Below are positions 1 through 64,000 of a DNA stretch of 64,000 nucleotides, piece by piece. This DNA comes from Cenarchaeum sp. Lineage in GTDB: Archaea > Thermoproteota > Nitrososphaeria > Nitrososphaerales > Nitrosopumilaceae. Each line of letters starts with the position of its first letter. Position 1 is the first letter of the stretch. A model generated the notes under the pieces. The model saw only the letters and a program-made list of their open reading frames with translations, was not told the origin of the DNA and ran no database searches. The stretch spans positions 832,001 through 896,000 of the forward strand of contig OZ242221.1 of NCBI GenBank assembly GCA_965206845.1, given 5' to 3'. A program made the position numbers and the translations under genes.

Positions 1-437
1 GGGGGTGCGGTAACCTCAAGGGGTGGTAGGGATATGAACTGCTCGCCGACAAAGAGCGTAGCGGTTGCGGTCTCGAGCGGAATCGGCCGGAACAGAATCC
101 CCTCTACATCAATCTGTACGTCGTACGTCCCGTCTTCAGCAAACTCTACGGGAATTCCTACCTTGCCCACCGACGTGTGTGTCAGTGGGATGGGGCCAAA
201 CACGTTGCTGCCGTCCTTTGTCACGGTTACGCTGTAATCGATATGTTCCTGGGTCATGCCAGTAGAGGGGTTGATAAAGTCGATGTTCAGCCTCGTACTG
301 CCACCGGTGGCGGACTCGTCGACCCATACGCCGACATTCAGCGTTCCCTTCTCTGTAGGTACGACCTGCAGGGCAGACTGGGCAAAGGCAGGCACCACAA
401 AAAGCGGAACCAGCAACAAGACCAGCAGGATTCTCAT
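1..437 (-). CDS. Secreted/surface protein of thaumarchaeal type (partial, runs off the window start)
   Basis: Manual translation from ATG at 437: MRILLVLLVPLFVVPAFAQSALQVVPTEKGTLNVGV...IDFINPSTGMTQEHIDYSVTV...FGPIPLTHTSVG...; signal peptide; frame open to the window edge; not in the ORF track. Confidence 0.75.
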   Translation of the reverse strand, partial: MRILLVLLLVPLFVVPAFAQSALQVVPTEKGTLNVGVWVDESATGGSTRLNIDFINPSTGMTQEHIDYSVTVTKDGSNVFGPIPLTHTSVGKVGIPVEFAEDGTYDVQIDVEGILFRPIPLETATATLFVGEQFISLPPLEVTAP

Positions 438-586
438 ACTGTGATTTACCCATTATCGTTATTAAAAATTTGTCAAGTCCGGTTCTCTTATCTAGTCCGA
501 AAAGTAGTACACTCCCTATCCCAGTACGCAAAGAGATGGACAGGCAGAAGTGTCTCCGGATACCGTCCTGCAGGATCTCCCTGTCG

Positions 587-778
587 CTAACCGGATCCTG
601 GTGGGACGCGCATGCCATACGCGCAGAACAGCGCTGCATGTCCTATGACGGTGCGCCACTTGTCCGGTTCGGCCATGGCTATCCCGACCGCCTCGGCAGG
701 AGTCCTGCCGCCCAGGCCCACGTGCGGGCGTATGAAGTTGTGGTACATGATCAGCAGGTGCAGCAGAGATCTGGCCAG
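587..778 (-). pseudogene. C-terminal remnant of a DDE transposase (IS6/IS1-like archaeal type)
   Basis: Minus frame reads LARSLLHLLIMYHNFIRPHVGLGGRTPAEAVGIAMAEPDKWRTVIGHAAL, matching the Y-N-F-x-R-P-H...TPAEAxGI...KW transposase tail; an in-frame stop lies just upstream. Confidence 0.7.
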
Positions 779-1225
779 CGGATGCCAAGGAGTTTACCGT
801 ATCCGCAATACACAACAGGCAGAGAAGAACCAGCTACATACCAAAGCCAATACTACAGACACCGGGCAACCCCGGATGGCCTCAAGTTTACCACCCGCGA
901 CGGATATGTCGAGGTTAGCAGACCCGACTAGCCACTCATACCACTGGCGCCCGAGTTTGGGAGAGAACCGTCAAGTCCCCGCACGAGATCAGATCCCACT
1001 TCATTCGGATATTGGCATGCGTATTACAAAAAACGTCGCATCGAACCCGGTACAGCAGATGACCTCGCATGCTTGGGCCCGCACGACGACTGACATCAGC
1101 ATACATGTAACACCAGAACCTCCTCCGATACGCCCATCCCGCGTATGCAGCAAGCCACTCGTACCGAACCGTCCGCGCAGACATATTTCGTATATTTAAA
1201 TAAGGATTTCGGAGTATTATAGCTG

Positions 1226-2866
1226 TTGTACCAGAGCATTCTTCTGATTATCCTTGCTGCCGGAATCGTTGCCGTCCCGGCACTTGTGAGCGAAGCCCAT
1301 GGGCACGGCCTCGGAGGAGATGTTGCACCGCCGGTAGACTTTGCCGGAATGTCGGTAACGGTAAGCACCCAGCTAACTCCCTACGACATAACCGTGGGGG
1401 ATCTGAGCTCGGCAAGCATGGCAGTCAGGTTCTTTGATCAGGATACCGATCAGACACTAGAAAAGGTCACATACAGAATTGCAATCTATCGAGATGGCGA
1501 ACTGCTGGCAAATCATCTGTTTTATGACATCGATGGGAATCTGGATGTCGAGATTCGCCCGGTGATCGACTGTGACTCGATAGACCTATGGCGTTGCACC
1601 AAATACTTTGGCTCGGAACACCCTACCTCTCCTGGGGCATTGTATACGCAAGGAAACCAGGATCCTGTCATTCAGGGGCCGATCTTTGACAAGGGCGGCC
1701 TTTACAACATCCGGGTGGGTGTGGAGGGAGCAACCAGTCCCAGAACCCTAGTAAACTCCCCCCTGTCGTTTGAGACGTTTGTCAGCGTTGCACAGGAACA
1801 GCCGTTTGCAATCCAGACCGCATCGGCCGAGATCCCGGTGATCGTAAAGACGTACTATGACGATGTGGGTAACTTTGACTTTGAGCAGACCGACGGCTCG
1901 ATCTCATTTGACATGCCGTTTGACTGGTCTCCGGAGTACGTAGAGCTTGTGTCGGTGGTCCACGAGGAGTTGCAGATCCCAAAATCGTTTGATCTGTACA
2001 ACGAGGGAAACGGGTTCCGTGGATTCGTCAACGGCATCGAGGTTGACAAGCGCGTCCTGATACTGGATCCGTACACGTACGAGGATCTGAACATACTGCA
2101 CTTTCTGGTATCCGGCCAGGAGCTGCAGCGAATCAACAACGTGCTGGGAGAGGAGAACCAGCAGAGCAGCCTCATGAGCTTTGTGGTGGTTCCGGAGAGC
2201 AAGGTACAGAAGAACACCCTCGACTTTTATCTCGTCAACCCCGCCAACGGGGACAGGACGGGCACGAACGTAAGCGTCTCATGGGACGACAGGTACGGTG
2301 TAGGCGATGATATTCCGTTTGAGATTGCGTTCTTTGACGATGACGGCAACCTCCTAACGGACGTAAGATACGGCTATGGCCTGTATGACCACGGCACCGG
2401 CGACGTACTGGCAGAGGATGTTGGCGGTGACGGGCTCGGTCCGGGGATTTCATCTGTGGAGGGAATAGACTTCCAGACGCTGCGAATTCCGTCTCAGAGC
2501 AGCTACAGACTGGATGTTGTGGTGTTTGGGCAGATAATTGGCGGAGTTGACTTTGATGACGCGTATGCCGGAATTGGCTCCACGCTGATTGAGGTAAAGC
2601 CCACCATTCCTGCCTGGATAAAGACAACCGTGGGATTCTGGACATCCGGGGTGACCTCTGATGCCGAGTTTGTGAGCGCGATCCAGTTCCTCATCGACGA
2701 GGGGATCATCGTGGTGCCCGCCACCGAGTCCGAGTCTGACGGCGCCGTCGGGGTTCCTCCGTGGATAAAGACGACGGCGCAGTTCTGGGTGGACGGAGTA
2801 ACCACCGACAGCGAGTTTGTGAGCGCGATCCAGTTCCTCATAAGGGCTGGCATCATTGTGGTCTAG
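1226..2866 (+). CDS. Secreted protein with tandem C-terminal IP-x-WIK...EFVSAIQFLI repeats (thaumarchaeal surface domain)
   Basis: Signal peptide, HGLGGD N-terminus, two copies of P-x-WIKTT..FW..G...D.EFVSAIQFLI..GII. Confidence 0.75.
   Translation: MYQSILLIILAAGIVAVPALVSEAHGHGLGGDVAPPVDFAGMSVTVSTQLTPYDITVGDLSSASMAVRFFDQDTDQTLEKVTYRIAIYRDGELLANHLFYDIDGNLDVEIRPVIDCDSIDLWRCTKYFGSEHPTSPGALYTQGNQDPVIQGPIFDKGGLYNIRVGVEGATSPRTLVNSPLSFETFVSVAQEQPFAIQTASAEIPVIVKTYYDDVGNFDFEQTDGSISFDMPFDWSPEYVELVSVVHEELQIPKSFDLYNEGNGFRGFVNGIEVDKRVLILDPYTYEDLNILHFLVSGQELQRINNVLGEENQQSSLMSFVVVPESKVQKNTLDFYLVNPANGDRTGTNVSVSWDDRYGVGDDIPFEIAFFDDDGNLLTDVRYGYGLYDHGTGDVLAEDVGGDGLGPGISSVEGIDFQTLRIPSQSSYRLDVVVFGQIIGGVDFDDAYAGIGSTLIEVKPTIPAWIKTTVGFWTSGVTSDAEFVSAIQFLIDEGIIVVPATESESDGAVGVPPWIKTTAQFWVDGVTTDSEFVSAIQFLIRAGIIVV
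2665..2841 (+). repeat. Exact 30-bp direct repeat encoding the duplicated C-terminal domain
   Basis: cgagtttgtgagcgcgatccagttcctcat at 2665-2694 and 2812-2841. Confidence 0.85.
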
Positions 2867-2878
2867 GGATGATTCCAG

Positions 2879-3085
2879 ATGAGGGACATAAACGACATGC
2901 TGCCAAAAATCCCAAACATGCGGTGGGGCGCCCTGACAAACCGGCCCCCCACAAACCAGAGGGTCGAGGAGATGAACCGGCTCTTTCCGCACAACGGAAG
3001 GTGGCACACCGTGTTTGAAGAGAGGGACCATGTCTTTGTAGACGGAAAGCGGGTATGGAAGAAGGATCCCGCAAAATGGACCTGA
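2879..3085 (+). CDS. Small hypothetical protein (68 aa)
   Basis: ATG 12 nt after the upstream stop; protein-like composition (MLPKIPNMRWGAL...FPHNGRWH). Confidence 0.65.
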   Translation: MRDINDMLPKIPNMRWGALTNRPPTNQRVEEMNRLFPHNGRWHTVFEERDHVFVDGKRVWKKDPAKWT

Positions 3086-3323
3086 GCCGGCAGCCATACG
3101 CCCGGCACGGATCAGCTTCGCGCAAAACCCCCACACCAGACCCGGTGCGGCAGGCCGCCCAGCCGGCAGGTGCCTGCCTAGCCCCCGGATTCCAGGCAGA
3201 CATACGGAACCGCCCGCCGTGTCATACGAAGACGCTTCTGGATGTGCGCGCTCGGACAGAGGATGCGGTACCCTACCGCCAATAAAACTATAATACAAAT
3301 CAGGACGATCAGCAGTATAATTC

Positions 3324-4088
3324 ATGTTTCCCCTTAAAGACGAAAATCCCCACCCCCCAGGATTCAAACCGGTAGTCACGATCATACTGATCATTGCCAA
3401 TGTCGGGGTCTTCCTGTATGAGATTGCGTTTACCGGACAGTTCTGGGAGTTCACCAACGCAAGGGCCGCACAGATGTTCTTCGAGTGGGGGGCGGTGCCC
3501 GCCTGTGTTGTCGGGGAGAACTCGTTTGTCTTCAGCGGCATCGTAATCGAGTGCCCCGCCGTAGAGTATGTGTCGCTCTTCAGCTCGATATTCATGCACG
3601 GCGGCCTGATGCACCTTGGCGGAAACATGCTGTTCCTGTGGATATTTGGCGACAACATAGAGCTCAAGTACGGCAGGATGAAGTTTTTTGGGATCTATAT
3701 CCTCTGGGGCGTGATCGCGGGACTGGCTCATGTCATGATCGATCCGCTCAGCCCGATTCCGGCGGTGGGGGCATCGGGGGCAATCTCGGGCGTCCTGGGA
3801 GCCTACCTGGTAATATTTCCAAGGGCCCGGATTATGACGTTTCTGATGATGGGGTTCTTCTGGCGAATGATGCACATCCAGGCAAAGTGGTTTCTTCCGT
3901 TCTGGCTGATATTCCAGAATATCCTGCCGTTCCTCATAGGGGGTTTCGGGCTCGCGGGAGGCGGCGTGGCCTACATGGCTCACATAGGCGGCTTTGTGGC
4001 TGGACTGGGCTTTGGCTATCTGTACAAAAAGACCCACGGCTCCGAGTCCATGTACGGGACGCGCTATGGCTGGCGCGGAGACTACTGA
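3324..4088 (+). CDS. Rhomboid family intramembrane serine protease
   Basis: FMHGGLMHLGGNMLFLWIFGDNIE, catalytic GASG, AYMAHIGG; multiple TM helices. Confidence 0.95.
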   Translation: MFPLKDENPHPPGFKPVVTIILIIANVGVFLYEIAFTGQFWEFTNARAAQMFFEWGAVPACVVGENSFVFSGIVIECPAVEYVSLFSSIFMHGGLMHLGGNMLFLWIFGDNIELKYGRMKFFGIYILWGVIAGLAHVMIDPLSPIPAVGASGAISGVLGAYLVIFPRARIMTFLMMGFFWRMMHIQAKWFLPFWLIFQNILPFLIGGFGLAGGGVAYMAHIGGFVAGLGFGYLYKKTHGSESMYGTRYGWRGDY

Positions 4089-4244
4089 ACGGACGCATGG
4101 TGCCAGGATCGTCTGCGTGTGGCAGCCTGCCGTGGCGAACCGGGCGCAGAGATTCTCCTGAAATGCGTGTATCTGAATGCAGGGACGGCGTCACGCGGCC
4201 GCCGCATCTCAAAAGATAAATTCTGCCTGAACCCACACTGCATC

Positions 4245-4421
4245 ATGCCGCTAATTACAGTCTCGATGTATCCCGGCAGAACACAGCAGCAGAAGGACGA
4301 CTTTGCCAGGGCCCTGACCGAGTCGGCAGTCAGTATCCTAAAAACGAAGAAGGAGCACGTCATCATAGTGTTTGACGAGAAACCCAAGGAGAACTGGTAC
4401 CTGGCCGGCAGCCGGCTGTAA
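4245..4421 (+). CDS. 4-oxalocrotonate tautomerase family protein
   Basis: N-terminal Pro (MPLITV..GRT.QQK), 58 aa, C-terminal NWYLAG. Confidence 0.9.
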   Translation: MPLITVSMYPGRTQQQKDDFARALTESAVSILKTKKEHVIIVFDEKPKENWYLAGSRL

Positions 4422-4457
4422 CCAACTTTTTTATTTTACGCCCTGCCTTCCCGCACT

Positions 4458-5276
4458 GTGACCAAAGTCGCGCTGGTGCAGCTCAAGGCCTCCACGGACA
4501 AGCAGGAGAACCTAGAGAGAGTCACGGGCTACATCTCAGATGCGGCAGACAGGGGTGCCAGGCTGATCGCGTTTCCGGAGTTTATGATGTTCTACACCGG
4601 CTCGTCACAGACCTCAGACCAGCTGGCCCGTATGGCAGAGACGATCGACGGGGACTTTGTGAGGGCCGTTGCCGTGGCAGCCAGGAAGAGCTCCATCCAG
4701 GTTGTGGGGACGATCTACGAAAAGAGTGAGAAGAGGAACAGGGTGTACGATACCGCGTTCTTTCTGAACCACCGGGGAGAGCTGGTCTCATCCTACAGGA
4801 AGATCCACCTTTATAATGCCCTGGGATTCCGCGAGTCAAAAAAAATGACTCCGGGGTTTGAGATGCCAAGGCCGGCAAGATCAAGAGCGGGAACGCTGGG
4901 CATGATAATCTGCTACGACCTGCGGTTTCCCGAGATGGCAAGAAGCCTGGCCCTGGCCGGCTCCCAGATCCTGGTGGCCCCGTCTGCCTGGGTGCAGGGA
5001 GAGGCAAAGGAGGAGCACTGGATCGCCATCAACAGAACCCGGGCAATAGAGAACGGGTGCTATGTCGTATCCCCGGACCAGGTGGGTAACATCTACTGCG
5101 GCCGAAGCCTCGTAGTGGATCCATACGGCACCGTCCTGGTCGATATGAAGGGGGAGGAGGGAATGGCGCTGGCCGACATCTCGCTTGACAAGCTCAAAAA
5201 GACCCGCCAGGCCCTGCCGCTGCTAAAGAACAGAAGGCCCCACATCTACCGGGAGGCCGAACCGCGCCTGCTCTGA
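4458..5276 (+). CDS. Carbon-nitrogen hydrolase (nitrilase superfamily, Nit1-like)
   Basis: E-K-C triad motifs FPE, YRKIHL, ICYDLRFPE; RAIEN. Confidence 0.92.
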   Translation: MTKVALVQLKASTDKQENLERVTGYISDAADRGARLIAFPEFMMFYTGSSQTSDQLARMAETIDGDFVRAVAVAARKSSIQVVGTIYEKSEKRNRVYDTAFFLNHRGELVSSYRKIHLYNALGFRESKKMTPGFEMPRPARSRAGTLGMIICYDLRFPEMARSLALAGSQILVAPSAWVQGEAKEEHWIAINRTRAIENGCYVVSPDQVGNIYCGRSLVVDPYGTVLVDMKGEEGMALADISLDKLKKTRQALPLLKNRRPHIYREAEPRLL

Positions 5277-5692
5277 CAGCCTATATTGGAGCACTGTCTG
5301 GTCCAGCTCTGATCCCTTGAGTACCTGAAGATCACCATGGGCCATCCGCACTCCACGCATGGGGTTTTGATTGCCCGAAGCCTGGCCTTCTGCAGCAGTG
5401 GGGACGACGCGGTGCATCCGCCGTAATAGTTCGAGCATCCCATGAACCGCTTCTTGGTCTTCAGCGAGCGCACCACCATCAGCTGTCCCAGTCCACACTC
5501 GGGACACTCCACCAGGCCATCGGTGGGAGAGTTTGTCCCCAGGATTACGAACCTCTTCTTCCTGGCAGAGTACGACAGGTATCCGCTTGTGTCAAAGTAC
5601 TGGAGGATCTCCTTCCGGATAACATCCACCCTCTTCTTGGTAATTCTCACGTGATGCCTCTGCTCTGTCTTCTGTACGGCTGATCCTGACAC
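5246..5692 (-). CDS. Stand-alone topoisomerase-type C4 zinc-finger protein
   Basis: CPECG...RFMGCSNYYGGC and CVECG...CSNIGC repeats; start uncertain. Confidence 0.75.
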   Translation of the reverse strand: MSGSAVQKTEQRHHVRITKKRVDVIRKEILQYFDTSGYLSYSARKKRFVILGTNSPTDGLVECPECGLGQLMVVRSLKTKKRFMGCSNYYGGCTASSPLLQKARLRAIKTPCVECGWPMVIFRYSRDQSWTRQCSNIGCQSRRGSASR

Positions 5693-5905
5693 AGTCTGCT
5701 GTATCCGTTTCTGTTCTTAAACGTGCATCGGCGGCGCGGGCCCGGGACTGCATGTACGCCGGGACGTGTGCGGGTCCGCCTGCCGCAGAGAGGCGGGCGC
5801 GATGGCCCACCCGGATGTACAGGCACATGCCAAAACGAAACGAGAGACGATCCCGTACCGGGAGGCTCTTTAACGATTTTTATATGGAACGCCGCCAGTC
5901 CGCTC

Positions 5906-7060
5906 ATGGAAGATGTCTGCGTCATTGGCGCAGGAAGCACAAAGTACGGCAAGCTGGAAGACAGCCTCGCCGACATTACAGTCCAGTCGTCTGCCAGCGC
6001 AATAGAGAGCGCCGGCATCGAGCCCAAGGAGATCAAGGCAGGGTACATCTCCAATGTTTTTGGCGTGGCCGACAAGCAGGTCCACCTGGGGCCCGTAGTG
6101 ATGAGCAATCTGGGCATCCCCGAGAGGCCTTCCCTGTCCATCGAGTCTGCATGCGGCAGCGGCTCGGTCTCGTTCAGGGAGGCATTTGCGAATGTGGCCG
6201 CCGGGTTTTATGATGCGGTTCTGGTTACCGGTGTTGAAAAGGTGACCCACACCGGAACAGAGTGGACCACGACCTACTTTTCATACTGCTCGGACTTCTT
6301 TTACGAGGGCCAGGCCGGAGCATCTTTTCCTGGACTGTTTGCGTCAATGGCCAGGGCATACCTTGCAGAGTTCGGGGCAACCGAGGAGGACTTTGCCATG
6401 GTCGCAGTAAAGAATCACGACAACGGACTGTTAAACCCAAAGGCCCACCTGCGGAAGAAGATAACCGTGGACGATGTGATGAGATCGCCCGTGGTGGCAA
6501 GCCCCCTCAAGCTTTACGACTGCTGCCCGTTCTCCGACGGCGCCAGCTCCGTCATACTCTGCAGCAAAAAGTTTGCCCAGGAGCACGGTGGCGACTACAT
6601 CAAGGTGACGGGCTCTGGCCGCGGAGGCTCGTCTGCCGCACTGCAGGGCCGTGAGCGCATAACCACGATACCCAGCACAAAGATTGCCGCCGATGCGGCC
6701 TACAAGATGGCGGGAATCACCCCCAGGGACATAGATTTTGCAGAGGTTCATGACTGCTTCACCATCGCCGAGGTGGTTGACAGCGAGGATCTGGGGTTCT
6801 TTGAAAAGGGCCAGGGATACCGTGCGGCACGGGAGAACCGGACCGCCCGGGATGGCGACATTCCGATTAACCCGTCCGGCGGCCTCAAGTCAAAGGGCCA
6901 CCCCATCGGCGCCACCGGCGTGGGCCAGGTGGTGGAGGTGTATGAGCAGCTGACCGGCAAGGCGGGCCAGCGGAACTTGAAGAACGTAAGCACCGGTCTG
7001 ACGCACAACTTTGGCGCCACCGGGGCAAGCTGCGCGGTTCACATATTTGAGAGCGTGTGA
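5906..7060 (+). CDS. Thiolase / acetyl-CoA C-acyltransferase (archaeal SCP2-type)
   Basis: ESACGSG, AEVHDCFT, NPSGGLKSKGHPIGATG; start moved to ATG 5906. Confidence 0.93.
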   Translation: MEDVCVIGAGSTKYGKLEDSLADITVQSSASAIESAGIEPKEIKAGYISNVFGVADKQVHLGPVVMSNLGIPERPSLSIESACGSGSVSFREAFANVAAGFYDAVLVTGVEKVTHTGTEWTTTYFSYCSDFFYEGQAGASFPGLFASMARAYLAEFGATEEDFAMVAVKNHDNGLLNPKAHLRKKITVDDVMRSPVVASPLKLYDCCPFSDGASSVILCSKKFAQEHGGDYIKVTGSGRGGSSAALQGRERITTIPSTKIAADAAYKMAGITPRDIDFAEVHDCFTIAEVVDSEDLGFFEKGQGYRAARENRTARDGDIPINPSGGLKSKGHPIGATGVGQVVEVYEQLTGKAGQRNLKNVSTGLTHNFGATGASCAVHIFESV

Positions 7061-7061
7061 G

Positions 7062-7427
7062 ATGTCTGCAAAGAGAGAGTTCATAGAAGCCGTCAGAACC
7101 GGCAAGGTGCTGGCAAGGGGGTGCACCAGGTGCGGCCTTGTCCAGCTGGGCACCGTCTGCTTCTGCCAGGGCTGCGGCTCCCGGGGTTTTGGTGACGTGA
7201 CACTGGAGGGCCGTGGAACTGTTGTTACCTATACCATAATTACGGTCCCGCCCTCCGGCTTTGAAAAGTATGTCCCGTATGCGTGGGTGGTAATCAGGCT
7301 GGACGGCTCCGATCTCCGGATCTCGGGATTTATGGGAGGCATAGCAGAGCCGGAGAGCCTTCCCATTGGAGTCGGTGCAAGGATCACCGGCTTTGACGAA
7401 AGGGGCATAGTTCTAGAAAGGACGTAA
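7062..7427 (+). CDS. Zn-ribbon/OB-fold protein (DUF35), thiolase partner
   Basis: CTRCG...CQGCGS, G.VVTYT...PP.GF; directly follows the thiolase gene. Confidence 0.9.
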   Translation: MSAKREFIEAVRTGKVLARGCTRCGLVQLGTVCFCQGCGSRGFGDVTLEGRGTVVTYTIITVPPSGFEKYVPYAWVVIRLDGSDLRISGFMGGIAEPESLPIGVGARITGFDERGIVLERT

Positions 7428-7589
7428 GGCGTGCCGGCAGCAGACAACTGCTGCCACACGGACGCGTACGTGGTCACCGGCCGCCCCGAACCAAGTGTGA
7501 AGACGTCCTGAAGCGCACGCACCGGTACCCAAGGTAGGGGAGACGGGGCATTCCGAAATCTTAATTATTCGGGCACGGTAGTATCAGCT

Positions 7590-7751
7590 GTGTCAGTCGA
7601 TGTAATCTGTGGAAAGTGTGGCAGCAAGATTACCAGCATGAAGACACTCAAGCCGATAAAGGAGTTAATGAACACGCATAAGGGCAAGTGCCCCTCCTGT
7701 GGACACGCCGTGTCGACGTCGGAGTTTACCTTGGATGTTCAGGACAGGTAG
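7590..7751 (+). CDS. Small zinc-finger protein (53 aa)
   Basis: GTG start; MSVDVICGKCGSKITSMKTLKPIKELMNTHKGKCPSCGHAVSTSEFTLDVQDR; two CxxC; AT-rich TATA-like tract about 25 nt upstream. Confidence 0.8.
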   Translation: MSVDVICGKCGSKITSMKTLKPIKELMNTHKGKCPSCGHAVSTSEFTLDVQDR

Positions 7752-7810
7752 GGGAACCGGCAGGCGCCGGCCACTACGCGCACCCCCACATGCACAAAAG
7801 AGCGCAGGCG

Positions 7811-9826
7811 CTATTGAACGGCCGGCCTTATCTGTGGCCTGAAGAAGGAGAGTAGCTCCGAGGCCCTCTCAATGGCATTCCTGACCGCTTCGGGATCAGA
7901 CCCCCGGCCGAACTCCAAGTCTGTCACTAGCCCGCCGCCAAACATCTCTGCGAGCCTGCTGATCTCAAGGATGTCTTCGCTCTCTGCAGAGTACTCGCCC
8001 ATCCGGGAACCATCAAGGGAGGTGCCCGTGCTGTAGGCCGGGCCGTCGAGGATTTTTTGAAGTGCGGCCTTGCCGAACTTGTCACCGTCAAGGGATGCAA
8101 GTCTTGCCGCACCGTCGCTCTCCACCATGCAGATTCTAATGTCGTCACCGCTCGCCTTGCTGCCCTTCTTTGCCACATCTGACGCGGTATTGATCACGCC
8201 GCGCAGTATGTTGCGCCCGTCCTTGTTGTCTTCATACCCCAGAATCCCAAAGACCGCCTCGTGCAGTCCGATCAGGTTCAGCGTCATGGATACGCTTCCG
8301 TGCTGCATGTGCTGGGTGTTTTTTACAAGCAGGGGGTTCAGCCCTTTCCTGATCAAGTCTGTAACGTGCCTGCGCCGGATGGACATGGCCTCCAGCACCG
8401 GCTTCATCAGGATGACCAGGTTGGCCCTAAAGTACATCTCGTCCTTGTTGGATTCAAGAGCCAGTCTTGGCAGGTTGATGGAGATGGAACCCAGGTGAAC
8501 CGATGTGGGATCCTTACCCCTGGCAGCGCATGCAACCCCCCCGGCCGATGTCTGCCCCTTTACAAACGCAACATGCCCGCCGAGACAGATGATCTCTGCC
8601 AGCCTTTCAGACATGTCGGTGATGCCTGCCCTGTCATAATCTATGATGAGGCCGATCTTTGGGGATGCGGTGATCTCTGCGTATCTTTTGTACGCCTCCA
8701 GAATCGTGGAGGTAACCTCTGGACTCTCACCCATCACGAGCCGGAACGAGACGATGGCCGGCTTTTCATTATACCTTGAGACGGTGGATGCGGCCGCAAA
8801 CGCACAAGCCATCTTTTGCTCCACATCTGGGAGCATCCCGGCGTACTCTGAGAGCAGCGGAACGAGTCCGTCCATAACCACCTCCTGAGATGCCTCTTTG
8901 TTGGATAGGGAGATCGACATCGATATCAGTGAGGACAGTTCGTCCAGGTTTTTGGCCGCCGGCAGCCTGGAGACATCATGGAGCTTGTCGCCTATGTCGA
9001 TACCGTTCTCCACCAGCTTTCTCACATCGAAGAAGACTATGTCAGGCAGCAGGGACCAGAGTCCGGGATTTGTAATGTGCAGGTCCCCGGAGAGGTAGGC
9101 GTCGGCCACATCCTTGGAGAGGTTGTTCGTAAGCAGGAGCTCCGAATGAATGACCTGGCCTGCCCTCAGCAGCAGATCTTCTGTGCTGCCGCCGTCGGTG
9201 TAATCCACATTTGTCATCGTCTCCTGCACATCATAAACCGGGAGTCCCAGTCTGGCAAGCCTGCTCCGGTACTCCTCGTGGCCGTGCTCCAGAAGGACCG
9301 AGTTTACCATCTCCCGGATGAGCGAGCTGGTAAGATGTGTAGTCTGATACTTGTATATGCGGTTCTCCACCTCCTCCGTAATCTTCTGCGCCAGCTCCAG
9401 CGGAAGGCCCCCCTCCCGAACCAGGGACTGTGTTATCTTGTGCGAGTTGAACTCCTCAATGGACCAGCGGGACGTTCTGACGTACATCTTGCCCGCCTCG
9501 ATTATGGATCTCTCCTCGATCTGCCTTGCAAGGCTGAGAACGAGCTTGCCCAGATTGGTAATCGTGTACTTCTTCTCGGATTTGTTCAGTGCAACCAGGG
9601 ACTGCTTGAGCAGTTTTCTTAGGTGGTATGCAAACTTGCCGCTCTCCTTTTTTGACCTGAACCCGGCATGTGACTTTAGCTCCGAGTATGTGAGAGGGCC
9701 TTTGGAGTTTAGGATTCGTAGGATGTCGATTCTGTTGGGGCTTGCCATGACCGAGAAGATCATTTTTACGCGCTTGGAGGTAGAGCGGATTATTCCGCCC
9801 CTTCCGGGTGCTTCTGATGCCATCAC
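7811..9826 (-). CDS. ArsR-type wHTH + ATP-cone + degenerate class III ribonucleotide reductase (NrdD-like) fusion
   Basis: N-terminal wHTH (NRIDILRIL...LTYSEL...YHLRKL...YTIT.LG); ATP-cone (VRTSR.SIEEFN..KI..SL...IREMVNSVLLE.G); NrdD-like motifs AYLSGDLHI, GSISINLPRLALES, IGLHEA, RLASLD.DKFG; no C-terminal glycyl-radical domain. Confidence 0.8.
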   Translation of the reverse strand: MMASEAPGRGGIIRSTSKRVKMIFSVMASPNRIDILRILNSKGPLTYSELKSHAGFRSKKESGKFAYHLRKLLKQSLVALNKSEKKYTITNLGKLVLSLARQIEERSIIEAGKMYVRTSRWSIEEFNSHKITQSLVREGGLPLELAQKITEEVENRIYKYQTTHLTSSLIREMVNSVLLEHGHEEYRSRLARLGLPVYDVQETMTNVDYTDGGSTEDLLLRAGQVIHSELLLTNNLSKDVADAYLSGDLHITNPGLWSLLPDIVFFDVRKLVENGIDIGDKLHDVSRLPAAKNLDELSSLISMSISLSNKEASQEVVMDGLVPLLSEYAGMLPDVEQKMACAFAAASTVSRYNEKPAIVSFRLVMGESPEVTSTILEAYKRYAEITASPKIGLIIDYDRAGITDMSERLAEIICLGGHVAFVKGQTSAGGVACAARGKDPTSVHLGSISINLPRLALESNKDEMYFRANLVILMKPVLEAMSIRRRHVTDLIRKGLNPLLVKNTQHMQHGSVSMTLNLIGLHEAVFGILGYEDNKDGRNILRGVINTASDVAKKGSKASGDDIRICMVESDGAARLASLDGDKFGKAALQKILDGPAYSTGTSLDGSRMGEYSAESEDILEISRLAEMFGGGLVTDLEFGRGSDPEAVRNAIERASELLSFFRPQIRPAVQ

Positions 9827-10415
9827 AGTCGCTCCCGGCAGCTGAACCCGGAGGCGGGGTAGATTACTCCGATCCTTCCGGATCGCGCCATCTCTTCAGA
9901 CTCCACGTGTCTGCTATGAATCATGGACTAATTTAAGATTATTACTTTGTCCCGGGCCTCTCTGGATCCGGCATGGCAGGTTTGGGAGGCTCCGTGGATC
10001 CCTGACCGGTGCCTGCCACATGACCCGGCCCGTGTGACCAATCCGGGGGCCGTCTGCAGGCCCTGCCTCCGCCCCATACGTCGATCATGCCGCCGCCCCC
10101 TTGCGTGCGATGCCGTCTAGGGCGCCCGTGGCCGACTCCCGTGGCATGGCCAACCGCGCCGCGGTGCGGCCGCCTGCGCCTGCAGATCTCGCGCTTGAAC
10201 CCGCGGGCGTCCAACCCCATGTCGTTTCACGCGTCCATACTGTCTTGCGCATGGGCTGTCACAGGCCCGAAATCCCTCTGTCCTGCGATGCCCGTTTTTT
10301 GCACCATTATACGATGCAGCATAAAGATTTTGACGTATGCGGGAACAGAATATCTGGTTTTTTGATTGAATCGGGGGCTGGTTTTGGACGGCCTAGACGG
10401 CGCTGTGATCCAATC

Positions 10416-10540
10416 TGTCACACGAAAATCGTGTTGACAATGTCGTAATTCATATCTGAACACAAAAATAACATCCAGGTACGAGCTCAAACAGACGTAA
10501 AACGTATTCAAAATCTTAATTAACACATTTGTTTACGTCT
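10416..10540 (+). promoter_or_regulatory. Putative nrdJ promoter with operator-like inverted repeats
   Basis: TATA-like TTAATTAA about 10516-10523; AGACGTAAA (10493-10501) and TTTACGTCT (10532-10540) flank it; TGTCACACGA-AAA-TCGTGTTGACA at 10416-10439. Confidence 0.5.
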
Positions 10541-10547
10541 TAGTTAC

Positions 10548-13199
10548 TTGTTGAACTCACAAACTAATGAACCAACCATACTCTCAGTTCGAAAGCGTGA
10601 CGGCAGTGTCATGGGGTTCGACCAAGAGAAGATATCAAACGCCATCTACAAGGCAATGTTTGCCACATCCAACCCCGACCGCGGCGTGGCCGAGCAGCTG
10701 ACAAAGCATGTCGTGGAGAAGCTCATGCAGCAGGGGTTCTCGGCCGATCGGCCGCCCAGCGTCGAGACCATTCAGGACATGGTAGAGACCACACTGATCG
10801 AGCGGGGACACAGCGAGATCGCCAAGGCCTACATTCTGTACCGGCACGAACGAAGGAAGGTAAGGGAAGAGAAGATGAGGATCCTCAACACAAAGGATCT
10901 TGATCCCGTGGCAAAAAGATTCGACACCAACTCCCTGCGCGTCCTTGCCTCCAGGTACCTTCTAAGAAACAACAAGAACGAGATCGTCGAGGGCCCGGAG
11001 GAGATGTTTAAGAGGGTTGCAACGCTTGTTGCCATCGGCGATCTCATATACAGCCAGCAGATATTCACAATAAATGGCAACCAGAAGCAGAGTATCAAGG
11101 AGGCCCAGGCGTATCTTGAAAAACTGGACGACTTTGACTACAAGCTCAGGATTGGCAATTACTACCTCAACAAGTTTCACCTGCGGTCCCTAATCAACTG
11201 CTACGTATACCTTGCCCGCGGCGGACACATGACCAAGAGCTTCAAGGAGCTGATGAGGATGATCGCCGCCAAGAAGTTTAACAGCTATGCTGAGAAGATA
11301 GACGAGTACTTTAAGCTGATGGCCTACCAGGACTTTCTGCCAAACTCCCCAACGATGATGAATGCAGGAGCCCGGCTGGGGCAGCTCTCTGCGTGCTTTG
11401 TGCTGGACATGCCCGATGACATGGGGGGAATTATGAAGACCACGTCCGACGCGGCCATGATCTTCAAGTCCGGCGGCGGAGTCGGAATCAACTACTCTGG
11501 CCTGCGCCAGGAAGGCGACATAGTCGCATCCACGTCTGGTGTGGCATCGGGTCCCGTATCGTTCATGAATATAATAAATTCTGTGACCGAGGTGGTAAAG
11601 CAGGGCGGAAAACGGCGCGGCGCGAACATGGGAATCATGGAGGTGTGGCACCCGGATATTGAAAAGTTTGTCACCAACAAGACCGAGCCCGGCATTCTTG
11701 AGAACTTTAACGTCAGCGTGGGACTCTGGGAGGACTTTTGGGATACGCTGCTCAACACGCGCGAGGGCAAGTATGCGCTTCGCTCCCCGCGTGACAGGAG
11801 CCCCGTCAAGGAGGTAAACGCCCGCCGCCTGATTGACCTGATTGCGCTGTCTGCGTGGAAGAGTGCAGAGCCCGGACTGATCTTCTTTGATCAGATCAAC
11901 CGGTACAACGTATTTGCAAAGGCAAGAGGGGGCCCGCTTCGCGCAACAAATCCCTGCGGAGAGCAGAGCCTGTATCCGTACGAATCCTGCAATCTGGGAT
12001 CCATCAATCTGGCAAACCTGGTGAAGAGAAAGGCCGACGGGGAGTACGAGTTTGACTGGCAGAGATACGAGGAGACCGTCAGAAAGACCACCAGGTTTCT
12101 GGACAGCGTAATAGATGTGAACCTCTACCCGGTGCCTGAGATTGACGCGGCGTCCAAGGAGTCCCGCAGGATCGGGCTGGGCGTGATGGGGGTGGCAGAC
12201 CTTCTCTACAAGCTACGCATACCGTACAACTCCGAGGAGGGATACGATCTGCAGAACAAGCTGGCCGAGGCACTGACGTACTATTCCATGGAGGAGAGTG
12301 TTGCCCTTGCCAAGGCCCGCGGCAGGTTTCCGCTGTGCCCGAAGACCGAGTACCCCGACGGGAAGATCCCGGTTGCCGGCTACTATGAGAAGCCAAAGGA
12401 GCAGCACAGGTACGAATGGGACACGCTCATAGACAGAATCAAGGAGCACGGAATCAGAAACGTGCTGACGACCACCGTTGCCCCCACCGGAACCCTTTCC
12501 ATGATCGCAAGCTGTTCAAACGGAATGGAGCCCACATTTGCCCTTGCCTATGAGAAGAGGGTGACCGTGGGCAAGTTCTTCTACGCCAACTCGATAATAA
12601 AACAGATGCTTGAGGAAGACAACCTGTACACCGATGAGATACTTGCAAAGATTGCAGACAACTACGGCTCCCTCAAGGGAATACCGGAGATTCCCGAGTG
12701 GATGCAGAAGATCTTTGTCACGGCAATAGACATTCACTGGTCGGACCATCTGATGGCACAGCAGGTGTGGCAGCAGTGGATAGGAAACGCGATAGCAAAG
12801 ACCATCAACATGCCACACGACGTACTGCCAGAGGATGTCGCAGCCGCATATCTTCTTGCACACGAGCTTGGGCTGAAGGGGATCACGGTCTACAGGGACG
12901 GTTCAAGGCACAAGCAGGTTCTGCACATAACCAACAAGAACACCGAGAAGAACTTTGATGTGGTGCCTTCGCAGGTGGTGACCGACTTTGTATCCCAGAA
13001 TATAACAAACCAGTACATGCGGGACCAGATAAACAACTCGCTGAAGATCAGGCCCGGCGAGGACATCATTGCGACTCACAATATCGCCGAAAGCGTACCC
13101 GAGGGAAGCCTGTGCCCTGAGTGCAAGAACAACCTCATCTTCGCCGAGGGCTGCAGCCTCTGCATCGAGTGCGGATACAGCCACTGCACGTCAGGATAG
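10548..13199 (+). CDS. nrdJ: Adenosylcobalamin-dependent (class II) ribonucleotide reductase with N-terminal ATP-cone
   Basis: VRKRDG ATP-cone; PNSPTMMNAG, QLSACFV, QGGKRRGANM, TNPCGEQ, SCNLGSINL, TVAPTGT, LKGITVYRDGS; C-terminal CPEC/CIEC; no intein evident. Confidence 0.95.
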   Translation: MLNSQTNEPTILSVRKRDGSVMGFDQEKISNAIYKAMFATSNPDRGVAEQLTKHVVEKLMQQGFSADRPPSVETIQDMVETTLIERGHSEIAKAYILYRHERRKVREEKMRILNTKDLDPVAKRFDTNSLRVLASRYLLRNNKNEIVEGPEEMFKRVATLVAIGDLIYSQQIFTINGNQKQSIKEAQAYLEKLDDFDYKLRIGNYYLNKFHLRSLINCYVYLARGGHMTKSFKELMRMIAAKKFNSYAEKIDEYFKLMAYQDFLPNSPTMMNAGARLGQLSACFVLDMPDDMGGIMKTTSDAAMIFKSGGGVGINYSGLRQEGDIVASTSGVASGPVSFMNIINSVTEVVKQGGKRRGANMGIMEVWHPDIEKFVTNKTEPGILENFNVSVGLWEDFWDTLLNTREGKYALRSPRDRSPVKEVNARRLIDLIALSAWKSAEPGLIFFDQINRYNVFAKARGGPLRATNPCGEQSLYPYESCNLGSINLANLVKRKADGEYEFDWQRYEETVRKTTRFLDSVIDVNLYPVPEIDAASKESRRIGLGVMGVADLLYKLRIPYNSEEGYDLQNKLAEALTYYSMEESVALAKARGRFPLCPKTEYPDGKIPVAGYYEKPKEQHRYEWDTLIDRIKEHGIRNVLTTTVAPTGTLSMIASCSNGMEPTFALAYEKRVTVGKFFYANSIIKQMLEEDNLYTDEILAKIADNYGSLKGIPEIPEWMQKIFVTAIDIHWSDHLMAQQVWQQWIGNAIAKTINMPHDVLPEDVAAAYLLAHELGLKGITVYRDGSRHKQVLHITNKNTEKNFDVVPSQVVTDFVSQNITNQYMRDQINNSLKIRPGEDIIATHNIAESVPEGSLCPECKNNLIFAEGCSLCIECGYSHCTSG

Positions 13200-13294
13200 G
13201 CGTACACCATCAGATCCATGCCCGACATCACAAGCTATGCGGGCAACGAAAGGCCGGCATGGGCCGAGCTCAGGAATGACATCTCCGGGTAGCC

Positions 13295-13963
13295 TTGCTC
13301 TCCCTGATCTTTGCCGAGTCATCGCTGGAGCTGGTACCCAGGGAACTTCAGGCCCACCGCTCCGTGGTGTCGCACGCAAGAAGGCTGGGAAAGAGGCCCG
13401 GCGAGATCCTGCTTGATGTCTCCTGGCACTACGCGGCCATGCGTGGAATCAAAGACGGGATGAAGCGCGGCAGGCCCGACCTGATCCACATGTGCCTGCA
13501 GAATGCATGCAGCACGCCGCTGTACCTCAGGGGAGGCCTGACGATATACGTACACACCATATCAGGCAGGGTGATCACAGTTGGCAGCGGCATCCGCCTG
13601 CCAAAATCGTACCACCGCTTCGCGGGACTGATGGAGAGGCTTTTTCTGGACGGATCCGTCGAGCACGAGGGCAGGAGGATGCTGGATCTTGACACGATGA
13701 GCCTTGCAGAGGTGGTAGAAGAGATCCGGCCCGGCGCCATACTTGGGCTGTCAACCCTGGGCGACAGGATCCAGCTGCCACGACTGGCATCAGAACTGGC
13801 CGGAGGCTCGTGCGTAGTAATAGGCGGATTTCAGAGGGGGCACTTTGCCCCGCATGTGAGCAGCGTCATGGACGCGACGTACAGAATTGGCGACGACCCG
13901 CTTGAGGCCCATGTGGTCACGAGCCGGGTGCTCTACGAGTATGAAAAGACGGTTTTTATGTAG
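13295..13963 (+). CDS. nep1: 16S rRNA pseudouridine methyltransferase Nep1/Emg1
   Basis: LLD.S.H, RGRPDLIH, RLPKSYHRFAGLMERL, IGGFQRGHF. Confidence 0.92.
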   Translation: MLSLIFAESSLELVPRELQAHRSVVSHARRLGKRPGEILLDVSWHYAAMRGIKDGMKRGRPDLIHMCLQNACSTPLYLRGGLTIYVHTISGRVITVGSGIRLPKSYHRFAGLMERLFLDGSVEHEGRRMLDLDTMSLAEVVEEIRPGAILGLSTLGDRIQLPRLASELAGGSCVVIGGFQRGHFAPHVSSVMDATYRIGDDPLEAHVVTSRVLYEYEKTVFM

Positions 13964-13983
13964 CGCGCAAAACGGCTCCCTAG

Positions 13984-14056
13984 GCGGTCATAGTATAGCC
14001 TGGCAGTACGCTGGCCTTCCAAGCCCGTTACCCGGGTTCAAATCCCGGTGACCGCA
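13984..14056 (+). tRNA. tRNA-Gly (TCC)
   Basis: Acceptor GCGGTCA/TGACCGC-A; anticodon loop CT-TCC-AA; T arm CCGGG-TTCAAAT-CCCGG. Confidence 0.95.
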
Positions 14057-14071
14057 CTCCAATCAGGGCGG

Positions 14072-14088
14072 AAATCCCGGCGACCGTA
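14072..14088 (+). repeat. Imperfect duplicate of the tRNA-Gly 3' end (att-like)
   Basis: aaatcccggcgaccgta vs aaatcccggtgaccgca (14040-14056), 15/17. Confidence 0.6.
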
Positions 14089-14111
14089 TTATACCAAAGC
14101 AGTTATCTTTT

Positions 14112-14432
14112 GTGGTTATATCTGCAGAGATACCATTGAAGGCTACACTTCGAAAGATCGCACTGGAGAGAATGCAGATTCTGATTGAAAATGCGATCTC
14201 CAATGCCAGAACCGACCCGCAGCTGGCGCAGAGGCAGGCCTCCCTGGCGCGGAAGCTGAGCACGCGCCACCGAATCAGGATGCCGTATCACCTCAGGATG
14301 GTCTTCTGTAGGAAGTGCAAGATGTTCATGGCGCCTGGGGTAAACGCCCGGTTCAGGCTGGGCCGCACCCATACCAAATCGATACGCATCACATGCAGCT
14401 TCTGCTGCCATACGTACCGCAAGATGATCTAG
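14112..14432 (+). CDS. rnp4: Ribonuclease P protein component 4 (Rpp21/Rpr2)
   Basis: IALERM.IL, LARKLS.R.RIR, FCRKCK...PG.NAR.R, ITCSFC; true start probably slightly downstream. Confidence 0.9.
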   Translation: MVISAEIPLKATLRKIALERMQILIENAISNARTDPQLAQRQASLARKLSTRHRIRMPYHLRMVFCRKCKMFMAPGVNARFRLGRTHTKSIRITCSFCCHTYRKMI

Positions 14433-14581
14433 CCGACCGGCGCCATGGCCTGCAGCACGGTTCGCGGCCGAGCCGGGATCGGGATGCTACACTTTTGCCT
14501 AGTCTGCGTTCTGCAGCAGGGTCACCTCACTGTGCGCAGGTGGGGTTGCGGGGTTCAGATCCGCCTGCAGGTACCAGACGG

Positions 14582-15007
14582 CTAGACCGTCTTTGTCTTT
14601 CTGAGAAGCGCCGTGACTGTCACAATATAGCATGCGGCAGCAACCGTCTCTGATGCCAGGGATGCAAGGTATGGCTCTATGCCGAGCTCGAGAAAGTAGT
14701 ATAACGACGTCCACTTGACTGCCAGATAGACTAGCTCCCCTACTCCAAGAGACGATATCGTGGCTATGAGCTCCTTCTTAATCAGGCCAGACGGCATGCT
14801 TTTGTAGCGCTCCCTGTTGTCAAGATAAAACAGGGACACAAAAACGCCAAAGAAGGCGACATATCCCAAGGCCACTACGAGTGTCGTCTTGAGATAGTTC
14901 TCATAATCTGACAGCACCTGCACGGCCACCACGGTAGTGATTGCCGAGCTTACAAAGCAGATGATAAAAGTCCTGTTGATCTGTAATAGCCGGCGGTTTG
15001 ATTTCAT
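14582..15007 (-). CDS. Small 4-TM membrane protein (possibly GtrA-like)
   Basis: Four hydrophobic segments; start at ATG 15007 (MKSNRRLLQINR). Confidence 0.65.
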   Translation of the reverse strand: MKSNRRLLQINRTFIICFVSSAITTVVAVQVLSDYENYLKTTLVVALGYVAFFGVFVSLFYLDNRERYKSMPSGLIKKELIATISSLGVGELVYLAVKWTSLYYFLELGIEPYLASLASETVAAACYIVTVTALLRKTKTV

Positions 15008-15268
15008 GGTTATGCATTTAGGCGCGGGCGCCAACCGTAGTCGCAGCAGAGATGAAGCCCGGGCGCATGCAGGTATTCCTTGCATCTAATATTTTAAGAT
15101 TGGACGCCAGATTCTGGTGCGGGGTCACTGGGCGTGCCGGGCCCGCGAAGACTCTTCGCATGGACAAACTTGTGCCCGGATGAGGGGGCTGGCCTAGTCC
15201 ACCTGCCGACCCCCGCTGCCGAAAATTTCTTCGCATGGTTAATTATGGCGGGGTGCGTCTGTACGGTG

Positions 15269-15616
15269 ATGCAATACTTTCAGGCGGTTCAGAAGGGACG
15301 GCAGATAGCGGCAGCGTCGCAGATGAGGCTCTTCAACGTAGCGGGCTTTGCCATGCTGACCCTTACCACAAAGAAGGTCGATGGCAAATTCATGCCGGTG
15401 GGAACAGAGGAGTATGCCGCGGTGATCAGGACCCGGGACGGGTTTGTTGCGATACTGGCCGACGAGGACGGCTACACCAAGGCACAGTCAAAGGCATTGG
15501 ACAAGAACGAGGCGTTTGAGATCCTTGACAAGCTGGTACTCTCCGGGATTCCGGAGTTTACGGGAGATGATGTGGAGATCTGGACCGAGCAGTACCCCAG
15601 GGTGCCCCGGGACTAG
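15269..15616 (+). CDS. Hypothetical protein
   Basis: [10 protein letters not shown]...[11 protein letters not shown]...[11 protein letters not shown]; protein-like, converges on pyrH. Confidence 0.7.
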
Positions 15617-16299
15617 GAATCGCCGGGAAGAACTATCGTGGTACCGACCACGCTGCTGCGGATCGCCTTTTCCAGCGTCTTTATGTCGGCCCCGACTATC
15701 CGGGTTCTTATTCTGGAGCGCTCAATGGTCTTCAGGGATACGATATCCATAAGGTCGTGGCCGCCCGCCGCAGCCCCTTCCTGTATCAGCATCTCCTGCA
15801 GGCGCCCCAACTCGATCCGCCCGAGCATCTTCGCCTCCTTGTGTCTGTTGGGATCCATATCATACACGCCGTCCACATCCGTGGCGTTCAGGAATTCTGC
15901 TGCCCCGACCCTCTCGGCAACAAGCGCGGCGGTTCCGTTGGTGCTCTGGCCCGGATAGAGCCCGCCCGCCACCACCACGAGGCCGCCGTCTGCTGCCTGC
16001 TTTATCTCCTGCAGGGTTGTGGGTGGGTGCGGGTATGCCTTGTCTCCAAGTGCGCAGATCAGGAGCCTGGCGTTCAGTCTGGAGATCTCGATTCCCATCT
16101 CATCTAGCGTGGACTCGTCTGCGCCAGAAGATCTTGCATTGTTTATGTAGTGCCTTGCAATGCTGCCCCCGCCGGCCACTATAATGGGCTGACGGATCTT
16201 GCTGATCCTCAGCAGAAGCGACGCGTAGTCCTTCAGGATCCCGGCCCCGTCTGCACCAAAGACCTTGCCCGATAGTTTGATTACAATTCTCTTCCTCAT
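15613..16299 (-). CDS. pyrH: Uridylate kinase
   Basis: [44 protein letters not shown]. Confidence 0.95.
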
Positions 16300-16518
16300 T
16301 ATGCTGTACGACCCAAGATTGATTTTGTAGTAGTGCCGACTTTATTTCTGTTTTGTGTATGACAGGCCGCCCCGGCAGACAGAACACCAAGATCGAGCAA
16401 GAACCGGCAACCGAGCAGGGATCAGCACAGGCAATGTGATGTCGGACATGGCATTGGAGACGAGCCCGGACCGGGCGATGAAAAGTTCTCGCGCCGTGCA
16501 CGGAATAGGGCCATAAGA

Positions 16519-17268
16519 CTAGCCGGTCTGATGCCTGGCGCGCCTATAAGATCGCAGCAGAAGGTATGCCGCAAGTCCTCCCAGCACTATCCCCGCTATC
16601 ACAAGAGCCAGTATCGCCTCCCCGCCGTCAAAAAACGACACACCCGGGCTGCTGTCTAGTACGCCCCCGGCCTGTCCCTCTTGCTGCGCAACCTCCAATG
16701 ATTCCTCAAGGCGTGGCGAGTCCTCCAGTGACTCGGATTCAGAACCCACCGGTGGGGCTGCATCCAGTTGTGCGGGAGAATCAAAACTCCCTTCTGAATT
16801 GAAGACCTCTTCAACCTGGGTTTGGGACTGGTTTTGCAGCAGGGATAATGAGAATAGCGACGCCACCGCCACGACGCCAATTCCAGCAAACTTGTAGATT
16901 GTTTTAAACGAGCGCATTAACAATTTGCTTTCTTTGGCCCGTCCGGACACCTTGGAAGGCAGGATGACGATTGCAAATTTTGTTGTTTTGTAGTACTTCA
17001 TATCATGCGCCTTTACATTTTTGCCAATCCTTGAAACTTTTACCATCCTGACCTCCTGCATTTTGTTCAGATGGTATTTCACCAGCTGCAGGGATATCCC
17101 AGTACTCTGGGCAATCCGGTTTGCGGTCAGCTCTTCCTCAAACAGCAGCTGCAGTATTGCCCTGCTTGAATTGTTTGTCAGTATCTCCCCAATCGATTTT
17201 ATTTTTTCGTCATCGGACAGGAAAATTTCTATCTTGTCTGGCGAATCATCGCTGTTGCTGTCTGGCAT
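16519..17268 (-). CDS. ArsR-family wHTH regulator with two C-terminal TM helices
   Basis: SRAILQLL...LTANRIA...ISLQLVKYHLNKM; hydrophobic segments FAGIGVVAVASLFSL and AILALVIAGIVLGGLAAYLLL. Confidence 0.8.
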   Translation of the reverse strand: MPDSNSDDSPDKIEIFLSDDEKIKSIGEILTNNSSRAILQLLFEEELTANRIAQSTGISLQLVKYHLNKMQEVRMVKVSRIGKNVKAHDMKYYKTTKFAIVILPSKVSGRAKESKLLMRSFKTIYKFAGIGVVAVASLFSLSLLQNQSQTQVEEVFNSEGSFDSPAQLDAAPPVGSESESLEDSPRLEESLEVAQQEGQAGGVLDSSPGVSFFDGGEAILALVIAGIVLGGLAAYLLLRSYRRARHQTG

Positions 17269-17364
17269 GACCGTTATGGCACATTCGCGGGAATTGATAC
17301 TAAAGGTTTTGGTAAAATCATGACTTCATCAAACGTTATAATCGCGTTTTACCCATATGTATCA

Positions 17365-17700
17365 ATGAGTAAAAAGACGCACGCGGCAATTGTGGCCACG
17401 GTTTTGACCGTGACGGACATCAACGTGATCAACGCCGAGGGCATCTATTTTGGAAACACCGGCCACGAGGTACAGGCCGGGGCTGGCACGCTTGAAGAGA
17501 CGCTAGATCCCGCCCGAGACCGCGTAGAAATTGCAGAAACTGTACAGCGGATCCACGATGGGGGTTCTGGCGATGTTCTCCTGCCATACAATGGATCGCC
17601 GGGCGCACTCTTGGTTGCCGGGGGCATGTTTGGTGGAGTTATGGCCGCAGTCTTTGCAAGAAGCCGCAGGGGGAGATATGCCGCGCCGGGAATGGGCTAG
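17365..17700 (+). CDS. Small membrane-associated hypothetical protein
   Basis: ATG 17365; hydrophobic N-terminus; C-terminal TM helix followed by basic RSRRGRY tail. Confidence 0.55.
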   Translation: MSKKTHAAIVATVLTVTDINVINAEGIYFGNTGHEVQAGAGTLEETLDPARDRVEIAETVQRIHDGGSGDVLLPYNGSPGALLVAGGMFGGVMAAVFARSRRGRYAAPGMG

Positions 17701-19384
17701 AGGCAGCCTGCTCCCAGTTTTTGTTGGGATAGCCGCAATTACGTTATCGGTTGGCGTCTTTTATTTTATTTTTGTTGACAACCCGGGTGATCCTGCGCAT
17801 ACGGGAACCTGGATTCCCCAGCAGCAGTACCAGCAAACCTTTGAGGAATCGATGTCCATGGAAGCCAGCCAAGACTCCATAGGGTTTGCGGTTGGAGGAT
17901 CCCAAGACGTCGATAACTTTAGAGAGAATATCAAGAATGGCTTTCTTCCGCTATACACCGATATCACGTACGAGGGGCTGTTCTATGACTATTATTTTAA
18001 CACCGGCAGCCAGCAGAGATGTGAAAAGCTGTTTTGCCCCTCATACAGTTATGCGGTATCCAGAGATCCGTTTTCAGACAAGACCGAATACTACCTATCC
18101 GTCGGTCTGAACTCCGGAATAAAAGAGTCCGACTTTGAGCGAAAGAAACTCAACCTGGTTCTGGTGCTGGACGTCTCTGGATCCATGGACTCCACATTTG
18201 ACAGATACTACTATGACAGATACGGGCTGGAACAGCCGCCGGAATCACGTGACGATTTTACAAAGACCAAACTAGCAGTTGCCGGGGAGTCAATAATCGG
18301 CCTGTTGGATCATCTGACTGATGAGGACCGGCTGGGGGTTGTGTTTTTTGAGAGCGGGGCACACCTGGCAAAGCCGCTGGAGAGCATGGGAGCCACCGAC
18401 AAGAAAGCGCTAAGGCAGAGCATTCTGGAGATTGATGCAGAGGGGGGAACCAACATGGCCTCTGGAATACGCATGGGAACGTCCCTCTTTGATGATGTTG
18501 CCGGGTCGGATCAGTCAGAGTACGAGAACAGAATAATCTTCCTCACCGACGCCATGCCCAATCTTGGCGAGACCGAGAAGGACGGGCTGTTTGGCATGAT
18601 AGAGCAGAACGCTGGACAGAACATCTACACTACGGTAATTGGCATAGGAGTGGACTTCAACACGGAGCTGGTGGACCACATCGCAAAGGTTCGGGGAGCT
18701 AACTACTATTCAGTTCATTCCCCGTCCGAGTTTCAAGAGAGAATGGTCGACGAGTTTGAGTTCATGGTGACTCCTCTGGTTTTTGACCTGACGCTGGATA
18801 TGGACGCAGCAGGCTATGAGATTAAGAACGTGTACGGATCTCCAGAGGCGGATCAGTCTACCGGGCAGATAATGAAGGTAAACACGCTGTTTCCGTCCAA
18901 GGTGTCAGACGGCCAGACCAGGGGCGGGCTTGTTCTGCTAAAGCTGGAGAGGCTGTCCGATGACGGGACAATTACGCTCACGGCCAGCTACAGGGACAGG
19001 GCCGGGCAGCAGGATCACGATACCGTAGCCGTAACCTTTGAGGACAGCGAACCCGACCTTTACCAAAATACCGGAATCCAGAAGGGCGTCCTGCTTACAA
19101 GGTATGCAGAGCTGATGAAGTGGTGGATATATGATGAGCGCAGCTCGCATGCCAGCGGCACCGTGCCGACCACATCACGCCTGTACGAGGACGGGATCAG
19201 CACGCCGGATTATGTAGAGTCGTTGGGAAGGTGGGAGAGGCAGTCAGTCCCCCTTGGGGTGTCTGACCAGTACGCAGACGCAATCTCACAATTCAGCGCC
19301 TACTTCCAGGAGGAGGCGGCCTTGATCGACGACCCGGAGCTGCTTCAGGAGGTATCAGTCATGCAGAGGCTGGCAGGCTTGTGA
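17678..19384 (+). CDS. Membrane-anchored von Willebrand factor A domain protein (YfbK-like)
   Basis: N-terminal TM; MIDAS DVSGSM, GGTN, IIFLTDA.PN, GIGVDFN. Confidence 0.88.
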   Translation: MPRREWARGSLLPVFVGIAAITLSVGVFYFIFVDNPGDPAHTGTWIPQQQYQQTFEESMSMEASQDSIGFAVGGSQDVDNFRENIKNGFLPLYTDITYEGLFYDYYFNTGSQQRCEKLFCPSYSYAVSRDPFSDKTEYYLSVGLNSGIKESDFERKKLNLVLVLDVSGSMDSTFDRYYYDRYGLEQPPESRDDFTKTKLAVAGESIIGLLDHLTDEDRLGVVFFESGAHLAKPLESMGATDKKALRQSILEIDAEGGTNMASGIRMGTSLFDDVAGSDQSEYENRIIFLTDAMPNLGETEKDGLFGMIEQNAGQNIYTTVIGIGVDFNTELVDHIAKVRGANYYSVHSPSEFQERMVDEFEFMVTPLVFDLTLDMDAAGYEIKNVYGSPEADQSTGQIMKVNTLFPSKVSDGQTRGGLVLLKLERLSDDGTITLTASYRDRAGQQDHDTVAVTFEDSEPDLYQNTGIQKGVLLTRYAELMKWWIYDERSSHASGTVPTTSRLYEDGISTPDYVESLGRWERQSVPLGVSDQYADAISQFSAYFQEEAALIDDPELLQEVSVMQRLAGL

Positions 19385-19965
19385 TCCGGAAGGTGCAGCA
19401 TGGGGGCAACGATGTCCAATATTTTTTTATGAACGGCCTGCTTGGTACCTACGGCATCCACGGTCTTCCAGCCCTGCTCGTGTGCAAGATCCTGATATTT
19501 CTGTCTGACGGCATCGGCAAGCTCCATGTTGCTCTCGAAGATGTCCCGCCTTGCCATTTTTCTGTCACACGCCTTTTGCGGATCTATATCCAGCAGTATG
19601 ACCAGATCCGGCTTTGGCATGTCCCGGTCAAGATCCTCAAGAAATCCCCGATCCAGGCCGCCGTTTGCCAGGCCGTAGGCGATATTGGAGGCCGTGTACC
19701 TGTCCATGATCAGTATCGTGCCCTCCGGGCAGCCGGAGATCTCGACTAGCTTCTCCCGCCTGTTCTCTGCCATCAGGCGGTGGATCTCTTTGGGGGACGG
19801 CCGCCCGCTCCCATCCAGCATCGCTTTGATCTTGGAGCCCACAGGCGTCGTGTAGTCCGGAAAGCTGAACAACTTGACAGCCATCTGCTGCTTGAGTCTT
19901 TTATACAGCAGCAGGGACTGGGTCTTTTTGCCCGCCTGGTCGCCGCCCTCAATGGCAATTATCAT
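19345..19965 (-). CDS. tmk: Thymidylate kinase
   Basis: IAIEGGDQAGKKTQ, SFPDY, MDRY..SNIAY, PDLVILLD. Confidence 0.93.
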   Translation of the reverse strand: MIIAIEGGDQAGKKTQSLLLYKRLKQQMAVKLFSFPDYTTPVGSKIKAMLDGSGRPSPKEIHRLMAENRREKLVEISGCPEGTILIMDRYTASNIAYGLANGGLDRGFLEDLDRDMPKPDLVILLDIDPQKACDRKMARRDIFESNMELADAVRQKYQDLAHEQGWKTVDAVGTKQAVHKKILDIVAPMLHLPDHKPASLCMTDTS

Positions 19966-20026
19966 GGTTAAGACCGATCGGCGCGGATGGCAATAAATAT
20001 CAATTAGCGCCCGCCCGGCGTGTCAT

Positions 20027-21613
20027 CTACCTCCTCCCAAAGGCGGCAAAGACTGCCATGACTGCCAGGGAGCCTGCCATGCCCACGATGCCGGCGGTCG
20101 CGTCTGCGGTGTACAGAAGCGCCGATCCCACAAACATGGCAGATGACAGTATGCTTCCGGGCAGCAGGATGTTGGGCCTTGTGTTTTTGTTAAGCTGGAG
20201 AGATCTGCTTTCGTCAATGAACCTTCTCAGATCCGGGGCAAGTGATATTGTCGCGTCGACAGATTTTACAAAGCGCTGAAACCCGTGCTTGAACTCGTCG
20301 ATGTAGGCGTCCTGGACAAGGTTCTCCTTCTCCAGGATCTCCTTGAGCACCGGGATGAACGTAAAGTTCACTTGGTGGGTCTTGTAGATTCCCTCGATGA
20401 TCGAGGCCATCCTCATATAGAGCGCCAGGTGCTTTGGGAGCATAAAGGGAAACCTGCTCATGGTCTTGTTTGCCAGCTCCATCAGGCCCCTGATCTCCAT
20501 CTCCTCTGGCTTTTTGCCGTGCATCGCCCGTACCGTCAGCTCGATGGCCCGCTCCATTACAGACCTGTTAAAGTCCGGGGCAAGCATCCCCAGCTCGTTC
20601 ATGGCGTTGATTGTTCTGAGGGGATCCTTCTCCACCAGGGCCAGGTACAGGCGAACCAGCCGCTTGCGGGTGTCACCGTCCAGCCTGCCCACCATTCCAT
20701 AGTCATAGAGAACCAGCCTTCCGTCGTCGGTAACAGAGATGTTCCCCGGGTGGGGATCCGCGTGAAATATGGCGTACCGCAGCAGCATGGTAAAGAACAC
20801 CTTGTGGACATCGGTGACCAGCTTCTGCCGGTCGATCCCCTGCTCATCCAGCCTCCGGACATCTGTAACCTTGATGCCGGCGATATACTCCATGGTAAGG
20901 ACACTCTTTGATGAGAACCTGTCGTAGACCCGCGGCACGATGACATCGCTGTTTCCCTTCATGTTCTCCTTGATCTGCTTCAGGTTGTTTGACTCTATGG
21001 TATAGTCCATCTCTTCGTGAATGGTCTCGATGAACTGCGCCAGCATGGCCCTGCCGGACAGGCGAAGATTCGGATCCACGAACCGCAGTGCCCTGGGCAG
21101 CACCCTTTTGAGCACCGCGAGATCCCTCTCCACTATCTCCTCTATTCCCGGCCGCTTTACCTTTACCGCCACATTCTGGCCGTCCACCACTGCAAGATAC
21201 ACCTGCCCCAGGGACGCGCCGGATATGGCGTTCTCGTCAATTGTGTCAAAGGTATCCCGCATGGGGCCCAGATCCCTCTCAATGATGTGGCGCACCTGAT
21301 CAAAGGGAGCCACCGGCACGCTGTCCTGCAGCTTTGCCAGCTCCTCCATATACGGCTGCGGAAGTATGTCTGCCCTGGAAGAGAGCCACTGGCCCAGCTT
21401 GATGTAGACGGGCCCCAGGGAGAGAAATGTGTCAAGTAGCCGCCTTGCGTTCTTTCTGTACCTGTCCTCGTCGATGTTCCTGCCCTCGGTCTTTGCCCAG
21501 TGGCGCCTGTCCCTCCGCAGCGCCATGATCGGCAGCAGCAGCTTCAGCAGCACCTGGATGGTTCGGAGTGTAGAGATTTTAATCGCCCGGGGTTTACTCC
21601 GTCCCCTTGCCAT
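20027..21613 (-). CDS. AarF/ABC1/UbiB family kinase
   Basis: LGPVYIKLGQWLSSR.D, ASLGQVY, VAVKV.RP, FHADPHPGN, DYGMVG. Confidence 0.93.
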   Translation of the reverse strand: MARGRSKPRAIKISTLRTIQVLLKLLLPIMALRRDRRHWAKTEGRNIDEDRYRKNARRLLDTFLSLGPVYIKLGQWLSSRADILPQPYMEELAKLQDSVPVAPFDQVRHIIERDLGPMRDTFDTIDENAISGASLGQVYLAVVDGQNVAVKVKRPGIEEIVERDLAVLKRVLPRALRFVDPNLRLSGRAMLAQFIETIHEEMDYTIESNNLKQIKENMKGNSDVIVPRVYDRFSSKSVLTMEYIAGIKVTDVRRLDEQGIDRQKLVTDVHKVFFTMLLRYAIFHADPHPGNISVTDDGRLVLYDYGMVGRLDGDTRKRLVRLYLALVEKDPLRTINAMNELGMLAPDFNRSVMERAIELTVRAMHGKKPEEMEIRGLMELANKTMSRFPFMLPKHLALYMRMASIIEGIYKTHQVNFTFIPVLKEILEKENLVQDAYIDEFKHGFQRFVKSVDATISLAPDLRRFIDESRSLQLNKNTRPNILLPGSILSSAMFVGSALLYTADATAGIVGMAGSLAVMAVFAAFGRR

Positions 21614-21676
21614 ATAACAGCTCAGATGCGACGCACCCGCCACGGCCCCTGGGCGCCAAAGGCAAGCGGCTGTCCT

Positions 21677-22654
21677 CTAAAACGTGCGGAGATTGGAGAA
21701 CGTCCTGGGGGCAGAACTCGTGGCAGGAACCGTGTTTTCTGCCCACTGCTGCTCCAAGTGCAGCGTGGGCGATGTCTCTGCCTTCCTTATGTTATCCAGC
21801 ATCCACTCCTGCGAGTATTTTGTCGATCTGGCAATGAAGAGATCGACAGACTTGACCCCGGGCATCTCCCTTATGCTCTGCATGGTCTCATCCATCTCGT
21901 ATATGTCGTCACTGTACAGAAACAGCACGATCTGTTTCTCCATCAGGAATGGAACCTCCAGAAAGTTTCTTGAGAACATGTGCGCCAGCTTCCCGAACAT
22001 GGGCTTTGCCTCTCCGGTAACCTGGATCATTATGGCGTGTGTTATAAAACCCCGGATCTTTGTGGGATCATAGTCCACGGTAAAGTGGATGCCGTCATCA
22101 CCGTGCAGCCTGTCAATACAGCGGGATACGGTCTTTGTGGACAGGCCAGTCTTTTTTGCAATAATGTCTATCTTCTCCCGGGGGTTGATCATCAGCTCCC
22201 TTATGATCTGCATGTCCGTCTTTGTGAAACGGGGGCTGACGCTCCGTTCAGGTTCAAAGATTGACAGAACGCGCATCCCGTCTATCTTCTCTGCCAGCTC
22301 GACCTTCTCTTGCACATCATCCCTCACTATAACTCCACAGACGGTAAACCCGCCCACACAGGGAGCTACCAGAAATGGCTCCCCCATGGATCGCATGTGG
22401 CCCAGCATCTCCTCCATGCGCTGTCCTAAAACTACAGTGTAGAGGGTGCTGTGCCCCAAGGTCGGCGGGTCTATCCTTACCACAAAGTCCAGAATAATCC
22501 CGCGTCTCCTCATCCTCCTGATCCTTGCATTTACCGTGCCGCTGGCAATGCCGATCCCCTCGCCTATCTGCCGCTCAGACTCCCGGCAGTTGTTCAGCAG
22601 CCTGCTCAGAATCTGCATGTCCAGTCTATCCAGTTTATCTTTCATTCCAGACAT
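21677..22654 (-). CDS. Lrp/AsnC family regulator with two HTH-RAM modules
   Basis: LDRLDMQIL..L..N.R...IG..IGI...TV.ARI and TDMQII.EL..NPR...IAKKTGLSTKTV. Confidence 0.85.
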   Translation of the reverse strand: MSGMKDKLDRLDMQILSRLLNNCRESERQIGEGIGIASGTVNARIRRMRRRGIILDFVVRIDPPTLGHSTLYTVVLGQRMEEMLGHMRSMGEPFLVAPCVGGFTVCGVIVRDDVQEKVELAEKIDGMRVLSIFEPERSVSPRFTKTDMQIIRELMINPREKIDIIAKKTGLSTKTVSRCIDRLHGDDGIHFTVDYDPTKIRGFITHAIMIQVTGEAKPMFGKLAHMFSRNFLEVPFLMEKQIVLFLYSDDIYEMDETMQSIREMPGVKSVDLFIARSTKYSQEWMLDNIRKAETSPTLHLEQQWAENTVPATSSAPRTFSNLRTF

Positions 22655-22742
22655 GTATTAGAACGCCGTTACCTATAAAATTGTCGCATATACGCGACCA
22701 AGGATCAATTGTGTTAAATACAAGACTTTTCATTATGTATCG

Positions 22743-23930
22743 GTGGACTATCATCTAAACCTGGCAAAGAAGATGCTCTTCAGCAAGAGGGGCAGTCTGA
22801 TAGGAGCCGTGCTTGCCGTGACCATAGGCATACTGGTACTCCACGTAAACTCTGTAATATTTCAGGGCCTGTTTGACGCGATCATCAGGGACATAAGCAA
22901 CTACCAGACGGGGGATGTGCTCATCACCAGCGAGGAGGGATACATAGACGAGTCTGATGCAGTACTGCTGGGCACATTGGAACGAATTCCCTACGTCGAA
23001 GCGGCGGCGCCGCGGCTCTCGACCGCGGCGACCATGACCATCTCAAAGAACGGACAGAGTATCGAGGAGTTCAGGGTTCCGCTGACGGGCGTAGACCCGC
23101 TCCGAGATGTCAGGGCATCTACGATTCATGAGACCGTGGTCGAGGGCCAGTATGTCTTTGCCCGGAACTCGATGGTGCTTGGAGCCATTGTGGCGCGGGA
23201 CCTGGGCGGGGCGCAGGTAGGCGACAGTATAGAGGTGACGGTTACAGACCGGTGGGGGCAGGAGCAGACCCGCCGGTTTATAGTAACGGGCATAGCCAGA
23301 TCCCCCGGCGGCCAGGGCTTTGACTATACTGCCATAGTACACATAGATACGCTGCGTGATATGTTGGATCGGGCTGGCTCCTCGGAGCGCATAATGGTCA
23401 AGCTAAGCGACAAGTCCAAGGCGCTGGAGGTAAAGAACACATTCCTGCTGTCCTTCCCCCACGGGGATCTGGAGGCACAGACGATAGAAGAGGCTGCAGA
23501 GCAGCAGCTGGCAGGGTTCCGGTCGGGAATAGCCATGATAAACATGATCGGATACTTTGGAATGATGTCATCGGCCTTTGCCATACTCACAATCCAGATG
23601 ATGCTGGTAAACGGCAAGACGCGGGAGATAGGAATCATGCGCTCGATAGGCGCCAGAAGGAGGGATATCCTGCTCGTATTCATACTTCAGGGAATGATAA
23701 TAGGCGCAATAGGCGCATCTGTGGGAACCGCCGCAGGGCTGGGGTACACCTTTTATGCAAAGGAGACCAAACTGTCCTTCAACAACAGCCTGCCTCTGGA
23801 GGTAAGCTACAACTGGGAAAAGATCGTCCAGACGGCACTGGCCTCCTTTGGGCTTGCCATGCTTGCGTCCCTGTACCCGTCGTACCGGGCTACAAAGCTG
23901 CAGCCCGTGGAGGCCATGCGCCTTGCATAG
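22743..23930 (+). CDS. ABC transporter permease (MacB/LolE/FtsX type)
   Basis: KTREIGIMRSIGA, LYPSYRATKLQPVEAMR; large extracytoplasmic domain. Confidence 0.92.
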   Translation: MDYHLNLAKKMLFSKRGSLIGAVLAVTIGILVLHVNSVIFQGLFDAIIRDISNYQTGDVLITSEEGYIDESDAVLLGTLERIPYVEAAAPRLSTAATMTISKNGQSIEEFRVPLTGVDPLRDVRASTIHETVVEGQYVFARNSMVLGAIVARDLGGAQVGDSIEVTVTDRWGQEQTRRFIVTGIARSPGGQGFDYTAIVHIDTLRDMLDRAGSSERIMVKLSDKSKALEVKNTFLLSFPHGDLEAQTIEEAAEQQLAGFRSGIAMINMIGYFGMMSSAFAILTIQMMLVNGKTREIGIMRSIGARRRDILLVFILQGMIIGAIGASVGTAAGLGYTFYAKETKLSFNNSLPLEVSYNWEKIVQTALASFGLAMLASLYPSYRATKLQPVEAMRLA

Positions 23931-24609
23931 CGCGCTGGAGATCTGCAACCTGAACAAGGTGTACGGCCAGGGAGCCACCAAGGTGCAGGCGCTGTACGAC
24001 GTCTCATTTGCCATAGAGAGGGGGCAGTTTACACTGGTCGTTGGAAGCTCGGGTTCGGGCAAGTCAACACTGCTGAACATGATAGGGCTGCTGGATCGAC
24101 CCACCAACGGCCAGGTATTCATAGACGGGATAGACACCGGCCGTCTGAGCGAGTCCGGCATGTCCAGGTTTAGAAACAAGAAGCTGGGCTTCGTCTTTCA
24201 GTTCTCCAACCTTCTGGCAGATCTTACCGTGCTGGAGAACGTGATGCTGCCAAGCCAGATAGGCGGCGCCGGCGCGAGTGGAGCCAAGGATGCCCTCGAT
24301 CTGCTCCGGGCGGTTGGGATGAAGGAGTACGCCCACAAGAAGGCCGACGAGATATCCGGGGGCCAGGCGCAACGAACCGCCATCGCCAGGGGACTGGCAA
24401 ACAACCCCACCATCGTTCTGGCCGACGAGCCCACCGGCAACCTTGACTCCGTCTCTGCAGAATCGGTGGTAGACCTTATGAAGTCGATAGCCAGAAAGAT
24501 GGGTTCCACCTTTGTTGTGGTAACCCACGACAGGGAGCAGTTCGGTGACGTGGATAGAGTAATTACCATCAAGGACGGAAAGGTGGCCATGGAGATTCCG
24601 GCATGGTGA
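23923..24609 (+). CDS. ABC transporter ATP-binding protein (LolD/MacB type)
   Basis: GSSGSGKST, ISGGQAQR, LADEPTGNLD, VTHD; TTG start assumed. Confidence 0.93.
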   Translation: MHSALEICNLNKVYGQGATKVQALYDVSFAIERGQFTLVVGSSGSGKSTLLNMIGLLDRPTNGQVFIDGIDTGRLSESGMSRFRNKKLGFVFQFSNLLADLTVLENVMLPSQIGGAGASGAKDALDLLRAVGMKEYAHKKADEISGGQAQRTAIARGLANNPTIVLADEPTGNLDSVSAESVVDLMKSIARKMGSTFVVVTHDREQFGDVDRVITIKDGKVAMEIPAW

Positions 24610-25949
24610 ACGGGTACGCCTTTGCAGCGCTTGCTGTAGTGATAACGGCATCCGCGCTTCTTGGCAGCGCACAGGGGCAGGTATCCATCTTCGACAGGGA
24701 CTTTGTCGACATCAAGTTTCACGAGGCCTACTTTGGAACCGCCGGCGAGAGGATCGAGGTGAATCCGGGCGACAAGAACGTCCCGTTTACCCTAGTCATG
24801 ACAAACGTGGGCACGCTGGACATTACCGGAATCCGGGGGCAGCTGTCCCCGCCGTTTGGCTTCACCCCCACGGACGGATCTGGTCCGATAATTCTGGCAA
24901 GCGCGGAGAACGCCGCCCGGGCCGGGGAGATATTTACGGTGACATTCTTTGTAGATCTGGGCAGCGATCTGGACATCCGGCAGTATCCTGCCTCGGCCAA
25001 GATAGACTACTCCAGGCTGAGGGAGGCGGGCGTGCGCAGCACCTTCTTTAATTTTGACTTCAAGGTAACGGGCGGAAGCGTCATCAACGTAAATGCCAAG
25101 GATCCGTTCCTGGTCTCGCTACAGAACAACGAGATCGTCATCGAGATCTCAAACAACGGCACGGCGCCGATCTCGGGGGTGGCCATTCAGATAACAAACA
25201 CGCAAGACGCCATGCCGTCTGCGGCGCAGTCAACAAGCAATGTGGAGAGGGTAGTCATACCCGACACAGACTGGAACGTGGGCAACATCAACCCCGGAGA
25301 TGTCAAGTACCTGACAAGCACGATCTACGTTCCGGGGCTGATAAAGGGCGAGACCCTCAGGCTGCCGCTGGAGATCTCCTACTTTAATGCGCACGGAGAC
25401 CGGCAGGTCATCAGCCGGAACGTGGACTTTTACATCCAGGGATTGATCGACATCAGGATCTATAACGTAAACGTGATGGAGTTCTCCGGCAGGCCGACCA
25501 TCATAGGCGAGATAATCAACGAGGGAAACGAGGATGCCCTGTTCGGGTTTGTGATGCTCAAGCCCATAGGGGACTCGAACATCAGCGAGGTTACGCAGTT
25601 CATCGACGAGATACAGACGGACTCGCCGGTCCCCTTTAACATCCAGGTCGGGTTTGACGGTACGCCCCGGTACGGGGAGCACACGGTTGAGATCACTGCG
25701 CGTTACAAGGATTCGCTCCGCGAGGAGCACTTTGTGGCGCATCAGGCCGTGATAACCATTCCAGAGCCCCCGGTAACGAAGAACAGCATATCCGGTCCGG
25801 AGATCCTGGGCTCGCCGGAGGTGGATATCGATGCCCTGCTCTTCGATGACGGGGGCCAGTCCATAGTTCTAGTCGTGGCGGTAGCCGCTGTGATCGGCAT
25901 CGTCCTGTACGCGGTAAAGAGACGGAGAAGAAGAGAAGACGTGTTCTAG
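24603..25949 (+). CDS. S-layer-associated/COG1361-like secreted protein with C-terminal anchor
   Basis: Signal peptide, Ig-like N.G repeats, C-terminal TM helix + KRRRRR; in operon with the ABC genes. Confidence 0.75.
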   Translation: MVNGYAFAALAVVITASALLGSAQGQVSIFDRDFVDIKFHEAYFGTAGERIEVNPGDKNVPFTLVMTNVGTLDITGIRGQLSPPFGFTPTDGSGPIILASAENAARAGEIFTVTFFVDLGSDLDIRQYPASAKIDYSRLREAGVRSTFFNFDFKVTGGSVINVNAKDPFLVSLQNNEIVIEISNNGTAPISGVAIQITNTQDAMPSAAQSTSNVERVVIPDTDWNVGNINPGDVKYLTSTIYVPGLIKGETLRLPLEISYFNAHGDRQVISRNVDFYIQGLIDIRIYNVNVMEFSGRPTIIGEIINEGNEDALFGFVMLKPIGDSNISEVTQFIDEIQTDSPVPFNIQVGFDGTPRYGEHTVEITARYKDSLREEHFVAHQAVITIPEPPVTKNSISGPEILGSPEVDIDALLFDDGGQSIVLVVAVAAVIGIVLYAVKRRRRREDVF

Positions 25950-25988
25950 ATCTCGCGGCACTTCCACATGCTGCGTGGTGGCGCGCCT

Positions 25989-26519
25989 CTAGTCCTTGGC
26001 GGGGCGCAGTTTGAGGGCCATCTCCAGCGTTTCGTCGACCATCTCCTTCAGCCGGTCCTGGGCGCCGTCGCCAACCTTGCCGTCCTTTATCAGGTCCGTG
26101 GTGATGTACACGGCCTTGGGGTTTGTGGTCACCCTAAAGTACGACATCAGCTGCGTAAGCAGGGTCTGGACGCAGGTAAATCCGATGTTGCCCGCGGCCA
26201 CAATGGCTAGTCCCGCTACCTTGCCTGCCGTCTCCTTGTAGTTTATGTACTCGAAGAGGTTCTTTAGCGCCGAACTGAAGAGCGAGTTGTAGATGGGAGA
26301 TCCCACGAGCCATACGTCCGCATCGGTAATGTCCCTTGCGGCCTGCTCCGTCGTCTGGTTGTGCCTGCCGTCTCCGCGGAAATAGTCAACATCACCCTCT
26401 GACAGGTTGATGAATTTCACCGTGTGGTCTTTTGTCCTGGTATATTCGTTGACAAACTTCATTACCAGTGTCGTGTTTGACGCCTTTCTTGGGCTCCCGG
26501 AGATTATTACGATCCTCAC
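25989..26519 (-). CDS. NADPH-dependent FMN reductase
   Basis: ISGSPRKASNT, GSPIYNS..S.ALKN. Confidence 0.9.
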   Translation of the reverse strand: MRIVIISGSPRKASNTTLVMKFVNEYTRTKDHTVKFINLSEGDVDYFRGDGRHNQTTEQAARDITDADVWLVGSPIYNSLFSSALKNLFEYINYKETAGKVAGLAIVAAGNIGFTCVQTLLTQLMSYFRVTTNPKAVYITTDLIKDGKVGDGAQDRLKEMVDETLEMALKLRPAKD

Positions 26520-26833
26520 ATTCCGCCTTGCCAAGCACCGTATTTAAAAGTGGATTAACACACAAAGATGCTCCTGCAAACTCGGTTGATATTCAAAGTC
26601 ACCCTTCACCAGATAACCATCATGCGCAGGTGTTGTGATTTCGTGACGGCTCACCCACGGCGGTCTAAAGTTCATCATTTGTGGCAAGGATATGGCCGTG
26701 TGCGGATCGGATCAGTGGGGGGATCGGGCTGCTCGTACAGCATTCGGGTTGAGCTTGGATCGGCGCCCATCAACCGGGTTTACAGAATAACCCGTGCAAG
26801 AAAAGTAATTTATGTATGTAAAGATCAGCGGCA

Positions 26834-28294
26834 ATGTTGAATAGGGTGCCTGTTATCATACTTGCCGTAATCGCAGTATCGGGGATTGCCGCGATACCCC
26901 TAGTTACAGAGCAGTTTGTCGATGCGGGCACCACAACAAAGGTCCACTTTACAAGAACCGCCACATCCGCACAGGATCCGGCCATTGGCCAGGAGGATGG
27001 CCAGATGACAATGATCCTGGCGCCAAATGCCGGCACCATATATGATGGCTCCCTAACCTATACTGCCAGCGAGCCGGTGCAGCTTGTGGTACTTCACGAG
27101 CTGGCCGCCGGGGATGATCTGGGACAGCCCACATGGACTGTTGACGGCAACACAATCTACGGCGCATCCGTAATTGACCAAGGCGCCAGCGCGGGCACTC
27201 TCGAGTTTACCGGGGCAGGCCTGGCACTGCGCAGCGGGGACGAGTTTGTCTCCACCGTCAGCATCGACGGATGGATTCGTGGCACGCCAGTAGAGATAGG
27301 CGCGCCGAGCGTAGAGGTGAAGGTTGACGAGAGTGAGTTTAGGATCGCGCGGGCACATGTGCCCATTACAATTCCCATGCACGAGGGACTCCATGGCGAG
27401 TCGTCCCTCTACTACATCATAACCGATTCCAGTGATGAGGACTATGCCGAGATGCTCACCGACCATCAGGGCTGGAGGGTTGAGCTTGCTCCGCCGCTGA
27501 AGAGTACTTCGGAGATTGCTCTGGAGAAGGTATACATCTTTGAGAACGGCGTTCACGGTGATGGCATCAAGGGGTATCAGGTGGAGGTATTCTCCAGCAC
27601 CCCGTGGGAGTTTAGCGATTACAGCGAGCTGCGCCAGATAACAACGGTGACATGGAGGATAGGCGAGACGCCCAGGATGCTGGACTCCGAAGCAGAGATC
27701 CTTGACGCCGTGGAGAAGGGACGGATCATGCTTACAGAGGAGGAGACGATCCTGAACATGCCGCAGATTGTGTGGCCCAACGGCCAGCTGCCCGTTCTGG
27801 ATGTCAATATAACCTCGGACGATTTCGGGTATGGTGGCGCGCAGGTAACAGATATCGATACCGGTAACATGACCGTCACGTTTGTCGCCCACCGCGGGTG
27901 GGGTCCGGACGGGGCAACCATATACTACATTGTAACCGGCGCCACGCCCTCCGGGCCTGCAGAGGCCATGGGTGTGGCCGACGTGCCAAAGTATGGCAGC
28001 CTCCTCACAAGCCCGGCAGCAGTTGATCTCTACCAGTTTTCCAACGGCATAAAGGGCCCCGGCGCGCTAGGATTCCAGCCGGGCATCTCCACCTCCGCGC
28101 TCGGTGACGACAGATACAGCCCGATGTGGAGGATATCCCTTATCGAGTGGGTCGACCCCGAGGACGCGGCCATAGTAGAGACCACGGGCGACATCGCCGC
28201 CCTGAGGGCAGAGGGCCTGATCGAGATCACCCTGGCAAGGCCCATGAACATGAACCACGTGGTAAACTGCCCGTTTGTTGATCCCTTCCAGTAG
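26834..28294 (+). CDS. Secreted/membrane-anchored protein with duplicated YYI...YSP.W domains
   Basis: N-terminal TM; two repeats YYI.T...(Y/F).NG..G.G..G(Y/F)Q.....YS; ends VNCPF. Confidence 0.7.
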   Translation: MLNRVPVIILAVIAVSGIAAIPLVTEQFVDAGTTTKVHFTRTATSAQDPAIGQEDGQMTMILAPNAGTIYDGSLTYTASEPVQLVVLHELAAGDDLGQPTWTVDGNTIYGASVIDQGASAGTLEFTGAGLALRSGDEFVSTVSIDGWIRGTPVEIGAPSVEVKVDESEFRIARAHVPITIPMHEGLHGESSLYYIITDSSDEDYAEMLTDHQGWRVELAPPLKSTSEIALEKVYIFENGVHGDGIKGYQVEVFSSTPWEFSDYSELRQITTVTWRIGETPRMLDSEAEILDAVEKGRIMLTEEETILNMPQIVWPNGQLPVLDVNITSDDFGYGGAQVTDIDTGNMTVTFVAHRGWGPDGATIYYIVTGATPSGPAEAMGVADVPKYGSLLTSPAAVDLYQFSNGIKGPGALGFQPGISTSALGDDRYSPMWRISLIEWVDPEDAAIVETTGDIAALRAEGLIEITLARPMNMNHVVNCPFVDPFQ

Positions 28295-28420
28295 GTCCGG
28301 ACTTTTGCCTCGTGCTGTGGGTTGTTCCCCACACACCCGGTAGCTGTGCGGCAAATGCCCGTGGGTTTGGATGCGCAGTTCCCCTAAAGGGATAAATTAT
28401 CTGCGGGCATCAGCAGGTAC

Positions 28421-29197
28421 ATGTTGGGCGGCAAACTCTACATAGTCGGGGTCGGGCCTGGAAGTCACGATCACATGACATTCCGCGCAAAGAGCGCCAT
28501 TGAGGAGAGCAACACCATAGTGGGCTATGAGACGTATGTCAACCTGGTGCAGGATCTGATTCACGGCAAGGACGTGTATCGCTACGCCATGACGCAAGAG
28601 GTGGAACGTGCGCGGCAGTGCATAGATCTTGCCGAGTCCGGCAGAACGGTCTCCCTGGTGTCCAGCGGAGACCCGGGCATATACGGAATGGCCGGCCTCA
28701 TATACGAGACGCTTGCAGAACGAGGCTGGAGCCCCAAGGACGGCCTTCCGGTGGAGGTCATACCCGGGGTATCGGCGCTGAACTCTTGCGCATCGATAAT
28801 TGGATCTCCACTGATGACTGACTTTGCCGTATTGAGCATGAGCGATCTGCTGGTTCCCTGGGAGATTATAATAAAGCGGGTGGAGGCCGCCGCCCGCGGG
28901 GACTTTGTCATTGTAATATACAACCCGTCCAGCAAGAAGCGGATTCACCAGCTGCAGGACACGAGGAAGCTGCTGCTGGAGTACAGAAAGCCGTCGACGC
29001 CGGTGGCGATAATAAAGGGGGCGTACCGGGAATCCCAGTCGGTGGTGCTCACGGATCTGGAGCACATGGAGGAGTACTCGAACAGGCTCGGCATGATCAG
29101 CACCGTAATTGTGGGAAACTCGTCTACGTACGCGTATGAGGAGCTGATGATAAACCCCAGGGGCTACAAGTCAAAGTACAACCTAAAGGAATCCTAG
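28421..29197 (+). CDS. cobJ: Precorrin-3B C17-methyltransferase
   Basis: VGVGPG, SSGDPGIYGMA, PGVSA, SDLLVPW, YNP.S, PRGY. Confidence 0.93.
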   Translation: MLGGKLYIVGVGPGSHDHMTFRAKSAIEESNTIVGYETYVNLVQDLIHGKDVYRYAMTQEVERARQCIDLAESGRTVSLVSSGDPGIYGMAGLIYETLAERGWSPKDGLPVEVIPGVSALNSCASIIGSPLMTDFAVLSMSDLLVPWEIIIKRVEAAARGDFVIVIYNPSSKKRIHQLQDTRKLLLEYRKPSTPVAIIKGAYRESQSVVLTDLEHMEEYSNRLGMISTVIVGNSSTYAYEELMINPRGYKSKYNLKES

Positions 29198-30228
29198 GCA
29201 GGCTTTACCGTGTCCGTCAGATCGTCGCCCAAGACCAGCTTGTCCCTTATGGGCCCGACGATCTCTGTCAGGTACCGTGCCACGGTCTGTTTGAGGTCCA
29301 TGGGATGGATCCTGCCTGCTCCGAACTCCGCCTCCAGACTGTCATAGCTGCCAAAGGTGGCATCGCCGCCAAACTTTGCAGGCCGCTCTATTGTAACACT
29401 GCCAAACCTGTGGAATATGATATCCCTGCATATGGCAAGGGGCGGATTCCCTTCCACGACTCCCTGCTCACACCAGGCCTTTCTTACCTTTGACTGAATC
29501 ACGTCATCTGAGTCGTGAACGGATATGCTGTTGCCCGGATCCGTCTTGGACATCTTTCCGATGTCCTGGCCGTCGGGCCGCCGGATGAGTCCCGGAAGAA
29601 GCCTGTGGTGTACCGCCACAGGCACGCTCCAGCCCATCTTGGGAAAGATCTCCCGGGCCAGCATGTGGATCTTTCTCTGGTCCATACCGGCGTGCGCAAT
29701 ATCGGCATCAAGAAAATGAATGTCGGTGGCCTGCATGGGCGGATACAGCAGCCTTGCCAGATCTATCTTGTCCTCGCCCTCGGTCCTCCCCATAATGGTC
29801 AGCGTCCTCATCGTTCTTGCCAGCGACATGTGTTTTGTGAAGCGGACCAGCTCCGACCAGTACTCCTTCCTAAGGTCGTACAGGTCTGAACCCAGCACGA
29901 TGTTGACTCCCGGACACACGATGCGAAACGCATCGGCATAGTACTTGGAGACGCGCAGGATCAGATCCTGATCCCCGCCCATCTTGTCGTTGATCAGCGT
30001 GTGCCAGTCTGCCAGGAACACCGTGCAGTCCACGCCGGCCCGGATGAAGTCATTGATCTTGAATCCGGTGGTAACCAGGCTTCCCAGGTGCAGGCGGCCG
30101 GAGATCTCCAGGCCGATGTAGTGCTTGGGGCGGGACTTTGTCTCAAAGAGCGCGCGCAGCTCCCCGCGGGTTACCACCTCTTCTGTAGGCGGGCGGCTTA
30201 CCAGATCAACCTTCTCTAGAACATCCAC
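29194..30228 (-). CDS. tyrS: Tyrosine--tRNA ligase (archaeal type)
   Basis: YIGLEISG.LHLG, LADWH, YPPMQATD, GMDQRKIH, KMSK, IHPMDLK. Confidence 0.95.
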   Translation of the reverse strand: MDVLEKVDLVSRPPTEEVVTRGELRALFETKSRPKHYIGLEISGRLHLGSLVTTGFKINDFIRAGVDCTVFLADWHTLINDKMGGDQDLILRVSKYYADAFRIVCPGVNIVLGSDLYDLRKEYWSELVRFTKHMSLARTMRTLTIMGRTEGEDKIDLARLLYPPMQATDIHFLDADIAHAGMDQRKIHMLAREIFPKMGWSVPVAVHHRLLPGLIRRPDGQDIGKMSKTDPGNSISVHDSDDVIQSKVRKAWCEQGVVEGNPPLAICRDIIFHRFGSVTIERPAKFGGDATFGSYDSLEAEFGAGRIHPMDLKQTVARYLTEIVGPIRDKLVLGDDLTDTVKPA

Positions 30229-30259
30229 TGGTTATACCCCCACGGAATTTAGTATAAAT

Positions 30260-30835
30260 TTACGCCTCTGCATCGTCCAGGCCCTTCCGCTGTCTTGTGC
30301 TCAGATAGAACGCATGGGCGCTGATTATCAGCCCCATGAGGAACACCTTGGTGCTGAATATCAGGTTCCAGGGCCTGTCGGGATCCGGATAGGCCACGGT
30401 CAGCCTGTCTATGTCCGGAACCATGCCGTTCACTATTCCCGCGGAGATCTTTGCGTTGAGCACGGTGAAGCTCCACAGCACCTCATACAGCGTTATAACT
30501 ACGAATCCCAGCAGCATGAGCTGCAGCAGGGACATCTTCCACGAGCTTATCTTCCCCCGGGTTGTCTTCTTCCAGCCTATTCTAGATACGCAGTACCAGC
30601 CTATAATCGAGGAGAAGAATAGCCATGTGGTCAGCTTTGCGAAATTTTCAAAGGGCACCTCGGTGGTTACCAGAATCTCCCCCATGACGTACGTTCCGTC
30701 TCTCTCCCACTCCCCCAGCATGGCGTATGCGCCGTAGATCATGATGGATGTCATGATAAAGGCACACACGTAAAAGATGTACAGGAAGATGCGGTAGCCA
30801 ATATCTGTCTCTTGAAGGTGCCTCCTCTCCATCAA
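30260..30835 (-). CDS. 4-TM membrane protein
   Basis: Four hydrophobic helices; YEVLWSF, PWNLIFSTK. Confidence 0.7.
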   Translation of the reverse strand: MMERRHLQETDIGYRIFLYIFYVCAFIMTSIMIYGAYAMLGEWERDGTYVMGEILVTTEVPFENFAKLTTWLFFSSIIGWYCVSRIGWKKTTRGKISSWKMSLLQLMLLGFVVITLYEVLWSFTVLNAKISAGIVNGMVPDIDRLTVAYPDPDRPWNLIFSTKVFLMGLIISAHAFYLSTRQRKGLDDAEA

Positions 30836-31091
30836 CGGCGCCTCTTCTGCTCTGAAATATAAATTTCGGTTAACGTGGTATTTATTGGCAGGATGCCTTC
30901 AGGTGGATCGTGCCTGCACCAGCCATCGCAATGTGGGAACTCCGAGGACTCGGGGCCGCAGCGTGCCATCTGGTGCCGGTTCGCGGTATACCGCGCGGCC
31001 AGAGGACGCCGTCGCCTGCAGGACTGGCCGCTCCGGGGGTGCCGGTTTGTGCAAGCGCGCGCGATATGGCTGCTGCGCCGGAGCGGGTGGC

Positions 31092-31574
31092 ATGAACGGT
31101 ATCGAGTATGTACTCGGGGAGGCGTGCAAGATCCTGCTGCCCATACCCGAGGAGGTCTACCGCGGAAGCGACGGATCGCCTGTTGCCGTCTGTACGCTGT
31201 CCAGCATATCACTGCTAAAGGAGATTGCCAGCTCAGAGACGCTCGGGCGTGTGGCGATAGCGGGAAGGCTGCTCTCCGAGAACCGGGGCATTGACGCCCT
31301 GATCAGGTTTGTGGTATCCAGCCCAAATGTCAGGACCGTTGTGGTGTGCGGGCGGGAAGTCCGGGGGCACAGGGCAGGACACTCCCTGCTGGCGCTATAC
31401 AGGAATGGCGCCGATGGCGCCGGCAGGATAGTGGGCTCCAGCAGCCCTGATCCAGTGCTGCAGACGCCTCATGCCGAGATTGAGCGGTTCCGGAGGCAGG
31501 TAACCATAGTCGACCGGATAGGGCAGACGGATCGCGCCGAGATAGATCGGCTGGTCAGGTCCATGACTCAGTAG
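31092..31574 (+). CDS. MtrA/MtxA-like cobamide-binding protein (soluble)
   Basis: VAVCTLSS, G.L.SEN.GI..L, SPNVR.VVVCG.EV.GH.AGHSL.AL..NG, IERFRRQV; no C-terminal TM. Confidence 0.85.
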   Translation: MNGIEYVLGEACKILLPIPEEVYRGSDGSPVAVCTLSSISLLKEIASSETLGRVAIAGRLLSENRGIDALIRFVVSSPNVRTVVVCGREVRGHRAGHSLLALYRNGADGAGRIVGSSSPDPVLQTPHAEIERFRRQVTIVDRIGQTDRAEIDRLVRSMTQ

Positions 31575-31921
31575 CCGGCGCTCTGCCTGTCCCGGTTTAT
31601 CGCATTCTTGCGTTTGTACTCCTCTAGGAGATCGTCAGTTGTCAGTCCCAGTTCCAGTGATGCCTGAACCACAAAGTGCCACACGTCTATGAGCTCCTCC
31701 CGGGCCTGCTTCTCGTCAAAGGCGGTGGCAGTCTTCCACCACTTCCAGTTTGTCGTCCGCTGCAGCTCCACCGCCTCGTGCATGATGGCAGTGCACAGGA
31801 CGGATATCTTCTCCTCACGGCTGCCGGGGTACCTGTCTGACTTTGCCATTCCGACAAAATCCCTCTGCAGATCAAAGATAACCTCCAGCTTGTCTGGGAT
31901 CTCTTCTGCGGTCTGGGTCAA
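31568..31921 (-). CDS. Dimeric (all-alpha) dUTPase-like protein
   Basis: E..EL....NWKWWK, EELIDVWHF, Y.RKN.IN.DRQ..GY; start uncertain. Confidence 0.85.
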   Translation of the reverse strand: MTQTAEEIPDKLEVIFDLQRDFVGMAKSDRYPGSREEKISVLCTAIMHEAVELQRTTNWKWWKTATAFDEKQAREELIDVWHFVVQASLELGLTTDDLLEEYKRKNAINRDRQSAGY

Positions 31922-32074
31922 TACACATGTGGTAGAATGCGGTGATCTAAAAGCATTCCCAAAGATGGAGCTGCGTCCTACAGACATAGCCAAACGCGCC
32001 AAATCGACAGAGCCAATTCCAGTTCACATATGCCCGTAGGACACAGCCCAAAGATGGGTTGTGCGGGCCGCCAT

Positions 32075-32968
32075 CTAGGACCGGATCATCTTCTGGTACG
32101 CTTTGATGCGTTTGGCGATGTCTGTTCTCTTTAGCTTGAGCAGTCCCTCCGGTCCGTAACCCTCCACCGCAAAGGAGCCCAGCATGTTTCCATAGGTTAT
32201 GCCGCGCTTGATGGCAGAGAGGCCGGTAGAGTTCCTGCTTGCCATGTACCCTATCATGGCGCCCGCAAACGAGTCGCCTGCTCCCGTGGGATCCACCACG
32301 TCCTCCAGGACAAACCCGGCCGAGGAGAATACCGCGTCTTCAAAGAACATCAGGGATCCGTGCTCTGCCTTTTTGATTATGACATAGCCCGCGCCCCACT
32401 CCATCATTTTTTTGGCGCATCTGACGAGGTTGTGCTCCCCGGTAAGAAGCCGGGACTCCTCGTCGTTGATTATGACCGCGTCTGTCTCTCCGATCATCCT
32501 GATGACGGCGTCCCGCTTTTTGGAGATCCAGAAGTCTATGGTGTCGCACATCGAGAACTTGACGTTGTCAAACTCGCGCATGACCGCGAGGTTCTGCTCC
32601 GGGTCGTTGTTTGACAGGTACACGAAGCGGGATTTTTTGTACTCGTCTGGAACCCTGGGCTCGAATCTCTCCAGCACGTTCAGTTCGGTCCTCAGAGACT
32701 CGCGGGAGGTCATGGTTCTGTCGTACCTGCACTCATAGCGAAACGTCCTGCCCTCGATTGTGTGCAGTCCCTGCAGATCCAGGCGCCCGGCAAGCATGTC
32801 ACGGTATTCCTCTGGAAAGTCCGTGCCGACCGCGCCCAGCAGCCCGGTCTTTACAAAGAGGCCGGCCGAGATTCCGGCATAGGTAGCCGCCCCGCCGAGG
32901 GCCCCGGCGCATACCCCGTTTGGCGTCCTGATGGTATCTAGCACCACAGAACCAAACACCGTCAGCAT
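32075..32968 (-). CDS. PfkB family carbohydrate/nucleoside kinase
   Basis: GSVVLD, LGGAATY, VVDPTGAGDSFAGA. Confidence 0.92.
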   Translation of the reverse strand: MLTVFGSVVLDTIRTPNGVCAGALGGAATYAGISAGLFVKTGLLGAVGTDFPEEYRDMLAGRLDLQGLHTIEGRTFRYECRYDRTMTSRESLRTELNVLERFEPRVPDEYKKSRFVYLSNNDPEQNLAVMREFDNVKFSMCDTIDFWISKKRDAVIRMIGETDAVIINDEESRLLTGEHNLVRCAKKMMEWGAGYVIIKKAEHGSLMFFEDAVFSSAGFVLEDVVDPTGAGDSFAGAMIGYMASRNSTGLSAIKRGITYGNMLGSFAVEGYGPEGLLKLKRTDIAKRIKAYQKMIRS

Positions 32969-33106
32969 GAATACGCGCTTCCTGATCTGTTCTATTAATT
33001 CTATTGCAGCCCCAGATGGGATGTCGGCATGGAGAGGCGCATGCCCGAACTCGCGCAGAGCCTGCAGTATCGCCGATTCAGGCGCGGACGACATGCAGCC
33101 TGGGAG

Positions 33107-33289
33107 CTAGTCCGGATAGCGGCATGTGTCGCATCTGGCAAAGACGACTCCCTCGAGATGATCAAAGTGGGTTTTGCATCTTCTGCAGGTGTGGTGTATG
33201 TCAAAATAGCCGTCGGCCTCTGTTTTGCCCACCTGCTTGGATGTGATGTCGGTACTCTTGCACCTGATGCAGTGACAGCCACAGTCCAC
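33107..33289 (-). CDS. Cys/His-rich small zinc-binding protein (60 aa)
   Basis: CGCHC..C, HHTC..C, HFDH, C..C. Confidence 0.7.
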   Translation of the reverse strand: MDCGCHCIRCKSTDITSKQVGKTEADGYFDIHHTCRRCKTHFDHLEGVVFARCDTCRYPD

Positions 33290-33337
33290 CCCTCAAATCC
33301 AAAATAGCCTATTATAGCCGTAGTGCCAACAATAGGT

Positions 33338-33493
33338 ATGGCAGAGGAGCGCGTGGTTCCCGAGGAGATCGACGACCACTTCAGGCTGTATGGAAAGGAG
33401 CCATGGGAGGTCAGCTACGATGAAAGGTGCCCCGTATGCGATGTGAGAATCGACGAATATGGCTTCTGCTCCTGCGGTTCTAGCGGAGAGTGA
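33338..33493 (+). CDS. Small zinc-finger protein (51 aa)
   Basis: MAEERVVPEEIDDHFRLYGKEPWEVSYDERCPVCDVRIDEYGFCSCGSSGE; divergent from the 60-aa gene; not in the ORF track. Confidence 0.75.
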   Translation: MAEERVVPEEIDDHFRLYGKEPWEVSYDERCPVCDVRIDEYGFCSCGSSGE

Positions 33494-34349
33494 GCCGGCC
33501 CCCACGCATGGCTGCTACCATGGCCACGCCGACCACCAGTGGAATCAGAAGGGAGAATTCGGGCACCACGGTGGCTCCGATTATGTCTACGGTGCCAGAA
33601 CTTGCCGGACGGAAGGTTATCCTGCCGACTTCGTCGTTGCTGTAGGAGTCGTCGCTGCGTATCCGCTCGCCGTCAAGAAATACGCCATAGGGCGGCCCCA
33701 GCAGCCCCGTGGGAATCACCGCGGTGACGAACCGGTCTGCCTCCGCGCCAAAGCTGATTCTCATTGAGGGTTGATCAAAGACAAACGGGGAGATCTCCGA
33801 TGTGGTTATAAACTCAACCTCAAACTCCTGATCCTCCCACACGGCATCGTGTAGTATGCGTGGCTCGTCATGCACATACTGCAGGGCCATGTTGCACCCA
33901 TGGCAGGCTATCTCCTTGCCGTTCAGCAGAACCGGTATGCCGTTTGCATATACGAGGTCGATTCCTTCTGGCAGGCGGATGTTCACGTCACCCACGTACC
34001 TGACATGCCACACCAGGTATCCGTCCTCCTCTGTTACTGCTCCGGGCAGGGTATACTGCACGATTATGTTTTGGATCGGGCCGGCCAGCGACAGCGTCCC
34101 GTTCCCTGCCGTGTACTCTGCCGCATCCCCGTTCTTGTAGGATACCCGCAGATCTGTTGCTGTACGGTCAAGGAGCTGCAGGGTAACCGTACCTGCGGGG
34201 TTTGCCCTGATCTCATGGACGACATCCACGTCGCCCTCCTCGGATATGGCTGTCTTTATACTCAGATGCTCTGCCACAAGCGCCTCCTGGGAAAAGGCGG
34301 CAGGTATCGAGGCCAGTCCTGCCAGTAGCACAATGAGAACAAGCCGCAA
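33480..34349 (-). CDS. PEF(G)-CTERM sorting-domain surface protein
   Basis: Signal peptide; C-terminal VVPEFS + TM helix + basic residues. Confidence 0.8.
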   Translation of the reverse strand: MRLVLIVLLAGLASIPAAFSQEALVAEHLSIKTAISEEGDVDVVHEIRANPAGTVTLQLLDRTATDLRVSYKNGDAAEYTAGNGTLSLAGPIQNIIVQYTLPGAVTEEDGYLVWHVRYVGDVNIRLPEGIDLVYANGIPVLLNGKEIACHGCNMALQYVHDEPRILHDAVWEDQEFEVEFITTSEISPFVFDQPSMRISFGAEADRFVTAVIPTGLLGPPYGVFLDGERIRSDDSYSNDEVGRITFRPASSGTVDIIGATVVPEFSLLIPLVVGVAMVAAMRGGRLTLR

Positions 34350-34355
34350 GCGCCG

Positions 34356-34835
34356 CTACCCCGAGACCGAAATTTTGAGTATCCGGGCTTCCTGGCGTGG
34401 GCAGTCCCTGCTGTCCCTGGGAAGATTTACAATTTTGTCTGCGACCTCGATCCCCGTGCTGACCTGGCCAAATGCAGTATACTGGTGATCAAGAAATGCG
34501 CTGTCGGTGATGACTATGAAGAACTGCGAGCCCGCGCTGTCGGGATCGACTGCCCGCGCCATGGAGACTGTGCCTCTCAGGTGTGATTTTGGGTTAAACT
34601 CGGCCTTGATGGAGTAGCCAGGTCCTCCCGTTCCCCACGTGCCTTTGTCGGGTGTCTTGGTGTTGGGATCCCCGCCCTGGATCATAAATCCGGGTATTAC
34701 CCTGTGGAATAGGGTTCCGTCGTAAAAGCCCGATTTGGCCAGACTCTCAAAGTTTCTTACCGTCTCGGGAGCTATATCCGGAAGTAGATCAAGTACCACG
34801 ACACCGTGATTGGTCTCGATGACTGCGGTACCCAT
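34356..34835 (-). CDS. Cyclophilin-type peptidyl-prolyl isomerase
   Basis: FHRVIPGFMIQGGDP, SMAR..DPDSAGSQFFI, YTAFGQV. Confidence 0.95.
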   Translation of the reverse strand: MGTAVIETNHGVVVLDLLPDIAPETVRNFESLAKSGFYDGTLFHRVIPGFMIQGGDPNTKTPDKGTWGTGGPGYSIKAEFNPKSHLRGTVSMARAVDPDSAGSQFFIVITDSAFLDHQYTAFGQVSTGIEVADKIVNLPRDSRDCPRQEARILKISVSG

Positions 34836-34884
34836 TCTGTGTTCTCAGCCACAATTATCATAAGAGTCTTTTGGAGATCCTGGC

Positions 34885-34975
34885 TACATACCCAGGTCCC
34901 GCTCAATGCTAGGCATGGTTTTGCATAGTGTCGCGTATTTTTGTGCCAAGACAGACTGCCGACTTGAGTACATAC
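34885..34975 (+). repeat. Dispersed 91-bp non-coding element, copy A
   Basis: 73/91 ungapped identity (manual count) to the reverse complement of 59356-59446. Confidence 0.8.
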
Positions 34976-35243
34976 ATCCTGGCGCAGCCGTTTGGGTCCC
35001 TCCCTGATCCGCGTCTGCTGGCACGCCCGAAGGAGGACGGCCAAGCGTAAGCCGGGTGGGAGCCCGAACGTGCGCCGGTCTCGCCTCAGCTGTCTGCGGG
35101 GAACGGGGCCTGACGGTGCCGGCACGCAACAGATGCCGGGGGTCTTGGGGGCTCCGCAGGCAGGACTCGTTTTTAGTCCGAACTTGCGTGTCCTCTGAGC
35201 GCATCAGAGGACGGCTTGCCCATTACTGTGAAGGGCGGAGCTG

Positions 35244-36395
35244 CTACTTGAAGCGAATCTTCGACGTCCATCGCCAGCCGCCACCCCTTGTGGTTTTTTT
35301 GTCAAAGTTGTCAAGCATCCCATAAGTTATCGAGAAGCCGTGGCCCACCATTGTTGCGTCCTTGGCAAACTTGGTCTTGTCCGGCACAAACTCGTCTGCC
35401 AGATCCCAGATCTTTTTTGTCTTCAGCTCCCGCAGCCTGAAGGTCTTTCCGTCCTCAAGCACCACTTTTGCGTCGTCACTCAGCCCCTGCACCGAGTACC
35501 TCTCAAAGAACCTCATAGTCCCGCCCCGCTTCAGGTTGATCTGCACATCGTAGGTTATCTTGCTGCCGTAGATCAGAATCTCCCGCGCGGTGACCCTGAC
35601 GTCATCCTCCATGGTAAGGATGATCACCGTGTCACCTTCCAAGGTTACGGTGTCTGCCGCGTTCTCGACGACTATCTTGCCCTGGGAGGCATGGAGGCTG
35701 GTTCTCTTCTCTCTGACCAAGGAGGCGCCCACCCTGCCGTCCGGATCTTGGATCCTGATCTTCCTGCCGAAGACGTTTCCGACCACGATGTCGCCCTCCT
35801 CGGCGGTAATCTTTGCGCCGTTCTCTATCTTGTACTTGTTCTCCAACGGGTTGAGGAACTTGAAGTCGCCCTGTGTCAGTATGATGTTTGTAAAGTAATC
35901 CTCCCCAAACGTGGGGCTGGTGATGTTTCCCTGCATCAGGACGGGACCGTCGTAGAGCAGGCTTCCCGCCATGAGATTGCCCTTGATCAGGAGCGTTCCG
36001 GTGGCCTTTCTCTCAAACTCCATCTCCCCCATGGTCTTGGATCCAAACAGCCGGGTTCCCGTTGCGTTGGATCGCGCAAGGGCGCCCAGCCACTCCTCGG
36101 CCTCCCTCACCTCCCGGAAGATCTCCTCGGCCAGAATCTGGTTCCTTCTCCTGGTCTCTTCCTCCTCGGTGCCCGAGTAGACACGGGACTTTAGCTGCTT
36201 CTCCTGGTCGGTATCTGGATACTTTTTTCCGATCTTTAGATCCTCATATGCTTGCTTCACCTTCTTGAACTTCTCCGGATTACCGCCACGGTCTGTGTGG
36301 TGCTCCAGCGCAAGCTTTCTGAACGCCTCCTGGATTATTCTCTTCGAGGAACCGTCAGGCACGCCCAGAATGTCATAGTTGTTCTCAATCATCAC
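35244..36395 (-). CDS. J-domain protein with beta-rich C-terminal domain
   Basis: NNYDILGV...AFRKLALEHHTDRGG...FKKVKQAYE; HTD replaces canonical HPD. Confidence 0.85.
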   Translation of the reverse strand: MMIENNYDILGVPDGSSKRIIQEAFRKLALEHHTDRGGNPEKFKKVKQAYEDLKIGKKYPDTDQEKQLKSRVYSGTEEEETRRRNQILAEEIFREVREAEEWLGALARSNATGTRLFGSKTMGEMEFERKATGTLLIKGNLMAGSLLYDGPVLMQGNITSPTFGEDYFTNIILTQGDFKFLNPLENKYKIENGAKITAEEGDIVVGNVFGRKIRIQDPDGRVGASLVREKRTSLHASQGKIVVENAADTVTLEGDTVIILTMEDDVRVTAREILIYGSKITYDVQINLKRGGTMRFFERYSVQGLSDDAKVVLEDGKTFRLRELKTKKIWDLADEFVPDKTKFAKDATMVGHGFSITYGMLDNFDKKTTRGGGWRWTSKIRFK

Positions 36396-36534
36396 GTATC
36401 ATAGAATGTGCCAAGTATTTGGGATTTGTTTTATGCTGGTTTTGGGGCGCCGCCGCCGCGTGTATCCGGGGACACGGCGCGCAGTCCCACATATACGTGA
36501 TGACGACGCACCCTATGCAGGAGTCGTCTCGGGA

Positions 36535-37152
36535 ATGATTGAGGACAGAACGGATGCGGGAAGAAGGCTGGCCGAGAAGATACGGGAGATGGATCTGCAG
36601 GATCCGATAGTGCTGGCCATACCGCGGGGCGGCGTCGTGGTCGGGGACGAGATCGCCCGGATCCTTGGCTGCAGCATGGATGTCGTGATGTCAAAGAAGA
36701 TAACGCCGCCATATGCCCCGGAGTACGCAATCGGCGCCATAACCGGTGATGGGACGATATACCGGGCCCCTGGCTGGGATCGCTACAGGAACCATCCGCG
36801 GATGCCGGAGGAGATAGAGCGAACGAGAGACGAGGTCGCCCGGAGGGTCAGGTTTTACCGCGGAGGTTTGGACTACCGGCTGGAGAACAAGGATGTCATC
36901 CTATGTGATGACGGAATCGCCACCGGCTCCACCGTCATGGCCATCCTGCGCTGGCTTCCGGCTAGCCGTCCACGCCGGGTTATTCTGGCCATTCCGGTAA
37001 TGCCAAGGGATGTCTTCCGGAGTATGCGGGAATTTAAGATCGTGTCCCTGGAGACGCCTTCGGAGTTTTTCTCCGTGGGACAGTTCTACAGAAGGTTTGA
37101 GCAGGCCGACGACGAGCAGGTCGTCAGCATCCTGCGCTCCTACAGGAGCTAG
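36535..37152 (+). CDS. Type I phosphoribosyltransferase family protein
   Basis: DR.DAG..LA, LAIPRGGV, PEYAIGA, VILCDDGIATGST, VGQFY. Confidence 0.9.
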   Translation: MIEDRTDAGRRLAEKIREMDLQDPIVLAIPRGGVVVGDEIARILGCSMDVVMSKKITPPYAPEYAIGAITGDGTIYRAPGWDRYRNHPRMPEEIERTRDEVARRVRFYRGGLDYRLENKDVILCDDGIATGSTVMAILRWLPASRPRRVILAIPVMPRDVFRSMREFKIVSLETPSEFFSVGQFYRRFEQADDEQVVSILRSYRS

Positions 37153-37315
37153 CAGGCGCGCGACAGAGCGTGTAGCCGTGCCCCCGGACATGGGCTCCCA
37201 GATGAAAGCGTGGTAGCGTCTGCCAACGCAGTATGCGCAGCAGGTCGGCCCCTGACCGCGCATGATCCTAGAGACCCCCGGATGCGGGATCCGGCACCTG
37301 GTCTTAAACAGGAAG

Positions 37316-37407
37316 CGGGCTTGGAGGGCTTCGATCCCTCGACCTGTAACTTAGGAGGCTACCGCGCTATCCATATTGCGCACGATCTCGTTCTGCGCCA
37401 CAAGCCC
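37316..37407 (-). tRNA. tRNA-Arg (CCT) with 17-nt intron in the D-loop (37376-37392)
   Basis: Acceptor GGGCTTG/CAAGCCC-G; anticodon arm GTAGC-CT-CCT-AA-GTTAC; removing AACGAGATCGTGCGCAA gives a 75-nt tRNA with D-loop AGTATGGATA. Confidence 0.88.
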
Positions 37408-37543
37408 AGCAGAAAACCCAGTCCTAATTATTTAAGCCTAAGGTTCTGCCGAATGGTATGGTTGCCGTCCAACCGGGTCGCCACTCAAATTCCAAGGTTT
37501 GGCTCGTGATTGGCAGTCAGGCACGAGCATGTACCGGTTCCGC

Positions 37544-38206
37544 TTATTGCGGGTCAGGTCTCTGCTCCCAGCGCTCATAGTACACCACGTCCTCCAGGTT
37601 CAGCCTGGGCAGCCATCCCGTCTCCTCAAGGTCGGGCCTCTTGGAGAACTTTTTCACATAACCCAGGCAGAGGTATGCAACCGGTACCACGTGGCTTGGC
37701 AGCCCCAGTGCCTCCCTCAGCGTGTCGTTTGAGAGTATGCTCACCCATCCGACGCCCACGCCCTCGGCTCTTGCGGCCAGCCACAGGTTCTGTACCGCAC
37801 AGCAGACGCTGTATACGCCGGTCTCCGGTATGCTGTTTCTACCTATCACAAACGGCCCAAACTTTGTGGGATCATACGTCACGCACACATTGACGGCCGA
37901 GTCCATGATTCCCTCCAGCTTGAGCGACAGGTACTTGGACCTTCTGGGCTCCTCGGCGCGCCCCGCGGCCAGGATCCTCTCCTCGTCAAACGATGCCTTT
38001 ACCATGCTTCTTGTGGCTGCGCTCCTTATCAGGATAAAGTTCCAGGGCTGCGAGAATCCCACAGACGGCGCGTGGTGTGCCGCATTGAGTATCTTGGTCA
38101 GAACCTCGTCTGGAATGGCGGTCTTGACAAACCCCGAGCGTACGTCCCTTCTGGAGAATATGGTCTTGTACAGCCCGTCCTTCTCCTCGTCGCTAAACTC
38201 ATTCAT
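37544..38206 (-). CDS. bluB: 5,6-dimethylbenzimidazole synthase
   Basis: RRDVR, AAHHAPSVGFSQPWNF, LKLEGI, CAVQNLWLAARAEG.GVGWVS. Confidence 0.93.
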   Translation of the reverse strand: MNEFSDEEKDGLYKTIFSRRDVRSGFVKTAIPDEVLTKILNAAHHAPSVGFSQPWNFILIRSAATRSMVKASFDEERILAAGRAEEPRRSKYLSLKLEGIMDSAVNVCVTYDPTKFGPFVIGRNSIPETGVYSVCCAVQNLWLAARAEGVGVGWVSILSNDTLREALGLPSHVVPVAYLCLGYVKKFSKRPDLEETGWLPRLNLEDVVYYERWEQRPDPQ

Positions 38207-38273
38207 GCTATCCACAATCTTGTTTTTATTCCATTAAGGTTAATAATGGTTACAGGGCCTTCCATAGTTTATT

Positions 38274-38347
38274 GGGCCGGTAGTCTAGCTGGTTAGGATA
38301 CCGCCTCGACACGGCGGTGATCGTGAGTTCGAATCTCTCTCGGCCCA
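38274..38347 (+). tRNA. tRNA-Val (GAC)
   Basis: Acceptor GGGCCGG/TCGGCCC-A; anticodon arm CCGCC-TC-GAC-AC-GGCGG; TTCGAAT T-loop. Confidence 0.88.
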
Positions 38348-38718
38348 CCTTCATCTTTTTCGGGCGTTGCGGCTGCACTTTGTGGCGTGTCGGTGCTGCC
38401 GCCAGGCGGGTTCCGCACGGCCGACCCGGACGGCCTTGCCCCGCACGCGGGGCCTCCCGGCCTGATTTTGGGGACATATGTATGGGCTGCCCACCAGCAG
38501 CATGGGGTCGGGTGGGGAGATCCACTGGGGCAAGCGCCCTGATCTGGCCGGGTGTGTCATGAAAGGGAATTATATACTTCGGTAGACATAACCACGCGCT
38601 GCCCTCGGATAGGGTTTTTGTTCGGGTCTCTCCACACAGTATCCACTCCCATCTGGGCGCCTGCAACCTGTCACTCCCTGACGGCCGTGACGGCACGGAC
38701 GGTCTGCATGGTATTGCC

Positions 38719-39926
38719 GGGGTTGGTGCGTAATTCTCCGAACCGCCTAGACCAGTCCGATACGTTCAATGATCCGCGATCTCCCGCACGCGGCAATGAG
38801 CGAACACAACAGACGGGAAAGATACTGGCAGTACTATGAACTGGCAAAGGAAGTCGAGGCACCTAGTCTGAAGAGGACGCTGATCGAGATAATCCGGGAG
38901 AACCCTTGCCCGCGCCGAGAAAACGGCAACAGGGGCCGTCCCCCGGTTCACTCCAAGGAGAAACTGGACTTTGCCTGTCTGCTGATGATGGCAGGAAACA
39001 ACACCTATCGCGGAGTCGAATCGGACCTGCGAGGCATGCGGACACCATGGGACAACGAGCCCGTCCCGGACCATACCACACTGGTCAGGCACCTCCAGAC
39101 GATACCGGTGGACTGGCTCGATCTGATCGTGGCCGAGACGGCCCGCCGTTGCATCAAAGAGGCGAACGAGGCGACGGGCCCGCTGGAAGCCGACAGCAGC
39201 GCGGCGGAGACCACTAGGTACGAATACGTCGAGAGGCCAAGCAGGAAGGAGCGCGACTTCGTCGAGACACGCCAAAAGACCTACTGGAAATACCACATAA
39301 CGGCCATCTTGGGCCTGCAGATCGTGCTGGCGGCGTTTACCACGCCCGGCAACATCAACGACACGACCATGCTTCCAGTCATGCTGGCTGAGATCAGGCA
39401 TCGCGGGTTTGACTTTGCGGGGAATTTCTTTGACGGGGACAAGGGGTACGACTCTGACTACAACTGCGAGCTGCTGTTCTGGATGGGCATGATCCCCAAC
39501 ATCAAGCAACGGAAGGATGCCGTCAACCGTGGCAAGTCGCACAGGAGGAAGGCAGCTGGCATGTTCAGCGATAGCGAGTACAGAAAGAGGATCCTGATAG
39601 AGGGCATCTTCGGGGCCGAGGAGACCCGGCGGCACCAGCTGCACTGCCGGTTCGTTCGGGAGGACAACCGGCGCCGGTTCGCCAAGGGAAGGGCGATCGC
39701 TTGGAACATCCGGGTCCTCAACCGGTTCGAGTGCGCCAACCGGCTAAACATACCGATACCCTCCTACGGCGGCATGGCGCACGTGGAGTGCGCCTGATGA
39801 TCCGACCTGTCAGTAGATGATCACGGCGTGCGGGCAACAAAGCCCGACACACACCAAAGCACCGCCGGTGAAGATGCGGTAGGAGACACACATGAGCAGG
39901 ACGGAGCAGAATTACGCACCAACCCC
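38719..39926 (+). mobile_element. IS5-family (IS4 superfamily) insertion sequence, about 1.2 kb
   Basis: Perfect 19-bp TIRs GGGGTTGGTGCGTAATTCT (38719-38737) / AGAATTACGCACCAACCCC (39908-39926); no TSD visible. Confidence 0.88.
38769..39797 (+). CDS. IS5-family DDE transposase
   Basis: GRPP, PDHTTL, ADSS (D), KYH, GDKGYDS (D), YRKRILIEGIFG (E). Confidence 0.9.
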   Translation: MIRDLPHAAMSEHNRRERYWQYYELAKEVEAPSLKRTLIEIIRENPCPRRENGNRGRPPVHSKEKLDFACLLMMAGNNTYRGVESDLRGMRTPWDNEPVPDHTTLVRHLQTIPVDWLDLIVAETARRCIKEANEATGPLEADSSAAETTRYEYVERPSRKERDFVETRQKTYWKYHITAILGLQIVLAAFTTPGNINDTTMLPVMLAEIRHRGFDFAGNFFDGDKGYDSDYNCELLFWMGMIPNIKQRKDAVNRGKSHRRKAAGMFSDSEYRKRILIEGIFGAEETRRHQLHCRFVREDNRRRFAKGRAIAWNIRVLNRFECANRLNIPIPSYGGMAHVECA

Positions 39927-40710
39927 GAGGGCAAAGGACGACGACATATCCAAGATGTATTCCGAGCTCTCAAGGAAGCGAGGGGGACGCGGGAACAGGC
40001 GCATCAGGCATGATGCCAAGGAAGGCGCTAACGGCGGGAGCAAAAGCGCGGACGGCGGGAACGGCAGCGGCAGCAGCAACAACACCAACGGCAACAACAG
40101 GGACAAGCCGAGGAAGCCAAAGTCAAGGGGCTACAAAGAGCTGCAGAGGAAGATCCGGAAGAAGCGCGAGAAGCTTGCCAACCGCCAGACGAACTGGGAG
40201 CGACACGCGTCTAAGAGGATAGCCGATGGCGCCGGCACCGTGGCCATGGAGGACCTCAACCTAAACAACATGACCGCCAAGGCCAAAGGCAAGGGAAGCT
40301 CGGCCAAGACCGGGCTCAACCGCGAGATGGCCTACTCCAAGCCGGGGACTTTCCAGCGGCAGATCAGGGGGGCGTGTGATAACGCTGGCGTGACGGTCAT
40401 AATGGTCGACCCCAAGGGAACGAGCACGACCTGCCACATGTGCGGCCACGCTGACGGGAACTCCCGGATATCGCAGGGGGAGTTCCAATGCACGAATGAC
40501 AAGTGTGACAATGACATCAACGCGGACATCAATGCCGCGCATAACATTGCCGCCAAGGCGGCAGGGCGGCCGGGAAGGTCGTCCAAAGGCGCGAGACACC
40601 AGCGCGGGATTGCTCCCGCGCGCTCTGTGAACCAGACGCGAGAACCAAGCGTGGGAGGGATTGCAAGAGCGCCAGAAAAAGGCAAGGGTACTGCGTACTC
40701 TTGTATATAA
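39892..40710 (+). pseudogene. tnpB: N-terminally truncated TnpB (RNA-guided endonuclease family)
   Basis: RuvC-II VAMEDL, K.GLNR, VDPKGTSTTCHMCG...FQCTNDKC, RuvC-III NADINAAHNI; RuvC-I and the N-terminal lobe are absent; first 12 codons come from the IS5 right end. Confidence 0.88.
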
Positions 40711-40735
40711 TTCCCTCATGAAAGGCTGGTGGTAA
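40560..40735 (+). ncRNA. Candidate omegaRNA (TnpB guide scaffold + flank-derived guide)
   Basis: Hairpins at 40564-40584, 40602-40621 and 40683-40703 between the RuvC-III codons and the right TIR, where TnpB omegaRNAs are normally encoded. Confidence 0.4.
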
Positions 40736-41213
40736 ACTCCTTCTCTATCAGGCTCCAGGAAGTCTCCACCGTGATTACCCCCTCGGCTGTGTAACGGACG
40801 CTGCTGCCGCTGGTTATCATGCCGTAGGTCTCCGTATTGGCAGGATCCAGGTTCAGTACGAACTTGCTCTTTAGCGGAATCTCAACACCAGAATAAAACG
40901 CAGCCCTTCCCGGCATGGCAATATCCTCGGTAGAATACTGCCCGGTGCCCATAAGGGTGCCGTCCGCATACAGGTCATAGGTTATCAGGGGAACGGTAAA
41001 CGTCTTTTCGCTGGGATTCCCTATGAGAAAGATCACCTCCAGCTCCGCCCTGTCATCAATGTTGTTTACCGCGATCACATCCACGCTCTCCAGATTGATG
41101 GTCACCTTTTCCAGCTCGGGGTTCTCAAGGCTGGCAAAGAACACAAACCAGCCCATCAGTGCCAGCAGGCCAGCGATGGCCGCATAGACTACCAGCTTGC
41201 TTTGAAGTATCAT
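40716..41213 (-). CDS. LEA-2/WHy-like domain membrane-anchored protein
   Basis: N-terminal TM; F.IGNPS....V..I.YDLYADG..MG.G; stop codon lies inside the TSD. Confidence 0.7.
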   Translation of the reverse strand: MILQSKLVVYAAIAGLLALMGWFVFFASLENPELEKVTINLESVDVIAVNNIDDRAELEVIFLIGNPSEKTFTVPLITYDLYADGTLMGTGQYSTEDIAMPGRAAFYSGVEIPLKSKFVLNLDPANTETYGMITSGSSVRYTAEGVITVETSWSLIEKEFTTSLS

Positions 41214-41334
41214 TCCCAACCTAGTGCTTGCCGAACCGCTAAAAAACCTTGCCAAGCAGCACGATCCTGCTGCGCGATACGCACATCCGGCACGCAATCC
41301 AAATACATAATATTCATCCGGGGTACCTGCAATC

Positions 41335-41829
41335 ATGCCGATAGAGGGTGCCATAATTACGTGGGCTCATCTGGTCTCTGCGGCCATATGGGTAGGCGGC
41401 GGAATATTTCTGGGAGCGGTTCTGGCTCCGGTTCTCAAGCACACGTCCCTCTCACTGGAAGAGAGGATCGGTCTCATGATCAGAGTGGGCAGGAGGTTTA
41501 ACATGATAGGGGTCCCTGCCCTTGGGGTGCTGATCGTGACGGGAATCTACACCTCGCGCGGCCTTCTGTCTCATCCGAATCTCCTGCTGGAGTCAAGCTA
41601 TGGCGTCTACCTCACGGTCAAGATGATTCTTGTGGTAGCGGTAATCATCACGTATGTGGTCCATGTCAGGGTGATCAACCGGAGTGTGGAGGAGAAGATA
41701 ATGTCAAAGGAGCTCTCCGAGGCCCAGGTGCAACGGGTACGAAGGAAGATCATCGTGCTGGGAGAGCTGGTTGCCGTAATGTCCGTGGCAATTCTGTTCT
41801 TTGCGGCCCTACTGGATGCCGGCGTCTGA
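41335..41829 (+). CDS. CopD-like membrane protein
   Basis: WAHLVSAAIWVGG, RRF, TG, YG..L.VK; four TM helices. Confidence 0.75.
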   Translation: MPIEGAIITWAHLVSAAIWVGGGIFLGAVLAPVLKHTSLSLEERIGLMIRVGRRFNMIGVPALGVLIVTGIYTSRGLLSHPNLLLESSYGVYLTVKMILVVAVIITYVVHVRVINRSVEEKIMSKELSEAQVQRVRRKIIVLGELVAVMSVAILFFAALLDAGV

Positions 41830-42831
41830 TCTTCCACTAATGCGGATCTCGTACCCGTCATATGTCCTGCCGACGCCGTACTTGCATCCGGTTATCTTGG
41901 ATGCCACGTAGAGGTTCGTCTCCAGGTGTTTTGAGATGCTGCCGATCCTGTATACCGTCGTGCCCTCTGCTATGCTGGCAGGCACCACAAGCATGTCTGA
42001 CAGGTTGATGTCCGTGCCGGGGGACTCAAGAAGCCTGCCGGATATGCCGGCGGGGAACCCCTCCCTGCCCATCAGTCCGTCGGATCCCGTTATGGATGCA
42101 GGATCCTGCGTGTGCACCATGACGGCAGCTCCCTTGTCTGCGGCCTCCTCCCCGCTTAGAAGCGTGTTGACCTGAAGGCCGCCACGCTCCAGCGTATCCA
42201 GCAGGGGCTGCACGCTCCGCGATATGGCATCCCGGGAGTACCCGCAGTACGTGCAGAACAGGTTTGCTATGCGGCCCGGCCTACCTGTCAGCGACACGGC
42301 GGCAACGCCTCTTGACGGATGCACCTCCAAGGAGATCCTGCCGCCCCCTCGCGGATAGTACCCGCGCCTCTTTACGTCCACAGAAAAGTTGATGCCCATG
42401 CGGGAGTATGCGGCGGCCAGCACGTACCTGGTGTAGTCCGTTGTGGGGCTCCACGACACGTCCGTTCCTCCCATAATGTCGAGTTTCAGCCTCTTGGAGG
42501 CGGCGGCCACCGGGACGATCAGGGTCTGCAGCACCAGCGGGATGGAGCCGGCGGTGCCGATATCCTGGCTCAGATCCATGCTCTGTACGGGGCCCGGCTC
42601 AAACTCCAGAACCTCCGAGCCTATCTCCAGCCCCTCCACCCGGGCGCCGCACACCCTGGCAAGCAGCCTGATTGCGGCAAGGTGTTGCGCCCTCAGGCCG
42701 GGCACCTTCCTGCCCCTCCTGATATTCACAATGCGCACCGGCGTTCCCGTTATGCAAGACAGCGTAACTGAGGTACGCAGTATCTGGCCCCCGCCCTCGC
42801 CGCGGGATCCGTCTATCTTTAGGCAGTCCAC
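41809..42831 (-). CDS. rtcA: RNA 3'-terminal phosphate cyclase
   Basis: DGS.GEGGGQILR, PGLRAQHL, GGTDV, RRGYYPRGGG, HLETN. Confidence 0.92.
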   Translation of the reverse strand: MDCLKIDGSRGEGGGQILRTSVTLSCITGTPVRIVNIRRGRKVPGLRAQHLAAIRLLARVCGARVEGLEIGSEVLEFEPGPVQSMDLSQDIGTAGSIPLVLQTLIVPVAAASKRLKLDIMGGTDVSWSPTTDYTRYVLAAAYSRMGINFSVDVKRRGYYPRGGGRISLEVHPSRGVAAVSLTGRPGRIANLFCTYCGYSRDAISRSVQPLLDTLERGGLQVNTLLSGEEAADKGAAVMVHTQDPASITGSDGLMGREGFPAGISGRLLESPGTDINLSDMLVVPASIAEGTTVYRIGSISKHLETNLYVASKITGCKYGVGRTYDGYEIRISGRSDAGIQ

Positions 42832-42868
42832 TATAGTTTTTTAACATGCGGCATATTAGAACCTCGGT

Positions 42869-43363
42869 GTGGACGGACTCCTTGTGGGACGGTTTCAGCC
42901 ATTTCATCTGGGGCACCTCAGCGCAGTGGACTTTGCCCTGGCCAAGACAGACACCCTGTGGTTGGGAATAGGAAGCTCAAACAAGACGCGGGAGAGGGAC
43001 AATCCCTTCTCTGCTGACGAGCGGCAGGAGATGATTGCCGAGTCCTTGGGATCCGTCAGATCCCCCAGAGTAAGGGTGTTTCCGATACCGGATGTGGACG
43101 ATCATCAGAGATGGATCAAGAGCATAGACGACGTGGTGCCCCGTTATGGGATGGTCTTTACCATAGACCGGCTGACTGCCCACCTGTACTCTGAGCGCGG
43201 CGTTCGGGTTGTCCGCGTCCCGCTTGTCAACAGGGATGCGCTGTCCGGCACAGGGGTACGGACCCTGATCCGGGATGGCGGCAGGTGGGAGCACTTGGTA
43301 CCCGATGGCACAAGAGAGGTTCTCCTGCGTTTGGACGCCAAGGAGCGCCTGGCCTCCCTTTAA
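42869..43363 (+). CDS. Nicotinamide-nucleotide adenylyltransferase
   Basis: GRFQPFHLGH, GIGS, NPFS..ER, SGT.VR, W..LVP. Confidence 0.92.
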   Translation: MDGLLVGRFQPFHLGHLSAVDFALAKTDTLWLGIGSSNKTRERDNPFSADERQEMIAESLGSVRSPRVRVFPIPDVDDHQRWIKSIDDVVPRYGMVFTIDRLTAHLYSERGVRVVRVPLVNRDALSGTGVRTLIRDGGRWEHLVPDGTREVLLRLDAKERLASL

Positions 43364-43406
43364 ATTATAAATAGTGCCTCAAAAGACGGCAAACAGGAGA
43401 TCATAC

Positions 43407-44552
43407 TTGGAATATCTAGTCATGTTGCCCGGCCCCACAAACGTTCCCGAGCGGGTCACGCGCGCCATGTACGTTCCCATGATAAACCACCGCAGCAACG
43501 ATTTTGTAGAGCTGTACGAGCAATGCGTCGAAAAGACAAAGGCCGTGTTTCAAACCCAAGGTGAGGCCGTGTGCCTCTCTTCGTCTGGCACCGGTGCCGT
43601 GGAGGCAAGTGTCGTCAATCTAATCAAAAAGGGAGACAAGGTAATAATTCCAGTCAACGGCGAGTTCAGCAGCAGGCTGTCACAGATGCTAGAATGGGCC
43701 GGGGCACAGGTGGTAAGGCTGACGACGCCCCTAGGCGAGAATGCCACGTTTGACCAGGTAAGGGAGGCATTTGACAACAATAAAGACGTCAAGGCGTTCT
43801 ACTGCGTCTGGAATGAGACATCCACGGGAACCATGCTCCGATACCTGGACAGGGTAAAAGACCTGACAGCCAGGAATGACTCATTCTACGTAGTGGACGG
43901 CGTGTCGATTGTAGGCGGCGAGGAGCTCCGTATGGACAAGTGGGGTGTTGATGTTGCAATGACCGGCGCACAAAAGGCCTTTGCCGCTCCGCCGGGGATC
44001 TCGCCCATATGCGTCAACGAGAGGACAAAAAAGTACATGACGGACAATCCGCCAAACACGATGTACTTTAACCTGCCAAGGTACTTCAAGTACTACAGCG
44101 AGTCAAAGCATACTCCGTTCACTCCCGCGCTTCCCCTGCTGTACGCATACAACGAGGCCATGAACATCATACTGGAAGAGGGACTGGATGCGCGGATAAA
44201 ACGGCACCGGGTCTGCTCCGAGGCCCTGTACTCTGGCCTGAGCGCAATAGGACTGACACCCTTTGCCAAGAAGGACTCGCGCTCTACTGTGGTAATTGCG
44301 CTGAACTATCTGGATGGGTTGAAGGATAGCACGTTTAGAAACACGCTAGCAGAAAAGTTCAGGGTGCTGGTTGCCGGCGGCTTTGGTGACCTGAAGGGAA
44401 AGGTATTCCGCGTAGGCTGCATGGGAGAGGTCAACAGGTACCATGTAATGAGAACCATCTCCGCCATCTCATCGACGCTGGCAATGATGGGATACCAGAC
44501 AGACTCCCGGGCGGGGCTGCTGGCAGCCGAAGAGAAGCTGGCCGCTCTCTGA
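43407..44552 (+). CDS. Class V PLP aminotransferase (serine-pyruvate/alanine-glyoxylate type)
   Basis: MLPGPT, SGTGAVEA, NETSTG, VDGVS, GAQKAFAAPPG, TPFTP, FRVG.MG. Confidence 0.92.
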   Translation: MEYLVMLPGPTNVPERVTRAMYVPMINHRSNDFVELYEQCVEKTKAVFQTQGEAVCLSSSGTGAVEASVVNLIKKGDKVIIPVNGEFSSRLSQMLEWAGAQVVRLTTPLGENATFDQVREAFDNNKDVKAFYCVWNETSTGTMLRYLDRVKDLTARNDSFYVVDGVSIVGGEELRMDKWGVDVAMTGAQKAFAAPPGISPICVNERTKKYMTDNPPNTMYFNLPRYFKYYSESKHTPFTPALPLLYAYNEAMNIILEEGLDARIKRHRVCSEALYSGLSAIGLTPFAKKDSRSTVVIALNYLDGLKDSTFRNTLAEKFRVLVAGGFGDLKGKVFRVGCMGEVNRYHVMRTISAISSTLAMMGYQTDSRAGLLAAEEKLAAL

Positions 44553-44943
44553 GACCAGCTCAATTCAGGCCACTAACCACGGATGTCCATGACGGCATGA
44601 ACGGTCATGACAATCTGCACACTAACGACGGTATTGCCGCGGTGTTTTTATGCGGATTTGTCATGTCGCATGCGGTAATGAAATCAATCGCCGCAACGGC
44701 ATCGGTAGCGGAAGCGGAACCTATCCCAGCAGCGGCGCCAGATACGATGCTTCGTACCATAAAAGCGGACTTTGACCGGTCCGAGATCCATCACCAAGAT
44801 AGAGTGGCTGCCTGCATCTTGTCTCGCTTGGCCGGGATCATGGGCAATATTGGGATTTAGGCCATCCGTTTGGTCCGTCTCAGATTGCGCTTGCTGCGCG
44901 CCAACTCTAAACTCTAATATAAGGAATTTCAACAACCACACTG

Positions 44944-45696
44944 TTGACTTTTCCCAGAGATTCCCTACTCTTAGTGGATTTTACCGCCACAATAAAAGGC
45001 AGCGACGTAATCGTCGATTCGACGAACAGGAGCCGGACGGGGGAAGACGCGCCGGATGATTTTGAACCGTCAGGATCCAGACTGGTATCTATCAGCAGTG
45101 TGGCATTTGCCGTCACCGAGGGGTTTAATGAAGCCCTGGCAGAGTCAGAGGTGGGTGCCACTCTCAGAGTGGAGGTGCCGCCAGAGAAGGGATACGGTAA
45201 GAGGGATCCCGGCAAGGTAAGAATGGTTCCGCATCGAAAGTTCGGCGACGATGCAGAAAAGATATCCGTGGGCGACTCGATCGTTCTGGACAACAAACCT
45301 GCAACCATACGCCATATCGGATCCGGCAGGGTCCAGCTAGACTACAACCACAAGTATGCCGGAAAGACCATCGTGTATGACGCAACCGTGTTGAAGTTCC
45401 TTCAGTCAGATGACGAAATAGTTGAGAGAATTATTGCCGAAAGGTTTCCACACAAAAACCTTCCAACCTTTACAATTTGCGATGGGGAGGCCACCATAGA
45501 CATCCCCCAGGAACTCTTCAGGCTAGAGGCTCTCGTGAGCATCAAGTATCTGACGCAGCTGGACATATTCGGTTTTACAAGCGGTCTGACCAAGCTGAGT
45601 TTCATCGAGTCGTTTGCCAACAAGAAGGCACAGTCCGCACCACCGCCAGGGGACGAGGCCGTACCGGCACAGGCGCCACAGTCCGCAAGCGCATAA
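44944..45696 (+). CDS. FKBP-type (SlyD-like, long archaeal form) peptidyl-prolyl isomerase
   Basis: VPPEKGYGKRDP, GRVQLDYNHKYAGKT. Confidence 0.88.
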   Translation: MTFPRDSLLLVDFTATIKGSDVIVDSTNRSRTGEDAPDDFEPSGSRLVSISSVAFAVTEGFNEALAESEVGATLRVEVPPEKGYGKRDPGKVRMVPHRKFGDDAEKISVGDSIVLDNKPATIRHIGSGRVQLDYNHKYAGKTIVYDATVLKFLQSDDEIVERIIAERFPHKNLPTFTICDGEATIDIPQELFRLEALVSIKYLTQLDIFGFTSGLTKLSFIESFANKKAQSAPPPGDEAVPAQAPQSASA

Positions 45697-45700
45697 TATC

Positions 45701-46729
45701 TCACAGAACCAACGTGCTTTCTGCTAGGGAGATGGCTTTCGTCTTTGTCATTTTTTTCTCCTTGAGAATGGTGTACCGTTCGGGCCTCATGTCCTGCGCC
45801 ATAACCAGCGCGCTGGCAAGCGTATCACGATCCAGCCCTATCTGTTCTGCCGTTGTTGGCGCACCCACGTCCCGCAGAGCTTGGGAGATCTTTTTCCAGT
45901 CCCGGCCATGAAGCTTTGCCATCATGATCGCGCCGATCCCACACTTTTCTCCATGCAGGCCAACCTCCGGCGCTATCTTGTCTAGCGCATGTGAGAACAG
46001 GTGTTCTGCTCCAGAGCATGGCCTGCTGCTTCCCGCTATGCACGATGCCACCCCGGCACTGATCAGGGCCTCGACTACCACCCTTGCGTCTATCCCACTC
46101 TTTGCAAATTTGGCCGCATTCTCCAGCACGATTCCTGCGCTCAGCATGGCCAAGCTCGCAGAATACCTGCCATAGTACTCTCCAGTCCTGTCCCGCCCCA
46201 GCTCCCAGTCACTAACGGCAATCACGTTTGCAATCAGGTCCCCGCACCCGCTGGACAGCAATCTCCGGGGGGCGCCCTTGATTATGTCAATGTCCACAAA
46301 CACGCCCAGGGGAGCTGTAGCCACCATGGAATGTGGCCTGTCGCCCTTCAGCGACACGAATGGGCTGGCAACGCCGTCATGGGAGGCCGCGGTGGGCACG
46401 CTGACAAAGGGCACCTTCAGATTGAATGCCAACATCTTGGCGGCATCCACCGCTTGGCCGCCGCCAATACCCGCAATGAGTCTGCTGTGACGCCGCATCA
46501 CCTGGTTCTCCAGTATCTTTAGGGCGCCCACCTCATTGCTTGGTGCCAGATGCCAGTCGTACCTGATTCCGCAGTCCTCTAGGGATCTCTCCACCCTGTC
46601 CTGAACCAGCTTCCTTACATTCACCCCGGAGATCAGGGCCATCCTGCCTGTCCTGCCAAGCGAGCGGACAAAACCTCCGATGCCGCCGATGTTCTTCTCG
46701 CCTATCACTATCAGCCGGGGGAGCTCCAT
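45701..46729 (-). CDS. egsA: sn-glycerol-1-phosphate dehydrogenase
   Basis: GIGGG, SVPTAASHDG.AS, GSSRPCSGAEHLFSHALD, LHGEKCG, RPERYTIL; start may be a few codons upstream. Confidence 0.95.
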   Translation of the reverse strand: MELPRLIVIGEKNIGGIGGFVRSLGRTGRMALISGVNVRKLVQDRVERSLEDCGIRYDWHLAPSNEVGALKILENQVMRRHSRLIAGIGGGQAVDAAKMLAFNLKVPFVSVPTAASHDGVASPFVSLKGDRPHSMVATAPLGVFVDIDIIKGAPRRLLSSGCGDLIANVIAVSDWELGRDRTGEYYGRYSASLAMLSAGIVLENAAKFAKSGIDARVVVEALISAGVASCIAGSSRPCSGAEHLFSHALDKIAPEVGLHGEKCGIGAIMMAKLHGRDWKKISQALRDVGAPTTAEQIGLDRDTLASALVMAQDMRPERYTILKEKKMTKTKAISLAESTLVL

Positions 46730-47336
46730 TGTATGAGATGATGTTGATTCCGGGGGTTTTCCCACCACGGGGCCATTGGGGGGCACTACGCCACCCCCCT
46801 GTTGGTGTGTGATTCCTTAGATAAGGGCACATTCTGTAGTAAAACGGCATCCAAGTCTGCCACGGGCATTATCCCTGCACGAACTATAAGAACATAGGGA
46901 ATTAATCTTATGTGCTCCGATCGAGGCATTCAGGAGATAGCAGTCATGGGACTGCCGCTCCTAGGGCAGGCTCGCCACGGACATCTCCGGCCACCCGGAC
47001 ACAGGCGGGTGCGGCCGGATGCAGATCCATGCATGCCGTTTTATCCAAACGCTGCGCCTGTGTTTTGGATCGCCTGCTTGCGCAGACCTTTTGTGGCAGG
47101 GCATGGGGGCGCCGTTAAGTGTGGCCGGTACCTACCGCACGGGTCTGTCCGCGGGGTGCCTGCCGGTTCAGCAGGGAGCCGGGTCTGCTCTGGCATCTCG
47201 GGCCGTTTCGTGAAGGTTTGGGCGTAGATGATGGCAGGTATGGTAGAACATGGGTGTTTGATCCCACACTCAATCACTAACAAAAAGTTATTTAAACGGG
47301 TGCTGTGCACCCAAGATAACTTTACAGGTGTATTTT

Positions 47337-47969
47337 TTGTCGAATAGTGTAGAAGAGAAGATTCTTCATGGAACAACCACGGTAGGTATCAGGGCCAGCG
47401 ATGGTATTATTCTGTGTGCGGACATGAGGGCAAGCGCAGGCTACTTTATCGCAAACAACAACACAATGAAGATCCAAAAGATTGACGACCATGCGGGACT
47501 CACCTTGGCAGGCGGTGTCGCCGACGCACAGAATATTGTAGACGTGTTGAGGTACCATGCAAACCTTCATCGAATTCAGAACCAGGAGGCCATGCCCATC
47601 AAGACCTTGACCAGACTCACGTCCCTGATCTTTCATCAAAACCGCGGCTACCCGTTCATAGCCGACATCCTGATGGGCGGATACGACAGAAATGGGCCTG
47701 CCCTCTTCAACATTGATATGTTTGGATCCGTCGAGGCCAAACCATACGTAACCACCGGCAGCGGATCGCCTGTGGCATACGGTACGCTAGAGGAGGCATA
47801 CCACGACGGCCTGACGGTGGGTGAGGCAAAGTCCATTGCGTTGCGCGCGGTAAAGGCGGCAATTGTTAGAAATATAGGCACCGGAGACGGAATCAATATT
47901 GCCGTAATAGACAAGAACGGCTTTCAGCTTCTGACCAAGGAGCAGAAGAAGGCAATTATTCAGCTATAG
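47337..47969 (+). CDS. psmB: Proteasome subunit beta
   Basis: Propeptide + HG-TTTVG, AD.RAS, GGVADAQ, TGSGS. Confidence 0.95.
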   Translation: MSNSVEEKILHGTTTVGIRASDGIILCADMRASAGYFIANNNTMKIQKIDDHAGLTLAGGVADAQNIVDVLRYHANLHRIQNQEAMPIKTLTRLTSLIFHQNRGYPFIADILMGGYDRNGPALFNIDMFGSVEAKPYVTTGSGSPVAYGTLEEAYHDGLTVGEAKSIALRAVKAAIVRNIGTGDGINIAVIDKNGFQLLTKEQKKAIIQL

Positions 47970-47976
47970 TGATTTA

Positions 47977-49908
47977 ATGCAAAAAAGACAGCAAGAAGTA
48001 TCCAGCAGCCAATACATAATGGCAACCATACTAAAAAGTATACCCCGTGAGGCCGGCGTTACAAAGATCGAGTATGAGGGACCCCGGATTGCCCTGTACA
48101 CCAACTCGCCCAGGTTCCTGATGGAGAACAACAACATCATATCAAATCTGGTGAATGTGATCAAGAAGAGGATCATAGTCAGAACGGACGAGTCCATACG
48201 AAAGCCCGAGAGCGACGCGCTCAGAATACTAAGGGAGCACATGCCTCCGGATGCCAAGCTGGGGGGCGCCTTCTTTGATACCGCCACCGGCGAGGTCTCT
48301 CTGGAGGTGAAGAGGCCGTGGCTCCTGCAGAGGAATGTGAAGGAGTTTGATCACACCGAGATAACTGAAAAGATCGGGTGGGGGTTGCGCGTGCGCAAGG
48401 CCACCACAAACCCGTCTAGCACCATACGTGAGATCAGCTACAACCTCAAGGTATCATCAAACGAGCGCGGCAAGCAGCTGCGCCAGATAGGCGACGAGAT
48501 CTTCCGGCCCCGGCTGGCCCAGCGCACAGAGGTGTCGCTTCTCACGCTGGGCGGCTTTGGGCAGGTCGGACGCTCCTGCATGCTGCTGTCCACGCAGGAG
48601 AGCAAGGTTCTGATCGACTGCGGCGTCAATCCCGGAGCCCAGAACCCCGTGGACTCGTTCCCCCGGCTGGACTGGATAAACACCACCCTGGATGACCTGG
48701 ATGCCGTGGTGGTAGGGCATGCACACCTTGACCACACGGGATTTCTCCCCGTACTGTGCAAGTATGGATACAAGGGACCCATCTACTGTACAGAGCCCAC
48801 GCTGCCCATGATGAATCTGATTCAGCTTGACGCCATCAAGGTGGCATCGGCACAGGGAAAGACCCCCATGTATGCAGAGCGCGATGTGCGGCAGATCATG
48901 AGGCAGGCAATAACCCTGCCATACGGGAGCGTAACGGACATCTCTCCGGACATCAAGCTGGTTCTGGCAAATGCGGGACACATACTGGGCTCGGCCCTGT
49001 GCCACTTTCATATCGGCAACGGCGTTCACAACTTTGTGTACTCGGGGGACATCAAGTTTGCAAAGAGCATTCTGTTCGAGGCCGCCAACAGCAAGTTTCC
49101 CCGGGTCGAGACACTGCTGATAGAGAGTACCTACGGCGCCAAGGAGGACATCCAGCCGTCCAGGCAGGAGGTCGAGTCCACATTCATCAATGCGGTAAAC
49201 AAGACCCTGCACGACGGCGGCAAGGTGCTCATACCGATACCTGCGGTGGGCCGCGCCCAAGAGATCATGATGGTCATCGACAAGTACATGAAGCAGGGCC
49301 AGATAATCGAGGCGCCCGTATTCACCGAGGGGATGATATCTGAAGCGTCGGCAATCCACGAGGCGCATCCCGAGTATCTGGCGTGGGAGCTCCGGCAGAA
49401 GATACTGGAGACCGACGACAATCCGTTTGATTCGCAGTACTTTACCAATGTGGAGCACCCTGACGCGCGTGAGGAGGCACTGCGCGAGGACTCGCCGGGA
49501 ATTATTCTGGCCACATCTGGAATGCTGGAGGGGGGACCCGTACTGGAATACTTTAGGAATGTGGCGCCGGACAAGACCAACAAGATTCTGTTTGTGTCGT
49601 ACCAGGTAAACGGCACCATGGGCCGCCGTGTGCTGGACGGCGCCAGGCAGATCTCCCTCTTGGGAAGGGAGGGCAAGGTGGAGGCTGTCAACATCAACTG
49701 CGGAATAGAGAAGCTGGACGGCTTTAGCGGACACAGCGACTACAACCAGCTGATGTCGTTTGTGCAAAAGCTGCGTCCCAAGTTGAAGCGCGTGCTGGTA
49801 AATCACGGGGAGCGGAGAAAGTCAGAGAACTTGGCGCTAAACATACGGCGGATGTTCAAGGTTCCGGCACACTATCCACAGATTCAGGAAGCAATAAAGT
49901 TATTTTAG
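47977..49908 (+). CDS. fttA: Beta-CASP ribonuclease aCPSF1 (transcription termination factor FttA)
   Basis: N-terminal KH (EYEGP), LGGFGQVGRS, HAHLDH, AGHILGS, ESTYG, GFSGHSD, NHGE; adjacent to psmB. Confidence 0.95.
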   Translation: MQKRQQEVSSSQYIMATILKSIPREAGVTKIEYEGPRIALYTNSPRFLMENNNIISNLVNVIKKRIIVRTDESIRKPESDALRILREHMPPDAKLGGAFFDTATGEVSLEVKRPWLLQRNVKEFDHTEITEKIGWGLRVRKATTNPSSTIREISYNLKVSSNERGKQLRQIGDEIFRPRLAQRTEVSLLTLGGFGQVGRSCMLLSTQESKVLIDCGVNPGAQNPVDSFPRLDWINTTLDDLDAVVVGHAHLDHTGFLPVLCKYGYKGPIYCTEPTLPMMNLIQLDAIKVASAQGKTPMYAERDVRQIMRQAITLPYGSVTDISPDIKLVLANAGHILGSALCHFHIGNGVHNFVYSGDIKFAKSILFEAANSKFPRVETLLIESTYGAKEDIQPSRQEVESTFINAVNKTLHDGGKVLIPIPAVGRAQEIMMVIDKYMKQGQIIEAPVFTEGMISEASAIHEAHPEYLAWELRQKILETDDNPFDSQYFTNVEHPDAREEALREDSPGIILATSGMLEGGPVLEYFRNVAPDKTNKILFVSYQVNGTMGRRVLDGARQISLLGREGKVEAVNINCGIEKLDGFSGHSDYNQLMSFVQKLRPKLKRVLVNHGERRKSENLALNIRRMFKVPAHYPQIQEAIKLF

Positions 49909-50178
49909 ATCATACTCGGGCTTCCATATCTTTACGCCCGGAGGCACCACGACGATTCTCTCCTCGCCAAGCCTGGCAATGTCAGCTTCCGTGTTTTTTG
50001 CAATCAGGTATATCTCTTCCACCACGCCCCTGAGCTCGTCTATGTTTTTTTGCGCCAGCGGGGTAACCCTGAGTATCAGAATTATCTTCTTTTTGATGTC
50101 CTCCTTGATGTGGTGTATGTCGCTGGGATCCCGTATGGTGATGGCCTTCAGATACGTGGGGCCCTCATGCTTTTGCAT
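49900..50178 (-). CDS. sepF: SepF-like (DUF552) protein
   Basis: ILIL...PL....DEL, DIARLGEERIVVVPPGVKI. Confidence 0.75.
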   Translation of the reverse strand: MQKHEGPTYLKAITIRDPSDIHHIKEDIKKKIILILRVTPLAQKNIDELRGVVEEIYLIAKNTEADIARLGEERIVVVPPGVKIWKPEYDLK

Positions 50179-50281
50179 GTGTAGATATGGTGTCATACTT
50201 TTACAAAAACCTTCTTTGAAGTTCGGGGCTGCTGGCCGGATTCCGGCTTTGTGCGTTTTTTGCACCCTGCCAGGCGGGCGC

Positions 50282-51292
50282 CTATATTCTGAATTTCAGA
50301 TAGTCTGCCTCTGCGCATCTTTTGGCAGGTGTCTGCGACTGGTTGCCGTCGCGGCGCGTGTTGACCGCCACGCGTTTGTCTGCCGGGGCATCTGAGTATC
50401 TGACAGTCACAGATGCGGCAAAGTCAACATGCTGCAGACAGGTCTCCCCACGCAGCAGTGAGACAGGGCCCATAAAGTCTGCCACCTCCAGGGTTATGTC
50501 CCCGTCAAGCGCCAGTGCGCTGATCACGTTGTTCTCATCCATGCTTCTGCCCACTATCAGCTTTGTGTGCTGGTCAAGCCGGAAGTGCCTTCCAACCTTT
50601 AGCAGATCAGTGTCATTTATTGACGGCGTCTCCGTGTGGCCGAAGAGATCCTTTGCCCTCAGGCCAAAGGCGGGATCGGTCAGCAGGCATCCGCCGCCGG
50701 CATTTGGGGGGTCGACTATTCCAAACTCCCGCGCCATGTCCAGCTGCGCACGGCGGGTTCGTCCCCGTATCATTCCAAGATCCTCCCTGCTTATCAGTCC
50801 GCTCTTCTCCACGTCTGTGGGCGGCAACAGGCGTGCCGAGAGCGGGCGCAGTATCTTTCCCTCAAGTCCCGTCTCCTTCTCTATGGTCTTGAGCGCCTGT
50901 CTGTGCTGGCTCATGGGCCTCTGTCCCAGGACCTCGCCAGAGATGACAAACTCCGCGCCGATCTCCTTCATGTGCTTCTTTGCCGCCTCAAACATCATGG
51001 ATCTGCAGTCGATGCACGGGTTCATGCCGGCGCCTATCCCGTACTTGGGGTGTTTTAGCATCTCGATGTACTCATCTCCGAGGTAGACCGTCTTCAGGTT
51101 GACGTCCAGCTCGTCGGCCCTCTCCCTTATCTCAAAACCGCAGCCCCTGCCGCAGTCAAAATCACAGAACGGTGTCTTGATGGCCACCGCAGATACCTCA
51201 AAGCCCTGCTTCTGCATCATCCTTACCGCAAGCTGGCTGTCAAGTCCGCCCGACAACAGGGCAACTACCTTCTTCTTCTCCCCGTCTGGCAT
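50282..51292 (-). CDS. PP-loop tRNA thiouridylase-like protein (ThiI/MnmA-related)
   Basis: LLSGGLDS, NPCIDCR, GEVLGQRPMSQ, GGGCLLTD, GRHFR. Confidence 0.85.
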   Translation of the reverse strand: MPDGEKKKVVALLSGGLDSQLAVRMMQKQGFEVSAVAIKTPFCDFDCGRGCGFEIRERADELDVNLKTVYLGDEYIEMLKHPKYGIGAGMNPCIDCRSMMFEAAKKHMKEIGAEFVISGEVLGQRPMSQHRQALKTIEKETGLEGKILRPLSARLLPPTDVEKSGLISREDLGMIRGRTRRAQLDMAREFGIVDPPNAGGGCLLTDPAFGLRAKDLFGHTETPSINDTDLLKVGRHFRLDQHTKLIVGRSMDENNVISALALDGDITLEVADFMGPVSLLRGETCLQHVDFAASVTVRYSDAPADKRVAVNTRRDGNQSQTPAKRCAEADYLKFRI

Positions 51293-51462
51293 GATCCAGA
51301 AACCAGCCCTCTAGTATACATACTTTGAGGAGGTACAAGCCTGATCCGTGTTGAGCCGAAACGCGCGCCCACACGCCCGAGGAATCATATGTTCGAGTCC
51401 GCAGGATCAGGGCCCACAGGCCCCTCATCAGAAATAAATGTGGAACGCAAGGACTGTACGCC

Positions 51463-52527
51463 GTGAAACAGCGAAGGGATCGGCTTCTCCGGTTCGCAGA
51501 GGAGATGGGCTGCAACGCCGTAGCGACCTTGGAGCCGGAGAACCTGTTCTACATGACCGGATTCTGGGGGGAGGCAGTGGGACTGCTAGAGGATGGCGGC
51601 CGCACCACGATTGTTGCCCCCGCCCTCGAGGCCGAAAGGGCCAGAGCCGAATCGGTCGACTGTGACGTGGTCGAGTCCGGACGGGGAGCCGAGATGATGT
51701 CGTACCTCACATCCAGGATTAAATCCGGCAGGGTGTGCGTTGACTGCCAGAACTACCACACGATGCAGTCGATAAAGAGGTCGGCTCCGGGGGTGGAGCC
51801 GTCGTCAGAACCCTTTCACAGCGCAAGGGTCGTAAAGGATTCGGCGGAGATTGCCACTCTTAAAAAAGCGTCGGGGATTATAGACGAGATGTTTGAGCTG
51901 TGCACGCAGAAGATAGGCCGCGGCCAGAAGGAGTCGGAGCTTCAGGCGAACCTGATGTCATATGCCGTATCGCGCCAGATGTTTGATACCGGGTACAGGT
52001 CCACCCTGAACCCGCTGATCATTGCGGGCGGTCCCAACGGCGCGCTGCCCCACGCACAGGTCACAGGGAGAAGGTTTGCCGAGGGCGATCTGATTGTGGT
52101 GGATCTTACCCTCAGGTACCGGGGGTACGTCTCTGATGCCACCCGGACGTTTGCGCTGGGGAGGATCTCCGATGATGCGGCCCGAGCGTATGATGCGGTC
52201 AGGGAGTCCCAGAGGCTGGGGCTGGAGGCTGCCAGGCCCGGCGCACGATGCAGCGAGGTGGATGGCGCCTGCCGCGACCACATCAACGGGGCAGGGTACG
52301 GCAAGTACTTTATCCACTCAACGGGACACGGAATAGGGCTGGACGTTCATGAGCGGCCCACCATATCCGGCGGCAGCGCCGCCGAGCTTGCAGAGGGCAT
52401 GGCGGTCACAGTCGAGCCGGGGGTGTACATTCCCGGCAGATTCGGTATAAGAATTGAGGATTCCATAATAGTGGGGGAACGGCAGGCCGTCATGCACGGC
52501 TTTACCAAGGAGCTGGTCGTGCTATAG
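51463..52527 (+). CDS. Xaa-Pro peptidase (M24B)
   Basis: ALPH, VD......Y.SD.TRT, HSTGHGIGLDVHE, TVEPG.Y, RIED. Confidence 0.93.
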   Translation: MKQRRDRLLRFAEEMGCNAVATLEPENLFYMTGFWGEAVGLLEDGGRTTIVAPALEAERARAESVDCDVVESGRGAEMMSYLTSRIKSGRVCVDCQNYHTMQSIKRSAPGVEPSSEPFHSARVVKDSAEIATLKKASGIIDEMFELCTQKIGRGQKESELQANLMSYAVSRQMFDTGYRSTLNPLIIAGGPNGALPHAQVTGRRFAEGDLIVVDLTLRYRGYVSDATRTFALGRISDDAARAYDAVRESQRLGLEAARPGARCSEVDGACRDHINGAGYGKYFIHSTGHGIGLDVHERPTISGGSAAELAEGMAVTVEPGVYIPGRFGIRIEDSIIVGERQAVMHGFTKELVVL

Positions 52528-53352
52528 CCGCCTTGCGGTAAGCATCAGCACCTTCCACGGAAAGACAACCCTCCCGTCGCTCTCAAACCGCTTGACCCTT
52601 GCCGCCACGGCCCTTTTTATCTGCCTTCTCTTTCCTGCAGGGATCGAGTTAAGCTTTGCCCTGAGCGGTCCTGCCACATATCTGGTGTAGTTTCTCCAGT
52701 AGCAGTCCGCCGTCCCCGGGCTGTACTCAAAGATGCGCTCCCGGACTCTGATTCTGCCAAAGCCGGCACCGGTCACCACCGCCTTCAGGGCCTCCTCCGT
52801 CCCAAACCTGTCCATCTGCGGCGCCCCGGGAGGCAGATAGTCCGGAATGACCCGGATGATCTCGTCCAGGATGATCCTGTGGTACGGGACACTCTCTCCG
52901 GCGCCGTGCACCGTGACTGCCAGCGTGCCGCCCCTCTTCATCAGCCCCCTGATGTTTTGGAGGGCGCGCCCGGCATCCGGAAAGAAGAAGAGCGCAAACT
53001 GGCAGGTGACGACATCAAACTCCGCCTTAAGGCATGCGGTCTCTGCGTCGGCCACCACAAAATCCGCGCCGCTCCGTTTTTTTGCAATCCTGAGCGCCGA
53101 CAGGGAGGCGTCCAGGCCCACAGCCATGCCCCCCGGCCCGATGCCGCCACGCAGCATGTTGATCGCTGCACCTGTTCCGCATCCGACATCCAGGATCCGG
53201 CTGTCCTGTCCGATCTCCAGCATCTCTTGGAGCTCGCGCGTGCTCTGAAACGGCCCCACGCCGGGCCCCGCCCACCTCCTGTGGTATCTGGGCGCCAGCT
53301 CATTCCAGATGCCGATCAGCTGCTGCTTGTAGCGCACGTCCTGGCTAGGCAA
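52522..53352 (-). CDS. Class I SAM-dependent methyltransferase
   Basis: ILDVGCGTG, GLD, ADAE, FDVV.C. Confidence 0.88.
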   Translation of the reverse strand: MPSQDVRYKQQLIGIWNELAPRYHRRWAGPGVGPFQSTRELQEMLEIGQDSRILDVGCGTGAAINMLRGGIGPGGMAVGLDASLSALRIAKKRSGADFVVADAETACLKAEFDVVTCQFALFFFPDAGRALQNIRGLMKRGGTLAVTVHGAGESVPYHRIILDEIIRVIPDYLPPGAPQMDRFGTEEALKAVVTGAGFGRIRVRERIFEYSPGTADCYWRNYTRYVAGPLRAKLNSIPAGKRRQIKRAVAARVKRFESDGRVVFPWKVLMLTARRL

Positions 53353-54583
53353 TCCGCCGCTCTATCTCCCGCACTATAACGCCTGCTATCTCTTCCTTTG
53401 GCTTCCATCCAGAGGGGACGGCGGTATCAGAGTCAACTATTACCACCTCGTTGCATGCGGGATTCTGCCTGTACCTTTTGGTTCCTATGTCGTTTGCGAC
53501 CACAAAATCGGCCCCCGTCTCTGCGATCTTTCTTCTGGCCTCTGCCACCAGATCAGCTCTGGATACGCCAGCCTCGGCCTTGAATCCCACCAGAAGGGCA
53601 TCCCTCTGCAGGGCCCTTACCTGGTTGATCATCTTGGGCACCCTCCTCAGGGATATCTGCATGTCGGACTCTGAGCTCTTGATCTTTTTGCCGCTGGGGT
53701 TTTTGGGGGTATAGTCGGCAGCGGCCGCCGCCATTATTACAACATCAAACTTCTTCCCCAGCTCCCCCCCAAGCGCGTCTGCCATCTCCTGCGTCGTCCT
53801 GACTGGGATCACCCGGATCCCGGCCGGCGGGCTCTGGGATCCCGGGCCGTAGATCATGGTAACGCTGGCGCCAGCCGATACCAGCTCCCGGGCCACTGAT
53901 ACCCCGGTTCTGCCCGAGCTGGTATTGGTGATGACGCGCACGGGATCGATGTGTTCGACGGTGGGCCCAGCCGTCATGAGCACCCTCTTACCGGCAAGCA
54001 CGCCAGAGCGCCCAAACTTGCGCAGGACAAAGTCCAGCACGCCCTCGGGCTCCGGGGCCTTTGCCTTCCCCTCTGTCACGTTTGGCGATACAAAGGACAC
54101 CTCGTCCTTGAGAAAGAGGATGTTTCGCTTGACTGCCGCATTCTCATACATTGCCTCGTGCATCGCCAGGCACATTATGATCGGAATCTTTGCCCCAAGG
54201 CCCACCGTCAGAACCGCGGAGACCGGCGTGTCATCTATGCCGTTTGCCAGCTTGCCCAGCGTGTTTGCCGTTGCCGGATACACCACTATGGCGTCTGACC
54301 GCCCGTAGTCTGCCAGCTGCACATGCTCCAACTTGCCTGTGAGCTTTGTAACCACACCGTTTCCCGTAGCCCACTCAAAGTAGTCTGGCCGGATCAGGCT
54401 GGTTGCGGCCGGGCTTGCCACACAGGTGACATCGGCCCCGTGTCTCATAAGGAGCCTTGCCAGCTCGATGGCCTTGTAGGCGGCCACGCTTCCTGCCACG
54501 CATAGGACGATCCTTTTGCCTGCAAGCTCCGTGCCATGGGAACCCACAATGTCAAGAGACGGATGATCCCTTCCGGTCTTCAA
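53345..54583 (-). CDS. coaBC: Phosphopantothenoylcysteine decarboxylase/synthetase
   Basis: GSVAAYK, PATANT..K.A.GI.D, TAGPT.E.IDPVR, GFKAE, VAND. Confidence 0.95.
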   Translation of the reverse strand: MKTGRDHPSLDIVGSHGTELAGKRIVLCVAGSVAAYKAIELARLLMRHGADVTCVASPAATSLIRPDYFEWATGNGVVTKLTGKLEHVQLADYGRSDAIVVYPATANTLGKLANGIDDTPVSAVLTVGLGAKIPIIMCLAMHEAMYENAAVKRNILFLKDEVSFVSPNVTEGKAKAPEPEGVLDFVLRKFGRSGVLAGKRVLMTAGPTVEHIDPVRVITNTSSGRTGVSVARELVSAGASVTMIYGPGSQSPPAGIRVIPVRTTQEMADALGGELGKKFDVVIMAAAAADYTPKNPSGKKIKSSESDMQISLRRVPKMINQVRALQRDALLVGFKAEAGVSRADLVAEARRKIAETGADFVVANDIGTKRYRQNPACNEVVIVDSDTAVPSGWKPKEEIAGVIVREIERRIA

Positions 54584-55391
54584 ACTCGATCCCCTTCAAG
54601 AATTCCTTGGGTGTATCCGCGCTGCGCGCGGGGAATCTGGACTCCTTGACGTCGCAGACGTACTCCCTTACGGCATCACCGATCTCCTTGGACAGATTGC
54701 GATACCTCTTCACAAAGCTGAACTGCAGCTCATACATGCCGAGCATGTCCTGGATCACCAGCACCTGCCCGCTGCAGCCGGGACCGGAGCCGATCCCGAT
54801 GGTGGGGATGTTCGCCACATCCCTGGTAATCACCTCTGCCACATCATGCGAGACCATCTCAAGCACTATGCAGAAGGCGCCTGCCTGCTCCAGACTTCGG
54901 GCATCGCGGATCAGTCTTGCCGCAGACTCCTTTGTCCTTCCCTGCACCCTGTAACCCTGCGAGAGTGTGGTGGTCTGGGGCTGCAGTCCTATGTGTCCCA
55001 TTACAGGTATCCCCACACCCACTATGGATGATATGGTGTCTGCCATCTCGGAGCCGCCCTCCAGCTTTACCGCATCTGCTCCTGCCTTGATCAGTCTTCC
55101 GGAGTTTGCTATCGCGTCTGTTATGCTTGCCTGGTACGACATGAATGGGAGATCCGCTACTACCAGGGCGTCCCTTCTTGCGCGGCTTACCGCGGAGGTA
55201 AACAGACACATCTGGTCCATCGTAACGGGGATGGTGCTTTGATACCCCATCATCACCATCCCGGCGCTGTCACCCACCAGAAGCACGTCAATCCCGGCGC
55301 CGTCACAGAGGCGGGCCGTGGTGTAGTCGTAGCTGGTCAGCATGGTGATCTTCTCCTTCATCTTCAGTATGTCTGCCACCGTCTTATGCAA
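54552..55391 (-). CDS. panB: 3-methyl-2-oxobutanoate hydroxymethyltransferase
   Basis: MLTSYD, LLVGDS, DLPF.SY, AVKLEGG, GHIGL.PQ, GIGSG..C.GQVLV. Confidence 0.95.
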   Translation of the reverse strand: MHKTVADILKMKEKITMLTSYDYTTARLCDGAGIDVLLVGDSAGMVMMGYQSTIPVTMDQMCLFTSAVSRARRDALVVADLPFMSYQASITDAIANSGRLIKAGADAVKLEGGSEMADTISSIVGVGIPVMGHIGLQPQTTTLSQGYRVQGRTKESAARLIRDARSLEQAGAFCIVLEMVSHDVAEVITRDVANIPTIGIGSGPGCSGQVLVIQDMLGMYELQFSFVKRYRNLSKEIGDAVREYVCDVKESRFPARSADTPKEFLKGIEFEDRKGSSVS

Positions 55392-56148
55392 GACGGGCCC
55401 TCTCCCTCAGGTTGCTCTCCATATGTAACATAGCCTCAGAGAGCACCCGGCCATTGTCGTAGTCCCGTAGGATTCCCTCCAGCGACAGCCGATCCGCAGC
55501 CGAGAGATCCCGGCAGCGGTCTGCCAGGAGTCCCATTGCCCGTACCACGTTGTCCACTATTGTGATGTCCGCATCGCCGGCGGTTCTAGAGAACGGGTTG
55601 AGATCAAAGGCGACAACGGTCTTGCCTGCCGCCTTCAGGGCCCGGGTTCGGTCCCCATCCTCCAGCGGCACCACCACCAGATCCGCAGCCAGGATACCGC
55701 CCGTGTCGGCCACCCTCCGGGCCGAGTCGATGCCGGGAAGGCTTCCCCGTGACGCAGGATCAAGCCCCAGCACCGTGTCAGAGCCGCACTCCTTTAGCAC
55801 CCGCGCGATGCTTCTCCTCCTCTCCTCGGAGGCATAAAACAGATTCACCTCGATCATCGAGCCTGATGACCGGGCAAGCCGCAGCATCTCCTGCGGGCAC
55901 AGGGCCGCCGTGTTTCCGTTGACCGAGATCACCGGCGAGGCCGCAAGAAGCATTGCCGCAGCCGCCGCCCGTATCGCCCGCCTCGCAAACCCCGCGGTCT
56001 GCTCCCCCAGAAGGTAGTCAAATGCCTCGCCCCGGCCGTGGGCCAGGAGTCCCTCCCTAGCGACCAGGCCGGCGCTGTATCCGTCCACCAGCAGCTCCCT
56101 TATCCGCAGGGACTCCGCCCGCGGGTGACTTGCAGGCACCACGGACAA
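55384..56148 (-). CDS. 4-phosphopantoate--beta-alanine ligase (phosphopantothenate synthetase)
   Basis: HPRAESL..RE, AHGRGEAFDYLLGE, SVNGN, VPLEDGDR, DLNP.SRT. Confidence 0.93.
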   Translation of the reverse strand: MSVVPASHPRAESLRIRELLVDGYSAGLVAREGLLAHGRGEAFDYLLGEQTAGFARRAIRAAAAAMLLAASPVISVNGNTAALCPQEMLRLARSSGSMIEVNLFYASEERRRSIARVLKECGSDTVLGLDPASRGSLPGIDSARRVADTGGILAADLVVVPLEDGDRTRALKAAGKTVVAFDLNPFSRTAGDADITIVDNVVRAMGLLADRCRDLSAADRLSLEGILRDYDNGRVLSEAMLHMESNLRERARLA

Positions 56149-56151
56149 GTA

Positions 56152-57060
56152 TCACGCACCCCCCGGCTCTCTTAATCTGGCCCCGGAGTTGTCCACCCCG
56201 GATCGGATGATTATGGCATCCCCGTACCCCCGGAGCACGTCCAGAACCTTCTGCTCCGTCTCCGAATCAACCAGCGCGAATATGGTCTCCCCAAACAGCG
56301 CCACGCCGCAGCCGATTCCGTTCCGGCGCAGCTCATCTGACACGGACTCCATCCTGGGTGTCATCACGTTGATGTGTCTTGCAAACTCCATTGACATGTC
56401 CTGAAAGTCGGCGCGATCCCGGGTTCTGATCAGCCGATCCACCATCCTGCCGCCAAGACCGTTTATCGTCTCAAGTTTCTCCGCGATGAACCGCCTTGTG
56501 GAGATGGGCGAGAAGCAGATCAGGACGACGCGGGAGTCAAGAACCGTCTTCTTCAGCGCTCCAACCCCAGGGGCACCTGCCCTTGTCCTGATCTCAAACC
56601 CCCCGTGGTACGAGGCAATCACGTCCCCCAGTCCCGTCCTACAGCGGACTTCGGCGCCGTGGGCAATCTTGCCCACATCCTCCCTTGGCAGATTCAGGCC
56701 CAGCGCCTTGTTTAGCGCAAAAGCAAGCGACAGCGCGGCGGCCCCGCTGGAGCCAAGCCCGTATCCTACGGGAACGGAGATCTCATGGTGTATGAACGCG
56801 CGATATCCCCGGCGGCAGCGCTCAAGAAGAGCCCTTGCCACAAACTCTGATACCCCGGTGTCGCCCGACCTGTACCCTCCGGTGGTAATCACAAACTCCG
56901 GAGCTGGCGCTGGTTCCACCCTTACCGTAGTGGTGACCCCGTCCTGAATCGAGAATCCTGCACCTAGGGTTCCAGCTCTGTCCGGCTCCGCGTCACACCC
57001 ATCCACGGCCGCTTTGAAGAAACCGGTAATGTGCGCGGGGCAAAAGGCTACGGTTTTCAT
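56152..57060 (-). CDS. Pantoate kinase (GHMP family)
   Basis: F.PAHITGFF, PVGYGLGSSGA, AH.AEV...TGLGDV, R...GAPG. Confidence 0.93.
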   Translation of the reverse strand: MKTVAFCPAHITGFFKAAVDGCDAEPDRAGTLGAGFSIQDGVTTTVRVEPAPAPEFVITTGGYRSGDTGVSEFVARALLERCRRGYRAFIHHEISVPVGYGLGSSGAAALSLAFALNKALGLNLPREDVGKIAHGAEVRCRTGLGDVIASYHGGFEIRTRAGAPGVGALKKTVLDSRVVLICFSPISTRRFIAEKLETINGLGGRMVDRLIRTRDRADFQDMSMEFARHINVMTPRMESVSDELRRNGIGCGVALFGETIFALVDSETEQKVLDVLRGYGDAIIIRSGVDNSGARLREPGGA

Positions 57061-57123
57061 CTGCCTATTTAAATTCAGAGAAAAATATAAAAATATGGCT
57101 TAAATAATTTAAAGAAGTTTAAA
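57061..57123. promoter_or_regulatory. AT-rich divergent promoter region (CoA operon / PhoU-like gene)
   Basis: Several TATA-like tracts in a 63-bp gap, including the palindrome TTAAATAATTTAA. Confidence 0.5.
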
Positions 57124-58110
57124 TTGACTAAATACACCAGGCGCCTTCAGAGAATAGGAAACAGCATCCTAGTCTCCCTCCCCAAACAGTGGATCGATGA
57201 AAACGAGCTGGCAAAGGGCGACGAGGTGCAGATCGAGGTCGGCCAGAACACCCTCACCATCACGATCGGCAACGAGATGCGCCCGACAAAGGATGTGACC
57301 ATATCCTATCCGCTGCCAGAGGAGGAGAATATAGTGGCCAATATCACGGGGGCCTATCTTCTGGGGTATGACCTGATCCATATCAGGCGCGTCAAGTCCA
57401 TTCCGATACAGGACAGGCAGAACATAAGGGACTCGATCAGGAAGCTGGTGGGAATGGAGATAGTCGAGGAGGAGGCATCCACCATCTCCGCCCAATTCCT
57501 GCTGGACGCGGCCACGCTGAATCCCCAAAGGATACTCAAGAGGATGAGCGCCATAGTTCTCGGGATGTTTGGTGATGTGCTGGACGCGCTCGTCTCCAAG
57601 GACCGGAGCAACCTGCAGACCCTCTCCAGCAGGGACGATGAGGTCAACAGGCAGTACTTTCTGCTGGTGCGGCTTATTCGAAACGCAATCACCGATAAGA
57701 GGCTTGCCAATGCGTTCAACCTGGAGAACATCAATGTGATGGATTACCGCATAGCCGCAAACATACTGGAAGGAACGGGCGACACGATAGTGGAGCTGGC
57801 AGGCGCACTTCTGAAGACATCCGTCGGGAGCGACGAGCTTGGGAGGATCCACGCAGTGGTAAGGGGCCTTCCGCAGATAGAGGAGTGGGCCATAGAAGCG
57901 TTTGTGAACAACGACAGGAGGCGGGCCATAGAAGCCATTACGCTCCATAAGAGAAGCCAGGACAGGATAACCGCCATGAGAAACTCGCTGCAGGATGGGA
58001 GCCAGGTACCGATCGACTTTCTTGACATACTCTACATGTTTGACAGGGTGGAGAGATCCTGGGCGGACATTGCGGATCTGGTCAAGCCGGTCTACGGCAG
58101 GTCAGACTAG
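57124..58110 (+). CDS. AbrB-N-terminal PhoU-family regulator
   Basis: RRLQ.IG.S..VSLPK.W (AbrB fold); YLLGYD; RDDEVNR.Y; ER....I. Confidence 0.88.
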   Translation: MTKYTRRLQRIGNSILVSLPKQWIDENELAKGDEVQIEVGQNTLTITIGNEMRPTKDVTISYPLPEEENIVANITGAYLLGYDLIHIRRVKSIPIQDRQNIRDSIRKLVGMEIVEEEASTISAQFLLDAATLNPQRILKRMSAIVLGMFGDVLDALVSKDRSNLQTLSSRDDEVNRQYFLLVRLIRNAITDKRLANAFNLENINVMDYRIAANILEGTGDTIVELAGALLKTSVGSDELGRIHAVVRGLPQIEEWAIEAFVNNDRRRAIEAITLHKRSQDRITAMRNSLQDGSQVPIDFLDILYMFDRVERSWADIADLVKPVYGRSD

Positions 58111-58614
58111 CCCGTTCTTTGCCGCGTATACCATGACGGCGCATATGGTCTTTGAGTCCTGTATCTTTCCCTGTGTGATCATCCCGATGAGCTCCCCGAT
58201 ATCCATCTTTACCACCGTGATGAACTCGTCGTCGCCGGGATCCGCCTCGGCCACCTTCTTGAGGCCGGAGGCCACATAGCAGTGGATCAGCTCGGTGCTG
58301 TATCCTATGGAGGGATAGTATGAGAGCAGCGGGATCATCTCCTTTGCTCGGTATCCGGTCTCCTCGACCATCTCCCGGTGCGCGCACTCGACGGGATCTT
58401 CGCCGCGCTCTATGGTGCCTGCAGGAATCTCCAGCACGTATCCGTGCGGGTACCTGTGCTGCCTCACCAGGACCACCCTGCCGTTCTCATCAAATCCCAG
58501 CATGGCGGCAGCCCCACCATGCTCCACCATCTCCCGAACCGTGCTTCTTCCCTCTATCTTGACATGGTGTTTGCTGAGGCTCAGTATCTTTCCAGAGTAA
58601 ATCTCCTCCCTCAT
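58102..58614 (-). CDS. NUDIX hydrolase (ADP-ribose pyrophosphatase-like)
   Basis: EIPAG.IE.GE....A.RE..EETGY; D.KT. Confidence 0.92.
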   Translation of the reverse strand: MREEIYSGKILSLSKHHVKIEGRSTVREMVEHGGAAAMLGFDENGRVVLVRQHRYPHGYVLEIPAGTIERGEDPVECAHREMVEETGYRAKEMIPLLSYYPSIGYSTELIHCYVASGLKKVAEADPGDDEFITVVKMDIGELIGMITQGKIQDSKTICAVMVYAAKNGLV

Positions 58615-58832
58615 GTACCTGTACAGGGTGTGCGCTGGTGTTTTATTGGTTTGGCCGGGCCGGAGGTTCTAGCTGCCCGCCCGCCGCGCGTCATCACACA
58701 TTTTAAGACGGTGCCATAACTATGCACATGGCAGAGCCATGTTCCTGCAAGTGTCATTTTGGCGGGGCGGTAAGCTGTCCCGGCTGCAAGGCAGAGCATG
58801 ACGGGGCCTTCAGGTGCGAGCACTGCAAGTAG

Positions 58833-59306
58833 CTATCGCCCAGATGCAAGCGCCTTGAGGTTTGTCAGCTCGGTCTTTAGCGACTCGATCTGAACCCTGG
58901 TCTCAAGGTTTGCGATCTCTGCCTTGAGGTGCTCTATCTCTGAGTCCTTTATCTTAACCGTGGCTCTCAGTTGGTCCAGCTCGTTGTTCAGCTCGATCTT
59001 TGCCTCGCTTATCTCGGCATCGTTTGCCGCGCTTCCATCGGCCTTGAAGACCTGGACGACCTGGCCCTCGTTGGTTGCGCTCTTCTCCCCATGCCCGGCT
59101 TGTGCATGTTCCCAAGCCTTCATGTAGTCGGCGCTCTTCTGCGAGAACCAGCACGCAAAGGTCAGAAACCACGTTATGGTCACCGCCATTATGAAGATAA
59201 AGTTGAGTACCGGGGCAAATCCCATGAACCATGGCCATAGCCCGGTCAGAACCGCGGCAAACGCACCTGTTGCGACGGTGGCTAGCTGGTTTCCCAGGTA
59301 TCCCAT
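58833..59306 (-). CDS. Two-TM protein with C-terminal coiled coil
   Basis: Two N-terminal hydrophobic helices; heptad-rich C-terminus. Confidence 0.7.
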   Translation of the reverse strand: MGYLGNQLATVATGAFAAVLTGLWPWFMGFAPVLNFIFIMAVTITWFLTFACWFSQKSADYMKAWEHAQAGHGEKSATNEGQVVQVFKADGSAANDAEISEAKIELNNELDQLRATVKIKDSEIEHLKAEIANLETRVQIESLKTELTNLKALASGR

Positions 59307-59355
59307 GACACTGATAGAAATTTCTGGTTTATAATAGTAATGGCATCAGGCGGGG

Positions 59356-59446
59356 GTATATGCTCAGATCCAAGGTCTGTCTAGGCACAAAAATACATGA
59401 CACCATGCAAAACCACGTTTAGCATTGAACGGGATCAGGGTATGTA
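59356..59446 (-). repeat. Dispersed 91-bp non-coding element, copy B
   Basis: Reverse complement is 73/91 identical to 34885-34975. Confidence 0.8.
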
Positions 59447-59587
59447 CAGGCGGGGTTTTGCCCCACGTACACACGGCATCCGGCCCGCGTAGGAGGCGCA
59501 TGCGTGTCTACCGATACGGCTCCTGCCCTTCAGCAGCTGTCGCTGTCATTTGAGAAATGGTAAAAAGAAGAGGGGGAAACCGTCTGA

Positions 59588-59803
59588 TCATTCGCTGTCT
59601 GATCTTTGGGTTTCGGATTGTAAAATTTTGATCTTTTCCATCAGCTCGTTTCGTAGATCGCTTGCCACTCTTCTCACTGTTGGTCTTGGCACATCAAGAT
59701 CGTCAACGATCTTGCTGTATATCTCCTGCTTGCTGGTCAGACCCTGGTCAATATAGGAGTTGATTGCCTCTTTGATAACGGCGCTTTGATTCGTTCGGAT
59801 CAT
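59588..59803 (-). CDS. Small helical protein, possible HTH (71 aa)
   Basis: KQEIYSKIVDDLDVPRPTVRRVASDLR; TATA-like TTATATA about 25 nt upstream. Confidence 0.7.
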   Translation of the reverse strand: MIRTNQSAVIKEAINSYIDQGLTSKQEIYSKIVDDLDVPRPTVRRVASDLRNELMEKIKILQSETQRSDSE

Positions 59804-59856
59804 AGTTTCAAGTTTCTAATTGTTATATATAAGATTATTACTGCTGATTTGGTACG

Positions 59857-60924
59857 TGTAGTATATGAAAATCATGTCGCCCTCTGTCTGGGCCGTCAGT
59901 CATTGATATCTGCCTCCATCCATCTGGAATTTTGCTGTCTTATCTCGTCGATCGCCCTCTTGTTGCGGAACGCCATCAGCGGCGTCTCGTAGTTGTCGAT
60001 GTCCAGTGAAAAGTGCAGTCTGTCGGTGTTGTAGTACTCGACATAGTCGTCCAGACCACCGTAGTGCCATATTTCCTCCTCGATGCTCCTGTGAAACCTC
60101 TCTAGTTTTCCGTTGGTCTGCGGGTGATATGGTCTTGAGTTGATCAGCTCTATGTTGCGGTTCAGCAGCTCGTTATCAAAGAGGGTCGGAGTCCAGGTGC
60201 CTGTCTGCTTCTTGTGGCCGCCCCTGCCGACGAAGCACGAGCCGTTGTCGGACAGGACAGTCGCCGGCACGCCGAACCTGCCGACGGCCTGTCGGAGCAC
60301 CGCCACCGCGTTCTCTGAGGTGGCCTCCTTGAACAATGCCGCGCCCGTAACGCATCTGGAGGCATCATCAAGATACGTGATCAGGTTCAGATCCTTCATG
60401 CGCGGATCCTTCATCACATGCCAGTCAGTATGCCACATGGCATTCGAGTACAGGCGCTCGTACCTGACCCACTTGCGCCTCCTCGACTTTGCCGGAGAGT
60501 CGACGACCAGGCCGTTGGACTTCATTATCTGGTATACGCGAGAGTAGCTTATATCGTGTCCCTCCTTCCGAAGCCTCCTGGCTGTCCGTAGCACACCCTC
60601 CGGCTTGCGCCCGTGAACGTCTAATACCATATTGATTTCTTCGTTGGACGGTGGGAGATCTGCCGGCCGCCCTGCAGGCTGCTGGACATGGATCGAACCG
60701 ATCCCGTTGAATTCGGCCCACAGTCGCTGCACATGCCTCTGGGTGGCGTTGATCTCTTCTGCGACCACCTTGGTGTCTTTGCCCTTCTCCAGCTGCCTGA
60801 CGGCGTATCGGATGGCCTTGTTGGTCAGGCGTGTTGGCATGGGGTGCCTGGACTTGTGTAGTGTAAAATACTCTTGGGCAGTACGCCGGACTCTTGGCGC
60901 GCGACATAATTTCTGTACAATAGA
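59857..60924 (-). mobile_element. IS481-like insertion sequence with 16-bp target duplication
   Basis: Imperfect 24-bp TIRs (17/24) at 59857-59880 (starts TGT) and 60901-60924; CTGCTGATTTGGTACG at 59841-59856 and 60925-60940. Confidence 0.85.
59896..60840 (-). CDS. IS481-like integrase-core (rve) DDE transposase
   Basis: N-terminal HTH; WHTD, YLDDASR, LSDNG, HPQTNGKLERFH, YN..R.H.SL. Confidence 0.92.
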   Translation of the reverse strand: MPTRLTNKAIRYAVRQLEKGKDTKVVAEEINATQRHVQRLWAEFNGIGSIHVQQPAGRPADLPPSNEEINMVLDVHGRKPEGVLRTARRLRKEGHDISYSRVYQIMKSNGLVVDSPAKSRRRKWVRYERLYSNAMWHTDWHVMKDPRMKDLNLITYLDDASRCVTGAALFKEATSENAVAVLRQAVGRFGVPATVLSDNGSCFVGRGGHKKQTGTWTPTLFDNELLNRNIELINSRPYHPQTNGKLERFHRSIEEEIWHYGGLDDYVEYYNTDRLHFSLDIDNYETPLMAFRNKRAIDEIRQQNSRWMEADIND

Positions 60925-61153
60925 CTGCTGATTTGGTACGGGAGGAGCCCGCCATTCTGGCAGTCCCGTATGGCCGGGTCCCGTACGCGGAGTGCGCTGC
61001 GCCCGCCGACGCGCGGTCTGCAACCCTGCCGGCACGGGACTGCACCCGAGCGCGCTACGTGTGCTCTAGGGGCAATCAGGCGTGATCCTGCCGCAGGTAA
61101 GAGCGCGGTATCCCTTTAAAGTAAATGAAAAAGAAAGTAGTTAGTGAACCCTA

Positions 61154-61453
61154 CTAATCGATTAGTTCTGTCCAACCTTTTGTGAAGACGGAGTTTCTGT
61201 AGAGTGGGACTGGCTGTCCAACGGTAAAGTCCATTGGCCTCATCCAGAAGATTGCCTTCGTCGGGCATACACCGATGCATGCACCATCAGAGATGCATCT
61301 CTCGGGGTAAAAGACGAATGCTTTCCCTCTCTTCCAGCCTTCAACTGGTTTTACTCTCAGTACGTCAGGTCCCAGTGTTGTGCATATCTCAACGCATAGA
61401 GCGCATCCGATACACATCTGTTCGCTGATGTCCGGTAAAATTGCTACTGGCAT
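61154..61453 (-). CDS. 2x[4Fe-4S] ferredoxin
   Basis: CIGCALCVEIC and CISDGACIGVCP. Confidence 0.92.
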   Translation of the reverse strand: MPVAILPDISEQMCIGCALCVEICTTLGPDVLRVKPVEGWKRGKAFVFYPERCISDGACIGVCPTKAIFWMRPMDFTVGQPVPLYRNSVFTKGWTELID

Positions 61454-61505
61454 TTCAATCTAAGTCTGTGCTTGATCTTAATATAATTTACTTAAAATGA
61501 CCAGA

Positions 61506-61541
61506 TTATAACGGTGTTTGAAAATTTTATAACGGTGTTTG
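61506..61541. promoter_or_regulatory. Tandem 15-bp direct repeat upstream of the ferredoxin promoter
   Basis: TTATAACGGTGTTTG at 61506-61520 and 61527-61541 (21-bp period). Confidence 0.55.
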
Positions 61542-62123
61542 GAACCGGAGCCCGACCACCGACACGGATGTCTTCACAGAGAGATCGTTTCGCAACAGAT
61601 CCGCTGTGATTCCCTTCTGTGAGCCCTTCAGGTTGATTATGCACATTTTGCTGATCTGCATCAGTGGAATGTTCAGCGGAGACAGGGTCAGATCCCGATC
61701 CATTGTCAACATGCAGGAGCAGACCACCCTGGATCCTGACTGCCCTGCCATGGCAGCCAGCATCATGACGTAGGAGTTCGGCATTCGGCCCGAGTCTCCC
61801 ATGCCAGGCAGGCTGTAAAGACCGTTCAGTGAGTCCACGATTACCAGGCATCTGTTCTGCGAGACTGTCCGGTATGTCCTTGCAAGCATATCTACCAAGT
61901 TCCCTGCACATACCTGCTGGAGAACCGTGCCTGGCCTCTGGGATATGACGCCCGTCTTCACATATCCGCTGTACAGAAGATCAAAGTCCAGATAGATTAC
62001 GGACGGGTGTGTCTTGGTCAGCTCTTCTAGGAACATCTGTTTTAGAAAGGGATCCCGGGCACACACCAGATTTAGTGTCTCTTTGCTGATGAGGTCTGCT
62101 ACGCCCTCACCATTTTTAACCAA
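61527..62123 (-). CDS. Hypothetical protein, possibly degenerate RecA/KaiC-like fold
   Basis: VIYLDFD and LVIVDSLN (Walker-B-like), no Walker A. Confidence 0.6.
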   Translation of the reverse strand: MVKNGEGVADLISKETLNLVCARDPFLKQMFLEELTKTHPSVIYLDFDLLYSGYVKTGVISQRPGTVLQQVCAGNLVDMLARTYRTVSQNRCLVIVDSLNGLYSLPGMGDSGRMPNSYVMMLAAMAGQSGSRVVCSCMLTMDRDLTLSPLNIPLMQISKMCIINLKGSQKGITADLLRNDLSVKTSVSVVGLRFQTPL

Positions 62124-62152
62124 CAGAGGAACAGGCCTGTTCTGGTATAATA

Positions 62153-63301
62153 ATGAACCCGAGAAGCCTGATCGATGATTTTGCCGGGGCAGAAAAGATC
62201 TACCTCAACAACGCGTCTGTCTCCCTGCTGCCCACGGTCAGCATAAAGGCAATGACTGACTTTCTGGTGACGTATAACCGGGCGGGGCCCGACTCGATGT
62301 ACGCCGACTCGTACGTCGCCGGAAACCTGCGGAGCACGAGAAAGGTGATATCGGAGATGATCGGGTGCAGGCCAGAAGAGATAGCTCTCACACAAAGCAC
62401 CACGGACGGGATAAACATGGTTGCCAGCGGCATCAAGCTTCCGCCACACTCCAACATCATACTCCGCGGGGCCGCCCACGAGCACCATGCAAACTACTAC
62501 CCGTGGCTCAACCTTTCAAAGAGGGCCGGGATAAAGAGTCTGGAGATAGACGACAACGGGTTCTTTGATATGCGCCAGCTGAAGAGTGCGATCGATAGCA
62601 ATACCCGACTGGTGGCCCTAAGTCATGCGCTGTACAATACGGGCGCCATACTCCCCATACAGGAGGTGGGTGAGATTCTGGGGAAGGAGAACATCCCATT
62701 CTTTGTGGACGCGGCGCAGACTGTCGGCTGTGCTGGCAGTTTCGATGTCGGGGCGCTGGGGTGCAATTTCATGTCATTTAACGGATCCAAGTGGCTGTGC
62801 GGTCCCATGGGGACGGGACTGTTCTACTGCAGAAGAGACTCCGGCAGTCTGCTCGAGCCCACACAAATTGGCTACGAGTCGGCCATGATATACGATGGGG
62901 ACCAGCTGGCGTTCAAGGATGCGCCGGACAGGTTCCAGGCAGGATTTCGGAACTATGTCGGCATGGTGGGATTGGAGGCATCGGCAAGATATCTGCTGGA
63001 GCACGGCCTGCAGAACATCAGGCGAAGGATCATCGTGCTCGCAGACCAGCTGCGTGACGGACTGGCAGAGATTCCGGGGGTTACGCTGTATGGGCCAGCC
63101 GAGCAGGAACGCAGAACCAGCATAGTCTCGTTTACCGTGGCCGGACACAGTCCAAAGCAGATAGTAGAGAGGATGGAGATGAGGGGCATCGTGCTTGCAG
63201 AGCGGGAGAGCCTTGACAAGAAGATGGTCAGGGCGTCGCCGCACCTCTTCAATACAGAGGACGATATTCAAGCGGTAATACGCGCGATCAGGGATCTATA
63301 G
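62153..63301 (+). CDS. Class V PLP enzyme (cysteine desulfurase-like fold, lacks the catalytic Cys loop)
   Basis: YLNNA, STTDG, EHHAN..PW, VDAAQ, GSKWLCGP.G.G, RASPH.FNT. Confidence 0.85.
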   Translation: MNPRSLIDDFAGAEKIYLNNASVSLLPTVSIKAMTDFLVTYNRAGPDSMYADSYVAGNLRSTRKVISEMIGCRPEEIALTQSTTDGINMVASGIKLPPHSNIILRGAAHEHHANYYPWLNLSKRAGIKSLEIDDNGFFDMRQLKSAIDSNTRLVALSHALYNTGAILPIQEVGEILGKENIPFFVDAAQTVGCAGSFDVGALGCNFMSFNGSKWLCGPMGTGLFYCRRDSGSLLEPTQIGYESAMIYDGDQLAFKDAPDRFQAGFRNYVGMVGLEASARYLLEHGLQNIRRRIIVLADQLRDGLAEIPGVTLYGPAEQERRTSIVSFTVAGHSPKQIVERMEMRGIVLAERESLDKKMVRASPHLFNTEDDIQAVIRAIRDL

Positions 63302-63562
63302 GCCTTCTTGCTCTTCGATTACTATCATTGTAAGCGTGGATTGTACATTCGGAACCTTGCGGATTCTGTTTGTGATGAGTGTCCGTAGTTTTTCCGTGCT
63401 GTCTGCGGTCAGTTTCAGAACTATATCATACACACCATACACGCCCTGAACCTCAAAGGCAATGCCGGATTCACCATCCAGCAGTTGCTTTACCTCGGTA
63501 ATTATTGATCTGTCCGAACCCAGATCTGAGTTGAGCAGAACATAAGATGTTGGCACATCCAA
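63296..63562 (-). CDS. Stand-alone Lrp/AsnC ligand-binding (RAM) domain protein
   Basis: YVLLN...G, VYGVYDIV, IR.V.NV.ST.T. Confidence 0.85.
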   Translation of the reverse strand: MDVPTSYVLLNSDLGSDRSIITEVKQLLDGESGIAFEVQGVYGVYDIVLKLTADSTEKLRTLITNRIRKVPNVQSTLTMIVIEEQEGL

Positions 63563-63807
63563 TTTTTCTTTAGAAGGTATTTAACTCTTAACAGAAGGCA
63601 GCGTACCGTATCGCGCCTTTCCCATTTAGGTACGGATGCGCACATTTCGGATGAGTGTTTGCGCACGTTCCGATGCAGCAGACAGCCAAGTACAGAACGG
63701 CGCGTGAGAAGACGGCCAGACGTACAAACCGCGCACAAACGACTGGCAGCCGCTCCGTGTACTGCAGGCGCATCAACACTGATTAGCGGCAACGCCATCG
63801 GCTTGAC

Positions 63808-64000
63808 ATGAAGCCGATAGATCTCACAATGAGCATATCGCCCAGACTGCCCACCTTTCCGGGCTCGCCGGGCCCGCAGTTTGTTCAGTGGAATAGGATA
63901 CACGACTCGGGATACAACTTGGAGCTCGTCTTTTTTAGCACGCATACGGGAACGCATCTGGACGCGCCGTACCACTTTGCGGAGGGCGGCAGAAAGATAC
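63808..64000 (+). CDS. Cyclase family protein (kynurenine formamidase-like), partial
   Basis: Manual translation MKPIDLTMSISPRLPTFPGSPGP...HTGTHLDAPYHF; runs off the window end; not in the ORF track. Confidence 0.9.
   Translation, partial: MKPIDLTMSISPRLPTFPGSPGPQFVQWNRIHDSGYNLELVFFSTHTGTHLDAPYHFAEGGRKI

Follow-up and report, generated by a model that had tools for sequence, protein, structure and literature searches.

To our knowledge, the transcriptional control of archaeal dNTP supply is largely unknown. Ribonucleotide reductases (RNRs) bind specificity effectors at a helical dimer interface, and the class III enzyme NrdD, with structures from T4, T. maritima, P. copri and S. thermophilus, joins a barrel fold to an N-terminal ATP-cone. 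Table 1 of PMC2795772 gives Gly580 as the glycyl-radical residue of T4 NrdD, and passages of PMC11226230 define the HxHD substrate motif and describe a Lys-Arg pair, Lys7/Arg8 in PcNrdD, through which solved cones touch the phosphates of the nucleotide. In bacteria, the RNR repressor NrdR combines a Zn ribbon with an ATP-cone; sections of PMC9110341 and PMC12176259 report it to be rare in archaea. ArsR/SmtB-type regulators such as HlyU, NolR and ArsR are stand-alone winged-helix proteins of ~100–125 aa.

Protein X, encoded in the 64,000-nucleotide stretch of a Cenarchaeum sp. genome analysed here (the window), brings elements of these systems together in one chain. Its open reading frame starts with GTG, with an ATG one codon further in, and lies beside a gene for an intact RNR.

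7811..9826, minus strand: gene X, 671 aa, winged helix-turn-helix (wHTH), ATP-cone-like domain and dead NrdD barrel (ORF, Pfam, NCBIfam, AF2 model, structure match)
9536..9760, minus strand: ArsR-type wHTH, aa 23–97 (Pfam DUF7347/HTH_20, family profile, invariant columns, model secondary structure)
9269..9487, minus strand: ATP-cone-like domain, aa 114–186 (Pfam, alignment to genuine NrdD cones, structure match)
7814..9214, minus strand: NrdD-like alpha/beta barrel, aa ~205–671 (structure match to 1h7b, residue counts)
10548..13199, plus strand: nrdJ, intact class II (B12) RNR with ATP-cone, 883 aa (Pfam, NCBIfam, genome search)

The N-terminus of X is a winged helix-turn-helix of ArsR type. 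Pfam matches DUF7347 at aa 23–97 (43.6 bits) and HTH_20 at aa 27–79 (32.1 bits against a cut-off of 27), with HTH_5 also matched, and the AF2 model places a helix-turn-helix and beta wing at residues 47–89. A family profile of the N-terminal ~95 aa matched HlyU, NolR and ArsR chains with E-values of 1e-4 to 6e-4. In the recognition helix, at about aa 59–74, G63, F65, Y67 and H68 are invariant in the family.

The remainder of X is a class III RNR by fold. Pfam recognizes an ATP-cone at aa 114–186 (38.4 bits, cut-off 25.8) and NRDD at aa 443–653 (60.8 bits, cut-off 26.2), while the NrdD equivalog model TIGR02487 of NCBIfam scores 57.6 bits, below its cut-off of 326.35. The AF2 model (pLDDT 92.4, pTM 0.85) has the NrdD-type 10-stranded alpha/beta barrel, and class III RNRs rank first in the structure comparisons, with Foldseek E-values from 1e-19 to 1e-12. 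Superposition on T4 NrdD (1h7b) gave a VIA Z of 30.3 and an rmsd of 2.9 A over 434 aligned residues; Z is 24–30 for class III chains, whereas class I/II RNRs do not exceed 21 and other glycyl-radical enzymes stay near 18. The three-part architecture that a preliminary description had read from the letters is confirmed. A profile of the X family matched solved NrdDs at E 5e-43 to 8e-32.

The cone departs from the canonical form. Structural matches to solved NrdDs begin at model residues 112–125, the cone fold itself aligns, and its V-R-T-S is invariant in the family. Yet X carries T-S-R-x in place of the canonical K-R-D-G, and with Thr-Ser where Lys-Arg sits, ATP/dATP binding is uncertain. The earlier proposal that the cone reads ATP/dATP is thus less secure than it assumed, although the Pfam cone score is above its cut-off.

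X and its relatives have lost the chemistry of a radical enzyme. We aligned 91 X-family members against 10 genuine NrdDs and counted the residues at each functional column; every radical-chemistry residue is missing from X. The two finger-loop Cys columns, occupied by Ala and Gly in X, hold Cys in 0 and 3 of the 91 relatives. The Cys of PYCVGWD is kept by none (0/91), the second His of HxHD, also missing in X, by two (2/91), and the Gly of RVVGY by 13, with gaps in 45. X terminates at the last barrel strand, and the alignment bears out the reported absence of both the C-terminal Zn site (CxxC..CxxC) and the glycyl-radical loop (RVxGY). Truncation is not the family rule: 73–75 of the 91 relatives keep the Cys4 Zn ribbon that X of this genome has lost, and the long forms end in a relic Gly loop lacking a conserved Gly. 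The single Cys of GVACAAR, once flagged as a possible finger-loop residue, is present in X but is neither the finger-loop Cys nor conserved, the closest cluster representatives reading GVVR, GVPN and GIHK at the GVAC position.

A complete genome allowed us to search for the missing partners of a class III enzyme. The assembly is a single contig of 1.65 Mb, 99.99% complete, in which nrdJ (717 bits on TIGR02504, cut-off 400; ATP-cone and class I/II barrel both present) is the sole RNR. The whole genome gave no match to the glycyl-radical domain PF01228, none to the NrdR model TIGR00244, and no NRDD match besides X. The best scores of the NrdG activase models TIGR02491, TIGR02495 and TIGR02826 were 28.3, 47.8 and 22.5 bits (cut-offs 126.1, 131.15 and 151.7), each time from the same 238-aa radical-SAM ORF, for which QueE is the highest-scoring model. 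The lack of nrdG first seen in the window therefore holds genome-wide, and the family-wide loss of radical residues together with the absence of activase and glycyl-radical domain makes the earlier label of pseudoenzyme apt. Only two ATP-cones occur in the genome, those of X and NrdJ. Public records do name X an anaerobic ribonucleoside-triphosphate reductase, as had been anticipated.

X is predicted to dimerize as NrdDs do. A homodimer of residues 205–671 scored 0.59 (best of three controls, 0.00). Among proteins with known structures, 20 of the 30 that form one-chain pairs and one of the 23 that are single chains attain this mark, although the pass of X may only reflect likeness to NrdD dimers already solved. 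The runs had at least 88% of contacts in common with a partner pLDDT of at least 84, and the predicted interface is built from helices 213–227, 293–311 and 337–352. Metatranscriptome contigs cover X at 8341–9849 and 8831–9890 and nrdJ at 10611–11344 and 10737–13243, the contigs coming from two libraries of one study; they hint that both genes are expressed, with carry-over of DNA a possible source. All four RNA-library runs left ~9891–10561 without contig cover, a gap that proves nothing.

X belongs to a large archaeal paralogue family that, from sequence comparison, appears to have a role of its own. We found more than 4171 homologues, and 159 clusters of a 50%-identity library pass at E<=1e-30, which together with the invariant recognition-helix residues points to selection. 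Forms of ~750 aa occur alongside genuine NrdD in many other Thermoproteota families, which removes the earlier confinement of the family to Nitrososphaerota. Genuine NrdD scores over its cut-off in 192 of 401 Thermoproteota genomes searched, and many of these 192 also hold an X-like gene; in 11 genomes the two lie 2–4 kb apart by coordinates. A single tree branch (SH-aLRT 100) places all 10 genuine NrdDs on one side. Some X-bearing genomes carry a bona fide NrdR directly upstream of nrdD (156 and 150 bits, cut-off 124.65). Since genuine NrdR coexists with X in these lineages, to call X the archaeal NrdR, or a replacement for it, would be too simple. Atlas rows list Asgard and DPANN clusters with the X architecture, putative leads. 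The full-text literature searched yielded no description of the X family.

Linkage of X to RNR genes is conserved, and the divergent layout of this genome is not. Here X and nrdJ stand head-to-head with 721 bp between them, as the preliminary description stated; elsewhere the pair is co-directional. X precedes nrdJ at every one of the 28 Nitrosopumilaceae loci that had room and at 70 of the 71 named loci, two sets that probably overlap. All three loci taken from other families of the Nitrososphaerales show this order too, and a related-locus search with a 14-row alignment returned Nitrosopumilaceae only. The predicted linkage is thus borne out, in tandem form. The two genes are no longer adjacent in the Nitrosopumilaceae genome G353 and at the named locus L159. 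Of all loci examined, only that of the present genome has the divergent layout. Judged from gene order, the divergent pair is a local inversion of the usual X–nrdJ tandem. One of its edges is marked by a small ORF that is convergent with X here.

7590..7751, plus strand: small ORF encoding a CxxC..CxxC Zn ribbon, which in Nitrosopumilaceae is kept between DUF35 and X

The sole candidate for the inversion boundaries, an imperfect inverted repeat of 12 nt (7760–7771 / 10172–10183), was set aside as too short to trust.

Beyond ammonia oxidisers the neighbourhood is looser. Across 44 such loci, X directly precedes nrdJ in four, nrdD in five (in some with glutaredoxin between) and dcd in one; in 34 it adjoins no RNR or dcd gene, and in 10 it is convergent with a Pfam-verified pyrB or pyrI. 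X is thus found directly upstream of an nrdJ or nrdD gene in several lineages.

The region between X and nrdJ contains promoter-like elements and several candidate sites.

9827..10547, no strand: divergent control region common to X and nrdJ, 721 bp (ORF boundaries)
9925..9945, minus strand: X promoter-like BRE/TATA element GTAATAATCTTAAATTAGTCC, aligning with GTCATAAGTCTTATTTACTCC 5' of X in other Nitrosopumilaceae
9870..9885, no strand: perfect palindrome CGATCCGGAAGGATCG with two GATC cores 10 bp apart, candidate operator only
10406..10411, plus strand: TGATCC box, candidate only, 141 bp upstream of nrdJ
10508..10526, plus strand: nrdJ TATA-like element TCAAAATCTTAATTAACAC (sequence inspection)

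The palindrome CGATCCGGAAGGATCG lies between the TATA-like element and the start codon of X, and the TGATCC box falls in the position range where Nitrosopumilaceae GATC boxes concentrate. In Nitrosopumilaceae, the density of GATC boxes is 15.2/kb in the sequence preceding X and 14.3/kb between X and nrdJ, against 2.4/kb in other intergenic segments and 4.0/kb in coding sequence of the same loci, with spacing peaks at 10–11 and 18–21 bp. The GC-rich window of this genome is not enriched (9.7 versus 7.7/kb). We could not assign these boxes to X: in four genomes of family f5 the 200 nt preceding nrdD contain 3–4 GATC, and a search with X residues 1–210 of five f5 genomes, two of which are among those four, found only 93–97-aa lone cones or unrelated HTH proteins. 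Triple-GATC clusters gave no sign of a wider regulon either, at 10–13 per genome genome-wide versus 7–10 in the control.

The palindrome TATGAAnTTCATA of the Nitrosopumilus X–nrdJ spacer, a form absent from the window, occurs with at most one mismatch 16–25 times per genome versus 6–12 for the reversed control, and was rejected as an operator for lack of specificity. Rfam returned no match over 7300–10700. The 721-bp region of the window also contains a 16-nt inverted repeat (10112–10127 / 10386–10401). By eye only, TGTCAAT together with CTACAnnATTTTATACA turns up in several families in front of nrdD and nrdJ genes that are linked to X, and it looks like the sequence preceding nrdJ in Nitrosopumilaceae; part of it coincides with TATA-like sequence, and counting exact words was uninformative.

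We propose that X is a non-catalytic NrdD paralogue that has gained an ArsR-type wHTH and works as a dimer to control the transcription of genes for nucleotide supply, including nrdJ in ammonia oxidisers, a reading to which we give a probability of roughly 0.6. A dead NrdD copy, a DNA-binding domain and adjacency to nrdJ in many archaea together make X a probable nucleotide sensor controlling nrdJ, and in ammonia oxidisers its own gene is probably a further target. We infer that X binds DNA at an operator of its target genes, with a nucleotide as ligand, and so raises or lowers their expression. The retained allosteric hardware of an RNR would serve as the sensor: the cone-like domain, the helical dimer interface and perhaps a vestigial substrate pocket. 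Nucleotide occupancy would change the conformation or oligomeric state of X, and with it DNA binding, as in bacterial NrdR.

Several alternatives bear on this proposal. X might instead regulate general nucleotide or pyrimidine metabolism, or replication-linked genes, its adjacency to nrdJ being inherited synteny. The pyrB or pyrI gene abutting X in those ten loci, the single dcd downstream of it and the NrdR that already accompanies nrdD in some X-bearing genomes all lean that way, but the pyrBI adjacency is tail to tail, a convergent arrangement that says little about co-regulation and may simply be inherited synteny itself, and the co-directional neighbours of X are RNR genes of two different classes; we consider such a general role unlikely. 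It is distinctly unlikely that X is a regulatory or scaffolding partner of an active RNR, for example in mixed oligomers formed through cone or barrel, with the HTH as a DNA tether or a vestige. X and NrdJ do both carry cones and are encoded side by side, and portions of PMC11226230 and PMC9110341 describe control of RNR activity by cone-mediated oligomerisation. Against this, the recognition-helix residues are invariant over 91 diverse sequences, which argues for a selected DNA contact, and X accompanies two RNR classes with different folds at their interfaces.

Continued catalysis fares worse. A barrel conserved as a whole at high modelling confidence, with its NLP motif kept (N in 89/91, P in 80/91), could suit an enzyme performing non-radical nucleotide chemistry in the barrel pocket, but none of Cys, HxHD and Gly loop survives, no motif for catalysis can be seen and a wHTH fusion is what sensors typically show, so that we regard this as very improbable. 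It is almost certainly wrong to see in X a true class III RNR that a separately encoded glycyl-radical domain and an activase complete in trans: that combination, which the preliminary description named as its refutation, was looked for in the complete genome and not found, PF01228 having no match and all three NrdG models falling far under cut-off, and X has no finger-loop Cys.

The regulator reading may extend well past this genome. Somewhat short of an even bet, we suggest that in several archaeal phyla a wHTH-fused dead class III RNR acts as a transcription factor whose whole RNR allosteric apparatus, from cone and specificity-site dimer interface to vestigial substrate pocket, senses the nucleotide pool and adjusts how strongly the working RNR is expressed, whatever the class of that RNR, making X the long-missing NrdR counterpart, born of an nrdD tandem duplication; this suggestion rests on Thermoproteota, including ammonia oxidisers, with Asgard and DPANN as putative Atlas leads. 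Should X prove to be a regulator made from a whole inactive RNR, it would clearly exemplify the reuse of an allosteric enzyme as a multi-input nucleotide sensor. It would also open a way into the control of the cell cycle and of dNTPs in ammonia oxidisers, which are abundant worldwide, and thousands of database records that call X an anaerobic RNR, a label that mistakenly credits aerobic nitrifiers with making dNTPs anaerobically, would need correction.

With NrdD, X shares the barrel, the N-terminal cone and, in the predicted dimer, the helical face used for pairing, and most X-family members, although not X here, also keep the C-terminal Zn ribbon. Unlike NrdD, X lacks the thiyl-radical Cys, the conserved radical Gly, a full HxHD and an activase, and it has gained a wHTH. 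Like bacterial NrdR, X couples a DNA-binding domain to a cone and is encoded beside RNR genes, and by analogy the same logic may apply, with nucleotide state controlling DNA binding. The paired boxes that NrdR binds at RNR promoters have a possible parallel here only in the candidate GATC boxes, which could not be assigned to X. The two have no homology outside the cone: NrdR has an N-terminal Zn ribbon where X has a wHTH as its putative DNA-binding part, and X has a cone without the canonical Lys-Arg together with a 460-aa dead RNR barrel. ArsR/SmtB-type regulators resemble the X N-terminus by profile and Pfam, and to their stand-alone winged helix X adds cone and barrel as sensor domains.

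X joins a winged helix-turn-helix and an ATP-cone to a class III RNR-like barrel, opposite an intact class II RNR gene. The two genes lie head-to-head with 721 bp between them.

Features around X and nrdJ
7590-7751, + strand: small Zn-ribbon ORF (53 aa, CxxC..CxxC), now convergent with X
7811-9826, - strand: X, 671 aa
9870-9885: perfect palindrome with two GATC cores 10 bp apart, between the X promoter-like element and the start codon
9925-9945, - strand: X promoter-like element, alignable with that of other Nitrosopumilaceae
position -141 of nrdJ: single TGATCC box
10548-13199, + strand: nrdJ, 883 aa

Pfam assigns DUF7347 and HTH_20 to X residues 23-97 and the ATP-cone to 114-186 (38.4 bits, cut-off 25.8), with NRDD matching weakly at 443-653 (60.8 bits). 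The first ~95 positions of the family profile match the DNA-binding regulators HlyU, NolR and ArsR (E 1e-4 to 6e-4). An AlphaFold2 model built from the 91-row family alignment is confident (mean pLDDT 92.4, pTM 0.85); in it, residues 47-89 form a helix-turn-helix plus beta wing and residues 91-111 a long helix. Its top Foldseek matches are class III RNRs without exception (E 1e-19 to 1e-12). VIA-align superposes it on T4 NrdD (1h7b) with Z 30.3 and rmsd 2.9 Å over 434 residues and on other class III entries with Z 24-30, compared with Z ≤21 for class I/II RNRs and ~18 for other glycyl-radical enzymes. Alignments to cone-bearing NrdDs start at model residues 112-125, so X has the cone fold. Domain, fold and residue analyses thus bear out the preliminary description of a helix-turn-helix, cone and dead NrdD opposite nrdJ: the NrdD fold is confirmed, and the score on the NCBIfam NrdD equivalog (57.6 bits) falls far under its cut-off of 326.35. 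The nrdJ product is a full class II RNR (NrdJ_Z 717 bits, cut-off 400) with cone, all-alpha domain and barrel.

That X is a pseudoenzyme is very well supported. Our alignment sets 91 family members beside 10 genuine Thermoproteota NrdDs (the 5 top TIGR02487 scorers and 5 adjoining X-like genes), and retention was counted in columns invariant across those ten. The finger-loop Cys pair (MCCRL) is kept in 0/91 and 3/91 members, the Cys of PYCVGWD in 0/91 and the Gly of RVVGY in 13/91, with gaps in 45. Zn-ribbon Cys are kept in 73-75 of the 91, the ribbon being missing in 16-17 members including X. The second His of HxHD, a substrate-phosphate motif (PMC11226230), is kept in only two members. The T4 NrdD residue numbers are C79, C290 and N311. 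Gly580 of that enzyme appears in Table 1 of PMC2795772. A Cys in GVACAAR, earlier noted as near the expected finger-loop position, lies outside the finger-loop Cys columns, and the nearest cluster representatives read GVVR, GVPN and GIHK. By these residues, X and its whole family are predicted to be dead enzymes.

The genome, a single 1.65-Mb contig rated 99.99% complete, encodes no predicted means of activating X. Genome-wide we found one NRDD match (X), one class I/II barrel (nrdJ) and two ATP-cones (in X and NrdJ). Whole-genome searches also found no NrdR, no Gly_radical domain and none of the three NrdG subtypes, extending an absence of nrdG first noticed in the window. The best NrdG candidate, a 238-aa radical-SAM ORF, scored highest on QueE models. 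Family-wide loss of the radical residues, together with a genome in which no activation genes were found, upholds the earlier pseudoenzyme claim.

X belongs to what its sequence marks as a large paralogue family, distinct from the cell's real NrdD. A word-indexed search that scored 8000 candidates returned at least 4171 homologues at E≤0.001, the best 120 of them 61-65% identical to X; a 50%-identity library yielded 1013, 547 and 159 clusters at E≤1e-3, 1e-10 and 1e-30. Source records name the best 120 'anaerobic ribonucleoside-triphosphate reductase', 'helix-turn-helix domain-containing protein' or 'ArsR family', so the predicted mis-annotation as an anaerobic RNR does occur in public names. 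Across a survey of 401 genomes of the phylum, all 56 sampled from the window's family carry a full-length copy, and many other families have a ~740-790-aa open frame whose first ~330 residues are 35-47% identical to X. In these long forms the Zn ribbon is kept, as is a remnant of the Gly loop. Of the 401 genomes, 192 have a genuine NrdD scoring above the TIGR02487 cut-off, often together with an X-like gene. A quick maximum-likelihood tree of the barrel region sets the 10 genuine NrdDs on one side of a single branch (SH-aLRT 100) and unites the short ammonia-oxidiser-type forms in one clade (SH-aLRT 98), X grouping with two short forms of 659 and 664 aa (SH-aLRT 99); unrooted and built without bacterial NrdDs, it is compatible with a single origin rather than a demonstration of one. 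The same Pfam architecture appears in Atlas clusters that carry the labels Promethearchaeota, Bathyarchaeota, Nanobdellota and Woesearchaeota, which we treat as leads only. Searches of openly available article text yielded no description of a wHTH-cone-NrdD protein, and the searched terms found no mention of one in the text covered of PMC9669993, PMC4390871 and PMC2795772.

Linkage to RNR genes recurs, in an orientation other than the one seen here. The Nitrosopumilaceae order, on a single strand, is thiolase > DUF35 > small Zn-ribbon ORF > X > nrdJ, in 28/28 loci with room in a first set (plus one truncated locus) and in 70/71 named loci with room (L159 is rearranged; nine more are truncated), counts that are not independent, as the two sets probably have genomes in common and the species are closely related. 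Against these loci, segment 7772-10171, comprising X with its promoter, is inverted in the window's genome, the only such case among the loci examined. The head-to-head layout highlighted in the preliminary description is therefore not conserved, but the linkage itself is, with X and nrdJ co-directional. X>nrdJ also occurs in three loci of other Nitrososphaerales families; in one genome of the window's family (G353), nrdJ is absent within ~3.9 kb downstream of X. At plausible break points sits an imperfect inverted repeat of 12 nt (7760-7771 / 10172-10183), too short to convince. The 53-aa Zn-ribbon ORF between DUF35 and X is 59-64% identical across Nitrosopumilaceae and has weak NCBIfam matches, under cut-off.

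Surroundings of X in 44 loci of other families
X>nrdJ: 4
X>glutaredoxin>nrdD: 2
X>nrdD: 3
X>dcd: 1
X abutting pyrB (Pfam-verified), convergent: 4
X abutting pyrI (Pfam-verified), convergent: 6
X with a pyrB-sized ORF at the pyrB place (judged by size alone): ~10 more
thiolase-DUF35-X order: 4

Found beside nrdJ and beside nrdD, X is therefore linked to RNR genes from two distinct classes. In 11 genomes the coordinates place an X-like gene within 2-4 kb of a genuine nrdD; in 34/44 other-family loci X adjoins no RNR or dcd gene. The thiolase and DUF35 (OB-fold/Zn-ribbon) pair directly upstream of X (5723-7427) recurs in L081, L082, L089 and L047, preceded by an ORF of ~354 aa, an arrangement common to ammonia oxidisers and a distant family that resembles old synteny and has no evident functional connection. 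Downstream of nrdJ, 13295-13963 (+) encodes a Nep1-type ribosome biogenesis protein / rRNA pseudouridine methyltransferase (NF003207, 243 bits, cut-off 250).

The cone, a putative sensor domain, retains many positions that are invariant across the family: V116, R117, T118, S119, F126, I131, L165, T166, I170, R171, R187 and R192. Where genuine cones have K-R-D-G, X has T-S-R-x; in PcNrdD the nucleotide phosphates are neutralised by Lys7 and Arg8 from this segment and by Arg87 and Arg91 (PMC11226230). With basic residues retained in X only towards the C-terminal end of the cone, nucleotide binding is plausible but not secure. Free-standing 93-97-aa ATP-cone ORFs occur in genomes without X (L223, at G149:C1:633111-633332, and L224), their best NCBIfam match being the cone part of NrdR at 28 bits. 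X 205-671 is predicted to form a homodimer with a score of 0.59 (best of three controls 0.00), a mark reached by 20/30 proteins solved as one-chain pairs and 1/23 solved as single chains, although this result may reflect likeness only, since NrdD dimers are solved. Runs share at least 88% of contacts, with partner pLDDT at least 84, and the interface comprises helices 213-227, 293-311 and 337-352. In RNRs the specificity-effector site is formed by this helical face.

Nitrosopumilaceae have a concentration of GATC-containing boxes around X, with a consensus of about AAAAnTGATCTAA. GATC density is 15.2 per kb upstream of X (65 segments) and 14.3 in the X-nrdJ spacer (68 segments), against 2.4 in 145 other intergenic segments of the same loci and 4.0 in coding sequence; only 1.4% of other intergenic segments reach the median of either flanking region. 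The spacing of neighbouring GATCs has maxima at 10-11 and 18-21 bp, a suggestive phasing. The boxes are nevertheless not assignable to X, because clusters of 3-4 per 200 nt also precede nrdD in four AT-rich genomes (L190, L191, L192, L201) of a family in whose searched members X was not found, triple clusters show no genome-wide enrichment, and GATC is not enriched in the GC-rich window. A factor other than X may read the nrdD-upstream clusters.

Other elements were seen in these control regions. A 16-nt inverted repeat (10112-10127 / 10386-10401, 258 nt apart; 10 nt perfect, GCCGTCTAGG / CCTAGACGGC) lies between X and nrdJ, and ~9990-10220 around it is unusually GC-rich. By eye only, TGTCAAT and CTACAnnATTTTATACA-like elements recur upstream of X-linked nrdD or nrdJ in several families (spacers of L086, L087, L071, L070, L060, L041 and L073) and resemble GGTGTCAATATTTTTGAAC...CATTTATACC upstream of Nitrosopumilaceae nrdJ. 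A search of the X-nrdJ region against Rfam was negative. Two metatranscriptome libraries from a single sponge-metagenome study contain contigs that match X (8341-9849, 8831-9890, 7611-7969) and nrdJ (10611-11344, 10737-11605, 11676-13243) at 95-100% likeness, weak support for transcription because DNA can occur in such libraries. Sequence near-identical to 7000-13400 occurs in sequencing runs X1-X19, labelled as sponge metagenome or as several coded host organisms, consistent with a sponge-associated archaeon.

A regulatory role is the best explanation for X, given its strongly constrained DNA-binding domain, its linkage to two RNR classes and the lack of NrdR here. We put the probability that X binds DNA and regulates nucleotide-supply genes at roughly 0.6; that it is specifically an RNR regulator responsive to nucleotides is a more tentative proposal, a little short of even odds. 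NrdR, a protein described as rare in archaea (PMC9110341, PMC12176259), is missing from this genome, but elsewhere X and NrdR coexist. A bona fide NrdR lies directly upstream of genuine nrdD in two X-like-bearing genomes of another family (L214:501-947, +, and L219:658-1101, -; 156 and 150 bits, TIGR00244 cut-off 124.65), and the same C-terminal sequence precedes nrdD in four more loci (L215, L216, L220, L222). X is thus no mere replacement for NrdR.

Follow-up and report, generated by a model that had tools for sequence, protein, structure and literature searches.

A 64,000-nucleotide stretch of the Cenarchaeum sp. genome (contig OZ242221.1, positions 832,001 to 896,000; here called the window) contains tnpB sequence lying between terminal inverted repeats (TIRs) that are bordered by a target-site duplication (TSD), which raises the question of what kind of transposon carries this gene. 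An earlier note on this DNA proposed that a DDE-type transposon had captured an RNA-guided nuclease, on the premise that prokaryotic TnpB normally travels in IS200/IS605 or IS607 elements. That premise is out of date. The main text of Altae-Tran et al. (2023, PNAS, PMC10691335) describes six DDE-associated TnpB branches (DDE-1 to DDE-6) with inverted ends, together with solo TnpBs that share these ends and are presumed to move in trans, and a 2026 review (PMC13565253) names ISL2, IS630, and IS1031 as TnpB carriers. A DDE transposon carrying only tnpB is a rare layout, already reported for other transposon families. The features of the locus are as follows.

38554..38556, + strand: GTG of the left flank before the TSD, a candidate TAM-like motif (R-K-G), marked by conservation of the G
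38557..38564, no strand: left TSD copy, TCATGAAA; one copy is present in the X2 empty site
38565..38577, + strand: left TIR, GGGAATTATATAC, 0 mismatches
38565..38712, + strand: left arm of the outer TnpB element, 148 bp, recognized by similarity to copies E1053 and E748
38719..39926, + strand: nested IS5-like insertion sequence (IS), ~1208 bp, ends GGGGTTGGTGCGTAATTCT, recognized by its own ends and by other copies
38769..39797, + strand: transposase gene of the nested IS, 342 aa, DDE_Tnp_1, IS5-like, PF01609 match
39892..40710, + strand: chimeric open reading frame (ORF), 272 aa, 5' part from the end of the nested IS and remainder from the tnpB 3' fragment
39927..40710, + strand: tnpB 3' fragment with RuvC-II, zinc finger, RuvC-III, and tail, matching the guided_TnpB profile
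40548..40715, + strand: conserved structured RNA, a putative omega-RNA-like scaffold supported by covariation, overlapping the tnpB tail and entering the right TIR
40703..40715, − strand: right TIR, 0 mismatches, holding the tnpB stop codon
40716..40723, no strand: right TSD copy, TCATGAAA, whose 8 nt are those with which the presumed guide would begin

The perfect 13-bp TIRs and the exact 8-bp TSD described in the earlier note were both present, and the outer element measures 2151 bp between the TIR ends. A chance origin of the TIR pair was excluded because none of 100 shuffles gave the four matches (≤2 mismatches) seen for the TIR in the real sequence, and because the 13-mer has 24 exact copies in the 1.65-Mb genome, versus ~0.05 expected by arithmetic. 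Over bases 1 to 148, the left arm shares 91% identity with copy E1053 and 82% with E748. The tnpB stop codon (TAA, 40708-40710) does fall within the right TIR. The predicted empty allele was also found: a contig from run X2 joins position 38556 to 40716, skipping 2159 bases and keeping a single TSD copy. These results demonstrate that the window element is a discrete insertion, the corresponding site being unoccupied in a relative.

The enclosed tnpB is, as the earlier note said, present and flush with the right end, but it is truncated to a 3' fragment, a point that the note had overlooked. The fragment covers positions 244-389 of the 389 positions in the guided_TnpB profile and corresponds to residues 291-550 of the full-length copy P0001 (81% identity); on the NF040570 guided_TnpB model, with a cutoff of 100, P0001 scored 122 bits and the fragment 106.7 bits. 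Only the 3' 47% of the gene survives. The WED, REC, and RuvC-I regions are deleted, the RuvC-I aspartate with them, and the ATG and first ~12 codons of the ORF at 39892-40710 are supplied by the end of the nested IS. The RuvC D-E-D triad and the CxxC...CxxC motif are present in TnpB homologs (D265, E394, and C455 are invariant among 29 homologs, and C458, C474, C479, and D486 are conserved in ≥90%), whereas the window copy, with RuvC-I deleted, lacks the full set.

The nested IS has its own 19-bp TIRs and six further copies at 95-99% identity. Its transposase scored 33 bits against PF01609 (cutoff, 23) and 62.7 bits against the IS5 model NF033579, under the cutoff of 140. In the printed flanks, 9-bp TSDs were read at five of the six other copies and none at the window copy. 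At the insertion site, the host element has lost ~1 kb, with tnpB codons 1 to ~290 among the missing sequence, and the lack of a TSD therefore points to an arrival accompanied by this deletion. Both ends and the putative omega-RNA segment of the window copy are still intact. The 342-aa DDE gene between the outer TIRs had gone unremarked in the earlier note. By itself, the window copy is ordinary wreckage: a dead, small archaeal cut-and-paste transposon with tnpB as its sole cargo.

This copy belongs to a family. Further copies with the same ends had been predicted, and the genome holds 15 full-length outer elements between TIR pairs. All 14 copies besides that in the window contain tnpB and no transposase; the gene is a single open frame of 543-685 aa in 10 of these and is broken or shortened in the other 4. 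The intact form is 1.8-2.2 kb long and consists of TIRs of 13-30 bp, a leader of 170-380 bp, and a tnpB of ~520-600 aa; the family genes display RuvC-I, RuvC-II, zinc-finger, and RuvC-III motifs. One example of an intact copy is at genome positions 992390-994042. In many copies, the TIRs diverge beyond 13 bp. The TSD is exact (8/8) in nine copies, matches at 6-7 of 8 positions in three, and is absent in three, and the 8-bp sequences differ from copy to copy, as had been anticipated. The elements thus insert with 8-bp duplications. Pairwise identities range from 68 to 88%. We saw no sign of recent movement of the family in this genome, where no pair of copies is more than 87.6% identical over the final 780 nt.

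Patterns of substitution show that the family tnpB is under purifying selection, with dN/dS values of 0.17-0.25 in the protein core and ~1.0 in the tail. Within the RNA/tail stretch, dS falls from ~0.73 to 0.21 (3.5-fold lower). The RNA structure here comprises 45 pairs, with 97.2% of cells paired and 42 cells changed on both sides, and none of 500 shuffles scored as high. The last ~170 nt of tnpB appear to double as a structured RNA that enters the TIR. The covarying structure and low dS fit an omega-RNA at the tnpB 3' end, an assignment based on sequence; the available runs labeled as RNA (X1 and X2) consist of contigs, whose coverage is patchy. The region had no match in Rfam.

The ISNwi1-group end consensus in ISfinder is ggnnatTAT. 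Transposase-bearing IS1595 elements in seven related genomes have 8-bp TSDs and TIRs such as GGGGATTATATAGTTAAGTAAAC; TSDs of this length were found at 10 such elements, and the best matches between their TIRs and those of the TnpB elements agree at 19-21 of 23 bases. The ends are thus of the DDE type and IS1595-like, as the earlier note had held. Family-type TIRs and 8-bp TSDs are present, and what the elements lack is a DDE_Tnp_IS1595 transposase: a similarity search with E values up to 1 found no IS1595 remnant in any of the 15 copies, so the outer elements are at best non-autonomous IS1595 derivatives. Intact copies with an IS1595 transposase alongside TnpB had been expected, but no such composite was found. 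The related claim that the window copy is missing its transposase stood as far as IS1595 is concerned but passed over the foreign DDE gene of the nested IS. Elsewhere in the genome, a decayed IS1595 fragment (1466759-1467163; 62% identity, two stops) is situated 51 bp inward of an exact GGGAATTATATAC. One intact IS1595 gene is also present (27527-28453; 160 bits on NF033547; cutoff, 75); its left end, GGGGCTTATATCG, has 4 mismatches to the element TIR over the 13 end positions, and no counterpart on the right was detected. An IS1595-family DDE transposase would move the TnpB elements in trans, and their exact cognate here would have decayed, leaving one intact but more distant gene. We consider it likely that the family consists of non-autonomous IS1595-type cut-and-paste transposons with ISNwi1-like ends, whose sole cargo is tnpB with its omega-RNA.

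Several other explanations for this arrangement were weighed. Because a DDE_Tnp_1 gene lies between the outer TIRs, the window copy might be taken for a complete DDE and TnpB transposon encoding its own transposase. This explanation is refuted: the IS to which the gene belongs has its own TIRs, its six other copies all lie outside TnpB elements and mostly carry 9-bp TSDs, the gene is absent from all 14 other TnpB copies, and it replaces tnpB sequence instead of lying beside it. The 342-aa gene is a property of the nested IS. Alternatively, an IS605- or IS607-type tnpB element could have landed by chance in an IS1595-derived MITE, leaving the TIRs and TSD unrelated to tnpB. Insertions within elements do occur (IS5-like here, IS66-like in locus L062, and IS630-like in relatives). 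However, every one of the 15 full copies has tnpB abutting its right end, with the stop 5 nt from the end of the element, and the conserved RNA shares its last helix with the inner TIR, so that no separate right end fits. The copies share this one layout despite being only 68-88% identical, and the association of tnpB with the TIRs is therefore old and heritable. Moreover, Y1_Tnp (PF01797) and Resolvase (PF00239) had no matches in the 99.99%-complete genome, which argues against an origin from IS200/IS605 or IS607 elements, as do the TIRs and TSDs. Chance nesting is thus close to refuted and barely credible, and the objection raised in the earlier note, that IS605/IS607-type ends might lie inside the TIRs, fails. 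TnpB itself, with its RNase H-like RuvC fold, might instead be the transposase, making the elements autonomous. Each element has one gene and no transposase remnant, the 15 copies are under purifying selection, and this genome has no intact transposase with matching ends, all of which this proposal would accommodate. We nevertheless regard it as very unlikely. The same ends bound elements that encode IS1595 transposases in relatives, and the decayed IS1595 gene with an exact end is present in this genome. We know of no precedent for TnpB-catalyzed transposition. The published view, in the main text of PMC10691335, is that solo TnpBs are mobilized in trans.

If IS1595-type transposons carry the gene, what does TnpB do for them? 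All 12 TSD-bearing copies have G at position −1, following the orientation of tnpB; no mirrored C was shown in the right flanks. If IS605 TnpB is taken as a model, transcription of the omega-RNA would continue into the flank and yield a guide made of the TSD and right flank. TnpB would then cleave alleles from which the element is absent or has been excised, and repair templated by a chromosome copy that still carries the element would put it back. We tentatively suggest that this TnpB lineage might be a homing module of a DDE transposon, with an omega-RNA scaffold that stops at the TIR, the TSD plus right flank as guide, and R-K-G as TAM. If so, TnpB would cut chromosomes that lack the insertion or have lost it, leading to fixation in a polyploid archaeon, and the one-sided target-site bias would be a visible footprint of homing selection. 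Rather than a TAM, the left-flank G could record an asymmetry in the transposase's choice of target, TnpB then having no maintenance role. The divergence of the TIRs past 13 bp in many copies could make the transposition complex asymmetric, and in the divergent member L202 position −1 is A. Conversely, of 20 sides read at transposase-bearing IS1595 elements of relatives, only 6 have G at −1, the G tracks tnpB orientation in every TSD-bearing copy, and the family tnpB is under purifying selection with its catalytic triad intact. A preference of the transposase is possible but somewhat doubtful.

As in the DDE-1 to DDE-6 branches, a TnpB here lies in a TIR transposon with the tnpB 3' end near the transposon end; unlike those described in PMC10691335, the carrier is IS1595 (ISNwi1-like ends, 8-bp TSD), and no copy with both a transposase and tnpB was found. 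IS1595 does not occur in the main text of that paper, as distinct from its supplements, where an earlier listing is possible, and at the level of titles and abstracts, literature with both TnpB and IS1595 had nothing on such an element. IS1341-type solo TnpBs of IS200/IS605 are likewise single-gene, non-autonomous, and multicopy, but IS200/IS605 elements have hairpin ends and neither TIRs nor TSDs (PMC13565253), and no Y1 TnpA accompanies the elements here. Fanzors, as described in Bao and Jurka (2013, PMC3627910) and in parts of Yoon et al. (2023, PMC10711439), are TnpB-type nucleases in eukaryotic TIR/TSD cut-and-paste transposons; there too the TIR marks the end of the guide-RNA scaffold and the flank that is read includes the TSD, an arrangement that is predicted here. 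In contrast, NCBIfam identifies the archaeal protein as an ordinary TnpB, and no descent is implied.

These elements add IS1595 to the TnpB carriers. Forms of the IS1595 family, ISNwi1 group, with passenger genes were reportedly described in 2009 by Siguier et al.; GGnnATTAT ends, 8-bp TSDs, and a cargo-carrying habit are said to typify the group, whereas the elements here have no transposase, an RNA-guided nuclease as cargo, and a putative guide RNA fused to the end. They also pose a puzzle, raised in PMC13565253, of why an RNA-guided nuclease should reside in a transposon whose excision already leaves a double-strand break. As a natural test case, the family offers 15 diverged copies with tnpB under purifying selection, a known empty site, a putative guide-RNA scaffold fused to an inverted repeat, and a one-sided flank motif that predicts a TAM.

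No close TnpB relatives were found in 400 genomes of the family (E values up to 1e-60) or 400 of the class (E values up to 1e-30), G000 itself aside in both, or among 40 relatives. A scan of genome contigs with P0001 found one locus, L062, which contains the IS66-like IS. A metagenome scan with generic peptide patterns returned 80 loci, all of them distant TnpBs with 27-63% identity over short stretches. Another search nevertheless found 154 TnpB homologs, many at 60-83% identity, and at least 10 large contigs carry members. G175, G296, and G018, which belong to other genera, contain intact or fragmentary TnpB elements bounded by the ends of the window family. Two candidates were rejected: a TnpB family in G154 (27 matches) has different, non-IS1595 ends, and a tnpB next to an IS1595 gene in G175 has different TIRs of its own and does not form a composite with it. 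In relatives, DNA methylase-HNH fusions and restriction-modification genes lie between the same kind of ends, and IS630-like genes lie inside IS1595 elements. IS1595 shells in the archaeal family of Cenarchaeum thus acquire varied cargo.

The element in the window (2151 bp, 38565-40715) lies between two TIRs and is flanked by a TSD. Its features, in window coordinates, are as follows.

Features of the window copy
38557-38564 and 40716-40723: 8-bp TSD TCATGAAA, identical on both sides
38565-38577: left TIR GGGAATTATATAC, an exact 13-mer
38719-39926: nested IS, ends GGGGTTGGTGCGTAATTCT; 7 copies in the genome, 95-99% identity
38769-39797: IS5-like transposase ORF, 342 aa, DDE_Tnp_1, between the outer TIRs
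39892-40710: ORF with its stop codon at 40708-40710, within the right TIR
40703-40715: right TIR, exact reverse complement of GGGAATTATATAC

The perfect 13-bp TIRs and exact 8-bp TSD described in the earlier note are thus present, as is the tnpB stop codon (TAA) inside the right TIR. A chance origin of these repeats is excluded, because, with up to 2 mismatches allowed, the four observed matches were equalled in 0 of 100 shuffles and the exact 13-mer occurs 24 times in the 1.65-Mb genome, compared with about 0.05 expected by our own arithmetic. A tRNA-Val (GAC) gene at 38274-38349 precedes the insertion by 215 bp. The ARAGORN "tmRNA" call covering this tRNA and the element's left end (38256-38633) is almost certainly false, as the host is an archaeon; an archaeal SSU model matched its genome full-length (1455 bits).

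The ORF ending in the right TIR matched only the C-terminal part of the TnpB profile (positions 244-389 of 389), and when the 2151-bp element was used as a query against the whole genome, it fell into two unrelated parts. The stretches at element positions 1-148 and 1363-2151 recur at about 15 further sites in the genome (74-92% identity). Positions ~151-1363 are a separate IS with six further copies (at 99134, 133012, 1210827, 1351955, 1360640, and 1534095; 95-99% identity), five of which have 9-bp TSDs by our own reading of the printed flanks. Because no TSD was found at the flanks of the nested IS in the window, and because the counterpart of positions 149-1169 of E748, another copy of the family, is missing, the arrival of the nested IS was accompanied by a deletion of about 1 kb of the outer element. 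This deletion took tnpB codons 1 to ~290, including the RuvC-I aspartate, and the 272-aa window ORF is a chimera that starts within the end of the nested IS. The window copy is a broken member of the TnpB element family. In contigs from sequencing run X14, the right end of the nested IS (39926) is followed by 7-8 other letters and then by its left end (38717/38718), an arrangement that could be expected of circle or tandem junctions if this IS5-like IS is active.

Genome-wide, pairs of the GGGAATTATATAC 13-mer delimit 15 full-length elements of 1.83-2.64 kb. Besides the window copy, all 14 contain tnpB, as a single open frame in 10 (543-685 aa as listed) and in broken or shortened form in 4 (E129, E972, E1049, and E1332). 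The motifs RGVDMG, MEDL, CxxC...CxxC, and NADINAAHNIA were seen, and the tnpB stop falls within the right TIR across the family. TSDs are exact in 9 of the 15 copies, match at 6-7 of 8 positions in 3, and are absent from 3; their sequences vary from copy to copy, as the earlier note had anticipated. Its expectation of intact copies encoding both an IS1595 transposase and full-length TnpB held for the open tnpB frames and failed for the transposase, no remnant of which was found in any of the 15 copies at E up to 1. The copies are old, and the closest pair shares 87.6% identity across the last 780 nt. All TnpB copies carry a Gly/Asn/Ser-rich low-complexity insert of variable length between RuvC-I and RuvC-II (residues ~320-350; e.g., window 40000-40110). 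This insert accounts for the TnpB length of 520-600 aa; a relative without it, in genome G175, has 443 aa.

The ends had been proposed to be DDE-type and IS1595-like. Supporting this, the TIR subtypes of the TnpB elements are identical at 19-21 of 23 bases to the ends of transposase-bearing IS1595 elements of relatives, and both have 8-bp TSDs. Neither a Y1 TnpA nor a serine resolvase was found in the window's genome (99.99% complete). A single IS1595-family transposase gene is intact in the genome (27527-28453; PF12762, 117 bits; NF033547, 160 bits versus a cut-off of 75); its left end, GGGGCTTATATCG, can still be recognised, and no right end turned up within a distance of 9 kb. A decayed IS1595 fragment (1466759-1467163; 62% identity, 2 stops) begins 51 bp inward from a perfect copy of GGGAATTATATAC. 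Several GGCTCTGGTAAATTCTAGTGATCT-like inverted repeats of 26-28 nt (L031 1065-1315, genome ~27090-27340) lie immediately downstream of the intact gene.

A search of 400 genomes of the same class (E up to 1e-20) found IS1595 homologs in 20 besides the window's genome, many of them with ends such as GGGGATTATATAGTTAAGTAAAC, GGGGATTATATACAAAGGTAAAC, or GGGGATTATATACATGGGTATAC about 50 bp upstream of the gene. Six extended elements (L101 3169-6595, L102 5805-8614, L103 3449-6610, L105 3739-6432, L107 3842-7969, and L108 2276-6144) span 2.7-4.1 kb, have exact 8-bp TSDs, and carry DNA methylase-HNH fusions and XcyI- and Eco47II-type restriction-modification pairs. The IS1595 shells of relatives act as small cargo transposons; IS630-like genes are nested within some of them.

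We found 154 TnpB homologs, many at 60-83% identity, with members on at least 10 large contigs. Among the GTDB representatives searched, and besides the window's genome, close relatives of TnpB were found in 0 of 40 relatives, 0 of 400 class genomes (E up to 1e-30), and 0 of 400 family genomes (E up to 1e-60). The following members were found elsewhere.

Members at other loci and in other genomes
L062: TnpB 74% identical; TSD TAACGTAG; IS66-like IS nested
G175: intact 443-aa TnpB filling a 1350-bp element; TSD 7 of 8
G296: 1455-bp element; 23-bp TIR; TSD 7 of 8
G018: fragments of TnpB elements with the same architecture

G175 also has an IS1595 element, with end agreement at 19 of 23 bases. 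Because members of the same architecture occur in other genomes, TnpB is paired with IS1595-type ends in no fewer than three genera of a single archaeal family. The predicted empty allele also exists: in a 458-nt contig from run X2 (~97% similar to the window), 38556 is followed immediately by 40716, so that 2159 bases (the element plus one TSD copy) are missing. Run X2 is an RNA library kept as contigs, and the most it shows is that a related strain has the joined form.

The last ~170 nt of the element are much better conserved than the upstream coding sequence. RNAalifold predicted 7 helices with 45 pairs in the 3' segment, with compensatory changes in 9 pairs; the final helix overlaps the inner TIR. 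Compared with controls, 97.2% of cells were paired versus 38-51% with partners slid, 42 cells were changed on both sides versus at most 6, and the score was matched by 0 of 500 shuffles. No Rfam match was found. Across 66 pairs of intact copies, dN/dS was 0.25 and 0.17 in the TnpB core (dS ~0.72-0.75) and ~1.0 in the tail (residues 491-549; dS 0.21). These differences mean that selection acts at the protein level on the core and at the nucleotide level on the tail. The 3' segment is a putative omega-RNA scaffold, its pattern being the one that such an RNA embedded in tnpB would show. What is shown is a discrete insertion with an 8-bp TSD, IS1595-type ends, tnpB as the only cargo, and selection acting on the protein and on an RNA structure.

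Two short TIR-bounded derivatives, of 369 bp (genome 1178387-1178755) and 706 bp (938659-939364), are also present. The former lacks tnpB, retains 216 nt of the omega-RNA-like segment (76% identity), and may be a guide-RNA-only MITE. In the copies at 1188043-1189924, 1049606-1051551, and 1332002-1333850, 80-128 nt of the right end are repeated in inverted orientation as the left end, so that the putative scaffold is partly present at both ends and the TIRs are long.

Read-through of the scaffold into the flank would yield a guide consisting of the TSD and right flank. By analogy with IS605 TnpB, for which Meers et al. reportedly described cleavage followed by repair in 2023, TnpB would cleave unoccupied or excised alleles and the occupied copy would then template repair. 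At the occupied left junction, the guide match would be limited to the 8 TSD bases, and the element should therefore be spared. When all elements are aligned in the tnpB direction, G precedes the left TSD (-1) in all 12 TSD-bearing copies; ten of the 12 have G or A at -3, ten have G or T at -2, and the TSD itself opens with T or C in all 12. No mirrored C is seen on the right flank. This one-sided motif is a candidate TAM; a real rival is that it reflects an asymmetric preference of the transposase. In ten transposase-bearing IS1595 elements of relatives, -1 is G on 6 of 20 sides (our own reading of printed flanks). In the three TnpB elements without a TSD, -1 is G, G, and C; it is G in the L062 and G175 members and A in the G296 member.

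An IS1595 transposase would mobilise the TnpB elements in trans, the interpretation published for solo TnpBs inside DDE shells (PMC10691335). Six DDE-associated TnpB branches with inverted ends were described by Altae-Tran et al. 2023 (PMC10691335), and a 2026 review names ISL2, IS630, and IS1031 as carriers (PMC13565253); IS1595 is not named in the main text of either. A literature search for "TnpB" with "IS1595" returned no paper on the topic by title or abstract. TnpB in a DDE transposon is a known kind, to which IS1595 as the carrier adds a new member at most. Taken together, the copies of this family lend themselves well to the question of the role that TnpB plays for a DDE transposon.

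Other TnpBs bounded by inverted repeats were also seen. At L099 ~7700-9040 (G175), a 372-aa TnpB adjoining an IS1595 element has its own perfect 26-bp inverted repeat, GGTTCTGTTGGGTTAACGGGTGTTGA, whose first 10 bases resemble IS6-family ends. No TSD was seen at these repeats, and the locus may represent a second type of TIR-bounded TnpB. Genome G154 has ~27 TnpB genes of 447-562 aa (L205, L208, L211, L213, and L216) that share a 17-nt inverted repeat, AGCGAAAGTTCGTGCAA, beyond which the sequence is also conserved; these ends are of another type than IS1595.

Follow-up and report, generated by a model that had tools for sequence, protein, structure and literature searches.

A probable omegaRNA-type module of a TnpB family without its own transposase in an IS1595-type transposon shell of Cenarchaeum sp.

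The window, a 64,000-nt stretch of the Cenarchaeum sp. contig OZ242221.1 (positions 832,001 to 896,000), contains a 2151-bp transposable element at window positions 38565–40715, bounded by perfect 13-nt terminal inverted repeats (TIRs) and flanked by an 8-bp direct repeat. All stranded features described here lie on the forward strand. The left TIR (38565–38577) forms an inverted-repeat pair with the right TIR (40703–40715), which is its reverse complement, and this repeat bounds approximately 15 elements in the genome. The two copies of the target-site duplication (TSD), at 38557–38564 and 40716–40723, are identical, and contigs of the empty site hold a single copy. The base directly 5′ of the left TSD is a G (38556), which in view of the flank census described below is the putative last base of a TAM. 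The left TIR opens a 153-nt left arm of the TnpB element (38565–38717; 82–91% identical to two full-length copies at their left ends), which is followed by a nested 1210-bp IS5-like insertion sequence (38718–39927) that is not TnpB-element sequence and has its own TIRs and a DDE transposase ORF (38769–39797). The right arm (39928–40715; 74–83% identity to approximately 17 copies) carries the C-terminal half of tnpB, with RuvC-II, the zinc finger, and RuvC-III (codons at approximately 40512–40545), together with a structured RNA region of eight helices, H1–H8 (40521–40704). An ORF of 272 aa (39892–40710) starts at an ATG in the nested insertion sequence and ends at a TAA in the right TIR. The right TIR would form the unpaired 3′ end of the scaffold, except that its first base (40703) also belongs to the last helix. 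From the known omegaRNA architecture, the guide is predicted to be the TSD and flank at 40716–40735, of which the right TSD copy would supply the first 8 nt.

The tnpB gene of this copy is truncated. The protein encoded by the right arm corresponds to residues 323–574 of the intact paralog P0001 (81% identity) and matched Pfam Cas12f1-like_TNB (6e-16). The first ~320 residues are missing, including RuvC-I, whose invariant aspartate D296 precedes residue 323. Approximately 1 kb of the sequence that separates the left and right arms in the full-length relatives is absent beside the nested insertion sequence. The latter has 20-nt perfect TIRs, matched Pfam DDE_Tnp_1 and NCBIfam IS5, and has six further copies in the genome at 95–99% identity; the copy in the window has no TSD, and the others have TSDs of 8–9 bp. 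The tnpB-like ORF at 39892–40710 is considered a chimera because of this insertion and the missing ~1 kb. The only DDE gene inside the element is that of the nested insertion sequence, and the element has no transposase of its own. Judged from its sequence, the window copy is dead, the IS5-like insertion and the deletion of ~1 kb having removed the N-terminal half of TnpB. As its TnpB has no RuvC-I, an RNA made from this copy could act only with the TnpB of another copy.

The 1.65-Mb genome contains approximately 15 full-length relatives of the outer element (1.83–2.64 kb), the right arms of which are 74–83% identical; each has the same TIR at both ends and encodes one long protein. A TSD of 8 bp with at most one mismatch was found for 13 of the 15 copies examined in this genome (12 and the window copy) and for the L053 copy. 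The intact paralog P0001 matched NCBIfam guided_TnpB over residues 44–520 with 116.8 bits (cut-off, 100). D296 was invariant in eight of eight aligned proteins, the RuvC-II Glu and RuvC-III Asp motifs were present in the consensus, and the zinc-finger motif was conserved in the family proteins; the D-E-D triad plus zinc finger by which TnpB is recognized is complete in the family but not in the window copy, which lacks RuvC-I. The closest solved structures to the family protein were Cas12f chains (1e-10). At least five copies in the genome are intact, one example being that at C1:748142–750072. A TnpB protein search returned matches in four of 40 sampled relatives, all of them weak, and a search of genome contigs returned one close relative and one spurious match. 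No relative was found in a search of metagenome contigs with the TnpB alignment.

An earlier note, made from the sequence, had claimed an omegaRNA-like module of three stems at 40560–40735, overlapping the tnpB 3′ end and reaching the transposon end. All three stems were located exactly where they had been placed: stem 1 (H3, 40564–40584) pairs 40564–40571 with 40577–40584, stem 2 (H5, 40604–40619) pairs 40602–40609 with 40614–40621, and stem 3 (H8, 40682–40704) pairs 40683–40691 with 40695–40703. The proposed start at 40560 did not stand, as the module begins upstream at 40521, with H1 (40521–40539) lying inside the RuvC-III codons, which are just upstream of the three stems, and H2 (40548–40563) immediately upstream of stem 1. 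Three long-range helices were obtained using RNAalifold (40588–40592 with 40669–40673, 40623–40626 with 40654–40657, and 40635–40639 with 40649–40653). A single-sequence fold of 40540–40740 gave −85 kcal/mol (z = −3.9), a value matched by none of 200 shuffled sequences, and this fold includes spurious pairing with the flank. The last ~210 nt of the element and 25 nt of flank were aligned for 16 copies within the genome, and RNAalifold predicted 47 pairs in eight helices extending from the RuvC-III codons to the TIR. Over these pairs, 97.9% of the cells were paired, versus 35–50% when the partners were slid by one to three columns. Changes on both sides were found in nine pairs (44 cells), and the covariation score was 0.221, compared with 0.03–0.08 for the slid controls, and was reached by none of 500 shuffles. 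The flank beyond the TIR was unconserved among the 16 copies.

A covariance model (R1) was built from the last 155 nt. At E ≤ 0.01 it gave 82 matches, spread over five further genomes from the same family (32 in G115, 24 in G080, 14 in G125, 10 in G098, and two in G170); the window itself scored 176.5 bits at 40561–40715, its sequence being part of the training set. Among 65 distinct sequences from the six genomes, compensatory changes were found in 27 of 33 pairs (236 cells; 0 of 500 shuffles), in an alignment that leans towards the structure because it was fitted to R1. Stems that were neither conserved nor covarying between copies had been named in advance as the outcome that would count against the module, and both the 16-copy and the six-genome alignments gave the opposite. 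In the wider family the three stems did not hold equally: stems 1 and 3 were paired in 97% and 84% of the cells of the six-genome alignment, and stem 2, paired in 55%, is mainly a feature of the subfamily in this genome. The claim of an omegaRNA-like module at the tnpB 3′ end agrees with both position and covariation. The note had missed the truncation of tnpB in this copy and had not named the type of transposon. RNAalifold also gave two mutually exclusive pairings of the middle region, both using the conserved 40667–40673, with neither preferred. Pairing of the TIR with the upstream G-rich loops as a pseudoknot, sought by eye in the alignments, amounted to at most 4 bp with no informative variation. 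An Rfam search of 38000–41500 (E ≤ 10) returned no match except in a tRNA region at 38274–38350 (the tRNA and an overlapping weak match).

The ends of the element are also those of elements that encode a transposase. When all TIRs in G115 were listed, longer elements emerged that have these 13-nt ends and are flanked by perfect 8-bp TSDs. Two of these (L105 and L106), with identical 13-nt TIRs, matched DDE_Tnp_IS1595 (Pfam) at 3e-40 and 1e-40, and elements of this type also carry a DNA methylase–HNH gene. Eight of 13 examined transposase loci had such ends with perfect TSDs, six of them, in G115 and G098, being additional to L105 and L106; no TIR pair was found at the other five. The genome studied here contains an intact IS1595-type transposase homolog (60% identity; C1:27542–28444), and a second, decayed homolog lies next to a solitary TIR. 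Members of the IS1595 family typically make 8-bp duplications. The window element and approximately 60 examined relatives encode no transposase, and since their ends are common to the transposase-encoding elements, the TnpB elements are non-autonomous riders in an IS1595-type shell. When R1 was applied to the eight transposase-bearing elements, nothing scored above 12.8 bits, that is, these elements have no RNA module. The scaffold accompanies TnpB, not the transposase.

Other candidates for the autonomous partner were rejected. An IS66-family transposase in L053, the element of a relative, belongs to a nested, independent insertion sequence with different TIRs and an 8-bp TSD of its own, and the IS66-type elements of G080 end in those other TIRs and not in the TIRs of the TnpB elements. 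Eight multi-copy groups of insertion sequences were examined in this genome (IS5-, IS4-, IS630-, and IS3-like); the ends could be read in seven, as no pair of copies aligned for the 407-aa IS4-like group, and no readable end had the TIRs of the TnpB elements.

The boundaries of the window element were examined in contigs assembled from RNA libraries. One contig each from X5 and X6 joined 38556 directly to 40716, skipping 2159 bases, which equal the element and one TSD copy, and the exact joint was ambiguous by 10 letters; these contigs confirm both the element boundaries and the empty site that had been predicted. One X7 contig was also without the element and had another sequence before 40718. 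The observation that agreement with the predicted guide stops after 10 nt at the occupied left junction was likewise borne out by the sequence. In the assembled contigs of the four runs, which are blind to RNA ends, strand, and level, none spanned the right end from inside the element. Two short X5 contigs covering 40517–40622 were not assigned to this locus, as they have a loose end typical of the paralog copies, and stretches lacking contig cover were given no weight.

The bases next to the TSD were counted with all flanks oriented by tnpB. Position −1 was G in 16 of 16 left flanks from this genome and L053. Forty loci were taken from G115, G080, G125, and G098, of which 12 with unmatched TSDs and four without a left TIR were dropped; in the remaining 24 elements (left TIR and TSD with at most one mismatch; G115, G080, and G125), G was found in 23. 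The two sets combined gave 39 of 40, or 36 of 37 when the TSD threshold of one mismatch was applied to both. For the 12 dropped loci, the boundaries of which are unreliable, three candidate left flanks had G. Position 1 of the TSD was T in 33 of the 40 insertions, positions −2 to −6 showed no conservation, and the base after the right TSD showed no enrichment of C, hence no mirrored signal. Conservation 5′ of the TSD had been proposed as a check, with GTGTG at the TAM position; the orientation-specific G bears out the last base of this motif, and the other four positions are unconserved. In the eight transposase-only elements with the same ends, read in both orientations, G occupied four of 16 flank positions (Fisher test of 39/40 against 4/16, p = 4e-8). 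The other TnpB subfamilies with related ends had G at −1 in none of 13 cases and a pyrimidine in 11 of the 13. Given these controls and the lack of a mirror image, the G follows the TnpB/RNA lineage and its orientation, not the transposase. Comparison of the flanks thus suggests that the G at −1 is what would be expected of a TAM 5′ of a guide starting with the TSD. Two copies with an inverted second module at the left end (L017 and L020) each have a C following the right TSD, equivalent to a G on the opposite strand (n = 2).

Taken together, we consider it likely that the stretch flagged by the earlier note is the 3′ two-thirds of a ~195-nt omegaRNA (reRNA)-type structured module, and, as one joint explanation, that this module is part of a TnpB family which lacks its own transposase and is carried in an IS1595-type cut-and-paste shell. 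Under this explanation, transcription in the direction of tnpB would pass the TIR into the flank, and because of this read-through the RNA would end in a guide composed of the TSD and the next ~8–12 flank bases. TnpB loaded with this RNA would recognize the empty site, consisting of G, the TSD, and the right flank, which would be regenerated on excision when the break closes over the TSD. Cutting of the vacated site by TnpB, followed by repair from an element-bearing copy, would reinstate the element. The occupied site would be spared, as the right junction has the C of the TIR where the TAM requires G, and at the left junction the match to the guide is limited to 10 nt. At 39 of 40 insertions, the G would then be a mark of survivorship: copies next to a TAM would be restored after excision, and others would move on. 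On this explanation, the census would be a trace left by restorative homing, or gene drive, acting on an archaeal DDE cut-and-paste transposon. The scaffold of the window copy is intact and would be usable only with TnpB from one of the at least five intact paralogs. A one-base TAM with a preferred T, compared with the 4–5 nt TAMs of IS605 TnpBs (PMC13565253), counts against this explanation.

Several parts of this arrangement are already in print. DDE-associated TnpB branches (DDE-1 to DDE-6), in which TnpB lies in elements with inverted terminal repeats, were described by Altae-Tran et al. (2023, PNAS; PMC10691335). In the main text of that report, the 3′ end of DDE-linked tnpB is no more than 250 bp away from where the transposon ends, which points to an omegaRNA guide derived from the flank, and solo TnpBs have the same ends as transposase-bearing elements and are hence mobilized in trans. 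The elements studied here resemble these, as compared by description, in their inverted repeats, the position of the tnpB 3′ end, and their mobilization in trans. IS630 is the sole DDE partner named in the main text of PMC10691335, where IS1595, ISXO2, and IS66 are absent, and the main text gives no TAM, guide geometry, or RNA structure for DDE-linked TnpBs. Among the papers searched, none linked IS1595 or IS66 with TnpB, although the supplements of PMC10691335 may list the family, and none gave a TAM or insertion-site census for DDE-linked TnpBs. What has been described by that main text comprises the DDE-linked TnpBs themselves, their inverted repeats, the end-proximal tnpB 3′ end, and solo copies mobilized in trans. 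The partner identified here is of the IS1595 family (Pfam DDE_Tnp_IS1595/Zn_ribbon_IS1595), whose elements have the same 13-nt ends and 8-bp TSDs, while elements of the window type lack the transposase.

RNA-guided TnpB is understood mainly from IS605 and IS607 elements. As in the IS200/IS605 TnpBs of the ISDra2 type described in PMC13565253, a structured RNA lies over the tnpB 3′ end, the guide would come from beyond the right end and the TAM would lie in the left flank, and the vacated site would be cut so that repair restores the element; the last two points are predicted for the present family. The IS605 elements described there have no TIR, no TSD, a Y1 transposase, and a TAM of 4–5 nt that is also the target of the transposase. 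Unlike these, the present elements have 13-nt TIRs, a variable 8-bp TSD as the putative first guide bases, a putative single-G TAM, and a transposase without such a preference; they are not considered IS605-like because of the TIRs and TSD and because their ends are shared with IS1595-family elements. Another parallel in architecture is Fanzor in eukaryotic DDE transposons, in which a TnpB-like nuclease and a 3′ guide RNA lie within a cut-and-paste element with TIRs and TSDs; in Fanzor elements the TAM includes the 5′ TSD, and the 3′ TSD lies in the scaffold, according to PMC13565253. In the family studied here, the TSD cannot be the TAM, since it is 8 bp long and varies between insertions; the base that is conserved is found outside the TSD.

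Among the alternatives, the one that survives best, although we regard it as unlikely, is that the module works in cis within the tnpB mRNA, in 3′ stability, termination, or translation control, with no guide and with the G having another cause. The library contigs reveal no RNA ends, and the ORF stays open through the scaffold as far as the TAA within the TIR, as seen in 10 of 15 copies from this genome and 22 of 24 elements from other genomes, so that ribosomes and the structure must interact in most copies, which is in keeping with such a role. A role in the mRNA would leave unexplained why a G occurs one base before the TSD, in one orientation, and only in this TnpB subfamily. Two short elements, of 369 bp (C1:1178387–1178755) and 641 bp (G115:2089312–2089952), keep the scaffold although they have no room for a full-length tnpB, and the TnpB membership of the intact copies itself predicts an omegaRNA at this position, by the main text of PMC10691335.

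We consider it very unlikely that the helices act as DNA, as subterminal transposase-binding sites or hairpins at the right end with no role as RNA. H8 directly adjoins the TIR, and several copies have a mirrored counterpart of it at the left end; in five (e411, e770, e992, e1188, and e1049) the TIR reaches 24–30 nt, and H8, which lies within this longer TIR, could serve the transposase as DNA there. L017 and L020 have a long inverted second module at the left end (L017, 3224–3382, 123.6 bits; L020, 171–321, 78.3 bits). Against this, the eight transposase-encoding elements sharing the TIR have no module, the module is missing at most left ends, and from the end it extends inwards by 190 nt to within the RuvC-III codons, well past the usual sites of a transposase. 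In addition, two pairs of H3 are G-U in nearly all sequences, so this fold fits the sense strand only, as they would be C-A mismatches on the opposite strand.

Similarly improbable is that the G before the TSD reflects a target preference of the transposase and is not a TAM, a reading under which the scaffold may still be an omegaRNA. Weak target preferences are frequent among DDE transposases, and AT-rich TSDs are common to the TnpB-bearing and transposase-bearing elements. Such a preference would be expected in the transposase-only elements with the same TIR, where G was found at four of 16 flank positions, and in the other TnpB subfamilies, the ends of which are related, it was also absent (0 of 13); from a symmetric transposase dimer, a mirror image would moreover be expected at the other flank, and there was none.

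The final ~65 codons of tnpB contain the module, which ends in the right TIR. In the tnpB core, the mean pairwise differences at codon positions 1, 2, and 3 were 0.137, 0.116, and 0.333, a third-position excess of 2.4–2.9-fold, while in the tail they were 0.159, 0.167, and 0.140, with no excess, indicating that the tail sequence was shaped by RNA and not by protein. Tail peptides differ almost wholly between genera and the base pairs are kept. The open frame across the scaffold is not accounted for by a pure RNA constraint. That the conservation is that of a translated C-terminal tail of TnpB, with stems incidental to GC-rich coding sequence, can hardly be maintained: most copies keep the frame open as far as the TIR, and the sole length difference, in H2, is of 9 or 12 nt and stays in frame, but the tail has no third-position excess, its peptides are not kept between genera, and the compensatory changes fall on first and second codon positions.

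Beyond the preferred explanation of an omegaRNA-type module, a more speculative reading, to which we give little credence, is that the reading of the TAM by TnpB may be coupled physically to target capture by the IS1595-type transposase. The nuclease and the RNA at the right end would then dock the transpososome on TAM-bearing DNA, with insertion occurring one base past the G. If true, nature would here provide a forerunner of CRISPR-associated transposition that works independently of a guide.

The mechanism proposed here follows the restorative-homing model, which was described for IS605 and IS607 elements (PMC13565253), and in that review a role of homing in persistence is only a possibility for prokaryotes. 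In IS605 and IS607 elements, an effect of the nuclease on the persistence of the element is not visible, because the transposase itself inserts beside the TAM. If the G at −1 is the TAM, the elements studied here would provide evidence, of a comparative kind, that the persistence of individual insertions of a DDE cut-and-paste transposon is decided by TnpB homing, and would offer a compact geometry of scaffold, TAM, and guide that is open to direct test, in which a variable TSD starts the guide.

The tnpB reading frame was found to be open across the entire RNA scaffold, ending at a TAA within the terminal inverted repeat (TIR; frame at 40546-40710 in the window), and this arrangement was observed in most copies, including those of relatives. 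Despite the open frame, no protein-level constraint was shown in the part of the tnpB tail lying over the scaffold, in the window copy or in the relatives.

A second RNA module in inverted orientation was identified at the left end of two full-length copies in the genome of the window (G000). In L017 (C1:1188043-1189924), the inverted module occupied locus positions 3224-3382 and scored 123.6 bits against the scaffold covariance model, and in L020 (C1:1049606-1051551), it occupied locus positions 171-321 and scored 78.3 bits. Both copies carried the base that would give G at the TAM position matching the inverted module, and the two modules are candidates for a second guide RNA reading outward. 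Three short TIR-bounded derivatives (369-706 bp), none of which could accommodate a full-length tnpB, are candidate standalone guide RNAs. Most of the scaffold was kept in those at C1:1178387-1178755 of G000 and C1:2089312-2089952 of a genome of the same family (G115), and the scaffold remnant at C1:938659-939364 of G000 was only a 46-nt piece.

The window copy harbored a nested IS5-like insertion sequence of 1210 bp (38718-39927) with perfect 20-nt TIRs, which was present in seven copies genome-wide. As this copy had no target site duplication (TSD) and adjoined a deletion of approximately 1 kb in the host TnpB element, the loss suggests an IS-mediated deletion. A gene for tRNA-Val (GAC), located at 38274-38349, preceded the site where the TnpB element had inserted by approximately 208 nt. 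The 1.65-Mb genome of the window also encoded five TFIIB-like genes (C1:1563632-1564615 and four paralogs), which identifies the host as an archaeon.

Two separate insertions were found inside a TnpB element copy of a relative (L053, 1716-5882), whose flanks matched the genome of the window near C1:976 kb. An IS66-family insertion sequence with its own 8-bp TSD lay 21 nt inside the left end, corresponding to the 13-nt TIR plus its 8-bp TSD, and tnpB was interrupted by a MITE-like insert of approximately 230 bp. The 2578-bp TnpB element L063 (G115 C1:1972621-1975198) contained an IS630-like DDE_3 transposase gene, which probably belongs to another nested insertion sequence.

TIRs identical to those of the TnpB element also bounded two IS1595-type transposons in G115 (L105 101-2790 and L106 101-2937), both carrying a DNA methylase–HNH nuclease fusion as cargo. 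For other TnpB subfamilies with related ends in G115 and a further genome, G080 (loci L107, L128, L129, L132, L133, L139, and L146-L154), G preceded the TSD in 0 of 13 cases and a pyrimidine in 11 of 13; these subfamilies may read a different TAM.
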